Source: an uncultured Bdellovibrionales bacterium (GTDB lineage: Bacteria > Patescibacteriota > Minisyncoccia > Moranbacterales > UBA1568). From it: 64,000 nucleotides of DNA. Of the stretch, positions 1-64,000 are shown piece after piece. Below the pieces are notes generated by a model. The model was not told the DNA's origin, did no database searches, and saw nothing but the letters and a program-made list of their open reading frames with translations. The stretch's first letter is position 1, and each line of letters begins with the position of its first letter. The position numbers and the translations under genes were made by a program. The stretch covers positions 156,246 through 220,245 of the forward strand of contig CAZTBI010000001.1 in NCBI GenBank assembly GCA_964612055.1, given 5' to 3'.

Positions 1-1
1 G

Positions 2-565
2 GAAGCTCCTACCGAGACACAGGATGAGACGACCCCGTTCCGGCCGAATAATCCCTACGGTATTACCAAACTTGACGGTCTGATGATCAGTCGTTTGTAT
101 CGAGAGAAGCACGGTCTTTTTGCTGCGGTTGGCATTTTTTATAACCATGAGTCAGAATATCGCGCTGAGCAGTTTGTTTCTATGAAAGTAGTAGCAGGTG
201 CAGTCAATATCAAAAAGGGTACGGAAACTGAGCTTACAGTAGGGGATTTATCAGCTGAGGTAGACTGGGGCTATGCCCCTGACTATGTAGAGGCTGCTCA
301 CCGAATACTGCAGTTAGAGAAATCGGACGAGTTTATCATCGCTACCGGACAGAAGCATTCTATTCAGGATTTAGTAGGAGTAGCTTTTGATTACCTCGGT
401 CTTGATTGGCGGCAGTACGTACATGAGAATAAAGCGATTCTGACGAGGAAACGCTTGCCGATGGTGGGAAATGCCGAGAAATTAAAACGAGCAACGGGAT
501 GGCAGCCCACGGTCAGTTTTGAGGCCATGATACACAGAATGGTAGATTTCAAAATGCAATCCTAA
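2..565 (+). CDS. gmd: GDP-mannose 4,6-dehydratase, C-terminal part (5' end outside window)
   Basis: Frame continuous from window edge: ETTPFRPNNPYGITKL...LFAAVGIFYNHESEYR...VDWGYAPDYVEA match conserved Gmd motifs (ETTPF.P.SPYA.AK; ILFNHESP.RG; RDWGHA.DYV). ORF track 83..565 is the same frame. Confidence 0.85.
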   Translation, partial: EAPTETQDETTPFRPNNPYGITKLDGLMISRLYREKHGLFAAVGIFYNHESEYRAEQFVSMKVVAGAVNIKKGTETELTVGDLSAEVDWGYAPDYVEAAHRILQLEKSDEFIIATGQKHSIQDLVGVAFDYLGLDWRQYVHENKAILTRKRLPMVGNAEKLKRATGWQPTVSFEAMIHRMVDFKMQS

Positions 566-569
566 CGCT

Positions 570-1715
570 ATGAAAATCGTTTTTATCTCAGGAATGTTGC
601 CATCAGGACACTACTCGCAGTATGTAACGGGTGGTTTGGTTGAGCATCAGGATATAGAACTCGTGGTGTACGCTGACAAGAATCCGAAGAATTTGGAGAT
701 CAAGAACTGCGGAACCATCAAAACCGTTTGGTCAAAGTCTCTTCGCTATATTTTCGAGATTTTGAGAGAGATTAAGAGAGACAGACCTGATGTTGTGCAT
801 CTCCAGCACGAACTGAATATGTACGGAGGTATTCTGACAGCCAGTCTTTTTCCTTTGTTGGTTATTGCTCTCCGGTTACAGGGGATTCGAGTGGTGACGA
901 CTGTGCACGCAGCGGTTTTCAGACGACAGGTGGACGATGCTTTTATGAAGCTCTTTCATCAGGACTCACCGCTCCTTCGACCCTTTATGTTGACGTTCTT
1001 TTTTCACTACGTCTATAAAATGATCTCACTTTTTTCTCATGCGCTTATTGTGCATACACATCTGACCAAGGAGATTCTGGTGACGGATTATGGTGTTGAT
1101 CCGAAAAAGGTAAATGTGATTCCAATCGCAATTCCGCAGAGAGAAATCAATAACTCCCAAAAAGAGAAGTATTTTTTCTACTTTGGGTACATGGTACGGC
1201 GGAAGGGACTCGGCTTTGCGCTTGAAGGCTTCCGACGTTATATTGAGGAAAACCCGGGGAGTGACTACAAGTTTGTCTTGGCTGGAGGGGTCATCAAGGG
1301 TCAAGAAAAAGCTTACGACGAGATTGTGCAGATCATCAAGGACAATCGTCTCGAGGAAAAAGTGATTGTGAGAGGTTTCATTGAGCAGGAGGAACAGGAT
1401 GATTTGTATGAGAAAGCGTACACAGTCGTGATTCCAGCGGTGGTTTCTATGGGATCAAGTGGCCCACTCTTTCACTCGGTTAGCTATGGCAAGGCGGTTA
1501 TTTGTTCGAAGATAGGACACTTTCTCGAGGATATTGAGGATGGCAAGACGGGGATTTTGACCGATAATGATCGTTTCCATGAAGCATTTAAGTTTGCAGC
1601 TGAGCATCCTGAAAAAATAGCAGAAATTGAGAAAAATATTGAAATGAAAGCGCGCTCACGTAGTCCATATGCAACGACAGAGCAGTATCTATCACTCTAT
1701 AAAAAATCCGTGTAA
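570..1715 (+). CDS. glycosyltransferase family 1 (GT4)
   Basis: 381 aa; C-terminal GT-B/GT4 signature (GSSGPLFHSVSYGKAVICSKIGHF.ED...GIL), typical EX7E-type retaining glycosyltransferase. Confidence 0.75.
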   Translation: MKIVFISGMLPSGHYSQYVTGGLVEHQDIELVVYADKNPKNLEIKNCGTIKTVWSKSLRYIFEILREIKRDRPDVVHLQHELNMYGGILTASLFPLLVIALRLQGIRVVTTVHAAVFRRQVDDAFMKLFHQDSPLLRPFMLTFFFHYVYKMISLFSHALIVHTHLTKEILVTDYGVDPKKVNVIPIAIPQREINNSQKEKYFFYFGYMVRRKGLGFALEGFRRYIEENPGSDYKFVLAGGVIKGQEKAYDEIVQIIKDNRLEEKVIVRGFIEQEEQDDLYEKAYTVVIPAVVSMGSSGPLFHSVSYGKAVICSKIGHFLEDIEDGKTGILTDNDRFHEAFKFAAEHPEKIAEIEKNIEMKARSRSPYATTEQYLSLYKKSV

Positions 1716-1723
1716 TTTTTTCT

Positions 1724-2791
1724 ATGGAAAAGTATAAAGTATCAGCTGTGATAGTGAACTACGATGGGAAGCCATACGTGGATAAGTGTGTCCATTCGAT
1801 TTTTGAAAGTGGCTATGCTGATATGGAAGTGATAGTGGTAGACAACGGGTCGGTTGATGGCAGTGTGGAGTATTTGAGAGAAAAGTATGCTGCCTATGGT
1901 GAGCGACTCAAGGTGGTGGCGCTCGATAAAAACTATGGCCCATCCTATGCTCGCAATGAGGGCGCGAAGGTTGTGGAGGGGAGGTATATTGGCTTTTTGG
2001 ATAATGACACAGAAGTAGAGAAAGGCTGGGCTGAGTCGGCTGTGGCGGAATTTGAAAGGGATGAAAATATCGGTATTATTCAGTGTAAGCTCATTCTATC
2101 CAAGGAACGGGAAAAACTAGATTACGTTGGTGAATATATCGGACAGAATGGGTTTTTGGTGCAGCGAGCGCAGACGGCTGAAGTAGATCACGGTCAGTAT
2201 GATCAGAAGGTGGAGATTTTGGCTGCTAAGTCAGCGGGCATGTTTATTCGAAAAGATGTCTTCGAGAAAATCAACGGATTTGATCCGGACTACTTTATTT
2301 ATGTGGAGGAAACAGATCTCGGTTGGCGTTCCTGGCTCGCTGGGTATAAGGCTATTTTCGTGCCTGAGTCCGTGGTGTATCATGAGTTCGGCACTAGTAC
2401 TATTATTCTTGGGAAGAGCAAGAATAATTACAACGCGAAATTCCATGGTTGTAAGAACTATATTTTGACGTTGACCAAGAATCTGGGGTTGAAAAGTATC
2501 CTGATGATTTTGCCGGTCCACGTTTTTCTTTGGGCTGGTTTGGGTTGGTTTGCCCTCCTTACTAAAGGGGATTACCATGCGTTTTGGTGGATTCATAAGG
2601 GTATCGGTTGGAATATTATCAATCTCGGTAGGAATCTGCGCAAGAGAAGGTGGATTCAGTCAAGAAGAGTGATAAGTGATGACGACTTGTTTAAGGTAGT
2701 GATGCGGAAAAAGCCTTTCCTCTACTACATTCAGAAGGTGACAGGGGTGCACAAGGTGGGGAATGCCGAAGGATTCGTGAAATCGAAATAA
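1724..2791 (+). CDS. glycosyltransferase family 2
   Basis: N-terminus SAVIVNYDG...VVDNGSVDGS and DxD-type GT-A motifs; C-terminal hydrophobic segments. Confidence 0.75.
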   Translation: MEKYKVSAVIVNYDGKPYVDKCVHSIFESGYADMEVIVVDNGSVDGSVEYLREKYAAYGERLKVVALDKNYGPSYARNEGAKVVEGRYIGFLDNDTEVEKGWAESAVAEFERDENIGIIQCKLILSKEREKLDYVGEYIGQNGFLVQRAQTAEVDHGQYDQKVEILAAKSAGMFIRKDVFEKINGFDPDYFIYVEETDLGWRSWLAGYKAIFVPESVVYHEFGTSTIILGKSKNNYNAKFHGCKNYILTLTKNLGLKSILMILPVHVFLWAGLGWFALLTKGDYHAFWWIHKGIGWNIINLGRNLRKRRWIQSRRVISDDDLFKVVMRKKPFLYYIQKVTGVHKVGNAEGFVKSK

Positions 2792-2797
2792 CAAGAT

Positions 2798-3790
2798 ATG
2801 AAAGCGGATATTTTTGTCCCTACTTCGAATAGGCTTGATGCTCTCGAGCAGTGTCTCGAGAGCCTGAGTAAACAGAGTCGCCGAGATTTTCGGGTGCTTC
2901 TGGTTGGTCTGCGAGCAGACGAGCAGGTAGAAAAACTTATCTTAAAGTTTCCGCAGATAGAAATCCAGTATTTCATCCAAAAGAAGAAAGGGTTGATTGG
3001 TGCGGCCAATGAAGCGCTGCAGGTTGCAGAGAATGAAATATTTGTCAGGATTGATGATGATACCGTTCAGGATGAGTTTTGGTACGAAAATATCATCAAG
3101 ACTTTTGAAAGCGATGAACATATAGGGGGCGTCACGGGGCCGACGGTGATGAGCGAAGAAGGAGTGAAATCACGAGATTTAACAGCTTACCTAGAAAAAT
3201 TTAAAACAAGTCAAAATCCGCTGCTTAGAGCTTTTTATAGTCTATACAACGACTACCTGTACGAAAATAAAATGTATGAGGTGAGTCAGTTTCTGAAAAG
3301 CGGGGTATTTACACTGGGATCAAATTTTCCTGGCGCCACTCTGTTGCCCGCACCGCTTGAGGTGAATAATTTGGAGGCGTGTAATTGGAGTGCGAGAACA
3401 GCTATTTTGAAAGAGATTGGTGGATATGATGAAATTTACGTCAAAGGTCTCGGAGATTACCATGAGGCAGACGCTGCCCTTAAGATCCAAAAAGCGGGGT
3501 ATAAACTTATTTTTAGTCCGAAAGTGAAACTGAGGCACAACGTAGAAGTTGGGACTGTGGCCAAAGCCCGACCGGCACCATACTGGCGGATTCAAAATTT
3601 TATTATTTTCTATTTCCGTTTTTTTGATATTGAAAGTATTGACCAGTTGCTTCGTTTTCTTACAAATGTTGTTCTACAAAATGGTTACTACCTCTTTCGT
3701 TTTTTTACAACAGGAAAGCTAAGTCAGTTAGGGGCTCTTACGGGAACGTGCGTCGGGTTTGCTAAGGTAATATGTAAGTATAAGAACTAA
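2798..3790 (+). CDS. glycosyltransferase family 2-like
   Basis: 330 aa; GT-A like N-terminus (IFVPTSNRLDALEQCLESL, RIDDDT); tightly packed in GT operon. Confidence 0.6.
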   Translation: MKADIFVPTSNRLDALEQCLESLSKQSRRDFRVLLVGLRADEQVEKLILKFPQIEIQYFIQKKKGLIGAANEALQVAENEIFVRIDDDTVQDEFWYENIIKTFESDEHIGGVTGPTVMSEEGVKSRDLTAYLEKFKTSQNPLLRAFYSLYNDYLYENKMYEVSQFLKSGVFTLGSNFPGATLLPAPLEVNNLEACNWSARTAILKEIGGYDEIYVKGLGDYHEADAALKIQKAGYKLIFSPKVKLRHNVEVGTVAKARPAPYWRIQNFIIFYFRFFDIESIDQLLRFLTNVVLQNGYYLFRFFTTGKLSQLGALTGTCVGFAKVICKYKN

Positions 3791-3797
3791 TACTCCT

Positions 3798-4589
3798 ATG
3801 AAGACGAAAAAGACAACCGTTGACCAGTTTACACGGATTTACTCTCATCCTTCCGCGATCCTCTTTCGAGCTATTGAGATGAAAACGATTCATCGGAACC
3901 TCGAAGGTATCGAATTTTCCCATCCTTCTATGGATTTGGGTTGTGGCGATGGAAAAATTGCTGAAATGATTTTTGACCAACCATTCACCTACGGAGTCGA
4001 CAATGGTGAGGCTAAGGATGTGGGAGACGCTGTAGAGAGCGGACGTTATGAAAAAATATTTTTGGAAAGTGCTGAGAAAATGTCTCTTCCTAATAACTCG
4101 GTCAATTTCGTGTTCAGTAACTGTGTTATCGAACATATACCGGATAACGAAGCGGTTCTACGGGAGACAAGTCGCATCCTCAACAAGGGAGGGGCATTTA
4201 TTTTTACAGTTCCTAGTCATAATTTCCCTGAGTATCTTTTTTTGACGAGTAAGCTTGCCGCGTGGGGGCTTGGATTTCTCTCTCGTTTCTACAAATATCG
4301 GAGGAACAAAATGTTGAATCAGTTTCATTGCTATAGTGCAGAGGACTGGCAGCAAAAGCTTGCGAAACATGGGCTGAAGATGGTAAAGCACGAATACTAT
4401 ATGACCAAAGGAGCGCTTATGTTGTGGGACAAGATGGCGTTAGAGCTTTTTTTCAAAAAGATCCTCTGGCCACACTACGAAAAGAAAGCCCTGAGGAAAT
4501 ACTTAGGTACGATTCGTGAGACAGCAGAAAAGGATATAGCGGCAGAGGGGAGGGGTGCCGGATTGTTTGTGTATTGCGTAAAGGAATAA
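3798..4589 (+). CDS. class I SAM-dependent methyltransferase
   Basis: Motif I LDLGCGDGK and post-I acidic residue; Methyltransf_11/23-like length 263 aa. Confidence 0.75.
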   Translation: MKTKKTTVDQFTRIYSHPSAILFRAIEMKTIHRNLEGIEFSHPSMDLGCGDGKIAEMIFDQPFTYGVDNGEAKDVGDAVESGRYEKIFLESAEKMSLPNNSVNFVFSNCVIEHIPDNEAVLRETSRILNKGGAFIFTVPSHNFPEYLFLTSKLAAWGLGFLSRFYKYRRNKMLNQFHCYSAEDWQQKLAKHGLKMVKHEYYMTKGALMLWDKMALELFFKKILWPHYEKKALRKYLGTIRETAEKDIAAEGRGAGLFVYCVKE

Positions 4590-4593
4590 AGAT

Positions 4594-7080
4594 ATGCGGT
4601 TCCCAGTGACAAAAGTAATAATCATGCTCAGACAGCCAAAGACACTACTGTGGTTGGTGTTGGTGTTAGCCTTGTTTCTGAGGTTATGGCATATTGATAC
4701 TCGGGATATTTGGTATGATGAACTTTTGACGGTGTTGCAGTCAGAGAAGAGTATCGCAGTCATTACTAATGAAGTGCCTACACCTATTCACTACTACTTC
4801 GTCCACCTGTTTCTCTTTTTTGGGAAGAGTACTTTTATACTCGGCCTGCCTTCAGTGCTCTTTGGTCTAGCTTCGATATATATTCTTTACCGTATCGGAG
4901 CCATAGTAAAACACGAGTGGCTCGGACTCGTCTCGGCTTTTCTGCTGGCTATCTCTCCTATGCATATAGAGTTTTCTCAGCAGATTCTTTTTTTCTCGTA
5001 CGTTGTTTTTTTCTCCGTCGTCAGTCTTTACTTTATGGTAGATTTCGCTCGGGCTTTTGAACGAGGGGAGTTTCGGTGGAAAAATTTACTGTGGTTAGCG
5101 GTAGTGAACGGACTGAATATACTTACTCAGATGGTTGTTTTGGTACTGATCCCACTTCAAGGACTCTTTTTGCTCTATCTTTTTATTAAGAATCCCGATA
5201 TTTTTTTACGTTTTAAAAAATACTTTTTCTTTCTGGGTGGTACGCTACTTCTTTTTTTTGGAGTAATACTATTTATCGGTGGCGGCGGGTACGCCAGTTT
5301 TCTTGATAAGTTGAGAGTGGATTTCGACAAGCCGCTTACGGTGGGATATTCATTATCACACGCTCTCGGCTCAACAGTACTGACTTTCAATGAGGATTTC
5401 TATCGAGCGATGTTTTCATGGTTCGGTATTGGAGATGGATATGGACTTTTGGTGTATGGGATCTTCTTTTCGGTAGGTCTCGTGACCCTTCTTATCTCAC
5501 CTAGCTCTCGATCATTGGCCCTATTTTTTCTCTTATGGGTAGTCGGTCCCTTTGCATTTCTCTTCACTGTGAGGTTAGATCATTGGTTTGAGGAAAAGTA
5601 TTTTATCTTCATCATTCCAGTCTACCTTTTGTTGGTTGCCCAGGGTATCGTGTGGACAGTGGGTAAATTCAGTGAGTGGATGCAATCACGAGTAGGCTTA
5701 TCTGGATCCTGGTCTCGCCCCGCAGGCGTTTTATTGTTGCTTATCCTTATTTCTGGTCTTGCTTTGGAGCCGATACAGTCCCGGACGAGCTTTGGTTTTA
5801 CGTTTAAAGAACATGTGCACTATAGTTGGAGAAAGGTCCATCAATATCTTGCGGAAAACCTGAAGCCTGGCGAAAAGGTTTTCCTTATCAAGGGAAATAA
5901 GAGTTTTCTTGAATACTATCGTGATGCTGATGTCGTTCCATACGAAATTCTTGATGAGAATGATATCGCTTTGATGAGCACGGACCAGTACGATGAGTTT
6001 GTACGAACACAGCCCACAAATTATTTTGTTTCTATCCCGGACTACAACTATCTTTTTTTGAGCGCTTTGACCGAATGGAAAAAGATAAAGATGGTAGGAA
6101 ACTTCGGTATTTACCAGATTACGTTTAATAAAAGTGGCTCTATTAAGCCGAAGGTTGAGGATGGTCAATGGGTATACTACGAGGATTTTCGCACCTCACA
6201 ATTTATTTCTCAGGCGAAGAGGTGGAGTAATATGGCTACATCGTATGCGGATGCAGTGCCATTATCTGAGATTGAAGGGTATAACGTGTTGAAGCCTCTT
6301 CGGGCGGAAGCCTCCTTTATAGACTACAAAATCACCCTGCCAGAAAACACGAATGGTTTTTATTTTCAATCCCTTTTTTCTCTAGAGAAGGGAGCGCGAT
6401 TTCAGGTGCTGCTTGGTGAGAGCGAAGAGGGACTCAAGCCTATTTATGAGCAAGGGGCTGATCATTTCTCTTATTTTCAGCCAGTCATAAAAGTTCCTTA
6501 TGTTACCAAAAAATCGAATACGGTTTTTTTGCGTCTCCGTTTTGATTTTGATGACCAGTTTGAGGGCGCGGTAGAGAGGGTACGACTGAAATCATTTGAG
6601 CTTTCGAATCATACGGGTGAGGGGGTTCCCTTTCCGAAAGGGTACGTAGTACAGAAAAAAAATGCGTCTACTGAGTACGTATATAATGCCACGCTGGAAA
6701 TTGAAAAGAGTAGCAAATGGACGAGAGCTGCGGTACAGAAGGATGGATGGCTGCAGACGAATGATGGCTTTCTAATAAGAAATCATGGCACGAAAGAGGG
6801 AAATCCACTCGTGTTTCGTTTTGAACTTGATAAAAAAAGATATAATGGTAAGCTGGAATTCAAGGGTTTTGGGCATCATGCTAACCCCATTGACATTTTT
6901 GCGAGTACTGACGGGAAGAGCTGGACTGCTCTTGGACGGGCAGATGAGAACCTTTTCAAAGTGTATTCATTTGAGTTTCCTGATATTACTACCGGAGGGT
7001 GGTATCTCAAATTCGTTTCAGAAAGCGTCGGTCCAACGAGTCAGATTCGAAATATTCAGGTTTCGTTTACAGAAGAGTAA
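4594..7080 (+). CDS. GT-C family glycosyltransferase (ArnT/PMT-like) with C-terminal discoidin/F5-8-type-C-like domain
   Basis: 828 aa; 11+ TM helices; N-terminal DxxYDE loop motif typical of GT39/GT83; C-terminus (STDGKSWTALG...WYLKFVSESVGP.SQIRNIQV) resembles F5/8 type C carbohydrate-binding domain. Confidence 0.65.
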   Translation: MRFPVTKVIIMLRQPKTLLWLVLVLALFLRLWHIDTRDIWYDELLTVLQSEKSIAVITNEVPTPIHYYFVHLFLFFGKSTFILGLPSVLFGLASIYILYRIGAIVKHEWLGLVSAFLLAISPMHIEFSQQILFFSYVVFFSVVSLYFMVDFARAFERGEFRWKNLLWLAVVNGLNILTQMVVLVLIPLQGLFLLYLFIKNPDIFLRFKKYFFFLGGTLLLFFGVILFIGGGGYASFLDKLRVDFDKPLTVGYSLSHALGSTVLTFNEDFYRAMFSWFGIGDGYGLLVYGIFFSVGLVTLLISPSSRSLALFFLLWVVGPFAFLFTVRLDHWFEEKYFIFIIPVYLLLVAQGIVWTVGKFSEWMQSRVGLSGSWSRPAGVLLLLILISGLALEPIQSRTSFGFTFKEHVHYSWRKVHQYLAENLKPGEKVFLIKGNKSFLEYYRDADVVPYEILDENDIALMSTDQYDEFVRTQPTNYFVSIPDYNYLFLSALTEWKKIKMVGNFGIYQITFNKSGSIKPKVEDGQWVYYEDFRTSQFISQAKRWSNMATSYADAVPLSEIEGYNVLKPLRAEASFIDYKITLPENTNGFYFQSLFSLEKGARFQVLLGESEEGLKPIYEQGADHFSYFQPVIKVPYVTKKSNTVFLRLRFDFDDQFEGAVERVRLKSFELSNHTGEGVPFPKGYVVQKKNASTEYVYNATLEIEKSSKWTRAAVQKDGWLQTNDGFLIRNHGTKEGNPLVFRFELDKKRYNGKLEFKGFGHHANPIDIFASTDGKSWTALGRADENLFKVYSFEFPDITTGGWYLKFVSESVGPTSQIRNIQVSFTEE

Positions 7081-7097
7081 TTTCTAGAGTTACAGTT

Positions 7098-7889
7098 ATG
7101 AAAACAGTTATTCTTTGCGGTGGTAAGGGTACTCGATTAAAGGAAGAAACAGAGTTTAAACCGAAGCCCATGGTAAAGATTGGTGAACTTCCTATCTTGG
7201 TGCATATCATGAAGATATATGCTTTTTATGGTCATAAAGAATTTATTCTCTGTCTTGGCTATCGTGGTGATGTGATAAAGGAGTATTTTTTGAATCTTTC
7301 AAAATTTACTAATGATTTTCGTTTAGATTTGGCAACGGGTAATGTCGAGTACCTTAATTGCTACCATGATCTTGACTTCAGGATTACTTTTGTTGAAACC
7401 GGTGAGGATACTCAGAGTGGTGAGCGGGTGAAGATTGCTTCTCAGTACATAGAAGATGATGAATTTATGGTGACATACGGTGATGGCGTGAGCAATATAG
7501 ATATCCCGAAGCTGATAAAATTTCATCAGTCACAGACGAAGAAGCATGGTATCCTCGCTACAATTTCAGCCGTTCACCCGTCTTCAAAATATGGAAAAAT
7601 TTATGCTGACAAGAATAATATTTTAGAGAGATTCGACGAAAAACCAGTCCTTGATGACTATATAAATGGAGGCTTTATGGTTTTGAATAGAGGGGCGTTG
7701 AAATTCCTTAAAGACGGCGATATGTTGGAAGATGGTTTGCAGAAGATGACTAAAAAAGGAAGACTGTCACAGTTTTGTCATGATGGCTTTTGGCACAGCA
7801 TGGATACTATGAAAGACGTGATTGATCTCAATAAAATGTGGGAGCGCGGTGAGCGGCCATGGGCGTTGGGACAGGATACGTGTGATTAA
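7098..7889 (+). CDS. rfbF: glucose-1-phosphate cytidylyltransferase
   Basis: MKTVILCGGKGTRLKEETEFKPKPMVKIGELPILVHIMKIY is near-identical in pattern to RfbF/DdhA N-terminus; ATG at 7098 preferred over upstream ORF extension (6999). Confidence 0.9.
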   Translation: MKTVILCGGKGTRLKEETEFKPKPMVKIGELPILVHIMKIYAFYGHKEFILCLGYRGDVIKEYFLNLSKFTNDFRLDLATGNVEYLNCYHDLDFRITFVETGEDTQSGERVKIASQYIEDDEFMVTYGDGVSNIDIPKLIKFHQSQTKKHGILATISAVHPSSKYGKIYADKNNILERFDEKPVLDDYINGGFMVLNRGALKFLKDGDMLEDGLQKMTKKGRLSQFCHDGFWHSMDTMKDVIDLNKMWERGERPWALGQDTCD

Positions 7890-7923
7890 TCAGGAGACGG
7901 AGGGGCATGAATGATGTACGGCA

Positions 7924-8994
7924 ATGAATGATTTTTTCCGAGGAAAGAAAGTTTTGGTAACTGGGCACACCGGTTTTAAAGGTTCCTGGTTGACCCAAAT
8001 ACTACTCCGTTTTGGCGCTGAGGTAGTGGGGGTTTCTCTTGCTCCGGAGGATGAACACGGACTGTTCTCCATTTTAAAACTGCAGGAAAAAAGTAAAAAC
8101 TATTTCTTCGATATCAGACACTATGACGGTCTGAAGGCTATCATAGCCGGTGAACGTCCAGAAATTGTTTTTCATCTCGCGGCTCAGGCGCTGGTACGAA
8201 CGAGTTATGATGATCCGCTCACGACTCATTCAACAAATGTTTTAGGTACGGCAAATGTCCTTCAAGCTCTTCATGAGTTAGGTTGCGCTCGATCAGTGGT
8301 GGTGATCACTACCGATAAAGTGTACAAGAATCTGGAATGGATGTATCCCTATCGTGAGAATGATGCACTTGGAGGGTACGATCCGTATAGCGCTAGTAAA
8401 GCAGCGGCGGATATCGTGACCCAATCATACATCCAATCTTTTTTCAATCCGGCTGATTTTGGTACCAAGCACCAGACACTGGTCGCTGTAGCTCGAGCAG
8501 GTAATGTGATTGGCGGGGGAGATTGGGCGGAATACAGGATTATTCCTGATATTATGCGTTCAGTAATCGAAAAGGGGGAGAAAGTAATCATCCGGAGTCC
8601 GCGCGCTATCCGTCCTTGGGAGCATGTGCTTGAGCCGCTCTCTGGATATCTCGATCTCTCACGGAAGCTTTATGATGGAGAGGTGGCTTTTTCTGACGCT
8701 TGGAACTTTGGGCCGAATGATGAAAGCTTTGTTGAGGTAGAAGTCTTGGTAAAGGAAGTGTTGACTTCTCTGGGGAAAGGCGAGTACCAGGTGCAAGAGG
8801 ATCATTCGAAGCACGAGGCTGCTATTCTTAAGCTTGATACTACCAAAGCGAAGTCGCTTCTTTATTGGCGTCCCCGGTTGGATTTCCAAAAGAATATTCA
8901 TTTTACTGTTGATTGGTATAAGAATTTTTATCAGAAAAAAGAGGATCCGATTCTCTTCACCAATAGACAAATCGATCTATTCTTCAAGTCTTGA
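7924..8994 (+). CDS. rfbG: CDP-glucose 4,6-dehydratase
   Basis: FFRGKKVLVTGHTGFKGSWLTQ.L...; SDR extended family with YxxxK (YSASKAA); classic RfbG/DdhB N-terminus. Confidence 0.88.
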   Translation: MNDFFRGKKVLVTGHTGFKGSWLTQILLRFGAEVVGVSLAPEDEHGLFSILKLQEKSKNYFFDIRHYDGLKAIIAGERPEIVFHLAAQALVRTSYDDPLTTHSTNVLGTANVLQALHELGCARSVVVITTDKVYKNLEWMYPYRENDALGGYDPYSASKAAADIVTQSYIQSFFNPADFGTKHQTLVAVARAGNVIGGGDWAEYRIIPDIMRSVIEKGEKVIIRSPRAIRPWEHVLEPLSGYLDLSRKLYDGEVAFSDAWNFGPNDESFVEVEVLVKEVLTSLGKGEYQVQEDHSKHEAAILKLDTTKAKSLLYWRPRLDFQKNIHFTVDWYKNFYQKKEDPILFTNRQIDLFFKS

Positions 8995-9004
8995 GTATTG
9001 TTGT

Positions 9005-9535
9005 ATGAAAAAAAAAGTAGCGGACATTTCTCAGGAAGAGCTGAAAATGGAAGCGGTAAAACTTTTAGAGCGGATTGACCCAAGGTTGCAGCCGTATGGG
9101 AAAGAGTTTTTTGAGCCCCTGGCGCGACTAATAGTTAATATTGGGATTGAGGCAGTTTTCGTAAGGTTCAACCCTGATGTCAAGAGTTATGAAGTCCTCC
9201 TAAGGAAGCGGGATGTAACTGAGACATATCCTGGACAGTGGCATATACCGGGATCTCTCCTGAGATATGGTGAGGATTTTGATGCGGTTTTCACTCGTAT
9301 CCTGAGAGAGGAATGCGCTGAAATGGAAGTAAAATCATATCAATTCATTGGTTTAAATAATAACACCAGTGAGGCACGTGGACATGTAGTCCAGATTGTT
9401 TATCGTTGTAATATAGAGTACAATGGGAAGCCTGAGGCAGGGACTTGTTCCTGGTTTTCCTTGGATAATCTACCAGAATCCATTGTTGATCATCATCTTG
9501 ATATTGTGATACCTATGGTGATGCGCTCTATGTGA
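9005..9535 (+). CDS. Nudix-fold protein (degenerate Nudix box), function unknown
   Basis: ATG at 9005 with upstream ORF extension rejected; QWHIPGSLLRYGEDFDAVFTRILREECAEMEV resembles G.5E.7REUxEE.GU Nudix box with substitutions. Confidence 0.5.
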   Translation: MKKKVADISQEELKMEAVKLLERIDPRLQPYGKEFFEPLARLIVNIGIEAVFVRFNPDVKSYEVLLRKRDVTETYPGQWHIPGSLLRYGEDFDAVFTRILREECAEMEVKSYQFIGLNNNTSEARGHVVQIVYRCNIEYNGKPEAGTCSWFSLDNLPESIVDHHLDIVIPMVMRSM

Positions 9536-9574
9536 TGCACGAAGTAGAAGCAGTGCAATTTTTGAATAATATTT

Positions 9575-10876
9575 ATGCGAAAAGATCTAGAAGAAATTAT
9601 TCGTAAGGATTACCAAGAGAGGTTTCCTAAGAAAGAGTTCGTTCCTGGTGAGTCAGTAGTTCCGGTGTCAGGTAAGTTTTTTGATGAACAAGAATTATTG
9701 CGCATGACTGAGGCTGTACTTGAGGGGTGGTGGACAGAGGGCCATATGACTAAAGAGTTTGAAGAGAAGTTAGCGCAGTATCTTGGGGTAAAGTTTTGCA
9801 CTACGGTGAACTCTGGTTCTTCGGCTAATCTCGTTGCTTTTTCGGCATTGACATCAACCCTTCTCGGGAAGAGAAGGATAAAGGAGGGGGATGAGGTTAT
9901 AACAGTAGCGGCCGGATTCCCGACGACGATCAATCCTATTATTCAGAATGGTTGTGTGCCGGTCTTTGTAGATGTCGAGCTGGAGACCCTTTCTATAGAT
10001 GTTTCACAGTTAGAGGCGGCGCGGAGTGAGAAGACGCGGGCTGTTATGGTGGCCCATACGCTCGGAAATCCTTTCAATGTAGAAAAAGTTGCAGCTTTTT
10101 GTAAGAAACATGACCTCTGGTTCATAGAGGATAACTGCGATGGTCTAGGGAGCGAATATGATGGTCAAAAAACCGGCTCTTTCGGTGATATCTCAACGCT
10201 AAGTTTTTATCCTGCTCATCACATTACGACCGCAGAGGGAGGGGCTGTTTTTACGAATAGCGCTCTTCTGAATAAAATCATTCGTTCATTTCGTGACTGG
10301 GGGAGAGACTGTTGGTGCCCAACGGGCAAGGATAATACTTGCGGGACCCGTTTTGGTTGGCAGCTTGGTGCTTTGCCAAAGGGTTATGATCACAAGTACA
10401 CCTATTCCCATATCGGGTATAATCTTAAAATGACAGAGATACAAGCGGCCTGTGGATTGGCTCAATTAGAGAAGTTGCCAGCTTTTGTAGAGAAAAGAAA
10501 AGAAAATTATAAGCTTTTGCGGGAAAAATTAGAAAAGTTTAGCCAATACTTCTCATTTGTGGAGGCTATAGAAAAATCAGACCCAAGCTGGTTTGGGTTT
10601 TTGATTACCGTGAAAGATGGCGCACCATTTTCTCGGGAGGATTTCTTGCAGTATTTGAATGAAAAAAAGATTGCTACGCGGCTTCTCTTTGCTGGAAATA
10701 TCACTCGTCAGCCTTATTTCGTGAACTATGATGTTTCCTATAGGAAAATCGGTGAGCTCAAGAATTCCGATAAAGTCATGACTGATACTTTCTGGATTGG
10801 TACTTTTCCTGGAATAACAGAAGGCATGATTGAATATATCGAGAAGTCGTTTGGCCAATATATTGAGAAGTTATGA
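9575..10876 (+). CDS. rfbH: CDP-6-deoxy-D-xylo-4-hexulose 3-dehydrase (E1), DegT/AHBA-synthase fold
   Basis: Long colinear similarity to RfbH/DdhC: SGSSANL, VITVAAGFPTT.NP, SFYPAHHIT (His replacing the PLP-Lys, diagnostic of E1), RDWGRDC.C, KSDPSWFGF, LLFAGN..RQPYF. Confidence 0.9.
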   Translation: MRKDLEEIIRKDYQERFPKKEFVPGESVVPVSGKFFDEQELLRMTEAVLEGWWTEGHMTKEFEEKLAQYLGVKFCTTVNSGSSANLVAFSALTSTLLGKRRIKEGDEVITVAAGFPTTINPIIQNGCVPVFVDVELETLSIDVSQLEAARSEKTRAVMVAHTLGNPFNVEKVAAFCKKHDLWFIEDNCDGLGSEYDGQKTGSFGDISTLSFYPAHHITTAEGGAVFTNSALLNKIIRSFRDWGRDCWCPTGKDNTCGTRFGWQLGALPKGYDHKYTYSHIGYNLKMTEIQAACGLAQLEKLPAFVEKRKENYKLLREKLEKFSQYFSFVEAIEKSDPSWFGFLITVKDGAPFSREDFLQYLNEKKIATRLLFAGNITRQPYFVNYDVSYRKIGELKNSDKVMTDTFWIGTFPGITEGMIEYIEKSFGQYIEKL

Positions 10877-11802
10877 TACAGACCGTTCTCATTACCGGTG
10901 TTGCTGGATTTATCGGGAGCCATCTTGCAGAGCGGCTCTTGAGTGAGGGAATGGAAGTCATCGGATTGAAGCGTTCCAGTACTGATACATGGAGAATAGA
11001 GCGCCTTTTGGGACAGATAAAGTTGTATGACACGGATACGTGTGATTTGAATCAGGTTTTTTCTGAAAACAAGATAGACTGTATTATTCACCTCGCTACT
11101 TGTTACATTAAGCAGCATACTTCATTTCGGGAGGTGGAGGAGATGTCTGATACGAACATCACCTTTCCTGCAAAGCTATGCCAATTGGCGAGTGAGCATG
11201 AGGTCCGGTATTTCGTAAATACGGGAACGTTTTTCGAGTATGCTTTAGGAAAAAAAGAGCCTATCACGGAAACTGATAAAAAAGGAGCATACAACTTCTA
11301 CGCTTCAACAAAGATTGCTTTTTCTGATATCCTGCGATTCTTTTCGGAGAGTGGAAAACTTACAGCTATAGACTTCAAGCTTTTTGCGCCATTTGGTGAA
11401 AAAGATAACGAGAAACTCGTCCTTTCCCTCATCAAATCTCTTAAGGCGGGAACTCATGTTGATTTTTCTGGCGGTGAGCAGTGCTGGAATTTTACTTATG
11501 TTGGGGATATTGTTGAGGCTTATGTTCGGGCCTTGAAAAAGATCCCGTCTCTAAAGGAACAGTATGTACCATTAAATGTTGGCTATAGCACAGCTGTGAC
11601 TATTAAAGAACTTGTAAGAAAGCTCGAAGAGATTTCTGGAAAGACTCTTGACATCACTTGGGGTGCCAAACCGTATGTACCGAATGAAATCCTTTATGTT
11701 AACTGTGATAATTCTCAGTTGAAGTCAGTACTTGGTTGGGAGCAGAAATTTGACATAGATTCAGGATTGCAAAAGACATTCAATTATTATGAAAAAAATT
11801 AA
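10873..11802 (+). CDS. NAD(P)-dependent sugar-nucleotide epimerase/reductase (extended SDR); candidate CDP-4-keto-3,6-dideoxyhexose reductase
   Basis: TGVAGFIGSHL Rossmann motif, YxxxK (YASTKIA); overlaps rfbH stop by 4 nt (operonic). Confidence 0.75.
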   Translation: MIQTVLITGVAGFIGSHLAERLLSEGMEVIGLKRSSTDTWRIERLLGQIKLYDTDTCDLNQVFSENKIDCIIHLATCYIKQHTSFREVEEMSDTNITFPAKLCQLASEHEVRYFVNTGTFFEYALGKKEPITETDKKGAYNFYASTKIAFSDILRFFSESGKLTAIDFKLFAPFGEKDNEKLVLSLIKSLKAGTHVDFSGGEQCWNFTYVGDIVEAYVRALKKIPSLKEQYVPLNVGYSTAVTIKELVRKLEEISGKTLDITWGAKPYVPNEILYVNCDNSQLKSVLGWEQKFDIDSGLQKTFNYYEKN

Positions 11803-12295
11803 CAATACCTCTATGGAAGAAAAGATATTCGGCGTAAAGGGGAGTCTGATTGAAGGTGTGGTAATCAAGAAGTTGAACAAGATACCAGATGAAAGGGGGG
11901 GTATTATGCATATGCTCAAGAAGGAGGATGATATTTTTCATGGGTTTGGGGAGATTTACTTCTCGACTGTGTATCCCGGAGTGATCAAGGGGTGGCATAT
12001 TCATAAAGAAATGGAGCTCAATTATACCGTGGTAAAAGGCAATATAAAGCTTGTCCTTTTTGATGAACGAGAGAATTCTCCAACAAAAGGAAACCTCATG
12101 GAAATTTTCCTTGGAGATAAGAATTACGTTCTTGTCCAGATCCCGCCTTTTGTCTGGAATGGTTTTAAAGGAATAGGGCTAGAAGAGGCTATCGTTGCTA
12201 ACTGCACTACCATATCGCATCGAGGAGATGAGATTGATCGCCTCGACCCGCTCTCGGACCGCATACCATATGATTGGAATCTAAAAAACGAATAG
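11789..12295 (+). CDS. RmlC/FdtA-like cupin sugar-nucleotide epimerase/isomerase
   Basis: 168 aa; KGWHIHK (HxH metal/cat motif) and IPPFVWNGF match FdtA/WxcM/RmlC-like cupins. Confidence 0.65.
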   Translation: MKKINNTSMEEKIFGVKGSLIEGVVIKKLNKIPDERGGIMHMLKKEDDIFHGFGEIYFSTVYPGVIKGWHIHKEMELNYTVVKGNIKLVLFDERENSPTKGNLMEIFLGDKNYVLVQIPPFVWNGFKGIGLEEAIVANCTTISHRGDEIDRLDPLSDRIPYDWNLKNE

Positions 12296-12304
12296 GAGAT
12301 CGGT

Positions 12305-15300
12305 ATGAAGAACATCAGGATTAGTCTTGTTATCCCGGCTTATAATCGCGAGAACCTCATACGCGAAACTATAGAGAGTGCTTTGGATCAGACTGAAAAG
12401 ATAGATGAGATTATTATTATTGACAATGATTCGTCCGATAAGACATTTGAGATTGCCCAGGATTATGCGCGTATGCATGATAATGTGCAGGCTTTCAAAA
12501 ACGAGAAGAATGTCGGGATGATGGAGAATTGGAATAGGGGAATACGAAAAACAACAGGGGAGTATGTGAGTTTGTTGCATTCTGATGATATTATCCCGAA
12601 AAACTGGTGCGCAACGGTAAAAGCATCCATCCAAAAGGACAGTAAAAGAGAGATAGGACTCTTTTTTGGTATTTATGCCTGTTTTGAAAAAAAGGGGGAT
12701 AAAAAACGTATAGTTTCTCGAGTAAAGAATTTTTCAAAAGATACTTTTTTGGCGGCAAAAGAGTCGCTACGTCGACTATGGAAAAACTACTACGGAAACC
12801 CTAACTGTTCTGCATCGATTATATATAAGAGAGAGATTTTTGATGTAGTCGGATATTTTGATCCAAGTAGGGGGACTGAAGCTGATCAGCATTTCCATAT
12901 CAAGGTTCTAAATGTCTTCGACTCTTATTTTATTGCACAAGACCTGTTGTATTACAGGCGGCATGAACTCCAGGCATTTGATTTCAAACAAGAGGTAGAA
13001 TCAGCGGACACAGTGGTGAAGCGCCTTTTGAATGCGATACGTATCCAAAAGGAACTTCTTGATCCTGAGCTAGTCAAATATACCTATTGCGGGGTTCTGC
13101 TCTACGGGGTGAAGTTCATACTGTCTGGAAAATTTAATCATGCTCGTGCGGTTTTTCAGATCCCAGGTATTTTCAATGTAAAGACATTGATACACTTTCC
13201 GCGCTTTTTCATGATGTTGCTTTACAGAAAATATTCAAGTAATACAGTCAATTTTTTGAGAAAATTCGGTGTTCCTATTGGATTTTTTTTATTTGCTGTT
13301 ATTGTCCTTCGGCATCTTCTATTCAGAGAATATGAGAGTATTGGACATAATTGGGATTGGGGATTTCCAGCTTTGCCGTACATGTTTGAAAGAATTAGGG
13401 AATTATCTGCTTATGCATGGAGTCCTATCGGTTTAGGGAAGAGTCTCAACCTCCAGGCTCACATAATCGTCAATGAACCCATATCTTTCCTAGGGACGGT
13501 GTTCGGTGTAAAAAATTCTATATTAATACTCTTCCTTTCTGTTTTCGCTCTTTCATTCTTCTCTTTCAAAAAGTTACTGGATTTTATAGGGACAGAGAAG
13601 TCATTATTGAACTATCTCCCCAGCATCCTCTATGCCTTTTCCCCATTTCTTTTCAATGAAATCATCGGTGGTTCTTGGTACATGTGGATATCGTATGCTT
13701 TTGCGCCGCTGCTTTTTCTTTATCTCGTTAATTATGTGAGACATAAGAAGACAAGTAGTCTTATCGGTTATCTCATAGCATCTTCTTTTGTGATAATCTC
13801 CTTGCAAAATTTTGTAACTATCGAGTTTATCGCGGTAGTATTCATGATACTTTCACTATTGTTTGAAAGAGATGGGATTCGAGTTTTTACATATCAGACA
13901 GGCCGCTACCTTTTAGCGCATATCCTCCTGATCCTCATAAGTCTCTATTGGATCATCCCATTTATCGATTCTTTAGGTGCTTTTTATAGCATGGTAACAA
14001 ATGTCTCTTTTACTGGTGGTTTTGAAGGAGTGCGCAATATAACTCAAAGCATCCTCCATATTTTTCTGATGACTGGGTACTTAGACAGGAACATGTATTT
14101 TTATGCTGTTCCAGATTTTCTTTCTTCCTTATCCGTGTCCGTCATTTCTTTCTTTTGGATGTTAGTATTCTCCGTATATATTTTTGGTAATGAGGAAAAG
14201 CTACGCCCATTTAAAAAAGATGTATTACTCTGGTCTCTCATACTCGTTGTCTTTACGCTGGTCGTCAAGGGAGGAAATGAACCCTTTTCAAGTTTTACCA
14301 TGGGGATTTTCAAGCATTTCCCACTGATGTCGCTTTATAGGAGTCCTCAACATCTGATGCTTGTCGCCGCATTTGTCATTCCATTACTCTCATTTTTTGT
14401 CATCCGCTATTATCTCGCGCGAAATGTATCAAAGAAAATAGTTGTTAGTGTAGGCCTGGTAATCGCTTTCTTTTGGACGAGTTCATGGTGGTACGGGGGC
14501 GATCTTGGAAGCATGGTATTACGAGAGGAAAATAGGGATCATATTGATCTTTACTCTACTTCACCGGATCTAAGGAAGGTTTATGATTATAATGAAAAAA
14601 GCGCCCTTTTTCATCGCATCCTCTTTCTCCCGACCTCTTTTAGTCCCGACTTCCTCCCGAATGATTATCAAAACAAGGGTCAGGGGGGACAGTCAGAATA
14701 TACGCACCTCAAAAACCCTACGTTCAACTGGGAATTTAACGATATAGCGAAAAGGATTGATGATAAATTCTGTTATCAGGAAGATTTCAATTTTCTGAAT
14801 TATCTTTCCCTTACGAATACGAGGTATATATACTTGAGAGAGGATATATATCCGCATCACTCAGAGTGTGGGATATTTAAAGTCTGGGATATCAAAAAGG
14901 TCGAAGAGGCTGTGCGTGCTACGCCAGGTCTTACGCCTATAGAGGTAATCGATGGTCTCTATAGGGTCGATGACGAGTATTTTTCTCAACATGTCTTTAT
15001 TCCAGATCGGACAATAGTATCAGATAGGGATCCGGAACAGCTCCCAGAGATCGTTTCAGAAAATTTTCAGCCAGGGACCAGTATTTTTTTCGAGAAACAA
15101 AATCCAGGAAAGAGTGAGGAATTCTGGAGGGTATTGAAATCATATACCAAGCCCTCTGAATTTTTAGAGAGTCTAGAATTTAGGCGTGTGAATCCTACGA
15201 GATATCAGGTGCACGTAAAAAATGCGAAAGAAGTATTCCCACTTATCTTGAGTGAAGGATTTCATGAGGGATGGAGGGTGTATCCATCGAGGGTCGAGAG

Positions 15301-15691
15301 TGCTTCACTGGAGCGCCAGAAGTTTATTTCTCGAAGCATTCATGGGTCTGTTCAGAATGATAATCTGTCATCAGGTAGACTATGGGAGACTTGGTTTTTG
15401 AAGCCGTCCTTAGAGGAATCGTCCCATTTGCTTGTGAATGGGTACGCTAATTCCTGGCTCATTGATCCGAAAGAGTTTTGCCTAGAAAGCCCTGAATCTT
15501 GTCTAAAAAAGGAAAATGGAGCGTATGATATAGTATTGGTATTGGAGTTTTGGCCACAAAGACTCATGTATCTCGGAGGAGCTGTGACTGCGGTTTTACT
15601 TTTTGTAGGCGGGGTAGTATGGGGTATCTCTGGATTCAGAAAACAGAGAGCTCGAAAATCGCAGCAGATTGCGTATCAGGGAGACAAATAA
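12305..15691 (+). CDS. fusion protein: N-terminal GT2 glycosyltransferase + large polytopic membrane domain + C-terminal extracytoplasmic domain
   Basis: 1128 aa; N-terminus ISLVIPAYNRENLI...IIIDNDSSDKT (GT-A); residues ~300-900 contain about 15 TM helices; C-terminal ~230 aa soluble plus terminal TM. Confidence 0.7.
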   Translation: MKNIRISLVIPAYNRENLIRETIESALDQTEKIDEIIIIDNDSSDKTFEIAQDYARMHDNVQAFKNEKNVGMMENWNRGIRKTTGEYVSLLHSDDIIPKNWCATVKASIQKDSKREIGLFFGIYACFEKKGDKKRIVSRVKNFSKDTFLAAKESLRRLWKNYYGNPNCSASIIYKREIFDVVGYFDPSRGTEADQHFHIKVLNVFDSYFIAQDLLYYRRHELQAFDFKQEVESADTVVKRLLNAIRIQKELLDPELVKYTYCGVLLYGVKFILSGKFNHARAVFQIPGIFNVKTLIHFPRFFMMLLYRKYSSNTVNFLRKFGVPIGFFLFAVIVLRHLLFREYESIGHNWDWGFPALPYMFERIRELSAYAWSPIGLGKSLNLQAHIIVNEPISFLGTVFGVKNSILILFLSVFALSFFSFKKLLDFIGTEKSLLNYLPSILYAFSPFLFNEIIGGSWYMWISYAFAPLLFLYLVNYVRHKKTSSLIGYLIASSFVIISLQNFVTIEFIAVVFMILSLLFERDGIRVFTYQTGRYLLAHILLILISLYWIIPFIDSLGAFYSMVTNVSFTGGFEGVRNITQSILHIFLMTGYLDRNMYFYAVPDFLSSLSVSVISFFWMLVFSVYIFGNEEKLRPFKKDVLLWSLILVVFTLVVKGGNEPFSSFTMGIFKHFPLMSLYRSPQHLMLVAAFVIPLLSFFVIRYYLARNVSKKIVVSVGLVIAFFWTSSWWYGGDLGSMVLREENRDHIDLYSTSPDLRKVYDYNEKSALFHRILFLPTSFSPDFLPNDYQNKGQGGQSEYTHLKNPTFNWEFNDIAKRIDDKFCYQEDFNFLNYLSLTNTRYIYLREDIYPHHSECGIFKVWDIKKVEEAVRATPGLTPIEVIDGLYRVDDEYFSQHVFIPDRTIVSDRDPEQLPEIVSENFQPGTSIFFEKQNPGKSEEFWRVLKSYTKPSEFLESLEFRRVNPTRYQVHVKNAKEVFPLILSEGFHEGWRVYPSRVESASLERQKFISRSIHGSVQNDNLSSGRLWETWFLKPSLEESSHLLVNGYANSWLIDPKEFCLESPESCLKKENGAYDIVLVLEFWPQRLMYLGGAVTAVLLFVGGVVWGISGFRKQRARKSQQIAYQGDK

Positions 15692-15702
15692 ATATCTAGA
15701 AT

Positions 15703-16737
15703 ATGAATCAAATTGTAGGGAGAGCAAGTCATATCCTCGCATCAGGGAATCGATATTTTTCCATAGCCACTATTTTGTCGGTAGCTTTTCTGTATAACTA
15801 TATCCTTGTTCCGCTAGAAACAAAGAGACTGGAAGAGGTCCCAAAAGATATCGGCGTTATGCAATCAGCTGAGCCTGTATCCCCGACTCTTTACATGAAA
15901 CGACCGGAAAGTGTTTATAGAGGGGTCCTTCAGTCAAGAAGAGGGGATGTATACAGGGTAGTTTTTGACGTAAGGGGAGGGAACAATCCGCAACTTGAAG
16001 TTTCCCTTTTCTCCTCGGTTTTTCATGAGACAGTAAAGATTGGCGAGGTTGAAGCTGAATCCTCCGACGAGAACGAGCGTAAAGAAATCGTCTTTACGAC
16101 TTCGGGAAGCTTCGATTCCATAATCATTAGACTAAAGGAGGGAGAAAGAGACGAGACGAAATGGGACAATAAATTTGCTTTTATAGAAAACCTTTCTATA
16201 ACGAGACTTGATATCAGTCCAGAAAAGATGACGTCTCTTGCTCCTGTGGTCATCGGGGTCCAGGGGATGCCGTTTGCAAAACTAGAAGATCTTGGTTCCG
16301 AGATGCTCTACACCTTTTCGACACGAAGTGATATTACTGATTACCAAGGCGTCTTTGAAGCAACCGAGAGTGCGGCGTTTGATGGTAAAAAGAAGGCGGT
16401 AGTAGCAGCAAAGAGAAAAGGGGAGTACTTCATGTATAAACTTGATGCCGTACATCCTTTCAAGAAACTACTTATCAGAGCTATTCAAAAAGGATCCGAT
16501 AAAGATGAAATTCGCCTACAGTATTCATTTGATAAGTCTTCTTGGCAAACAGTAGAGTATACACAGGAAGATGGGGGTTCGCAGAAGTTTCTTCTGTTTA
16601 TTGAGCAGGAAGTTCCAAAAGAGAAAGTGGTCTACGTAAAGGTTTTTTATGAAGGAGAGGATAAGAAGACTGGCACGTTCGGCTTGGAAGAATTAGAAGT
16701 TAATGCTTTGGTGGTTAATGAGGGAAAGAGTTTTTAG
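15703..16737 (+). CDS. single-pass membrane-anchored protein with C-terminal discoidin/CBM32-like domain
   Basis: N-terminal TM (YFSIATILSVAFLYNYILV); C-terminus LQYSFDKSSWQTVEY...GLEELEV resembles F5/8 type C domains. Confidence 0.55.
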   Translation: MNQIVGRASHILASGNRYFSIATILSVAFLYNYILVPLETKRLEEVPKDIGVMQSAEPVSPTLYMKRPESVYRGVLQSRRGDVYRVVFDVRGGNNPQLEVSLFSSVFHETVKIGEVEAESSDENERKEIVFTTSGSFDSIIIRLKEGERDETKWDNKFAFIENLSITRLDISPEKMTSLAPVVIGVQGMPFAKLEDLGSEMLYTFSTRSDITDYQGVFEATESAAFDGKKKAVVAAKRKGEYFMYKLDAVHPFKKLLIRAIQKGSDKDEIRLQYSFDKSSWQTVEYTQEDGGSQKFLLFIEQEVPKEKVVYVKVFYEGEDKKTGTFGLEELEVNALVVNEGKSF

Positions 16738-16749
16738 TCTCAATATTGT

Positions 16750-18936
16750 ATGAAATTTATCACTTTTATTAAAAAGAATAGATGGGAGACCCTCGGCTTC
16801 CTACTCTTGATTTTTTGCGTCCTCATAAATCTTTTTCCAAAAGATCACATCATCCTTGGGGGTGATATAGTGCAGGTTCTCAATCTTTCGGAAAATTTCG
16901 CCCACTATTATTCTGAGGATTGGTTTCGGCAGGCAGTTTTGTTTTATGGAATTTTTTATCTTCTTGACAAGCTTCAGGTTAGCGACACAGTGCAACTTTC
17001 ATGGTACCTAGGAATCTTTCTCTTAGGTTCGTATGCCTCATTTCTTTCTTTCTGTCGTCTAGTACTGCCTTCAGTATCAAGAGTAGTCCATGTGTTAAGC
17101 TCGCTTTTCTACGCGACAAATCTCTACACGCTTTACATCTTTACGGCAACCTGGGGGTATATCTCATACCAGTCTCTCTATATCTTCATCCCCATCTTAG
17201 TCGGATTATATATAAAAGTGGTTACAACCCGAGAAACCAGATACATTTTTTGGTTTCTGCTGCTAAACTTTTTCGCTTCCATGGGGTTTAGTAATCCGGC
17301 TTTTGCTCTTGCGCTTGGAATATTTTTCTTTGTTCTGACAGGACTCCTCTTTATTTTTCGTTGGGCGCGTTTTGATGTTGATACTGCAAGGGCGATAGTG
17401 ATGGTTTTTTTCGGCGTAATCCTGGTGAATTTGTACTGGATACTGCCACTCGTACCCCAGCTACAAAGTGGTATCCAGGCGGTTTACACGTCGGAATTTG
17501 TAGATCTGTCTGAGCGACTAGAGAAAACATCAAATGCTATATTTGATACCATCCGTCTTTTACCGACGAGTGAACAAGATAGATATTTCCCTAAAAATTT
17601 TCCTTACCCGGAAATTTCATGGCTAGAGGACTATGTGTATATTCTGGCATTTCTGCCATTTTTTGCTATTCTTTTCGGGTTTCTACGGAAGAACAGAGGA
17701 AGGGAGTATGAACTATATATTCTTTTTTCGGCACTCCTTTTGGTCTTTATTGTGCTTGTAGCCCGCGTACGTTTCCCATTTGATACTGTGAATAGTTTCC
17801 TCTTTCATCTTCCGGGATTGAACACGTTACGTGGATATGATAAGACGGCGACCTTTCTCCCTTTTATTCTCACTGTGCTGATGTTGCTACTTCTAGCGGC
17901 TTATGAGAAATCAAGACATCGGAGAATTTTCCTTACAACTTTTTTTGTGACTATGGTTTTACTGGCACTTCCATTCTATGCTGGTGGAATACAGACAAAA
18001 TTAAGTTATATTCTTTCGCGTCAGAAAGCAAAGGACTTCAATGAAGCTAAGCAAAGCGCTCTTGTTAAAATTCCAGATCCATATTTTTCTGTGGCCCCAT
18101 TACTCCGTACGGATTTAGAGAAGAACAAAATAGCGATGCTTCCATTTTCTCCTGGATCAAGCGTAGGAAGAGTAAATCTTCCTGGATGGAAAGTGAATGG
18201 ACCGTATGTAGTTAAGGATCTTTACGGAAAGCAGTATGTCGAGTTGTACGGGTACCATATACCGGGCTGGATGTTTTCCAAAGAATTCGAAAATAATGTT
18301 TATGACCCTCGATGGATTACTGATTTATATGGATTACTTGGCGTGAAGTATGTTTTTTATCACAAAGATGCTAAAGAAGAAAGTCTTGAGGAGATGGAGG
18401 GTGCGAGGCGTTACCTTGAAAGAGTAGGTGCGTTGAAAAAAATTGATGATAATGAGTCTTTTTTTCTCTACACTCTTGATGATAAGGTAGTATTCCCATA
18501 TCTTTATTCGGGAGTAGGTATTCCCTCTATTGAGATGTCTCCGGAAAAACTTTCCGAACGTCTCGCAGTTCTTCGAAAGAATACTTCGGCACTTCAATAT
18601 GAACAAAGAGGGTTGAGGCACATTGCTGCCAAAGTGGGGAATATGAAAAATGGAACGAGAATTTTTTTGAATGAATCGACGAGTCCGCTTTGGAGAGCGG
18701 TATACATTTCTCCTGATGGCACAAAGATTCCTTTGCGAAAGGATGATTCTGTACTTTATGCGAATGCTTGGATTATTGACGGAGACAGAGAGGGTGGATA
18801 TATAGAGATAGATTCTCTCCCAGTGCGACTTCTCGGTTATGGGCAGCTTGTGTCTGGTATCGCGATCATTTCTGTAGTTTTTGGATTAGTGTGGACAGTA
18901 AGAAAGAGGAAAGATAACCCTATAATAAAGGAGTAA
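16750..18936 (+). CDS. polytopic membrane protein (possible GT-C/YfhO-like or polymerase), unknown function
   Basis: 728 aa; about 13 TM helices in first 400 aa, large C-terminal extracytoplasmic region, terminal TM. Confidence 0.55.
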   Translation: MKFITFIKKNRWETLGFLLLIFCVLINLFPKDHIILGGDIVQVLNLSENFAHYYSEDWFRQAVLFYGIFYLLDKLQVSDTVQLSWYLGIFLLGSYASFLSFCRLVLPSVSRVVHVLSSLFYATNLYTLYIFTATWGYISYQSLYIFIPILVGLYIKVVTTRETRYIFWFLLLNFFASMGFSNPAFALALGIFFFVLTGLLFIFRWARFDVDTARAIVMVFFGVILVNLYWILPLVPQLQSGIQAVYTSEFVDLSERLEKTSNAIFDTIRLLPTSEQDRYFPKNFPYPEISWLEDYVYILAFLPFFAILFGFLRKNRGREYELYILFSALLLVFIVLVARVRFPFDTVNSFLFHLPGLNTLRGYDKTATFLPFILTVLMLLLLAAYEKSRHRRIFLTTFFVTMVLLALPFYAGGIQTKLSYILSRQKAKDFNEAKQSALVKIPDPYFSVAPLLRTDLEKNKIAMLPFSPGSSVGRVNLPGWKVNGPYVVKDLYGKQYVELYGYHIPGWMFSKEFENNVYDPRWITDLYGLLGVKYVFYHKDAKEESLEEMEGARRYLERVGALKKIDDNESFFLYTLDDKVVFPYLYSGVGIPSIEMSPEKLSERLAVLRKNTSALQYEQRGLRHIAAKVGNMKNGTRIFLNESTSPLWRAVYISPDGTKIPLRKDDSVLYANAWIIDGDREGGYIEIDSLPVRLLGYGQLVSGIAIISVVFGLVWTVRKRKDNPIIKE

Positions 18937-18949
18937 CAACGAAAAGTTT

Positions 18950-19285
18950 ATGGATATTCATCAAAATGAGCGTAGACTGAGGCATTTCCTAGAAGAAAGA
19001 AAGATCGATATCTTGTTTCTTGTAGCTGGCGCAGCTCTTGGGATTACTTTTGACTGGACTATCGTAGAAATTGTTATTTTTTTGTGTTTTCTCTGGTCTT
19101 TCTTGGGACCTATATCAAGTCGTCTTTTAGCTGGATTTTCGATATTTTTCTTCCTATTTGTTCCGGTTTTTCTCATTTTTGATCGGATGGATCGGGCAGA
19201 AGAGTTTTCTATCTATACCTATTATTTTCTTGTTATGGCTGTTATCAGGGCTATTATCGAGGTGAGAAGTGAGGAAAAGGCTTAG
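18950..19285 (+). CDS. small integral membrane protein (possible GtrA-like partner)
   Basis: 111 aa, 3 hydrophobic helices; immediately upstream of GtrB-like gene. Confidence 0.4.
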   Translation: MDIHQNERRLRHFLEERKIDILFLVAGAALGITFDWTIVEIVIFLCFLWSFLGPISSRLLAGFSIFFFLFVPVFLIFDRMDRAEEFSIYTYYFLVMAVIRAIIEVRSEEKA

Positions 19286-19338
19286 GTTGTCGGTTTTTGG
19301 CTATTGGAGTACAATAAAGGGGTAACGAGAAGCAAAAT

Positions 19339-26962: not shown

Positions 26963-28126
26963 ATGAAGATCCTCTATTTGAACTATGAATACCCGCCGCT
27001 CGGTGGTGGGGCGGCAAATGCTACGGCGCAGATTCTCCAGGAGTTTGTCCATATGGATGACATGGAAGTCCATCTGGTGACTTCAGCTGCTGGTAAGGAA
27101 GCTGAGCATTTTCTCTTGGGTGGAAAGGTTCATATTCATCGTCTCCCGATTGGCAAAGATCCGAATAAGCTCCATTCTCAGTCGCTTCGCGACATCATCG
27201 TTTATAGTGCGAAGGCGCTCTTTTTTTCGTGGCAACTTATCCGTCGTGAGAAAGGATTTGATGCGACGCTTGCTTTCTTTGGGGTGCCATGCGGTTTCTT
27301 AGCCTATATTTTGAAACTGTGTTTTGGCATTCCCTATGTGGTAGCACTTCGTGGTTCGGATGTCCCAGGGTATAGCAACAAGTACAATCATCTGTATTTC
27401 TTTCTCACGCCCTTAGTCAGTTTCGTGTGGAAACATTCGGCTGCTGTGGTAGCGAATAGCAAAGGACTACGAGATTTGGCGCTGACTGTTTCTCCGAAGC
27501 AACCGCTGGAAGTTATTGGAAACGGTGTTGATACCAAACGTTTTGCTCCAGACTCTACCCATCGTCCAGCCAATGAATTTATTGTCACCCCTGGCGCTTC
27601 CCGAGTGACGAGTCGCAAAGGCCTGAAGTATCTCATCGAAGCTATACAAGAACTAGCGCCACGCTTTCCGCAGCTTCGTCTCAAAATTATGGGGGATAGC
27701 GATGGCAACGAACGAGCTATGCTGGAAGCATTAGTACGAGAGGGGAATATCAGTGACCGCGTAGAGTTTATCGGTCGTGTCCCACGCGAAGAAACCACTC
27801 GTTACTATCAAGAAGCCTCTCTCTTTGTTCTCCCATCGTTGAATGAAGGGATGAGTAATGCCATGCTCGAAGCGCTCGCTTGTGGTCTGCCGATCATCAT
27901 GACGCCGACTGGTGGCGCAGAAGAACTTATCCAAGAAGGAAAGAACGGAATCATTGTACCATTTGAATCAAACAAAGACATTGCGGCTGCTATGGAAAAG
28001 TTTTTGACTAATCCAGAAAAAGTGCAGAGTTTCGGAGCGGCCAGTCGAGAAATTGCTGAAGCAAATGATTGGAGAAAAGTTGCCGAGCGTTTCAAGATGG
28101 TATTGGAACGAGCAAGCAAGAAATAA
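26963..28126 (+). CDS. glycosyltransferase family 1 (GT4)
   Basis: MKILYLNYEYPPLGGGAANA GT4 N-terminus; C-terminal FVLPSLNEGMSNAMLEALACGLPII (EX7E). Confidence 0.8.
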   Translation: MKILYLNYEYPPLGGGAANATAQILQEFVHMDDMEVHLVTSAAGKEAEHFLLGGKVHIHRLPIGKDPNKLHSQSLRDIIVYSAKALFFSWQLIRREKGFDATLAFFGVPCGFLAYILKLCFGIPYVVALRGSDVPGYSNKYNHLYFFLTPLVSFVWKHSAAVVANSKGLRDLALTVSPKQPLEVIGNGVDTKRFAPDSTHRPANEFIVTPGASRVTSRKGLKYLIEAIQELAPRFPQLRLKIMGDSDGNERAMLEALVREGNISDRVEFIGRVPREETTRYYQEASLFVLPSLNEGMSNAMLEALACGLPIIMTPTGGAEELIQEGKNGIIVPFESNKDIAAAMEKFLTNPEKVQSFGAASREIAEANDWRKVAERFKMVLERASKK

Positions 28127-28128
28127 AC

Positions 28129-29061
28129 ATGAAAAAAACCCTCTTCACCGTTGGAAAGATTGTCGTGACACTCGGTCTCGTTTTTTGGTTGATTGAAAGA
28201 GTCGATTGGAATGGAGTATGGCTGGAACTTGCTGAAGTATCGTTGCCGCTGCTTTTTTTGTATGTGATTCTGCAGCTTGTAGGCAATCTCATTTCGGCTC
28301 GAAAGTGGCAGATTATTGCCAGTTACAAAGAGCTTCATTTCAGTCTCCGGGAGGGGTTCTTTACCTATATGACCGGAGCGTTTATCAACAATTTCCTGCC
28401 CTCAACCATCGGTGGTGACACCTATCGGGGCCTGTGGCTCGCCAAACGCTCAAAAGCGCGTGCCGCAGCCATTTCTACGGTGGTTTTTGATAGGTTTATC
28501 GGTTTGTGGACAACGGCCCTCCTAGGGCTAATTTTTAGCTTTTCCCTATGGCCCTATTTGGACCAGAGCGTCCCGCTTTTCGTGACACTTCTAGCGTTGT
28601 TTGGTTTCCTGGTGGTGGACCTGATTGTGACGTATCTTTATTGCCGCCCATGGTTTCAGGCTTTTGTAGCGCGACTGCCTTTTTTCAAGATCCGACGTCT
28701 GCTGGAAGAGGTTATTTTTTATACCAAAAAACACATCTGGTCACGGACGAGTTCCTGGTCAGCGTTATTTATTTTCGTTGGCATCGGACTTTCCAATTAC
28801 GCACTCTTTCATGCGCTCGGAAATAATATCGCCTTCCTACCATTTTTTGCTGCCATCTTATTGGTAGCCGTGGTGTCGAGTATCCCGGTATCGATCAACA
28901 ACATCGGTATCAAAGAGTGGGCCTATGTGGCTTTTTTCGGTCTCATTGGTGTGTCAGTGGAGACAGCAGTGACCGCCGCGCTTCTCTCGCGCTTTATCCA
29001 AATGATTCTTTCGTTTATTGCTTTGCCGCAGTACTTGAGTACGCGAGGAAAGGAAGAGTAG
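28129..29061 (+). CDS. flippase-like UPF0104 (lysylphosphatidylglycerol-synthase TM domain family) membrane protein
   Basis: 8 TM; conserved GGDTYRGLWL motif; ATG 28129 preferred; this family commonly accompanies GT2/GT4 genes. Confidence 0.65.
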   Translation: MKKTLFTVGKIVVTLGLVFWLIERVDWNGVWLELAEVSLPLLFLYVILQLVGNLISARKWQIIASYKELHFSLREGFFTYMTGAFINNFLPSTIGGDTYRGLWLAKRSKARAAAISTVVFDRFIGLWTTALLGLIFSFSLWPYLDQSVPLFVTLLALFGFLVVDLIVTYLYCRPWFQAFVARLPFFKIRRLLEEVIFYTKKHIWSRTSSWSALFIFVGIGLSNYALFHALGNNIAFLPFFAAILLVAVVSSIPVSINNIGIKEWAYVAFFGLIGVSVETAVTAALLSRFIQMILSFIALPQYLSTRGKEE

Positions 29062-29064
29062 CAA

Positions 29065-31335
29065 TTACTCTTCGAACTTGAAAACTTTGACGTAGTGGCT
29101 CGAACGGCCATTGATATCGATTTCGTAGACTGGGTCGGTGCGATCATAGTACTGATCGAAACGAATGATGTCGGGGCGATTGTTGGCAATGTCGCCACCC
29201 ATCATTTTTCCGGTGCGGCTCTTGCGACCAGCTGAGGTGACAATGTAGTCGAGTCCACGCTCTCGCAGTTGGGTGTAGTTCTGCGCGCTGGAACAACGGC
29301 CGACAAAGAACTTACAGACACCATCCTTGTCTGTCCAAACAAGCATACTCGGAGCATCAGGTAAGCTATTCAAATACTGCGCGGCTTCGTAACTTCCAGG
29401 ACCCATATCTTTCACATCGATATGGTATTTGGCTGGGAGGAAAACGTTGGCGTAGCTTAGAGGGAAGGGTGTGATAAAGAGGGTAAAGAGACCAAGAGTA
29501 GCGACGATACTCCCTGCAATGACCGGAGTCGGAGTATCAGCCACTTTCAATTTCTTGTGGACGAATACGAGAGCATGTTCGATGGTGATACCGGCGATGA
29601 TCGCCGCAAAAGGGAAGAGGATAATCTGATAACGGACAATAGCGCCGACGTTGTTCACAGTGGTGCCGACGTAGTAGAGGAGAATAAAGATAACGAGATA
29701 GAAAGAGGTACGCAGAGCATTCGATTCGGAGAAGTTTTTCTTGAAGAAGAAAAAAGGAGTGAGCAGTAGAGCGAGGAAGGCGATCGGCGTGACACCAAAG
29801 ATAAGGGGGTAGAAGTTTGTCAGGAAGGCACCCAGGAAGTCGCTTTTGCCAGCAATAGTTTTCGGAGAAGCAAGAAGCTCTGAGAAGTCATAAAGACCCA
29901 TATTGCCCCAGGTATTTCCAATGGTCAGGAGCAGTGAGCCCAAGAATGTCACGGCGACGAGACTGGTAATGACCTGTTTGGTGCGACCCTCGAGGAGGGA
30001 GAGGAGCGCTCCTGTAATTCGAGATCTGTTCCACCACTGATCGATGAGAATAAAGGTGATCAGGACAACGAAGAGAGGTGCGACCTTTTCAAAGGCCTGG
30101 CTCAAAACCGTACCAGTGAGTAGCTTCTCTGGCTTCATCCAGACAGCTGGGAAAAACAGGTAGAAGGTTGAGAGGGCGGTGAAGGTGAGGAGTGCTAAGT
30201 GCTGCAATGATTTTTTCAGATGCTCCGCAAAAGATGAGAGAGCGCTTTCTTTGTGGTAGAGATATTCGAGGAAAATAAGTCCCAAGAAGAAGATAAAAAG
30301 AATATTGGAGACATATTTGGTGAGGAGTGCGAGTCCTAGGAAGATACCAGAGAAAATGAGGTAGCGGAAAGAGCGTCGTTTCAAGAAAGCGAGGTAGGAA
30401 ATGAGCGAGAGTGGCGTAAAGAGCCAGAGCAGGGAATCAGGATTGATAATCTTGCTCATTCCGATCAAGATCGGTGAGGTCGCTATGAGGACGTAGGACA
30501 GGAGTGCGTGTCTTTTCCCCAGGAGTCGTTCGAGGAAAAAGTAAAAAAGTGGGAGGAGGAGCGTGATAACAATAAGGAGTGGCAAGCGATAAGCCAGGTA
30601 GAAACTTCTGACATCGTTTCGGAGGCTGATTACTTCACCGTCAACGTGAGCGGTCTTGTAGTCCTTGGTTGTTTTGAACCACAGCCCTGGGCCAGAGGCG
30701 AGAGCTACGGTGATACCAGGCTTGTCACTGATATTCGTGCCACGCCAGTCACGTTCCCCGACATTTTTCCAGTATTTAGCAATGCGGCCATCAAACCACA
30801 GTGGTTCATCAACAGCGGCATATTCAGTGAGGCGGTACATACCGAAACTAAAGAAGAGGCCAGTGACAAAGACGATGAGCAGTAGCGTCGAGAGACCTTG
30901 AGCGCGGAACCATTCTTTTATTGAGAGGGCTTCAGAATCTTTCTTTTCAGTGAGGCGTTCTTTTGCGATGAAGAGAGCGGAGATGAGAATTCCGGAGAGG
31001 ATAGCATAACCGCCTAAAGCCAGGATAAAAATGTAGTGGAAGTTGTTTGACTCACTGATACCGTAAGAAAGAATGAGGGCTCCTGGGAGGGTAGTGAGGA
31101 GAAGGGTAGCGAGCTGTCTCTTCCAGTCGAAACCTTGGGAAAAGTAGGCGACAGCTCCAAGAGTGAGGGTGCCGAGAACAAGAAATCCAAGATAAAACAG
31201 GGTATTGCTCACTTCAAGGTCCAGGAGTGTGAGGAGGGTAATCTGTGGAGCAATAAAAAAAAGCGCACAAAGAGCGATGAGGACAGAAAGACCGGAATAA
31301 ACACGGTTTTCTGTGCTCTGGAAGAAGTTGCGCAT
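29065..31335 (-). CDS. GT-C family glycosyltransferase (ArnT/PMT-like, GT39/83)
   Basis: 756 aa polytopic; first extracytoplasmic loop AAVDEPLWFDGRIAKYW resembles DE...KPPL motif of GT39/83. Confidence 0.65.
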   Translation of the reverse strand: MRNFFQSTENRVYSGLSVLIALCALFFIAPQITLLTLLDLEVSNTLFYLGFLVLGTLTLGAVAYFSQGFDWKRQLATLLLTTLPGALILSYGISESNNFHYIFILALGGYAILSGILISALFIAKERLTEKKDSEALSIKEWFRAQGLSTLLLIVFVTGLFFSFGMYRLTEYAAVDEPLWFDGRIAKYWKNVGERDWRGTNISDKPGITVALASGPGLWFKTTKDYKTAHVDGEVISLRNDVRSFYLAYRLPLLIVITLLLPLFYFFLERLLGKRHALLSYVLIATSPILIGMSKIINPDSLLWLFTPLSLISYLAFLKRRSFRYLIFSGIFLGLALLTKYVSNILFIFFLGLIFLEYLYHKESALSSFAEHLKKSLQHLALLTFTALSTFYLFFPAVWMKPEKLLTGTVLSQAFEKVAPLFVVLITFILIDQWWNRSRITGALLSLLEGRTKQVITSLVAVTFLGSLLLTIGNTWGNMGLYDFSELLASPKTIAGKSDFLGAFLTNFYPLIFGVTPIAFLALLLTPFFFFKKNFSESNALRTSFYLVIFILLYYVGTTVNNVGAIVRYQIILFPFAAIIAGITIEHALVFVHKKLKVADTPTPVIAGSIVATLGLFTLFITPFPLSYANVFLPAKYHIDVKDMGPGSYEAAQYLNSLPDAPSMLVWTDKDGVCKFFVGRCSSAQNYTQLRERGLDYIVTSAGRKSRTGKMMGGDIANNRPDIIRFDQYYDRTDPVYEIDINGRSSHYVKVFKFEE

Positions 31336-31426
31336 AGAGTTTGCTTGGCGGTTAAAAGTGTCCTAAAATAGAAGAAAGCGTACCATTTTTCCTCTGTATT
31401 GTAAAGCAAATAAGCGAAAAAAGAAA

Positions 31427-33217
31427 GTGCAATTTTTTTCTTCAAAAAAGGCAAAAATAGGTTTGTTGATAGGCATTGTTTTGCTCGGTTTTTTTCTTCG
31501 TGCTTACAATTTCTCTCCTTGGCTTCATTTTGAATTGGATCAAGCGCGAGACGCTCGTATCGTTGATGATGGCTTGCGGGGTGATTTTTTTGACTTACCC
31601 CTTCTTGGTCCCAAAGCAGGGGGGACGACGCTGCGCTTACCACCAGCCTTTTATTACTTGCAATATCTGAGTGCCCAAATATTCGGTGGGAGTCCAGCTG
31701 GTATTGCCACACTTGGGATGTTGTTCTCCGTTTTGGCTATCCCCGTTTTCTATTTCTTCACCAGGCGATACTTTGCAACCGGCCTGGCTCTTGGTTTGAC
31801 TCTCCTCTTTTCTGTTTCCGAGTTTTTTGTCATGTACGGACGTTTTGCTTGGAATCCGAATCTGATACCCCTCTTTCTGATCTTTGGTTTTTACGCCTTA
31901 CTACGAGCAGTTGATCGGGAAGAGGAGTACAGAGAGCGTTGGTTTCTTGTGGCCGCAGGAACGCTTGCTCTTGCTATGCAGTTTCATTTTCTGGCTTTTG
32001 TTTCGATCCCAGTTATTACTGGGTTATTTCTGCTTATTCGGCGTCCGAAATTTTCTTGGCGAGCTTGGGTTGGAGCTCTGGTTCTGGCGCTTTTTCTTTA
32101 TCTCCCGATGTTTCTCAATGAAACGCAGACTCATTTTGCGAATGCTCAGGCATTTCTGGAGGCTGTCACGGATAAATCAGGAAAAAGTGATCACTCTCTT
32201 CTCGAAAAGGGGATCAGGGAATTTTCTGAACATGCTCTCTATGGAATGGTAGTGACGACGGGATTTGAGGGAGGCACGTTTCCGGTTATTGTGATTGGTA
32301 CGGAGGAAGGGACACTTATTGGTTGGGCTTGCGATGCTAGGTGTGATCTCGGGAAGTGGTATGGAGTAGCAGCAGTAGTGACTCTGGGTCTTGGAATTCT
32401 GGCACTACTCGCTCTTTTTTGGCACGAGTCGACTCGGCGGCGCTCCGATTTTCTTCTTCTTGTTATGCTCTGGCTCGCCGTGACGTTTCTTCTATTCTTG
32501 CCTTTGGCCTATGATATGGTGCCACGCTTCTTTCTTATTTCTGGACCAACTTTTTTCATCTTGATTGGACTGTTGCTTTCGTTGCTGGCAATGTTCTTGA
32601 AGAAAAACGTTGTCGTTTCTGTTGTGGTGACCACAGTTATTCTGCTTCTGGCTTTTTCTAACCTTTCTTCTCTCGGCGATCGTTTCCGAGAACTTTCTCT
32701 CGCTGGGGCAGAGGCAATAGATAGTCCGCCAGACCGTATTCTCAAAGAACGCATTCGTGTCACCCTCGAGCAGCAAGAGCACATTGTTGATTTCTTGGAG
32801 AATCGCTCCAAAGAAACTGGTTACCCAGTGTATATGTGGAGTGAACCACAGTATAGACGGGCTCTGAAGTACCTCATGGAGAAGCGCGGCATCGAAAATG
32901 CTGTTCTCGGTATTGATGGCGTATATCAAGAAGGAGTGTACTACATTATCCTACGGGCTCAATCTGATGTCGAAGATGCTCTCAAAAAATATCGAGTCAA
33001 TTATGATATCGGGGAGACAACGCGTTTTGGAACATTAGTAGCTGTGGAGTTTTTTCCAAAACCAGAGGCCATCCGTGGAATTCGTCAGAATTTTGCACTT
33101 CCCAAACCAGATGATTCTCAGGGGCTACCACGGTATACTTGGCGAGAGTTTTTTCAGAGAAGCGAGGCCTCATTGAAAGAAGGTGATGCCTCGGATGAAG
33201 TTGATGAAGCACTCTAA
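31427..33217 (+). CDS. GT-C family glycosyltransferase (ArnT/PMT-like)
   Basis: GTG start; LRAYNFSPWLHFELDQARDARIVDD loop after TM1, about 12 TM, C-terminal soluble domain. Confidence 0.65.
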   Translation: MQFFSSKKAKIGLLIGIVLLGFFLRAYNFSPWLHFELDQARDARIVDDGLRGDFFDLPLLGPKAGGTTLRLPPAFYYLQYLSAQIFGGSPAGIATLGMLFSVLAIPVFYFFTRRYFATGLALGLTLLFSVSEFFVMYGRFAWNPNLIPLFLIFGFYALLRAVDREEEYRERWFLVAAGTLALAMQFHFLAFVSIPVITGLFLLIRRPKFSWRAWVGALVLALFLYLPMFLNETQTHFANAQAFLEAVTDKSGKSDHSLLEKGIREFSEHALYGMVVTTGFEGGTFPVIVIGTEEGTLIGWACDARCDLGKWYGVAAVVTLGLGILALLALFWHESTRRRSDFLLLVMLWLAVTFLLFLPLAYDMVPRFFLISGPTFFILIGLLLSLLAMFLKKNVVVSVVVTTVILLLAFSNLSSLGDRFRELSLAGAEAIDSPPDRILKERIRVTLEQQEHIVDFLENRSKETGYPVYMWSEPQYRRALKYLMEKRGIENAVLGIDGVYQEGVYYIILRAQSDVEDALKKYRVNYDIGETTRFGTLVAVEFFPKPEAIRGIRQNFALPKPDDSQGLPRYTWREFFQRSEASLKEGDASDEVDEAL

Positions 33218-33237
33218 ATTTTAAAGGTAAAGAGACT

Positions 33238-34764
33238 ATGAACATTTCCTGGAAACAGACATGGCAAATACTGGTGGTCCTGGTTGTTCTCGGGGCAGGA
33301 ATGCGTTTGTATGGTTTAGGAAACAACTCTTTTGTCGCTGACGAGTTTTTGGACATGAATTCGAGCTATGGTTATTTCAAAACAGGGGAATGGCAGGCTT
33401 GGGATTTCAACTATGGCAAAGTAGCAGAGATGAACTTAAATGACGCTCGTGATGAACGCGCCTTTGTGTACAAAGCTCAGGTGGCAGCGCTGTTTCATAT
33501 TTTACCTCCAACTGAGACTACGGCTCGTTTGGTAAGTGTCTTGTGGGGTGTTTTCTCAATCCTTATCATGTTTTGGGCGGGGTATTTCTACACACGAAAA
33601 AAGACTGTTGGTCTGCTCGCAGCTTTTTTCTTTGCAGTGAGTATCTCTGGTATTATCTTCGATCGACGTCTCCGGATGTATGCTATGTTTTTCCCGATGT
33701 ATCTCGCTCTAGCGACCGTTCTCTTCGCCTTTTTTGAAGAGAAGTACCACGGAAAAATAGCTCTTCTAAAAAAAGCGTGGGAGCGTTTCGGTATCAACCT
33801 TCTTTATTTCGTGCCCTTGGTTTTTCTTGTTTTGCTTAATGCTTTGGTGCACGGATTGTTCCTTACGATTATTCCAGTTTTCGGTCTGTATGCTTTGGTC
33901 ATGATGATTATGCTTTGGAAGAAAGAGGGGACGCTCAAGAATAAGTATGGGATATTGGTTGGCTTGGGATTGTTGGCGGCTGTTTCCGCTATCCTCTTTT
34001 TCCCAGAACTTGTGCGCTTAGGGTTTGCAAGTATGGTGTGGTTCGATAATCACTATTCGTATGTTGGTTACATGCTTCGTGATTTTGCTCAGCCACTCCT
34101 TGGTTTGCTCGTGGTAGTGTTTGGAAGTTTTGTCCTTGGGAAGAAACTGGAGAAACCAAAAGAAGCACTCTGGCTTACCCTCTCTATGATCATTCCTCTG
34201 GCGATGGCGGTTTGGTTTTGGAAACGTAATGCTGGGCCACAGTATATTTTCTTTGCTCAGTCATTTGTGCTGCTTTTGGGAGCTATTGGAGTGTATGGGG
34301 TACTGCGTTTCGTGAGAGAGCGGTTGCCAGAATACGGTAAGAAGGGGACGTATACAGTGCTGTTACTTGCTCTTCTGCTTCTCCCAAACTACGGATATTT
34401 CTTTGAAGAAAATAATACCTATCATGAGACGTCTTCTGGCGGGAATCCAAACTACCGAAAAGTGTTTGACTACTTCAAGAAAAACAAAGAAGACGGTGAT
34501 GTACTTATTACGCGTAACTTCCGCAACTACTATTTCTCTGGAGCGAATGTCCCAGTCTATGATTTTGGTGGTGAACTTTCTACAGAGAAATTCTCTTTGG
34601 CGGAACTTGAAAAGATTGTATCCGAACACCAGCATGGTTGGGTGATCCTTTCGACCAATGACTATGACTACATCTCTCATGATGCGGAGATTTACTTTAA
34701 GAAAAATATGGAGTTAGTGAGTAACTCCCAGGTTCGTGGAGCCGTAGAAGTCTATCGTTGGTAG
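33238..34764 (+). CDS. GT-C family glycosyltransferase (ArnT/PMT-like)
   Basis: MRLYGLGNNSFVADEFLDM loop motif after TM1; polytopic; 508 aa. Confidence 0.65.
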   Translation: MNISWKQTWQILVVLVVLGAGMRLYGLGNNSFVADEFLDMNSSYGYFKTGEWQAWDFNYGKVAEMNLNDARDERAFVYKAQVAALFHILPPTETTARLVSVLWGVFSILIMFWAGYFYTRKKTVGLLAAFFFAVSISGIIFDRRLRMYAMFFPMYLALATVLFAFFEEKYHGKIALLKKAWERFGINLLYFVPLVFLVLLNALVHGLFLTIIPVFGLYALVMMIMLWKKEGTLKNKYGILVGLGLLAAVSAILFFPELVRLGFASMVWFDNHYSYVGYMLRDFAQPLLGLLVVVFGSFVLGKKLEKPKEALWLTLSMIIPLAMAVWFWKRNAGPQYIFFAQSFVLLLGAIGVYGVLRFVRERLPEYGKKGTYTVLLLALLLLPNYGYFFEENNTYHETSSGGNPNYRKVFDYFKKNKEDGDVLITRNFRNYYFSGANVPVYDFGGELSTEKFSLAELEKIVSEHQHGWVILSTNDYDYISHDAEIYFKKNMELVSNSQVRGAVEVYRW

Positions 34765-34784
34765 TGCTGATGGCTAAAAGAAAA

Positions 34785-34814
34785 GCCCGAGCGTTCACGA
34801 ATGAATGTTCGGGC
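34785..34814. terminator. stem-loop (13-bp stem, CGAA tetraloop) flanked by A-run upstream and T-run on opposite strand; candidate bidirectional terminator
   Basis: GCCCGAGCGTTCA-CGAA-TGAATGTTCGGGC; on minus strand followed by CTTTTCTTTT. Confidence 0.4.
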
Positions 34815-34832
34815 GGTTGAGTCGGTTTCGGC

Positions 34833-35000
34833 TCAGCTCACGACAAGGTGTTTGCCTGCTGCGTCTTTGAGGAGGAGGCTGTTGTGTTGCAGCTGCCTGC
34901 TCCAGGCGTCGTTCTCACGGGACAGGGAGAAGAACCACTCCATGTAGAGTTGCCATGGCCACATGAGGTCTCCGGGCGAGAACAGTGGTGCGAAGAACAT
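34833..35000 (-). CDS. unannotated 55-aa sORF (Trp-rich, hydrophobic N-terminus)
   Basis: ATG preceded by GGAGGT at 5-nt spacing; candidate -35 TTGTAA/-10 TATACT (17-nt spacer) at 35043-35071; downstream hairpin plus T-run at 34785-34814; below 60-aa cutoff of ORF track. Confidence 0.35.
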   Translation of the reverse strand: MFFAPLFSPGDLMWPWQLYMEWFFSLSRENDAWSRQLQHNSLLLKDAAGKHLVVS

Positions 35001-35200
35001 AGCTACCTCCGTACACCATTTGGTGCAAAAGTGGAGAAAACCTACTACCCCTAGTATATTCTTCTCGACAGGTGGTTACAATACACTGTCAACCCCGCAC
35101 TTTTTTCAAGATAGATCATGTTTATGTAGAGCTCTCAGATATAGCCGCCTTACGGCTCGAACAAGCCAAGTGGTGATTACTATAAAGAAATGGTGCGGGG

Positions 35201-35243
35201 TTAAGAAAAGAAAAAGCCCGGTGACCTGTGAGGGTTTACCGGG
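35201..35243 (-). terminator. rho-independent terminator after the 184-aa gene
   Basis: On minus strand CCCGGT-(loop)-ACCGGG followed by CTTTTTCTTTTC. Confidence 0.4.
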
Positions 35244-35271
35244 TTTCGTTTCGAGCGCATTGCACTCGTGT

Positions 35272-35826
35272 TCAGCTCATCTGCTGCTGCAGAGGATGAT
35301 GTGCCGCATGTTCTGCTTGGAGGCGATCAGCCAGTTCATGGGCCACCTGTCGGCGCTGTTCTTTTGGCATGGCCCCCATTGAGGCCACCATCTGGTAGAT
35401 CGTGCGGTCGTCGCTCGCCATTTGGCTGAGTTCGTCACGGTAGGATCCGGACGCTCCCCATTCCGGAAGCGGAACACGCACCGGTAGCTCATGGCGTACG
35501 TTGAGTTCTGCTTGCTGGAAGGCGCGTACCGCTTGTCTCGCCAGTTGAGACTCAGCCAGCCGAACAGTAGGGAACATCCTACTTGCTATGGTCAGCGGCC
35601 GGTGTTGCCCAAAAAAGGCTCGGATAGCTGCTGAGACATGATTCATGCGGAGCATGACTTGCTCAGGCTCGTCATTTTCCGATGTTCCGAGGAGGTCTCT
35701 CTGAAGCACTGCTTCTTGCTCGTAGCAGTAGACATTCATTTCTTGCGTCCAAGTGTTGAAAAAGGTCTCGGAGATTTCAGCCCCGAGCAGGAATGGCCCA
35801 AAAGGGGAGAAGAACCCGTTGTTCAT
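35272..35826 (-). CDS. hypothetical protein (GC-rich orphan)
   Basis: 184 aa, no recognisable motif; codon usage/GC distinct from neighbours. Confidence 0.5.
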   Translation of the reverse strand: MNNGFFSPFGPFLLGAEISETFFNTWTQEMNVYCYEQEAVLQRDLLGTSENDEPEQVMLRMNHVSAAIRAFFGQHRPLTIASRMFPTVRLAESQLARQAVRAFQQAELNVRHELPVRVPLPEWGASGSYRDELSQMASDDRTIYQMVASMGAMPKEQRRQVAHELADRLQAEHAAHHPLQQQMS

Positions 35827-35862
35827 GACTCTCTACCTCGTATTGTTTCTGCTAAAAAAGAA

Positions 35863-35882
35863 CATTTACAGCACTGTAAATG
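35863..35882. promoter_or_regulatory. perfect 9-2-9 inverted repeat CATTTACAG-CA-CTGTAAATG (candidate operator)
   Basis: Located 36 bp upstream of the 184-aa gene start; perfect dyad symmetry read directly from sequence. Confidence 0.35.
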
Positions 35883-35944
35883 CCGCTTGTACTACATTTT
35901 TAGAGTACTCTCCTAGGTCAGAAATAGCAAGTTCTGTCAAGTCC

Positions 35945-37414
35945 CTAAGAGCGTTTTAGGAGTTTTTTGAAAGGGGCGAGGTCCTCATCGGTGAGCTCAC
36001 CGAAAAGTCTGAGGGGGGCAAAATAGAGGGCAAAAAGGACCGCTCCAGAAAAAAGGAAGTTGTAGGTACCGTGGGGCAAAAAGTGTGAGCAGATCACGAT
36101 TAACAGGGTAGAAAAGAGAGAGAGGAAGATGGTCTTTCGTGGGAGATGGACACGGAAGTGTGTTTCAATAGAAATGAGGATGCCGATCATTAAGACTGCA
36201 GCCGTGAGAGTAGCCGCCAGGGCAGCGCCAACGATACCGTATTGGGGGATAAGGGCAAAGTTGAGGACGACCATAGCGAGGAAACCAAAAAAAGAAAGTT
36301 TCATCGGGATTCGTACCAACCCGGCACCATTTAAGGCAAAGGCGAGAACGTAGAAGACGGTGAGGAAGCCCACCCCGATAGCGAAAACGCTCATGGCATT
36401 TTCTGCGCCAACATAACGAGTGCCGTAGAAGAAGTGCAGGATTTGTGAAGCGTAAACAGCAAGGAGGGTGATCATCGGGAAGAGGAGGAGTGTCATGAGA
36501 CGGAGTGATTTATTGACGAGCGAGGTTGTCTCGGCGCTATTTCGCTCGGCGGTCGTTTTGGAAATAGCAGGGAGGAGAATCATGGCGAGTGCCGCAAAGA
36601 GATAGTAGGGGATACGCCCGACAGTGATAGCGGCATTGTACAGACCGGTCAAGTGATCATCTTGGAGGAGTGCTTTCACAAAGTAAAGATCAATCGTAAG
36701 GAGGAGCTCATAAAAAACTAAAAACAGGGTGAGTGGTCCGGCATACGCCAGAATGGTTTTGGCGGGAAAATCAAAGTCGTGGCCGACAGTCTTGATGCCC
36801 AGGCCAAGCCGGCGCTTTATATAGAATATATCAATGAGTATGACTGCGCCGAACGTAAAGAGCGGCGCTAAGACATAGCCGCCCACCGCACCCTCGAGTC
36901 CGAAGAAGATAGCTGAGAGTGCGATGAAGCCTACTCGAGCGAAGGAGCGAATGATTTTTACGATGGCTTGCAGTTTGAAGAGGTGGAGTCCTGTCAGATA
37001 GTGGTGATAGAACGAAGCAGCAGCAAAAGCCGGGATAACAAGTGCGGAGAGCTGGAAGAGCGGCGTCAGTGACGGATCCCGGAGTGCCCAAGCGATAACT
37101 GGAGCAAGTAGGAAGAAGAGGATAGTAATACCGCCGATAAGAGCGGTCTGAAGAAGAGCTGCTTTACGTTTGATGGCGGGGATATTTTTTGGATCCTTCT
37201 CGAGTACTTCGCTCAGATACTTTGACATGGTGGTAGGGATACCGTTGCCGATCAGGACGATGACCATAGTGGTAAGAGTGACCACGAGGCCATAGCGGCC
37301 ATAGTCGGCAGGACCCAAGATGCGGCCTGCTACAGAATGGACGACATAGGCAGCGATATTGAACACGACTTCGGAAGCTGTGAGCCAGACGAGCGCTTGG
37401 GAGAATTTTTTCAT
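35945..37414 (-). CDS. polysaccharide biosynthesis protein / Wzx-like flippase (MOP superfamily)
   Basis: 489 aa, 12-14 TM; N-terminus ...LTASEVVFNIAAYVVHSVAGRILGPADYG typical of PF01943 flippases. Confidence 0.75.
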   Translation of the reverse strand: MKKFSQALVWLTASEVVFNIAAYVVHSVAGRILGPADYGRYGLVVTLTTMVIVLIGNGIPTTMSKYLSEVLEKDPKNIPAIKRKAALLQTALIGGITILFFLLAPVIAWALRDPSLTPLFQLSALVIPAFAAASFYHHYLTGLHLFKLQAIVKIIRSFARVGFIALSAIFFGLEGAVGGYVLAPLFTFGAVILIDIFYIKRRLGLGIKTVGHDFDFPAKTILAYAGPLTLFLVFYELLLTIDLYFVKALLQDDHLTGLYNAAITVGRIPYYLFAALAMILLPAISKTTAERNSAETTSLVNKSLRLMTLLLFPMITLLAVYASQILHFFYGTRYVGAENAMSVFAIGVGFLTVFYVLAFALNGAGLVRIPMKLSFFGFLAMVVLNFALIPQYGIVGAALAATLTAAVLMIGILISIETHFRVHLPRKTIFLSLFSTLLIVICSHFLPHGTYNFLFSGAVLFALYFAPLRLFGELTDEDLAPFKKLLKRS

Positions 37415-37593
37415 AACTTCTTTATTGTAGGATGTGAGTTTTATAGCAAGTAACCTCCCAGAGTACCGTTTGCTTGCCCCGGCGTGACAAGCTGCTCTAC
37501 GCTTCCGTTCGCACTCTTTTTCTTTCAGAAAAAACCGTGCCCGTGCGAACTCCAGAGTTACTTTGGAAGATTCTTGCTAGAAGTCTTCTTGTT

Positions 37594-38217
37594 TTAAACG
37601 CTCAACCTTTTCAGTATATCCTGAAATACGACTTCTTTGTCTTTTTCGGCGTCAATCATGATCAGGTTCCACTGGACACTCCTTTTCTTGAAGAGCTCCA
37701 TTTTGGCACGGAGGTATTCGATACCTTGCTCGGGAACCCGTTCACGGGACACAATGGTTTCTGGTTCCAGGTCGCAATAGAAACGAATATCGCCTTTTGG
37801 AGTATACTTGGCAAGAAAATTGATACCCCAGCTTATCGGCCATGAGAGGAAATGAACGTTCTTGGCCAGGTATTCGAGGTTCACGATGGAGTCGAAGAAA
37901 GAGCGATCGGAAAGGAGGTAGTCATAGCCTTCGCGTCTTAGTTTGGCTCGCAGAAAACAAAAGCGCACCATATCGATAAACAGAAATTTTTCACGCAAGA
38001 CCAAAGAAAGCCAAGAGGCTTTGGTGACAGCTTTTTCTTTTCCTGGTTCAAAGGTTTTTTCTCCTTTCAGACATCGTGCGATCTTATTGGCCAAAGAAAA
38101 CTCAACCGCGTGAAAATACGCTACCTTTTTTCCTTGAGATACCAAATGATTACGTAAAAGTTCTAGCTGTGTAGACTTTCCAGAACCATCAACGCCTGAA
38201 AGTGTGATGAATTTCAT
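37594..38217 (-). CDS. thymidylate-kinase-family P-loop kinase
   Basis: P-loop FITLSGVDGSGKSTQ, DR(Y/S) motif LLSDRSFFDS, LID-like region; 5 nt downstream of rtcB. Confidence 0.6.
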   Translation of the reverse strand: MKFITLSGVDGSGKSTQLELLRNHLVSQGKKVAYFHAVEFSLANKIARCLKGEKTFEPGKEKAVTKASWLSLVLREKFLFIDMVRFCFLRAKLRREGYDYLLSDRSFFDSIVNLEYLAKNVHFLSWPISWGINFLAKYTPKGDIRFYCDLEPETIVSRERVPEQGIEYLRAKMELFKKRSVQWNLIMIDAEKDKEVVFQDILKRLSV

Positions 38218-38222
38218 CTTGT

Positions 38223-39728
38223 TTAGTACATGATGACCGATATTGGCTGCATTTTGACAACCGGTTTGACGACATTGTTTGCCACGACACTTTCGATAAC
38301 GTCTTCGGCACGTTTGTAGTGTGAGGAATCTTGCTCGATCACTTTTGACGAGCGACCATTGTAAAGTTTGACGCCACGGGTGGAAAGTTTCTCGTGAAGC
38401 GCTTCCTTGCTTTCTGGAACAACACTCTCAGAATTCTTGGCAGCTTTTCCGGCGCCATGATTACAGGAATAGAAGCTCGAGTCGTTGCCGTCTTGACCCA
38501 CGCAGAGGTAGGCTTCGGTACTCATGGAAGTCGGGATAAAAGCCGGCTCCCCAGTTTCTTTGAAGAGCGGGTGACTGGCCATACGACTTGGGCCATAAGC
38601 TCGACTGGTGCCGTTACGGTGTACCCACGTTTGTTTTCCGTAGTGTTCTTCCTGAGAAACGAGAATGTGAGGCATGTCGTAGAGGAGGTCAGCGCCAATC
38701 TCTCGTCCTAGGACCTTTTCAGCGGTTTGGATGAAATTGTGAGTGATAGTAGCGCGGTTGGCATGGGCGAAGTTGGAGCAGGCATAACGGGCGGCCATGT
38801 AGAGCTTGCCATCTTCTCCGTCACCATCGAACGTGATGAGCGGTTCTTTCTTCCCAAAATCCGACTCTCTGATTTTCTTGGCGATACCTCGGATAGTTTT
38901 CTTGAACGGTGTCAGCCAGAAGAGGCGACCAATATTCATGAGAATAGCTGTCGAGAGGTGCTCGCGCTTTTTGGCAGTGAACATATACATGGTGTATTGA
39001 CCGAGGATTCCAGAACCGCAGTGCACCATGAGGATATACTGACCTTTGCGCAGATTGAATTTGGCGGCGACTTCCGGATCAACGACGTCGGTCACTTTCA
39101 TGAGGTCGAGGAAGTGGTTGCCGGCGGCACCGATGATACCCGAGCGGAACTGAGCAAAGAACAAAAAGAGCGGCGGGATGATATTCATGATGCCACGACG
39201 TGTCGGAGCTTCCGCGAAAAAGTTGCCACGGTCGATGCTGTTCTCCACTTCGTGCTTCGTTTTGATGCCGAGATAGCTTACGAGAGGGCCGATGCCGAGA
39301 CGGCAGATATCGACGATGACACGAAAGGGGAGTACGGTTCCGACATACTGCTTCGTTGGCACGGTCTTCGTGGCTTCCTGGAAGATCTGGTCGATCTGCT
39401 CCGGAGTGGTATTGGTATCATCGAGATCAAGGCGTACCAGGCGCATACCACAGGCTGGATCACTATCATTTACTTGTGGGAGAATAAATTTTTCAGAAGT
39501 GACAGTTGTACCAGTGGCGTTTTTTCGGCCAGGTTTACTGTGGACGTCTGCCATGGCAGCGACGTGGTGGAAAATACAGCCATTGGCAGCGACGCTTTCG
39601 AGTTGTTTCATGGTATCAGGACCTGGCATGAGTTTATCACCCACATGAAAAACAACCGGGACGTTCATTTTCTCAGTCTTGAATTCACTTTTGTGCTCTG
39701 AGAGTTTGGTGATGTCGTTTTCGTACAT
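38223..39728 (-). CDS. rtcB: RNA ligase RtcB (3'-phosphate/5'-hydroxyl RNA ligase)
   Basis: AAMADVHSKPG (metal site), ACGMR, CNHGAGK near C-terminus; ATG at 39728 (MYEND...) preferred, TTG 39782 possible. Confidence 0.85.
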   Translation of the reverse strand: MYENDITKLSEHKSEFKTEKMNVPVVFHVGDKLMPGPDTMKQLESVAANGCIFHHVAAMADVHSKPGRKNATGTTVTSEKFILPQVNDSDPACGMRLVRLDLDDTNTTPEQIDQIFQEATKTVPTKQYVGTVLPFRVIVDICRLGIGPLVSYLGIKTKHEVENSIDRGNFFAEAPTRRGIMNIIPPLFLFFAQFRSGIIGAAGNHFLDLMKVTDVVDPEVAAKFNLRKGQYILMVHCGSGILGQYTMYMFTAKKREHLSTAILMNIGRLFWLTPFKKTIRGIAKKIRESDFGKKEPLITFDGDGEDGKLYMAARYACSNFAHANRATITHNFIQTAEKVLGREIGADLLYDMPHILVSQEEHYGKQTWVHRNGTSRAYGPSRMASHPLFKETGEPAFIPTSMSTEAYLCVGQDGNDSSFYSCNHGAGKAAKNSESVVPESKEALHEKLSTRGVKLYNGRSSKVIEQDSSHYKRAEDVIESVVANNVVKPVVKMQPISVIMY

Positions 39729-39953
39729 AATCTCGGTAGTAGTTCTCGAATCAGTACTTTCCTTTTCCTTACATGTCTTCAAGCGAACATGCCTGACTCG
39801 TTTGCCGAGAAACGCGTGGTCCCGGCTCCAGGAGTCGCATCCACGTTGTTTCTAGCGGCGCACTCATCACGGATGCTAGCCCGCCTTCGGAGGGTGACCG
39901 CTTTCAGCCAACGTTCAGAAAAGAAAAGTGCTTCTTGAGAACAGTTGGTAACT

Positions 39954-41099
39954 TTAGAGTGAGGAGTATATTTCCTCGTACTGCTTGGCAGTGTTTTTGA
40001 GATCGAAGTGGTCTTTGACGAAACGGCGGGCGTTTTCACCGAGACGGATCCTTTCTGTCTCATTTTGCTTTAAATAAGCCAAAGATTCAATGAGTTTTTC
40101 GCCTGAATCTTTGGGGATGGTAACACAAATGTCCTTGTTTGTAAACTCGGAAAACTGGGGTAAATCAGAGAGGATTACCGGCTTGCCGCAGGCGTAGGCT
40201 TCGATGATAACGAGTGGTACGTCAAATTTTCCTTTCAGATTCTCGACTGGGAAGATAACGACATCGGCCGTGCTGTAGAGACCAGACATATCGGAGATAG
40301 TATCAGAAAAAGCGACATAATCGAGGAGTCCTGCTTCGGCAAAAAGTTTCTGGACCTGCTGCTTTTTCACTGCATCAGCTTCGTTTTTGACACGGCAAGC
40401 AAAGACGAAGCGAAGTTCGGTATCCGGGTTCTCTTGAAAATAGCGGAGGAAGGTCTGGGCGAGCATATCGGTCGCCCCGAGTCGAGTGTACTCGCCAGGG
40501 TAGAGGACAACAAAGTGTTCTGGTTTGAGCCCGAGTTGCGTCAGAAGTGACGGATTCTTTGCCGTTGGGCTGTAACGTTCGAGATCAATACCGGGATAGA
40601 TGCGCGTGACGTTGTTGAAACCGAGATTCTCCAACTTTCTTTTAGTTGTTTCAGTATAGGTAATGAGACGGTCAGCAAAGAAGAGCTGATGCAAGAGCTT
40701 TTTTGGGTAGCGATCCTCACGCAATGTGGCAATTGTCTGGATGGTTTTTGGTCGGAAAGGGGTGAAATAGCGGATCACAAATGCGTTGAAGAGAGTTGGT
40801 GTAAAGAGGTAGTGCACGATATCGTAGCGAGAACTCTGGGTGAAAAGATAGAGAGGAAGGCGTGCCTTTTGGAAGAAAGGGTAATGCGATTTACTTTTCT
40901 TGTCTGGAGTGGAATACAGAGGATGTAATACGACATTACTGCCAAGCCCGTCGAGTTTCTCCGGTGTCGTGAGAATATGCATCTCCACGTTTTCATCACG
41001 GATATTCTTTGCGAGAAAATAGGCGAAGTTTTTAGAAGCCTCGTCCCATGGCGGAACGAGCGGACGAGTAGCAAGGAGAACCTTTTTTGACATAGACAC
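39954..41099 (-). CDS. glycosyltransferase family 1 (GT4)
   Basis: C-terminal VIFPVENLKGKFDVPLVIIEAYACGKPVILSD (EX7E); 381 aa. Confidence 0.75.
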   Translation of the reverse strand: MSMSKKVLLATRPLVPPWDEASKNFAYFLAKNIRDENVEMHILTTPEKLDGLGSNVVLHPLYSTPDKKSKSHYPFFQKARLPLYLFTQSSRYDIVHYLFTPTLFNAFVIRYFTPFRPKTIQTIATLREDRYPKKLLHQLFFADRLITYTETTKRKLENLGFNNVTRIYPGIDLERYSPTAKNPSLLTQLGLKPEHFVVLYPGEYTRLGATDMLAQTFLRYFQENPDTELRFVFACRVKNEADAVKKQQVQKLFAEAGLLDYVAFSDTISDMSGLYSTADVVIFPVENLKGKFDVPLVIIEAYACGKPVILSDLPQFSEFTNKDICVTIPKDSGEKLIESLAYLKQNETERIRLGENARRFVKDHFDLKNTAKQYEEIYSSL

Positions 41100-41105
41100 T
41101 GGTGA

Positions 41106-41468
41106 TTATCGGTAAATTTCCCGCGTTTCTGATCCGGAGGTCACGACAATAGTGGTACGGGCCTCTCTTTGTGAAAAGACCGGGGTGATGGTAGTGGTCG
41201 CTCCGGATGCAACTTGAAATGTTTCCTCGAGGAGAGTCTCCTTTCCGACAACGACTTTATAACTGAATTCGGTGGTAGCGCTGTGATTTTCAATAGTGAA
41301 ATCGAAACTCGCCTTGTTTTCTGGTGCTGCAAACGAGAGTACCCACCAGTCTTTCTGATAATTTGGATCGAGTTCGCGCTCATTTTGCCAAAAAAGAAAC
41401 AAGGCGCTTGCGGCAAAGAGGAAGCAAAAGAGGGCGACGAGGGATTTTTCAGAGAGAAGAGTGTTCAT
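41106..41468 (-). CDS. small single-pass membrane/secreted protein
   Basis: 120 aa; N-terminal TM then beta-rich Thr-rich domain; translationally coupled to upstream 656-aa membrane protein (4-nt overlap). Confidence 0.45.
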   Translation of the reverse strand: MNTLLSEKSLVALFCFLFAASALFLFWQNERELDPNYQKDWWVLSFAAPENKASFDFTIENHSATTEFSYKVVVGKETLLEETFQVASGATTTITPVFSQREARTTIVVTSGSETREIYR

Positions 41469-43435
41469 TTTGAGCGTTCGTAAATGTGAATATTTTCTGA
41501 GCTGTAAATACGTGAGAAGCTAGTCGATTTCTCAAAGGGCGTGATGTCAAAATTTGGATTGACCACAACAAAATTTGTTCCTGTTTCATTGTAACATTTC
41601 TCTCCGCGAGCAGTATTAGGGACAGAAATCATGAGGAGCGTACACTGTTCCCGGTCAGGATTGTCTTCATAGCGTTTGAAGAAACCACGAGAGAGAGGAT
41701 AGGAATAGTCGCGTAGGAAGAAGAGTTTCATCCAGGCATCAGCGGTGATGTAGTTGTGATCTTTAAGGACCTGGTCATCCTCTCCAGTGTGAGCTGCTAA
41801 ATAACGAGCCGCTCCAAAAGTTTCCAGTGCTGGCAGGGCCTTGCTTTCAGGGAGAAGGGTCTGGCCATTATCAAATGAACCACTTCCTGAAGCAAAAAAG
41901 AAGGCTGAAAAAGAACAGAAGAGGATTAAAAGACTCGGTAAGAAGAAACGTTTTCTTTCTTGAGAAAATAGTGCAGCACAACCAACAAGGGAAAAAGCAG
42001 CGAGGAGCCCAAGTGGGAAAGAAAGATATGCGCCAATACGACTCGATGGAATATCAATGAAGAGCCATTCTGGGTGAGTGGTCATGATGAGGAGGATGAG
42101 ACCCCAGCCAAGGAGAAAGACACTCCCATAGCGAGCGCGGGTACGGAGGAGGCCAATAAGAAAGAGTCCAGCCAGCCCGAGAGCAACGCGTGTTTCACCG
42201 GAAGAAAAAGTAATTTGGTAAAAAGAAAGGCCGGTACGGGTGGTTTTAGTCGGTGTTCCGATGGCAGTGCCGACGGCACTTTGCTCGATATAGGTCGGCA
42301 TGGCGACGGCAAAGAAGAAAAGACAGGCGGCAAGAGTGATGAAAAGTGGCTTCGGTTTCAGGAAAAGCCCTAACCAGTGGCGCAGTGTCGTGCCGAGCGT
42401 ATCCCAGTGCAAGATAAGATACAGTAAGCCTGAAGCTACCAAGACAAAGAGTGTCATCAAGGTACTCAAATGATGGATGTAGGCCAGAGAAAAAGTGAGA
42501 AAAAATCCAAGAGCAAGGAAATCGCTTCGTTTTTCCTTGAAGGCACGGAAATACGCAAGAATGATAATAGGTATGAAGAAGTTTCCAAAGGTATTCCCGA
42601 CAACACCGCCAGAAACGAATTTAGCTTGTGGTGAAGCGAGGGTATACAGCGGACCAAAAAGGAAGAGGGTAGCAAGAGCGATGTTTTGGGGAGTAAAGAC
42701 TGACTCTGAGAAGAAAGGACTTTTGATACTATCAGCAAGGGTACGGGCGAGGGTTACCAAAGCCAAAAGAGCCATGAGATTCACGAAGAGAAGCAAGAGA
42801 ATAGGAAAGGCGGAAAGAAAATCGATACCAGAAAGTATATTGAGAGCGGCAAAGGGAAGATGTTCGCCGATGATAAAGTCTGCGATTGGTTCTGGTTCGG
42901 AAATGTGGTACACGCCGTTTTCGGTGACAATATCTTGCTTGGCATATATGGGGAGTGTACCTGTCTCAGCAATGAGTTTTGACCAGTACATGTGGTGACC
43001 GAGGTCTGTCGAAGTCGGCAAAATAGCGTGTGAAAGATAGACGGTCTTGGTGAGTACCGTCAGTGTCAGAAGAAGCATGAAGAGCCAGGTCTGTTTTTTG
43101 GAAAATGACCAAGGATTCGGTTTGGTTGTTGGTCCAGTATCTTCTTTCTTGGGAGAAAAGCGTTTCCGAAAGAAAAAGAGGAGAAGGGAGAGAAGAGCGG
43201 TCAGGGTGATGCCGATTGCGAGAGTGCCTTGAGAGAAAGACGTGCCAGCTTTTCCCATGAGAATTATGAGGAAATTGAGCGCTCCGATACCAACAGCGAA
43301 AGAAAATACCCAGGTTTCAAAGATTGTTAATGCTGGATATCTTTTGAGGAGGACTCGGAGCAAAAGATATCCTGGTAAAAAGAAAAGGACACCGAGAGAA
43401 AGGAGAAAGATGAGTGTGTTGTAAGAAAATGACAT
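41465..43435 (-). CDS. polytopic membrane protein with C-terminal extracytoplasmic domain, unknown (possible GT-C/polymerase)
   Basis: 656 aa; about 14 TM helices; 2-nt gap from upstream GT4. Confidence 0.55.
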   Translation of the reverse strand: MSFSYNTLIFLLSLGVLFFLPGYLLLRVLLKRYPALTIFETWVFSFAVGIGALNFLIILMGKAGTSFSQGTLAIGITLTALLSLLLFFFRKRFSPKKEDTGPTTKPNPWSFSKKQTWLFMLLLTLTVLTKTVYLSHAILPTSTDLGHHMYWSKLIAETGTLPIYAKQDIVTENGVYHISEPEPIADFIIGEHLPFAALNILSGIDFLSAFPILLLLFVNLMALLALVTLARTLADSIKSPFFSESVFTPQNIALATLFLFGPLYTLASPQAKFVSGGVVGNTFGNFFIPIIILAYFRAFKEKRSDFLALGFFLTFSLAYIHHLSTLMTLFVLVASGLLYLILHWDTLGTTLRHWLGLFLKPKPLFITLAACLFFFAVAMPTYIEQSAVGTAIGTPTKTTRTGLSFYQITFSSGETRVALGLAGLFLIGLLRTRARYGSVFLLGWGLILLIMTTHPEWLFIDIPSSRIGAYLSFPLGLLAAFSLVGCAALFSQERKRFFLPSLLILFCSFSAFFFASGSGSFDNGQTLLPESKALPALETFGAARYLAAHTGEDDQVLKDHNYITADAWMKLFFLRDYSYPLSRGFFKRYEDNPDREQCTLLMISVPNTARGEKCYNETGTNFVVVNPNFDITPFEKSTSFSRIYSSENIHIYERSK

Positions 43436-43436
43436 A

Positions 43437-44543
43437 CTACTTTTTCACAAACGACTGAAGAATTTCAATATAGCGCCGGGCAATGGTGTCCCATTCAAAA
43501 TGTGCCTTGGTGTAGAGACGAGCTCGCTTTCCTAAAGTATGACGTCTCTCTTCATCTAAAACAAGATCAGTAATAGCTTTTCTGAAAGCCTCGGGGTTTT
43601 CCGGCTCTACCAAGAGGCCGTTTTCATTTTGGTGAATGGCATCCTTCAGCCCTTCAAGATTGGAAACGATGACAGGGAGTTCACATGAGGCTGCCTCGAT
43701 GACGGAGATGCCAAAGCCCTCCATATCACCGGCTACTTTTATGTTGGGCTGGATAAAGATATCACAGGTATTCAAGAGGACATCACGTACGTCATCTGAA
43801 ACATACCCGAGAAGTTTCACGCAATGAGCTGAATTTGTTTCTTTCACCGCCTGTTCAATATCTTTCCTATCGATACCGTCGCCAGCCACAACATAGAGAA
43901 TATTTTCTGGGAGTTTCGGGATAACGTTTCGTATGAACCAAGCAACACCTTTCCGTTTGGCAAGTCGGCCGGAGGTAAGAAGAACGTATTTGTTTACAAG
44001 AGAAAGATTTAGTATTTTCTCCAACTCCTCACGGGTATGAGGTTTGAAGTATTTCTCGGTATCAACTCCATTCGGAATAAAAGTGAACTTGGTCTCTGGA
44101 ATGCCTCGAGCTACACCCTGACGGATTGTTTCATTGCCAACCGCGATTAAGCCGTCGAGCGCTGGAAGGAATTTTTTGATCCACAAGCGTTGATAGATAT
44201 TGATTAGTGCTTTTTCATACCAGAGACCAAGTGACTTTGAATCATAGTTGATGTCTATTCCGTGAACGACAGAAACCACGGGAAGTGGAGTCATTTTTTT
44301 TAAGAGCCAGCCAATGAGTCCAAGGGTACCGTCACCGAGTAAGACGATATCATAAGAGCGAGCCTGCCACAAAGCGACTAAGAGAGCGTAGGGGGCAAAA
44401 AGAGGAAGAAAAAAACGTCCGTGTCGATTGGCTATAGTTTTGGTTTCGGCGTGCTGAGCGAGCCATACCGAAAGGGCATAGTTCTGATTCTCAATACCGC
44501 CCGTAATAGGCGGATAAGCCCTGGAAATAAAGAGAATTCGCAT
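43437..44543 (-). CDS. glycosyltransferase family 1 (GT4)
   Basis: MRILFISRAYPPITGGIENQ N-terminus; EX7E region GDMEGFGISVIEAASCELPVIVS. Confidence 0.8.
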   Translation of the reverse strand: MRILFISRAYPPITGGIENQNYALSVWLAQHAETKTIANRHGRFFLPLFAPYALLVALWQARSYDIVLLGDGTLGLIGWLLKKMTPLPVVSVVHGIDINYDSKSLGLWYEKALINIYQRLWIKKFLPALDGLIAVGNETIRQGVARGIPETKFTFIPNGVDTEKYFKPHTREELEKILNLSLVNKYVLLTSGRLAKRKGVAWFIRNVIPKLPENILYVVAGDGIDRKDIEQAVKETNSAHCVKLLGYVSDDVRDVLLNTCDIFIQPNIKVAGDMEGFGISVIEAASCELPVIVSNLEGLKDAIHQNENGLLVEPENPEAFRKAITDLVLDEERRHTLGKRARLYTKAHFEWDTIARRYIEILQSFVKK

Positions 44544-44603
44544 GAGACAGAGAGGGAAACTTATGGCTTAATTATAGCTTTTTTTTGTTGTTTTGTCAGC
44601 GTA

Positions 44604-44632
44604 TTGACTTTTATGCCAAAAAAGTGCATAAT
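44604..44632 (+). promoter_or_regulatory. sigma70-like promoter (-35 TTGACT, 17-nt spacer, -10 CATAAT)
   Basis: Read directly; positioned about 65 nt upstream of alpha-CTD-like gene ATG. Confidence 0.45.
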
Positions 44633-44698
44633 ACAAAGTTCGTTTACAACATGCGAATTTTCGCACCCGCGCCTCGGGGTCTGGGGTATGGAGCAAGT

Positions 44699-45046
44699 AT
44701 GAACACTGCAAAACGCGCGACTGAAGAAGCGGTGGCGATGCAATCTTTGGGGCATGATCTATTACGTCAGCTTGCTCACATCGAAGAGCAGATCGACCAC
44801 ATGAGACGGTCAGTCTACTCTGTCCTTGGACTAGCTGACAAGCCGGAACTTCGCCCCATTGAAGATCTGGGTCTGACGAAACGGACAGCGAATGTTTTGA
44901 AAGCTGAAAAGATTTACTGTATTGCCCAGCTAGATCGGCTTACCCAGCCTCAACTTCTGAAGATTCCAGGGATGGGCCGTAAGGGACTTGAGGAAATTGA
45001 GGCAACGCTGACTCTTCACCGTTCTTGGCTCGGAACTGATGGTTAG
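44699..45046 (+). CDS. stand-alone RNA polymerase alpha-subunit C-terminal-domain (alpha-CTD) homolog
   Basis: LRPIEDLGLTKRTANVLKAEKIYCIAQL...LLKIPGMGRKGLEEIE aligns residue-for-residue with RpoA alpha-CTD ([20 protein letters not shown].I...LLKTPNLGKKSLTEI); no alpha-NTD; GGAG RBS 6 nt upstream of ATG 44699. Confidence 0.75.
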   Translation: MNTAKRATEEAVAMQSLGHDLLRQLAHIEEQIDHMRRSVYSVLGLADKPELRPIEDLGLTKRTANVLKAEKIYCIAQLDRLTQPQLLKIPGMGRKGLEEIEATLTLHRSWLGTDG

Positions 45047-45154
45047 TTGTTGGCCGTACTGTGAAATCTTGGGGAAGGACGTGAAATACATGGACTTCTC
45101 CGCATCTTTGAGTACTGGTTTACGAACGAGTTTTCAAGAATGAATCAAGAAAAA

Positions 45155-45185
45155 CCCCTGATCAAAAAGATAAGGGGTTTTTTCT
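45155..45185. terminator. bidirectional rho-independent terminator
   Basis: AAAA-CCCCT-(13-nt loop)-AGGGG-TTTTTTC between convergent genes. Confidence 0.55.
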
Positions 45186-45203
45186 TGTCTAAGAAGCTAA
45201 AAG

Positions 45204-46157
45204 TTATTTCTTGTAACGTTCTTTTCTCATTTGGTACATGAGATCTTCGGTCAGCTTTCGATTACTCTTGATCATATCGGCAATAAAGGCAAAGATCAGG
45301 AGCTGGATGCCGATGATGAAGAGGATACTTGAGGAAAGGAGGTAGTTGAGATAGGGCGTCACTTTGAAACCGCTTCCAAGGTATTGCACGAGGAAAGCAA
45401 GAAAACCGAAGAAGGCAATAAGAATCAGAATGAGACCAGGGAAGCCAAAAAATTTCATTGGGCGGACGTCACGTACCGCTTTTAGAATGATACGAGCACT
45501 GTTATTGACGAAGCTATAGACACTCTTTACAATCTTTGATTTTCGATCGGCGAAGTATGTTACCTGAACTGGTACCCAGAGGACGCGAAGATTTTTTCCG
45601 ATAGCGTCAATAATCGTTTCCTGGGTGTAGGTAAAGCCAGTAGGGGTATTGAGGCGGAGTAATGTTTCACGGCTGTGGGCGCGAAAGCCACAGGTGAGAT
45701 CATCGGTTTTGACGTTTAAGAAAGAACCAACAAGTGATGCCCCTAAACGATTGAAGAAATCCTTGATCCAAGGGATGTTTTTAGCGCTCGACTCAGAAAA
45801 TCTGTCACCAACAACCATGTCGGCCTGATTGTTCAGTACTGGATCGATCAGTTTTTGAATCTCACCTGAATCAAATTGGCCATCAGCGTCGATGTTTACC
45901 ATGATGTCAGCGCCTTCTTTTAAGGCGTTTTCACTGGCGGTAGCAAACATCGCTCCTAGACGACGATTGATTCCGTGTTTCAAAACGAAGTCAGCACCTG
46001 CTTCCTTGGCGACGTCTGCGGTACGATCTGTCGAGCCATCATCAACCACTTGCACCAATACTTCATCCACACCGGTAAAGTGGCGGGGCATATTCTGGAT
46101 TGTCTTTCCGATGACAGTCTCTTCGTTGAAAGCTGGGATGTTGATGATGAGGCGCAT
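45204..46157 (-). CDS. polyprenyl-phosphate glycosyltransferase (GtrB/DPM1-like GT2)
   Basis: INIPAFNEE...VVDDGSTDRT, DADGQFD, C-terminal TM pair; 317 aa. Confidence 0.8.
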   Translation of the reverse strand: MRLIINIPAFNEETVIGKTIQNMPRHFTGVDEVLVQVVDDGSTDRTADVAKEAGADFVLKHGINRRLGAMFATASENALKEGADIMVNIDADGQFDSGEIQKLIDPVLNNQADMVVGDRFSESSAKNIPWIKDFFNRLGASLVGSFLNVKTDDLTCGFRAHSRETLLRLNTPTGFTYTQETIIDAIGKNLRVLWVPVQVTYFADRKSKIVKSVYSFVNNSARIILKAVRDVRPMKFFGFPGLILILIAFFGFLAFLVQYLGSGFKVTPYLNYLLSSSILFIIGIQLLIFAFIADMIKSNRKLTEDLMYQMRKERYKK

Positions 46158-46192
46158 AGGTGGCGGATCAAAAGTTAAAAATATCCGATGAA

Positions 46193-46438
46193 TTATTCTT
46201 CTGTTTTTTCTATGAGCAGTTTGGTATCAACACAACGGAAATCGCATGTTTCTTTAGCTCCTTCTAAACCATTCTTGATCAGGTCTTTCTGGCACTGGTC
46301 GAATTTTTCCTGACAGACTTCTTTGCGTTCGCTCCAGTAATTCATATTTATTTCATAGCCAAAGTAGGGCAGAGCAAAATAGGAAACCGTGAGAACGCCA
46401 GCCATCCAGACAACTAATTTCAGTAGGCCAAAGATCAT
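46193..46438 (-). CDS. small membrane-anchored 4-Cys protein
   Basis: 81 aa; N-terminal TM; CQEKFDQCQ...CDFRC. Confidence 0.4.
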   Translation of the reverse strand: MIFGLLKLVVWMAGVLTVSYFALPYFGYEINMNYWSERKEVCQEKFDQCQKDLIKNGLEGAKETCDFRCVDTKLLIEKTEE

Positions 46439-46441
46439 ACT

Positions 46442-47728
46442 TTAGCGGCCGATGCCTTTATAGATAATGCCGGAATCGGCAAAGGAAGCCTTGTCGAGAC
46501 AGTTCTTACCATCGATCAATACTTTGATTCCGTATTTTTTGAGGAGCTCTGGAGTGATAACTTCTTTGAATTCACGATGATCCGTCACGAGCACTAAGGC
46601 CTGCGACCCTTCAAGAAGTGTTTCGAGGGATGGAACGCTCGATTTTTTGATGACGTGTGGGTCGTATGTCGCAACTTCAGCACCATGCTTTTTCAGTTCT
46701 TTGATTACCTTAAAAGCGGGCGATTCACGTATATCATCGATATTTGCCTTGTAAGAGAGTCCTAAAACACCGACTTTCGTGCCATTGACAGGGAGCTTGA
46801 CTTGATTCAAAGCATCCTGCAAAAGCTCTACGGTATACGCTGGCATGCTGTTGTTGATATCGCGGGCGATCTTCAGAAACTTGTGGTCAAAACCCGACTG
46901 TTTGGCGCGCTCTATCAAGTAATACGGATCAACTGGAATACAGTGACCACCGACACCACAGGAAGGGTAGTGAGCCATGAAGGCAAACGGCTTGGTAGCT
47001 GCTCCTTGAATAACGTCTTTGACATCGATGTTTAAGACGTCGAAAGAGCGGGCCAGCTCGTTGACGAAGGCGATGTTGATATCACGGAAGGAATTTTCGA
47101 CGATTTTTACCGCTTCAGCCTCTCGAATGGACTTCATTTTTCGAATTTCTCCATCAACGATAGAAGCATAAAAATCATGAGCGAGGTTGAGGCCGGTCTC
47201 ATCGAAGGAGCCAACGACACGAGGGATGTTCGTGACGTTCCACTTGTCATCTCCTGGATTGATACGCTCCGGGCAGTGTGCCAGGTAGAGGTCGCTGCCA
47301 ATAGTGTAGCCAGCTTTCTCGAAAATCGGCCGTACCACTTCTTCGCTTACTCCGGGGTTGACGGTGGATTCCAAAACAACGAGCGCGCCCTTCTTGGCAT
47401 GAGAAGCAATGAGTTTGGAAGCGGAGATGACGGGTTCGAGATCTGGATAAAAGGATTCATCAACTGGAGTAGGGACACAAATAAGAATGATATCTGCTGA
47501 GGCGAGTTTTTCTTCGTCACTGGTGGCATCGAAACGGAAACGCGAAAGATTCTCTTCGAGAAAAGCATCTTCGATAGGGCTTTTGCCTTGATTCAAAAGA
47601 GCGATCTTTTCTTCGTTGGTATCAAATCCAATAACGTTGTAGCCTCGTTCACTGGCGCGTACAGCGAGTGGTAACCCAACATATCCGAGACCAACCACGG
47701 CCACTGTTTTTTTCTCTTCAGACGACAT
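46442..47728 (-). CDS. nucleotide-sugar dehydrogenase (UDP-ManNAc/UDP-GlcNAc dehydrogenase family)
   Basis: VAVVGLGYVGLPLA Rossmann; catalytic Cys region SCGVGGHCIPVDP; 428 aa. Confidence 0.85.
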   Translation of the reverse strand: MSSEEKKTVAVVGLGYVGLPLAVRASERGYNVIGFDTNEEKIALLNQGKSPIEDAFLEENLSRFRFDATSDEEKLASADIILICVPTPVDESFYPDLEPVISASKLIASHAKKGALVVLESTVNPGVSEEVVRPIFEKAGYTIGSDLYLAHCPERINPGDDKWNVTNIPRVVGSFDETGLNLAHDFYASIVDGEIRKMKSIREAEAVKIVENSFRDINIAFVNELARSFDVLNIDVKDVIQGAATKPFAFMAHYPSCGVGGHCIPVDPYYLIERAKQSGFDHKFLKIARDINNSMPAYTVELLQDALNQVKLPVNGTKVGVLGLSYKANIDDIRESPAFKVIKELKKHGAEVATYDPHVIKKSSVPSLETLLEGSQALVLVTDHREFKEVITPELLKKYGIKVLIDGKNCLDKASFADSGIIYKGIGR

Positions 47729-47830
47729 AGCTTGAATTTAGAGGTAATATGTTCTATTGTACGAAATAATCATCCCTCTGACAAGGAAAAGTGCTTTTTC
47801 AGGCCTTTCTTCAGTCTCATTTTATTTCCT

Positions 47831-48427
47831 ATGTTTCTCACTCCAAGAATTGAAAAAGCCATCGTTCGAGCAACGGTACTCCATCAGTCTCAGAAACGAA
47901 AAATAAGTGGGGTACCCTATATCGTCCATCCGTATTCGGTAGCTTTTCTTTTGGCGCACTATACTGATGATGAAGACGTCATCATTGCTGGACTCCTTCA
48001 TGATACCCTCGAGGATATTCCAGAATACACCGAGGAGATGCTCCGAGAAGAATTTGGTGAACGCGCCTGCGCCATTGTCAAAGAAGTGACAGAAGATTTC
48101 ACTCAGGCTGAGAAAGAAGATCATAGTATTCGGGGAAATAATTGGCGAGCACGGAAGGAAAAGTATCTCGCTAACCTCTCCAATGACAGCAAGGAGGCTC
48201 TGCTCGTAGCGACGGCTGATAAAATCCACAATATGCGGAGCGCACTTGATGAGTACCGTATTCATGGCGACAGTGTTTGGGAAAAATTTAAAAGAAATGC
48301 TGATAATCTTATCTGGTTTTATACTGAGGCGGCAAAGGTTATAAATGAACATTTGGAGCATCCGCTCGTTGAAGAAATGAATCGGCTCCTTTTGGAACTT
48401 CAAGCGACGGCCCCTGACAAAAAGTAA
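47831..48427 (+). CDS. HD-domain phosphohydrolase (small (p)ppGpp-hydrolase-like)
   Basis: HP...H...LLHDTLED motif order typical of SpoT/Mesh1-type HD domains; ATG 47831 preferred. Confidence 0.6.
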   Translation: MFLTPRIEKAIVRATVLHQSQKRKISGVPYIVHPYSVAFLLAHYTDDEDVIIAGLLHDTLEDIPEYTEEMLREEFGERACAIVKEVTEDFTQAEKEDHSIRGNNWRARKEKYLANLSNDSKEALLVATADKIHNMRSALDEYRIHGDSVWEKFKRNADNLIWFYTEAAKVINEHLEHPLVEEMNRLLLELQATAPDKK

Positions 48428-48464
48428 GGCTTTTTTCTTTGAGGTAATCTGGTACAATGCATAT

Positions 48465-49616
48465 ATGCGTATTGGTATCGATGCTTCATTTTTGCGGAAG
48501 CCTGGCACAGGAATTGGCCAGGTGACTTTTCATTTTTTGGAAACTTTAAAAGCCTTCCCAGAAGCTCATTCCCATGAGTTTTTTCTCTATACCGAAGAGA
48601 AATTAGAAGGGGGTATACAATATCCAGATTTTTTCCATGTCAAAAGTTTTTTGCCATGGTGGAAGCGTGACGATTTGATCCGCAAGGTCTTGTGGGAAGG
48701 ACGGGTGGCAAAAGAGGCTCAAAAAGATGGTTGCGATGTTTTTTTGAGCTTGTACCAGAGTAGTACCATTGCTCCGAAAGAAATGCGGCACATCATGGTG
48801 GTGCATGATATCATCCCGAGAATTTTTCCACAGTACCAGGGTAATATGCGTCAGAAATATCATTGGAAGCTCGTAGAGCAGGGGATAAAGAAAGCTCATC
48901 ACATCATTGCGGTCTCTTCAGCTACAAAAAATGATTTGGTGGAATTTGGTATCGATCATGAGGATATTACCGTCGCTTCACCTGATGTGGCACCGATCTT
49001 CAGGAAAGACCTGACTCCAGAGGAGGAAAATCGCGTCATGGCAACCTACGCACTGGTGCCGGGGTATATCTACCATGGTGGTGGATTAGAAATTCGCAAG
49101 AATACTGAAGGTCTACTCCGAGTCTACAAGCTTTTGTCTGACAAAGAAAAAGCGGGGGTACTTGGCACGCCACTTCCACCACTCGTTATTTCGGGAAAGG
49201 TATTTAGAGAGGATAATCCGTTGGCGACGCCGGTGAAGAAGTTGCTCCGGGAGCTTGGTCTCGGAGATCGTGTAAAGCTTTTGGATTTTGTGCCAGAGAA
49301 AGATTTGCCAGCACTGTACAAGAATGCTCTTTTCTTCGTCTACCCGTCCCTCTATGAAGGTTTCGGCTTACCGGTACTGGAAGCGCTCTGTATGAAAACT
49401 CCTGTTCTCACGTCGGATAACTCTTCTCTTCCGGAAGTCGCGCAGGGTGCCGCTCTCTATATTGATCCAGAGCATACTGATTCTCTTGCTTCTGGTATGG
49501 AGCGACTCCTTTCCGACGCAGCACTGAGAAAAACGCTCTGCGAACACGCCGAGCAGGCCACCGCCCGTTTTAGTTGGAAGATTTTTACAAAAACAGTTCT
49601 AGATTCCCTCTCATAG
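48465..49616 (+). CDS. glycosyltransferase family 1 (GT4)
   Basis: FVYPSLYEGFGLPVLEALCMKTPVLTSD (EX7E). Confidence 0.8.
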   Translation: MRIGIDASFLRKPGTGIGQVTFHFLETLKAFPEAHSHEFFLYTEEKLEGGIQYPDFFHVKSFLPWWKRDDLIRKVLWEGRVAKEAQKDGCDVFLSLYQSSTIAPKEMRHIMVVHDIIPRIFPQYQGNMRQKYHWKLVEQGIKKAHHIIAVSSATKNDLVEFGIDHEDITVASPDVAPIFRKDLTPEEENRVMATYALVPGYIYHGGGLEIRKNTEGLLRVYKLLSDKEKAGVLGTPLPPLVISGKVFREDNPLATPVKKLLRELGLGDRVKLLDFVPEKDLPALYKNALFFVYPSLYEGFGLPVLEALCMKTPVLTSDNSSLPEVAQGAALYIDPEHTDSLASGMERLLSDAALRKTLCEHAEQATARFSWKIFTKTVLDSLS

Positions 49617-49623
49617 AATTTTT

Positions 49624-51243
49624 ATGAATGTAGCTTCTTTGTTTTCTAGTATACGACCCAATAAAGTACTGCTTTTACTTGGAAGTATTCTTGGTTCCGT
49701 GGTGTGCATCGTGCTTCATAATGCAGGAGTGTTGCCGCTTGATGGAGTGACGTTCCTTTTCTTTTCTTTCGTCTTCTTCTTGTTTGCGCTTTACCGTCCG
49801 GGATGGGTATTCCTCCTTTTTGTTGGAGTCCTGCCTCTTGAAACTATCAATCTGGCTCCGGCAGTACTTGGTGGCATCGCGCTTCGACCATATCAGTGGC
49901 TGACCGGCATTCTTCTTGTAGCGGTACTCACTAGATTTCTTTTCAAAAGACTTCCTTTTGAGATTTTTCGGCCACGATTTTTCGATCTCTTACCAGTTTT
50001 AGTGGCTGTCGGTGCCTTCCTTGCAGTTATAGGAGCTCCGGTGCCATCTCTCGCTCTCAAGCAGGCTCTCGTCGTGGCATCTTTTGTCGCAATCTACTTT
50101 CTGGGGAGGATATTCTTCCGGACTTTGTTTGATATACGTCAGGCGGTGCCTTTTTTCCTTGGTTCTAGTCTTGTCGTTTCTGGTTATGCTCTTTGGCAAA
50201 ACATCCGGTTTTCTCTCGGACAAGAAAGTTTCCAAGTTATGACTGGGCGCCCCAACGCAACTCTGAGTGAAGCTGATTGGCTGGGAATGTTTGTCGTTTT
50301 GGTTATAGGTATCCTGTATATGCTCCTAGCGTTTTCTATAGAACCGTCAAGAAAGAAAACGTTTCAGGATATCTTGAAATCTACCTTGTTTTCCGTATTA
50401 CTCACGCTCACTTTCATTGTCTTGATTATCACAGTGGCACGGAGCGCTTGGTTGGGTGCTATCGCCCTGACGATCGTTTTCTCTCTTGGACTTCTTTTCA
50501 AAAAAAGTCTCAAGAGGAGTTGGCAACCGACCCTTATTTTCGGTGGGATACTTTCCCTGTCACTTCTCGTCGCTCTGGGAGCGGTTCTTCTTTTTCACTT
50601 GAGCCCATTTCAATTCCTGAATCGTATACAGAGTACCGGGAGCGGTTTACAAAAAATCACCGTAGCCTGTGAGAGCGATAGAGTGCTTCCAGAAAAAGTC
50701 GCTTACGTTGATGATCTCTCGGCGTTTGGTTGTCGACATATAGATCTTGAAGCTATTGAATCAGAGCAAGGAGAGGGGAAGTTCGTGAAAGAAGTGTTTC
50801 GTGATGATCCAAATGTCTCCATTCGTAAGGAGATTTATGGAAAGTCCTGGGATTTAATACGGGCTCATCCGTTTCTTGGTATCGGCTGGGGAAGCGCTGC
50901 TCTTTTTCTAGGGAATGATGAGCGGGGAGCTGGACTGAATGCAAGCAATATTTTCCTAGAAGTTTGGTTGGGGAGTGGACTTCTTGGTTTGATGGCCTTT
51001 TCACTTTTTTGGCTCTCTCTCATGCATGCTTCTTTCTTCTGGTATCGCACATCAGGATCAGAGACAGAACGTCTTTTCGGGCTCTTCTTTCTCTCAAGTA
51101 TTATCGGCATAACCGTTTTCGATCTCTTTAATTCTGGTATACTGCTTGGGTTCTTTTTCCTCTTTCTCTCCTTAGGGGCACTTCCTTTGGAACAGCAAGA
51201 AGCGAGACTCTGTAAAAAATTCTTTCGAAAAGAAGCATCATGA
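49624..51243 (+). CDS. O-antigen ligase/polymerase family membrane protein (Wzy_C-like)
   Basis: 539 aa, about 12 TM with periplasmic loop ...ITVARSAWLGAIALT... typical of O-antigen ligase domain. Confidence 0.65.
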   Translation: MNVASLFSSIRPNKVLLLLGSILGSVVCIVLHNAGVLPLDGVTFLFFSFVFFLFALYRPGWVFLLFVGVLPLETINLAPAVLGGIALRPYQWLTGILLVAVLTRFLFKRLPFEIFRPRFFDLLPVLVAVGAFLAVIGAPVPSLALKQALVVASFVAIYFLGRIFFRTLFDIRQAVPFFLGSSLVVSGYALWQNIRFSLGQESFQVMTGRPNATLSEADWLGMFVVLVIGILYMLLAFSIEPSRKKTFQDILKSTLFSVLLTLTFIVLIITVARSAWLGAIALTIVFSLGLLFKKSLKRSWQPTLIFGGILSLSLLVALGAVLLFHLSPFQFLNRIQSTGSGLQKITVACESDRVLPEKVAYVDDLSAFGCRHIDLEAIESEQGEGKFVKEVFRDDPNVSIRKEIYGKSWDLIRAHPFLGIGWGSAALFLGNDERGAGLNASNIFLEVWLGSGLLGLMAFSLFWLSLMHASFFWYRTSGSETERLFGLFFLSSIIGITVFDLFNSGILLGFFFLFLSLGALPLEQQEARLCKKFFRKEAS

Positions 51244-52382
51244 ATAGTGTACGAGCGATAGACATCAGACTCTTAGGAAAGAAACGAACCGGTGATGAAG
51301 CGGTATTTTTTAACTTGACCAAAGAAATCTTAGCGAGCGATACGCATCATCAGTACCTCCTTCTGACCGACGAACAGGATCCACAGAAGCTTGCCATTAT
51401 CCAGGGGCGACTTGGTTGTATCGGTCAAAGTAACGTCCGTTTCGTTTCGCTCTCTGGTAAGAATCGCTTTATATGGAATTTGGTGACACTCCCGTGGTTT
51501 CTTTTGAGAAATCAAGTAGATACCTATCACACGCAGTACATTTTGCCATTTTTCATACCATCAAGAACAAAGGTGCTGCTTCATATCCATGATGTCTCCT
51601 TCAGGGTCTATCCGGAACTCATCGGTTGGAAGGATCGTTTCTTTCTCTCCTTTTTCATCCCACGTTCATTGAGACGCGCTAACCTTATTCTTGCTCCTTC
51701 ACAGTTTACCAAAGACGAAATCGTTCGTTGTTATGGGACTGTGACGGAAAAGATCGTCGTTATTCCGAATGCTGTTTCTCAAGAGTTTCTTACGGAGGCG
51801 AATCCAGATGCCGGAGTCCTCCGGAAGAAATACCATCTCCCGGAGCGCTTTATTGTGTACGTCGGGACACTACAGCCTCGCAAAAATATCCCACTCTTGA
51901 TACAGGCTTTTGGAGTATTGCGAAAGCGTCTTCCGGATATCAACCTCGTACTTATTGGGAGTCGATCGGGACATCACTTTGACCAGGATATCGACCGTTC
52001 CATCACCTCGCTTGGTCTGGAGAAGGAAGTGTTTTTTCCTGGATATATTGATCAGCGTGATCTTCCTGGAGTGATGCGGATGGCCGAAGTGTTTGCTTTT
52101 CCATCATTGTACGAAGGTTTTGGGATACCGATTCTCGAAGCTATGAGTCAAAAGGTGCCAGTAGTAGCCTCCGATATCCCTTGTCTGCGCGAAGTTGCTC
52201 TCGATGCTGCTTTATACTTTGATCCGGCGAGTATTGCCTCATGTGAAGAAAAGCTGTATACTCTTCTTACTGATAACAATCGAAGAGAGAGCGGAATTTC
52301 CCTTGGGATAAGCCGTTTTTCTCTTTTTTCTTGGCGTAAAAGCGCCGAAATGTTACTCACTGAATATCAAAAGCTTACTTGA
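51240..52382 (+). CDS. glycosyltransferase family 1 (GT4)
   Basis: FAFPSLYEGFGIPILEAMSQKVPVVASD (EX7E). Confidence 0.8.
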   Translation: MNSVRAIDIRLLGKKRTGDEAVFFNLTKEILASDTHHQYLLLTDEQDPQKLAIIQGRLGCIGQSNVRFVSLSGKNRFIWNLVTLPWFLLRNQVDTYHTQYILPFFIPSRTKVLLHIHDVSFRVYPELIGWKDRFFLSFFIPRSLRRANLILAPSQFTKDEIVRCYGTVTEKIVVIPNAVSQEFLTEANPDAGVLRKKYHLPERFIVYVGTLQPRKNIPLLIQAFGVLRKRLPDINLVLIGSRSGHHFDQDIDRSITSLGLEKEVFFPGYIDQRDLPGVMRMAEVFAFPSLYEGFGIPILEAMSQKVPVVASDIPCLREVALDAALYFDPASIASCEEKLYTLLTDNNRRESGISLGISRFSLFSWRKSAEMLLTEYQKLT

Positions 52383-52398
52383 TAAAATATCGGTTCCT

Positions 52399-53628
52399 AT
52401 GAATTTTTTTCAAAAGAAAGAGAAAGGCAGTATCAGCCCAAGTGATAGCGGGGTATCAAAAAAACGACGCATTGTACGCGTGGTATTGTTTTTCTTGGCG
52501 CTTCTTTTTATTGGTGGCGCTGTCTTTGCTTGGAAAACAGGCGTGACCCTCGATAAGGTTTCTCAGGGGAATGCCAATATATTCAAAAGCCTCGTAAAGT
52601 CTCTTCCAGGAGTCGAGAAGACGCTTTCTGGTGAGTCTGATGGCCGAGTGAATATCCTACTTCTCGGTATGCGTGGTGAAGGTGTAGAAGGTGGTGGACT
52701 TCTGGCTGATACCATCATGGTACTCTCTATCCATCCAAAAAGTGGTGAGGGCGATGTGAGTAAGGCTTCTCTCACTTCTATTCCGCGCGACCTGTACGTC
52801 AAAGTTCCTGGTCGGGATGAACATCGCAAGATAAATGCTGTCTATGCTCTTGGTGAAGAGCGTGAGCATGGCGGTGGTGGTATCGAAGACATGCGAACGA
52901 TTGTCGGCGAGATTACGGGGCTTGATATTCCGTATGGTGTGACTATAAACTTTCAGGGATTCAAGGATCTTGTGAATGCTATTGGTGGTATCAATGTTCA
53001 TCTCGATCAGCCTTTTGAAGAAGGAATGCAGTTTCGTGGACTGGAAAAGCGCTGTGACGGTATTACCTACACAGTGCCATCCGGAAGTTACGAGGAAAAG
53101 CGTATTCAGAGAAAAAATGGAACGTATTACGCTAATCCAAAGCGTTACCCACTGTGCTTTGAGAAAATGACGTCAGAGGCGATTGCAGAGCTTGAATGTG
53201 GAGGAAACTTCAAAATTCCAGCAGGGGACAATCTCCTTGATGGCGATAAGGCGCTCTGCTATGCCCGTGCCCGTTACACCTCGAGTGACTTCGATCGAGC
53301 CCGTCGCCAACAAGAAGTCATCAAACTGATCAAAGAAAAGGCGCTTAGTCTCGGGACTCTTACTGATTTCTCCAAGGTGAGTGCCATGCTTGATAGTTTG
53401 GGAAACAACGTTACTACCAATCTTGAGGCTTGGGAAATGAAGCGCTTCCTTGATCTCTATCAGACCGCCGGAGATGCTGGTAGTATCAATCAGAAAGTGC
53501 TGGAGAATTCTGAGGAAGGACTCTTGTACAATCCTCCGCAAACGAAAGAAACCGGCTATATCCTGCTTCCGATCGGAGACAACTACGACCGTATCCATGA
53601 GCTCTTCAAGAACTCACTTACTTACTAG
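52399..53628 (+). CDS. LytR-CpsA-Psr (LCP) family glycopolymer phosphotransferase
   Basis: N-terminal TM; NILLLGMRGEG...ADTIMVLSI...SIPRDLYV LCP core motifs. Confidence 0.8.
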   Translation: MNFFQKKEKGSISPSDSGVSKKRRIVRVVLFFLALLFIGGAVFAWKTGVTLDKVSQGNANIFKSLVKSLPGVEKTLSGESDGRVNILLLGMRGEGVEGGGLLADTIMVLSIHPKSGEGDVSKASLTSIPRDLYVKVPGRDEHRKINAVYALGEEREHGGGGIEDMRTIVGEITGLDIPYGVTINFQGFKDLVNAIGGINVHLDQPFEEGMQFRGLEKRCDGITYTVPSGSYEEKRIQRKNGTYYANPKRYPLCFEKMTSEAIAELECGGNFKIPAGDNLLDGDKALCYARARYTSSDFDRARRQQEVIKLIKEKALSLGTLTDFSKVSAMLDSLGNNVTTNLEAWEMKRFLDLYQTAGDAGSINQKVLENSEEGLLYNPPQTKETGYILLPIGDNYDRIHELFKNSLTY

Positions 53629-53648
53629 GGTTCGTCCCTTATATCACC

Positions 53649-54476
53649 TTGATGGAAAGAAAAGAACTGACCATCGCTGTTAATAGTTATAAAAATCAGG
53701 ACATTCTCCGTCTCTGTCTTGAGTCCATACGAAAAGAGATGCCAAAAACTGGCATTTCTTATGAAGTTCTCGTTGCTGATAGCGCGACAGAGGAAGACAC
53801 TGAGATGATGATGCGCGAGGACTTTCCAGAAGTGCGTTTCTTTCCGTTCAAAGAAAATGTCGGATTCAAGGCGTTGGTCAACGTTTCTTTGAGAGAGGCC
53901 GCTGGTCAGTACGTTTTTCTCATCAATAGTGACATCATCTTGAGTCCGGAAGCGATGCCAAAGCTTTTGGCGTATCTGAAAGAGCATCCGGAAATTGGTA
54001 TTCTCGGTCCGAAGCAATTTAACTTCAATGGCAGTCTTCAGCAAAGCTGCTTCCATTTCTATCGCCCAGAGACAATTTTGTACCGGCGCACATGGTTCGG
54101 GCGTCTCCCTTTTGCCAAGAGACACTTGGACTGGTTTACCTTAGCCGATCAAGATCTTTCTCGGCCGAGATCGGTTGATTGGGTTATCGGCTCTGCCATG
54201 TTGGTGTCAAAAGAGAAGGCGAGTGCAGTAGGACCGATGGATGATCGCTTCTTTATGTACATGGAAGACGTCGATTGGTGCCGTCGTTTCTGGGAACAGG
54301 GCTTCAAAGTGGTGTATTTCCCAGACGTCTTTGTCTACCACTATCACGGAAAGGGCAGTGCCAAAGGAGGGTTCTTCGGCTCTCTTCTCTTCAACCGTCT
54401 TACTTGGTACCATATTGAGAGTGCACTGAAGTATTTCTTCAAGTATGCAGGAAAACCACTTCCGAAAACAGAATAA
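53649..54476 (+). CDS. glycosyltransferase family 2
   Basis: LTIAVNSYKNQDILRLCLESI...VLVADSATEED...INSDIIL; 275 aa. Confidence 0.75.
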   Translation: MMERKELTIAVNSYKNQDILRLCLESIRKEMPKTGISYEVLVADSATEEDTEMMMREDFPEVRFFPFKENVGFKALVNVSLREAAGQYVFLINSDIILSPEAMPKLLAYLKEHPEIGILGPKQFNFNGSLQQSCFHFYRPETILYRRTWFGRLPFAKRHLDWFTLADQDLSRPRSVDWVIGSAMLVSKEKASAVGPMDDRFFMYMEDVDWCRRFWEQGFKVVYFPDVFVYHYHGKGSAKGGFFGSLLFNRLTWYHIESALKYFFKYAGKPLPKTE

Positions 54477-54497
54477 CTTTTCAAGAAAACACGAGAT

Positions 54498-55781
54498 ATG
54501 GATATGGTGAATGAATCGGAGCAGCAAACGCAGAAGGAACGTGGCCACAGACTTTTCAAAAAAGCTTTTCTTTTTTTCTTTGTACTTTTTTCTTTGGCTG
54601 GGATTTTTTGGCTTGGCTATGAAAAAGGATTAGAAGCAAGTTCTTCAAGTCAAAACTCACAGGCTTTGTCCCCTCAAGATGCCATCATCATCAATAAAGC
54701 AAGTTCGGACGATACTATTGATTTCTCCCTTTTCTGGAAGGTTTGGGGGATTTTGAAGGATAAGTACGTTGATAAATCAAAGCTTGATGCCCGAGAGCTT
54801 TTTTATGGGGCGATCGATGGTATGCTTGCCGCTACCAAAGACCCGTACACGACGTTTTTTAGCCCCAAGGAGAACCAGGAATTCAACGAGAGTATCTCTG
54901 GTACTTTCGAGGGTATCGGCGCTGAAATGGCAATTCGGGATGACGTCTTGACTATTATTGCACCTCTCGAGGGAACGCCTGCTGAAAAGGCCGGCCTCTT
55001 TTCTGGTGATAAGGTTGTCAAAATAGATGACGTCGTATCAAGTAGTTATTCTCTTGATGAAGCGGTGAAACATATCCGCGGAGAAAAGGGAACGCAAGTA
55101 AAACTCACTATTTTCCGCGAAGGTGAGGAAGAAACTCGCGATATTCTCGTGACGCGTGATGTTATTTTGGTAAAAAGTGTCCGTTTTGAGATGAAAGAGA
55201 ATGACATTGCTTACATACGCGTCAGTCGTTTCGGCGATGATACCGAGAAAGAATTTAAGAATGCCGTCAAAGAAACTCTTGCCAAGAAAGCAAAGGGACT
55301 TGTGATCGATCTTCGTAACAATCCTGGCGGCTTTCTAGACACGGCCGTGGCCCTGGCGAGCACCGCTTTGCCAAGTGGGAAGACGGTAGTGATAGAGGAG
55401 GATAGTGAGGGAAAGCGCAAGGAGATAAAATCTCGTGGTGGCGATTCTCTGAGCAGTCTTCCGACGGTTATACTCATCAATCAGGGAAGTGCCAGTGCCT
55501 CCGAGATTCTGGCTGGTGCTTTGCGAGATAATCGTGACAATGTTACTCTGATTGGGAAGAAGTCCTTCGGTAAAGGATCGGTTCAGGAACTCATATCAGT
55601 CAGTTCGGACACGGCAGTCAAGATTACGGTAGCACGCTGGCTCACGCCTTCTGGTAAACAAATTCACAACGTTGGGATTGTTCCGGATATTGAAGTTGGT
55701 CTTTCCAGTGAGGACCTTGAGCAAAAACGTGACCCGCAGCTCGACAAGGCACTTGAAGAATTAAAGAAGAGTATCAAATAG
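54498..55781 (+). CDS. carboxyl-terminal processing protease (S41)
   Basis: PDZ (GDKVVKIDD) plus S41 motifs GLVIDLRNNPGGFLDTAV and catalytic Ser/Lys region GSASASEILAGAL. Confidence 0.85.
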   Translation: MDMVNESEQQTQKERGHRLFKKAFLFFFVLFSLAGIFWLGYEKGLEASSSSQNSQALSPQDAIIINKASSDDTIDFSLFWKVWGILKDKYVDKSKLDARELFYGAIDGMLAATKDPYTTFFSPKENQEFNESISGTFEGIGAEMAIRDDVLTIIAPLEGTPAEKAGLFSGDKVVKIDDVVSSSYSLDEAVKHIRGEKGTQVKLTIFREGEEETRDILVTRDVILVKSVRFEMKENDIAYIRVSRFGDDTEKEFKNAVKETLAKKAKGLVIDLRNNPGGFLDTAVALASTALPSGKTVVIEEDSEGKRKEIKSRGGDSLSSLPTVILINQGSASASEILAGALRDNRDNVTLIGKKSFGKGSVQELISVSSDTAVKITVARWLTPSGKQIHNVGIVPDIEVGLSSEDLEQKRDPQLDKALEELKKSIK

Positions 55782-55794
55782 TAAAAGAAATTTT

Positions 55795-64000: not shown

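What the first reader, a model, noticed from the sequence alone, without database searches (positions are those of the whole stretch)
44604..45046. Free-standing RNA polymerase alpha-CTD homolog with its own strong promoter
The 115-aa product aligns along its C-terminal about 65 residues with the DNA- and activator-binding alpha-CTD of RpoA. It conserves the helix-hairpin-helix elements R-[ST]-AN-[CV]-LKAE and LLK-x-P-x-[LM]-G-[KR]-K. It has no alpha-NTD, and about 50 unrelated N-terminal residues. It is expressed from a near-consensus sigma70 promoter (TTGACT-17-CATAAT) in a divergent intergenic region and ends in a clean bidirectional terminator. A solo alpha-CTD could compete for UP elements or activator surfaces as a transcriptional modulator. 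It could also be the missing CTD of a split alpha subunit.
Basis: partly seen in the sequence, partly recalled or inferred. Interest (0 to 1): 0.5.

Follow-up and report, generated by a model that had tools for sequence, protein, structure and literature searches.

The report
Strain-specific solo RNA polymerase alpha-CTD gene cassette
A small gene in a Candidatus Moranbacteria genome really does encode a stand-alone copy of the DNA-binding tail domain of RNA polymerase subunit alpha, but it is an optional 655-bp cassette that sister strains lack, so it is an accessory (probably transcription-modulating) gene and not a missing piece of the polymerase.

Summary
ORF 44699-45046 (+) encodes 115 aa. 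Residues 51-111 are a true alpha-CTD: PF03118 scores 49.7 bits against a cut-off of 23.8, and the AlphaFold model superposes on E. coli alpha-CTD at 0.5-0.8 A. The R265, N268, G296 and K298 equivalents are conserved. Residues 2-42 form one long orphan helix. No alpha-NTD is present.

The main new result concerns context. The gene sits on a 655-bp unit (44549-45203), antisense between the GT2 and GT4 genes of a glycosylation operon. Four sister strains have flanks 96-99% identical and only 7 bp at this junction. More distant lineages carry the same frame there (promoter block, structured 3' element, terminator) around unrelated orphan genes of 490 and 240 aa. The gene is therefore exchangeable accessory cargo, which rules out a split alpha subunit.

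Stand-alone PF03118 proteins are common in public data: thousands in metagenomes, named examples in Planctomycetota, tailed phages and one plasmid. I found no functional study of any of them.

The most likely function is inferred, not shown: a free, possibly dimeric alpha-CTD binds A/T-rich DNA or alpha-CTD partners and modulates transcription.

Novelty: new member of a known, uncharacterised kind. Interest is moderate.

The parts
44549..45203 (.). 655-bp cassette present in this strain only. It replaces 2 nt of the 7-bp GT2-GT4 junction (TAA|TCGTCTC|ATG) found in sister strains.
   Evidence: blastn and junction read-out against L069-L072; flanks 96-99% identical
44571..44599 (-). Outward-facing promoter CTGACA-17-TATAAT that reads into the GT4 gene. 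It would restore GT4 transcription downstream of the cassette's terminator.
   Evidence: 11 of 12 match. Conserved as GTGAC[GA]-17-TACAAT in L075 and L089. The same -10 and leader motif recurs at 61862-61885.
44604..44632 (+). Promoter of the alpha-CTD gene, TTGACT-17-CATAAT, back to back with the outward promoter (4 bp between the two -35 hexamers).
   Evidence: 10 of 12 match. TTGACT, the 17-nt spacer and [CT]ATAAT are kept in the L075 and L089 cassettes.
44690..44693 (+). Shine-Dalgarno GGAG, 5 nt upstream of the ATG.
   Evidence: read from the sequence
44699..45046 (+). ORF of 115 aa plus stop: the solo alpha-CTD protein (P0001).
44702..44824 (+). Residues 2-42: a single long alpha-helix with no detectable homolog and a 4-3-4-3 hydrophobic spacing from L21 to V42. 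It may be a coiled-coil or partner-binding helix.
   Evidence: AlphaFold2 helix 2-42, pLDDT 72-85. Heptad test 0.78 against 0.61 +/- 0.09 in shuffles, p about 0.05. No homology.
44849..45031 (+). Residues 51-111: the alpha-CTD fold. R62, N65, G93, K95 and K88 correspond to E. coli R265, N268, G296, K298 and K291.
45070..45142 (+). Conserved 3' element between the stop codon and the terminator. It is predicted to form two hairpins on the cargo strand and is shared by cassettes carrying unrelated cargo.
   Evidence: 78-87% identical to L089 and L075, while the coding flanks are 74-77% identical. Consensus fold of three sequences. No Rfam match to the L075 and L089 copies.
45146..45187 (.). Bidirectional intrinsic terminator: hairpin between an A-run and a T-run. 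It ends both the alpha-CTD transcript and the incoming GT2 transcript.
   Evidence: Fold of 45130-45200: dG -22.2 and -21.9 kcal/mol, z -4.4 on both strands. Stem sequences differ among the cassettes; one pair changes on both sides and stays paired.
45204..46157 (-). Flanking GT2 glycosyltransferase gene (317 aa), upstream in the operon.
   Evidence: PF00535; cluster members
43437..44543 (-). Flanking GT4 glycosyltransferase gene (368 aa), downstream in the operon.
   Evidence: PF00534 and PF13439; cluster members

Best explanation
SHOWN. The locus is a 655-bp self-contained transcription unit, inserted antisense between the GT2 and GT4 genes of a conserved cell-envelope glycosylation operon in a Candidatus Moranbacteria (CPR/Patescibacteria) genome. 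In order, it contains:
- an outward promoter that reads into GT4;
- a back-to-back promoter for the cargo gene;
- a Shine-Dalgarno sequence and a 115-aa ORF;
- a conserved, apparently structured 3' element;
- a bidirectional terminator.
The protein is one long N-terminal helix (residues 2-42), an 8-residue linker and a canonical RNA polymerase alpha-CTD fold (51-111). It has no alpha-NTD, so it cannot be built into the RNAP core. The unit is accessory. Sister strains lack it precisely. Other lineages carry the same frame at the same junction around unrelated orphan genes.

INFERRED. The main DNA-contact residues of the alpha-CTD '265 determinant' are kept (R265, N268, G296, K298, plus K291). 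The protein therefore most likely binds the minor groove of A/T-rich, UP-element-like DNA as a free domain. It may act as a dimer through the N-terminal helix, imitating the two tethered CTDs of the alpha dimer. In that case it would compete with, or substitute for, RNAP alpha-CTD at such sites and shift promoter usage. Its own A/T-rich divergent promoter region would be one possible target. Tailed phages encode solo alpha-CTD proteins of the same size, and the unit has the layout of a phage 'moron', so a phage or mobile-element origin is plausible.
For: Domain and fold.

Conserved DNA-contact residues: the ungapped alignment to E. coli alpha-CTD gives R62=R265, N65=N268, G93=G296, K95=K298 and K88=K291. 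The roles of these residues come from established E. coli alpha-CTD genetics and the CAP-alphaCTD-DNA structures, and are not tested here. R62 is nearly invariant, and G93 and K88 invariant, across 11 non-RpoA alpha-CTD proteins.

No NTD.

N-terminal helix; heptad pattern.

Expression signals: with conservation across homologous cassettes.

Accessory status:
- Empty 7-bp junction in L069-L072, with 96-99% identical flanks.
- Empty 33-bp and 76-bp junctions in other lineages.
- The same frame around a 490-aa orphan (L075-L082) and a 240-aa orphan (L089, L090).
- Cargo proteins are unrelated to one another.
- An identical GT2 protein (P0306) flanks both empty and filled alleles.

Phage and mobile parallels:
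- BFVD solo alpha-CTD proteins of 105-150 aa, including Mycobacterium phage Mithril.
- A 105-aa alpha-CTD gene between the terminase and major-head genes on an IMG/VR contig.
- A 135-aa helix-plus-alpha-CTD protein among phage-like genes.
- A plasmid example next to a DNA methyltransferase.
Against: Nothing here shows expression, DNA binding or dimerisation.
- C269 and S299 of the 265 determinant are replaced by V and G. The sigma-contact residue E261 is G. The CAP-contact 287 determinant is mostly changed. Behaviour may therefore differ from a real alpha-CTD.
- The heptad signal is marginal (p about 0.05).
- Only one allele exists in public data, so purifying selection cannot be tested.
- GC3 of the gene (0.47) is like that of its neighbours. 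There was no phage or plasmid DNA match and no PHROGs or PADLOC match. A phage origin is therefore only an analogy.
- Whether Moranbacteria promoters use UP elements at all is unknown.
Confidence: 0.45

Rival explanations
1. Protein decoy or adaptor. The free alpha-CTD works mainly through protein contacts. It would titrate factors that normally dock on RNAP alpha-CTD: activators, Spx-like or NusA-like proteins, or phage proteins that bind or modify alpha-CTD. This would blunt their action, and it could serve as anti-phage protection or, if phage-derived, as a host take-over tool.
For: The fold is intact. The gene sits in a strain-variable slot that also holds foreign-looking orphan genes of 59-63% GC between flanks of 51-53% GC. 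This is the kind of place where conflict genes accumulate. Phages carry similar proteins.
Against: The known protein-contact patches are the least conserved parts: E261 is G, and the 287 determinant is changed. The DNA-contact residues are the best conserved. No PADLOC or PHROGs match was found for this protein or for the other cargos.
Confidence: 0.2
2. Young or decaying orphan. The ORF would be a recently captured 3' piece of some rpoA-like or phage gene. It is carried in the slot and perhaps transcribed, but it has no selected function.
For: It is a singleton: one strain only, with nearest relatives no more than 56% identical and only within the CTD. The slot turns over cargo and can degenerate; L085 is rearranged and has a broken GT4.
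Against: The reading frame is intact, with a Shine-Dalgarno sequence. The fold is confidently predicted. Functional residues are conserved at positions that are invariant or nearly so in the solo family. There is no NTD or linker remnant. Promoter and terminator are intact.
Confidence: 0.15
3. Dedicated local regulator. The protein would bind the A/T-rich back-to-back promoter region of its own cassette and tune GT4 and downstream glycosyltransferase expression, along with its own.
For: The arrangement is divergent, with only 4 bp between the two -35 hexamers. Each promoter's upstream A/T-rich zone overlaps the other's core. Small regulators are often encoded divergently from their targets.
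Against: Cassettes with the same promoter frame carry unrelated cargo with no DNA-binding domain hit. The frame therefore does not depend on an alpha-CTD protein. Empty alleles run the operon without any of it.
Confidence: 0.12
4. Split alpha subunit. The genome's rpoA would lack a CTD, and this protein would supply it in trans.
For: Only the architecture: a CTD without an NTD, plus an extra helix that could in principle dock on something.
Against: Sister strains lack the gene. No second copy exists in the 15-billion-protein collection. tblastn found no copy in the other Moranbacteria loci fetched for the GT2/GT4 slot, about 230 kb. The gene is not near ribosomal-protein genes; the whole window is glycosylation genes. 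The N-terminus shows no similarity to the alpha-NTD or linker. The genome's own rpoA could not be inspected with the tools at hand.
Confidence: 0.02

Closest known systems
C-terminal domain of bacterial RNA polymerase subunit alpha (RpoA alpha-CTD; E. coli residues about 249-329; PDB 1LB2, 3K4G, 3N97)
   Same: Same Pfam family and fold (rmsd 0.5-0.8 A over 58 residues). Ungapped alignment at 47-48% identity to the E. coli alpha-CTD chains. The R265, N268, G296, K298 and K291 equivalents are kept.
   Different: It is not attached to an alpha-NTD, so it is not an RNAP subunit. E261, C269, S299 and most of the 287 determinant are changed. It carries an unrelated 42-residue N-terminal helix, and it is encoded on an accessory cassette rather than in the ribosomal-protein/alpha operon.
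Phage-encoded stand-alone alpha-CTD-domain proteins. Examples: UniProt A0A6J5L490 (131 aa, uncultured Caudovirales), A0A5Q2WLP1 (Mycobacterium phage Mithril, 149 aa), A0A2P1JY10 (Rhodococcus phage Finch). All are uncharacterised.
   Same: Similar size (105-150 aa) and plan: an N-terminal extension followed by one alpha-CTD. The best match is 42% identical over 60 columns at rmsd 1.5 A. On IMG/VR contig L073 such a gene sits as an extra gene between the terminase and major-head genes.
   Different: This one lies in a bacterial operon, not in a recognisable phage or prophage. It shares no sequence with them outside the CTD, and it has no PHROGs family match.
Short PF03118-only proteins of Planctomycetota and metagenomes (about 85-220 aa, many about 93 aa), usually labelled 'DNA-directed RNA polymerase subunit alpha' or 'hypothetical protein'
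   Same: Stand-alone alpha-CTD proteins sharing the LLKIP[GN][MF]G signature. 3,598 proteins reached E <= 0.001 in the profile search.
   Different: They are only 35-53% identical, and only within the CTD. Most lack the long N-terminal helix. Their genomic contexts were not examined. None has a known function.
Plasmid-borne 'DNA-directed RNA polymerase subunit alpha C-terminal domain-containing protein' WP_024542472.1 (Ralstonia mannitolilytica pRMAN01, 234 aa)
   Same: A non-RpoA alpha-CTD protein on a mobile replicon, next to a DNA methyltransferase and a phage-type gene. It is 41.5% identical over residues 49-113.
   Different: It is twice as long, has a different N-terminal part, and belongs to a different phylum and context.
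Phage 'morons' (extra genes with their own promoter and terminator, inserted between two genes that are adjacent in related genomes)
   Same: The layout matches: own promoter, own terminator, and an insertion between genes that are adjacent in relatives. GC content is slightly higher than in the flanks.
   Different: The host is a bacterial chromosome operon, not a phage. The unit also supplies an outward promoter for the downstream gene. The same frame is reused for different cargo at a single site.

Membership tests
Pfam PF03118 RNA_pol_A_CTD (domain family) | Profile score above the curated gathering threshold | tested here: met
   49.7 bits against a threshold of 23.8, E=3.1e-13, residues 52-105 matching HMM positions 13-66 of 67
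Pfam PF03118 RNA_pol_A_CTD (domain family) | Compact helical alpha-CTD fold with two helix-hairpin-helix motifs | tested here: met
   AlphaFold2 block-mean pLDDT 85-93 over most of the domain. Foldseek to E. coli, Synechococcus, Streptomyces and Bacillus alpha-CTDs gives rmsd 0.5-1.1 A, TM(target) 0.69-0.92.
Pfam PF03118 RNA_pol_A_CTD (domain family) | DNA-contact '265 determinant' (R265, N268, C269, G296, K298, S299) | tested here: met
   Four of six are identical (R62, N65, G93, K95); C269 is V and S299 is G. This tests residue conservation only; binding was not tested.
RpoA, RNA polymerase subunit alpha (NCBIfam TIGR02027 equivalog) | Alpha-NTD (PF01193/PF01000) that dimerises and assembles beta and beta' | tested here: not met
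   No NTD in the protein or anywhere in the window. The N-terminal 48 residues add nothing to the RpoA profile score.
RpoA, RNA polymerase subunit alpha (NCBIfam TIGR02027 equivalog) | Full-length score above the equivalog cut-off | tested here: not met
   44.3 bits against a cut-off of 227.8
RpoA, RNA polymerase subunit alpha (NCBIfam TIGR02027 equivalog) | Universally present core gene within a lineage | tested here: not met
   Absent from four sister strains at this locus, and absent from the protein collection apart from this strain
Split alpha subunit (CTD supplied in trans) | The genome's rpoA lacks a CTD | not testable with these tools
   rpoA is not in the window. The source genome is not among the species representatives that were scanned.
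Phage moron-like autonomous gene unit | Own promoter and own terminator flanking a single gene | tested here: met
   Predicted and phylogenetically conserved signals. Transcription was not measured.
Phage moron-like autonomous gene unit | Inserted between genes that are adjacent in related genomes | tested here: met
   GT2 and GT4 are 7, 33 or 76 bp apart in relatives
Phage moron-like autonomous gene unit | Resides in a phage or prophage genome | tested here: not met
   The surroundings are glycosyltransferase and sugar-nucleotide genes. There is no phage DNA or PHROGs match.
Integron-type gene cassette | attC-like recombination site and a nearby integron integrase | not tested
   No recombinase appeared among the neighbours scanned with Pfam, but the window was not scanned exhaustively. 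The conserved 3' element was not compared with attC models.

The most novel reading that the evidence does not exclude
The GT2|GT4 junction of this Moranbacteria operon may be a dedicated, integrase-independent cassette slot. A conserved frame (divergent promoters, a structured 3' element and a bidirectional terminator) would let unrelated foreign genes be swapped in and expressed without silencing the operon. The alpha-CTD cargo would be a mobile decoy alpha-CTD that reprograms transcription, or counters or serves phages, by occupying UP-like DNA or capturing alpha-CTD-binding factors. If so, free alpha-CTDs would be a widespread, unrecognised class of transcription modulators, represented by thousands of uncharacterised proteins in Planctomycetota, CPR bacteria and phages.
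Probability: 0.15. Interest if true: 0.75.

Novelty: new member of a known kind. Interest (0 to 1): 0.45.

Why it matters
Alpha-CTD is the RNA polymerase module that reads UP elements and receives most class I activators. A cell or phage that makes extra, untethered copies could retune promoter usage globally. Thousands of such proteins exist in databases, and I found no functional study of any of them. This example is well suited to a first test. The protein is small, its DNA-contact residues are intact, and natural strains with and without it are otherwise nearly identical. It could be assayed directly on E. coli UP-dependent promoters.

Separately, the variable slot has a conserved expression frame inside a CPR surface-glycan operon. 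It is a neat case of how tiny, streamlined genomes take up and express accessory genes without breaking an operon.

Tried and rejected
- Homology of the N-terminal helix to the last helix of the alpha-NTD or to the linker. This was suggested by a 'TEEAV' versus 'PEEAI' resemblance and by TIGR02027 aligning residues 19-106. Rejected: phmmer of residues 1-50 against 157 proteins of RpoA-like length (295-350 aa) gives E > 0.03, and the native N-terminus scores no better than shuffles against an RpoA profile.
- A sigma-70 region-4-like HTH in the N-terminus. This was suggested by alignment A1 and by genuine r4 plus alpha-CTD fusions such as P0049. Rejected: Pfam reported only PF03118 for this protein even with the E-value limit at 10, and AlphaFold predicts one continuous helix.
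- A defence-system or phage-family label. PADLOC and PHROGs gave no hit for this protein; PADLOC and Pfam gave none for the other cargos.
- Phage or plasmid origin by DNA or protein search. There was no DNA match in phages. The protein matches in phage and plasmid collections were nearly all bona fide rpoA genes in mislabelled or chromosomal records, apart from one Ralstonia plasmid gene.
- The exact 20-mer of the 3' element found on viral contig L107. It is a chance match inside an unrelated coding region.
- Many 'short' hits in the 1.84-billion-protein search are truncated or chimeric gene calls of proteobacterial RpoA. They were not counted as solo proteins.
- A profile search seeded with proteobacteria-like CTDs returned only Betaproteobacteria RpoA and was uninformative.
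- Searches that returned nothing usable: the look-up of encoding contigs for P0001; the JGI metagenome scan with the single protein; the afdb50 fold library, which was unavailable.
- Literature searches for stand-alone alpha-CTD proteins found nothing relevant.
- Population variation in the gene. The two Logan contigs are 100% identical to the window.
Full report
**1.

The + strand ORF 44699-45046 (ATG, 115 aa) is preceded by GGAG at 44690-44693. Pfam gives a single hit, PF03118 RNA_pol_A_CTD: E=3.1e-13, 49.7 bits against a gathering score of 23.8, residues 52-105. NCBIfam rpoA models match only through this domain and fall far below their cut-offs; TIGR02027 scores 44.3 against 227.8.

phmmer against PDB sequences finds RpoA chains only. 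The best are Xanthomonas (8e-12) and the isolated E. coli alpha-CTD chains 1lb2_B and 3k4g_A (about 3e-11). These alignments are ungapped, so protein residue n corresponds to E. coli alpha residue n+203.

An AlphaFold2 model (mean pLDDT 81.3) shows one long helix (residues 2-42), a short linker and a four-helix alpha-CTD (51-111). Foldseek superposes the C-terminal part on E. coli alpha-CTD structures at 0.5-0.8 A rmsd over 58 residues.

**2. It is solo, and it is not a broken rpoA**

tblastn with a full-length RpoA (P0106) finds only the CTD in the whole 64-kb window. The first about 50 residues have no relatives. A word-indexed search of 5.8 billion clusters returned only the protein itself and one 126-aa protein that is similar in the CTD alone. 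An exhaustive HMMER search of 1.84 billion representatives gave 1,075 hits, all through the CTD. Against a profile of 21 diverse RpoA-length proteins, the native protein scores 61.3 bits. Versions with a shuffled N-terminus score 61.6 +/- 1.7. No trace of the NTD or linker therefore remains.

**3. Expression signals**

It lies back to back with a minus-strand promoter, CTGACA-17-TATAAT (44599-44571, 11 of 12), that points into the GT4 gene. Consensus matches alone are not unusual here: 5 were found and 4.0 +/- 1.9 expected. The better evidence is that both promoters keep their hexamers and 17-nt spacers in homologous cassettes from distant lineages.

The terminator is a hairpin at 45146-45187, between an A-run and a T-run. 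Folding the 71-nt stretch that holds it gives dG of about -22 kcal/mol and z = -4.4 on both strands. Stem sequences differ among the homologous cassettes. In the three-sequence fold one stem pair changes on both sides and keeps pairing, and four other predicted stem pairs are broken in one sequence.

**4. Organism and neighbourhood**

Cluster mates of the flanking proteins at 90% identity or more are named 'Candidatus Moranbacteria bacterium' (MBP9698239-46). The only relative among the species-representative genomes is a different solo alpha-CTD gene in a Candidatus Moraniibacteriota MAG.

Most of the ORFs scanned with Pfam across the window are glycosyltransferases, sugar-nucleotide enzymes, a Wzy-like ligase and related functions. 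There are no ribosomal-protein genes and no rpoA.

**5. The key new result: the gene is optional cargo in a variable slot**

*Sister strains lack it.* Four Logan contigs from other samples (L069-L072) match the window at 96-99% nucleotide identity on both sides. In them the GT2 stop and the GT4 start are separated by TAA|TCGTCTC|ATG. The window has 655 bp (44549-45203) in place of 2 nt.

*Other lineages are also empty.* More distant lineages have junctions of 33 bp (L083, L084, L086-L088) or 76 bp (the 15 loci among L091-L105 that reach the junction).

*Some lineages are filled with different genes.* The junction then holds, again antisense to the operon:
- a 490-aa orphan in L075-L082, from eight samples;
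- a 240-aa orphan in L089 and L090;
- a rearranged 226-aa plus 103-aa version in L085.

These cargo proteins are unrelated to the alpha-CTD protein and to each other, except that the 240-aa and 226-aa proteins are 84% identical. None has a Pfam or PADLOC match.

*The non-coding frame around the cargo is homologous.* The promoter block is about 75% identical, and a 73-nt element between the stop codon and the terminator (window 45070-45142) is 78-87% identical. The coding flanks are only 74-77% identical.

*Both states occur within one population.* An identical GT2 protein (P0306) flanks both empty and filled alleles. A related MAG has its contigs broken exactly at this junction (partial MBP9698243 and MBP9698244).

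I cannot tell whether insertion or deletion produced each state. Either way the alpha-CTD gene is dispensable and exchangeable. Because the cassette's terminator would cut the operon transcript, its outward promoter plausibly restores GT4 expression. A near-identical -10 and leader motif also precedes ORF 61899, so this promoter is of a native type.

**6.

The split-alpha idea is effectively excluded. A polymerase component would not be missing from sister strains or from the 15-billion-protein collection. The genome's own rpoA could not be inspected with these tools.

The modulator idea remains the best reading, and it can be made more precise.
- The residues that contact DNA in E. coli alpha-CTD are kept: R265, N268, G296, K298 and K291. 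R62 is nearly invariant, and G93 and K88 are invariant, across 11 non-RpoA alpha-CTD proteins.
- The sigma-contact residue E261 is replaced by G. The CAP-contact patch (E286, V287, E288, R317, L318) is not conserved.

This favours a DNA-directed role over mimicry of an activator target.

The N-terminal helix has a 4-3-4-3 hydrophobic spacing from L21 to V42. The heptad score is 0.78 against 0.61 +/- 0.09 in shuffles, p about 0.05. It could make a coiled-coil dimer that presents two CTDs as the alpha dimer does. That step is an inference only.

**7. Comparison with what is known**

Stand-alone and repeated alpha-CTD modules are abundant in public data.
- A profile of solo-type sequences retrieves 3,598 proteins at E <= 0.001. 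Most are 85-220 aa with PF03118 only. The named ones come from Planctomycetota and are labelled 'RNA polymerase subunit alpha' or 'hypothetical'.
- Other architectures include tandem arrays of up to 11 repeats (P0004), sigma-70 region 4 plus alpha-CTD fusions (P0049, P0359, P0360), and HTH_17 plus alpha-CTD (P0374).
- Tailed phages encode solo alpha-CTD proteins of 105-150 aa, including Mycobacterium phage Mithril (BFVD).
- On an IMG/VR contig a 105-aa alpha-CTD gene sits between the terminase and major-head genes.
- A 135-aa helix-plus-alpha-CTD protein lies among phage-like genes.
- A Ralstonia plasmid carries a 234-aa example.

Full-text searches found no paper on the function of any of these.

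The protein is therefore a new, singleton member of a known but uncharacterised kind. What is new here is its setting.

**8. Limits**

- No expression, binding or oligomerisation data exist.
- Only one allele is known; the two Logan contigs are 100% identical to the window. Selection therefore cannot be measured.
- GC3 (0.47) resembles that of the neighbours, and no DNA match links the cassette to a phage or plasmid. A mobile-element origin is an analogy.
- The structured 3' element rests on three distinct sequences. The fold shows G-U changes and only two pairs with changes on both sides. The L075 and L089 copies have no Rfam match.

**9. Verdict**

- Best explanation: an accessory, strain-variable cassette expresses a free alpha-CTD that most likely binds A/T-rich DNA and modulates transcription. 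The anatomy is well supported; confidence in the mechanism is about 0.45.
- Novelty: new member of a known kind.
- Interest: 0.45.

Noticed in passing
window 45070-45142 (+); L075 about 5000-5100 (-); L089 about 1320-1420 (-): A 73-nt non-coding element lies between the cargo stop codon and the terminator. It is 78-87% identical across cassettes with unrelated cargo, which is more than the coding flanks (74-77%). It is predicted to form two hairpins on the cargo strand, with G-U changes and one changed-on-both-sides pair in the first hairpin. The L075 and L089 copies have no Rfam match. It could be a 3'UTR stability element, a small RNA or a recombination site.
   Followed up: partly
L075 5154-6626 (-); L089 1479-2201 (-); L085 5075-5755 and 6001-6312 (-): The same GT2|GT4 junction holds other antisense orphan genes in other Moranbacteria lineages: 490 aa, 240 aa, and 226 plus 103 aa. 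Their GC content is 59-63% between flanks of 51-53%. None has a Pfam or PADLOC hit. In L085 the locus is rearranged and GT4 is reduced to a 126-aa fragment.
   Followed up: partly
window 61862-61885 (promoter reads on +), upstream of ORF 61899-63422: A 24-nt motif, AAAAAGGCTATAATTAAGCCATAA (-10 plus leader), repeats the cassette's outward promoter at 44561-44584. All 21 specified positions are identical; the three degenerate positions were allowed to vary. The chance expectation is 0.00. This suggests a stereotyped native promoter and leader in this genome.
   Followed up: partly
window 21627-23681 (+): A 684-aa gene with a HATPase_c_3 domain has only 33.7% GC (GC3 0.30) in a 45% GC window. 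This is the clearest compositional outlier here, and the gene is probably foreign.
   Followed up: no
proteins P0004, P0005, P0006 (metagenomic; not in the window): Some proteins are built almost entirely of tandem alpha-CTD repeats. P0004 (1,031 aa) has 11 PF03118 stretches scoring 452 bits, and others have 4 repeats. An array of UP-element-type DNA readers of this kind has no described function.
   Followed up: no
proteins P0049, P0359, P0360; loci L059 3497-4270 and L064 4207-4833: Some proteins fuse a sigma-70 region-4 HTH (PF04545, PF08281) to one to three alpha-CTD domains. These two modules sit side by side on UP/-35 DNA in the holoenzyme.
   Followed up: partly
L073 4986-5303 (+), IMG/VR contig IMGVR_UViG_3300047408_000089: A 105-aa solo alpha-CTD-like gene lies between the terminase large subunit gene (phrog_9, E=3e-169) and the major head/protease gene (phrog_617), which is a classic moron position.
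   Followed up: partly
L003 9647-10219 (+), Candidatus Moraniibacteriota MAG JAQTRS010000002.1: A second, unrelated solo alpha-CTD gene from the same candidate phylum lies between polA and a DEAD-box helicase gene. It shares the KIPGMGRK motif with the window protein (44% identity over the CTD) but has a different N-terminal part.
   Followed up: partly
L005, L007-L011, L013-L019 and others (JGI/ENA metagenome contigs): A large group of 307-aa full-length RpoA proteins has a CTD that starts PIEDL[GN]LTARTANAL, close to the window protein's PIEDLGLTKRTANVL (40-46% identity over the CTD). Their taxon could not be determined with the tools available.
   Followed up: no
Candidatus Moranbacteria MAG proteins MBP9698243.1 and MBP9698244.1: In a related MAG, two contigs end inside GT2 (183-aa partial) and GT4 (123-aa partial). 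The assembly therefore breaks exactly at the variable slot, as expected if the sample held mixed alleles.
   Followed up: no
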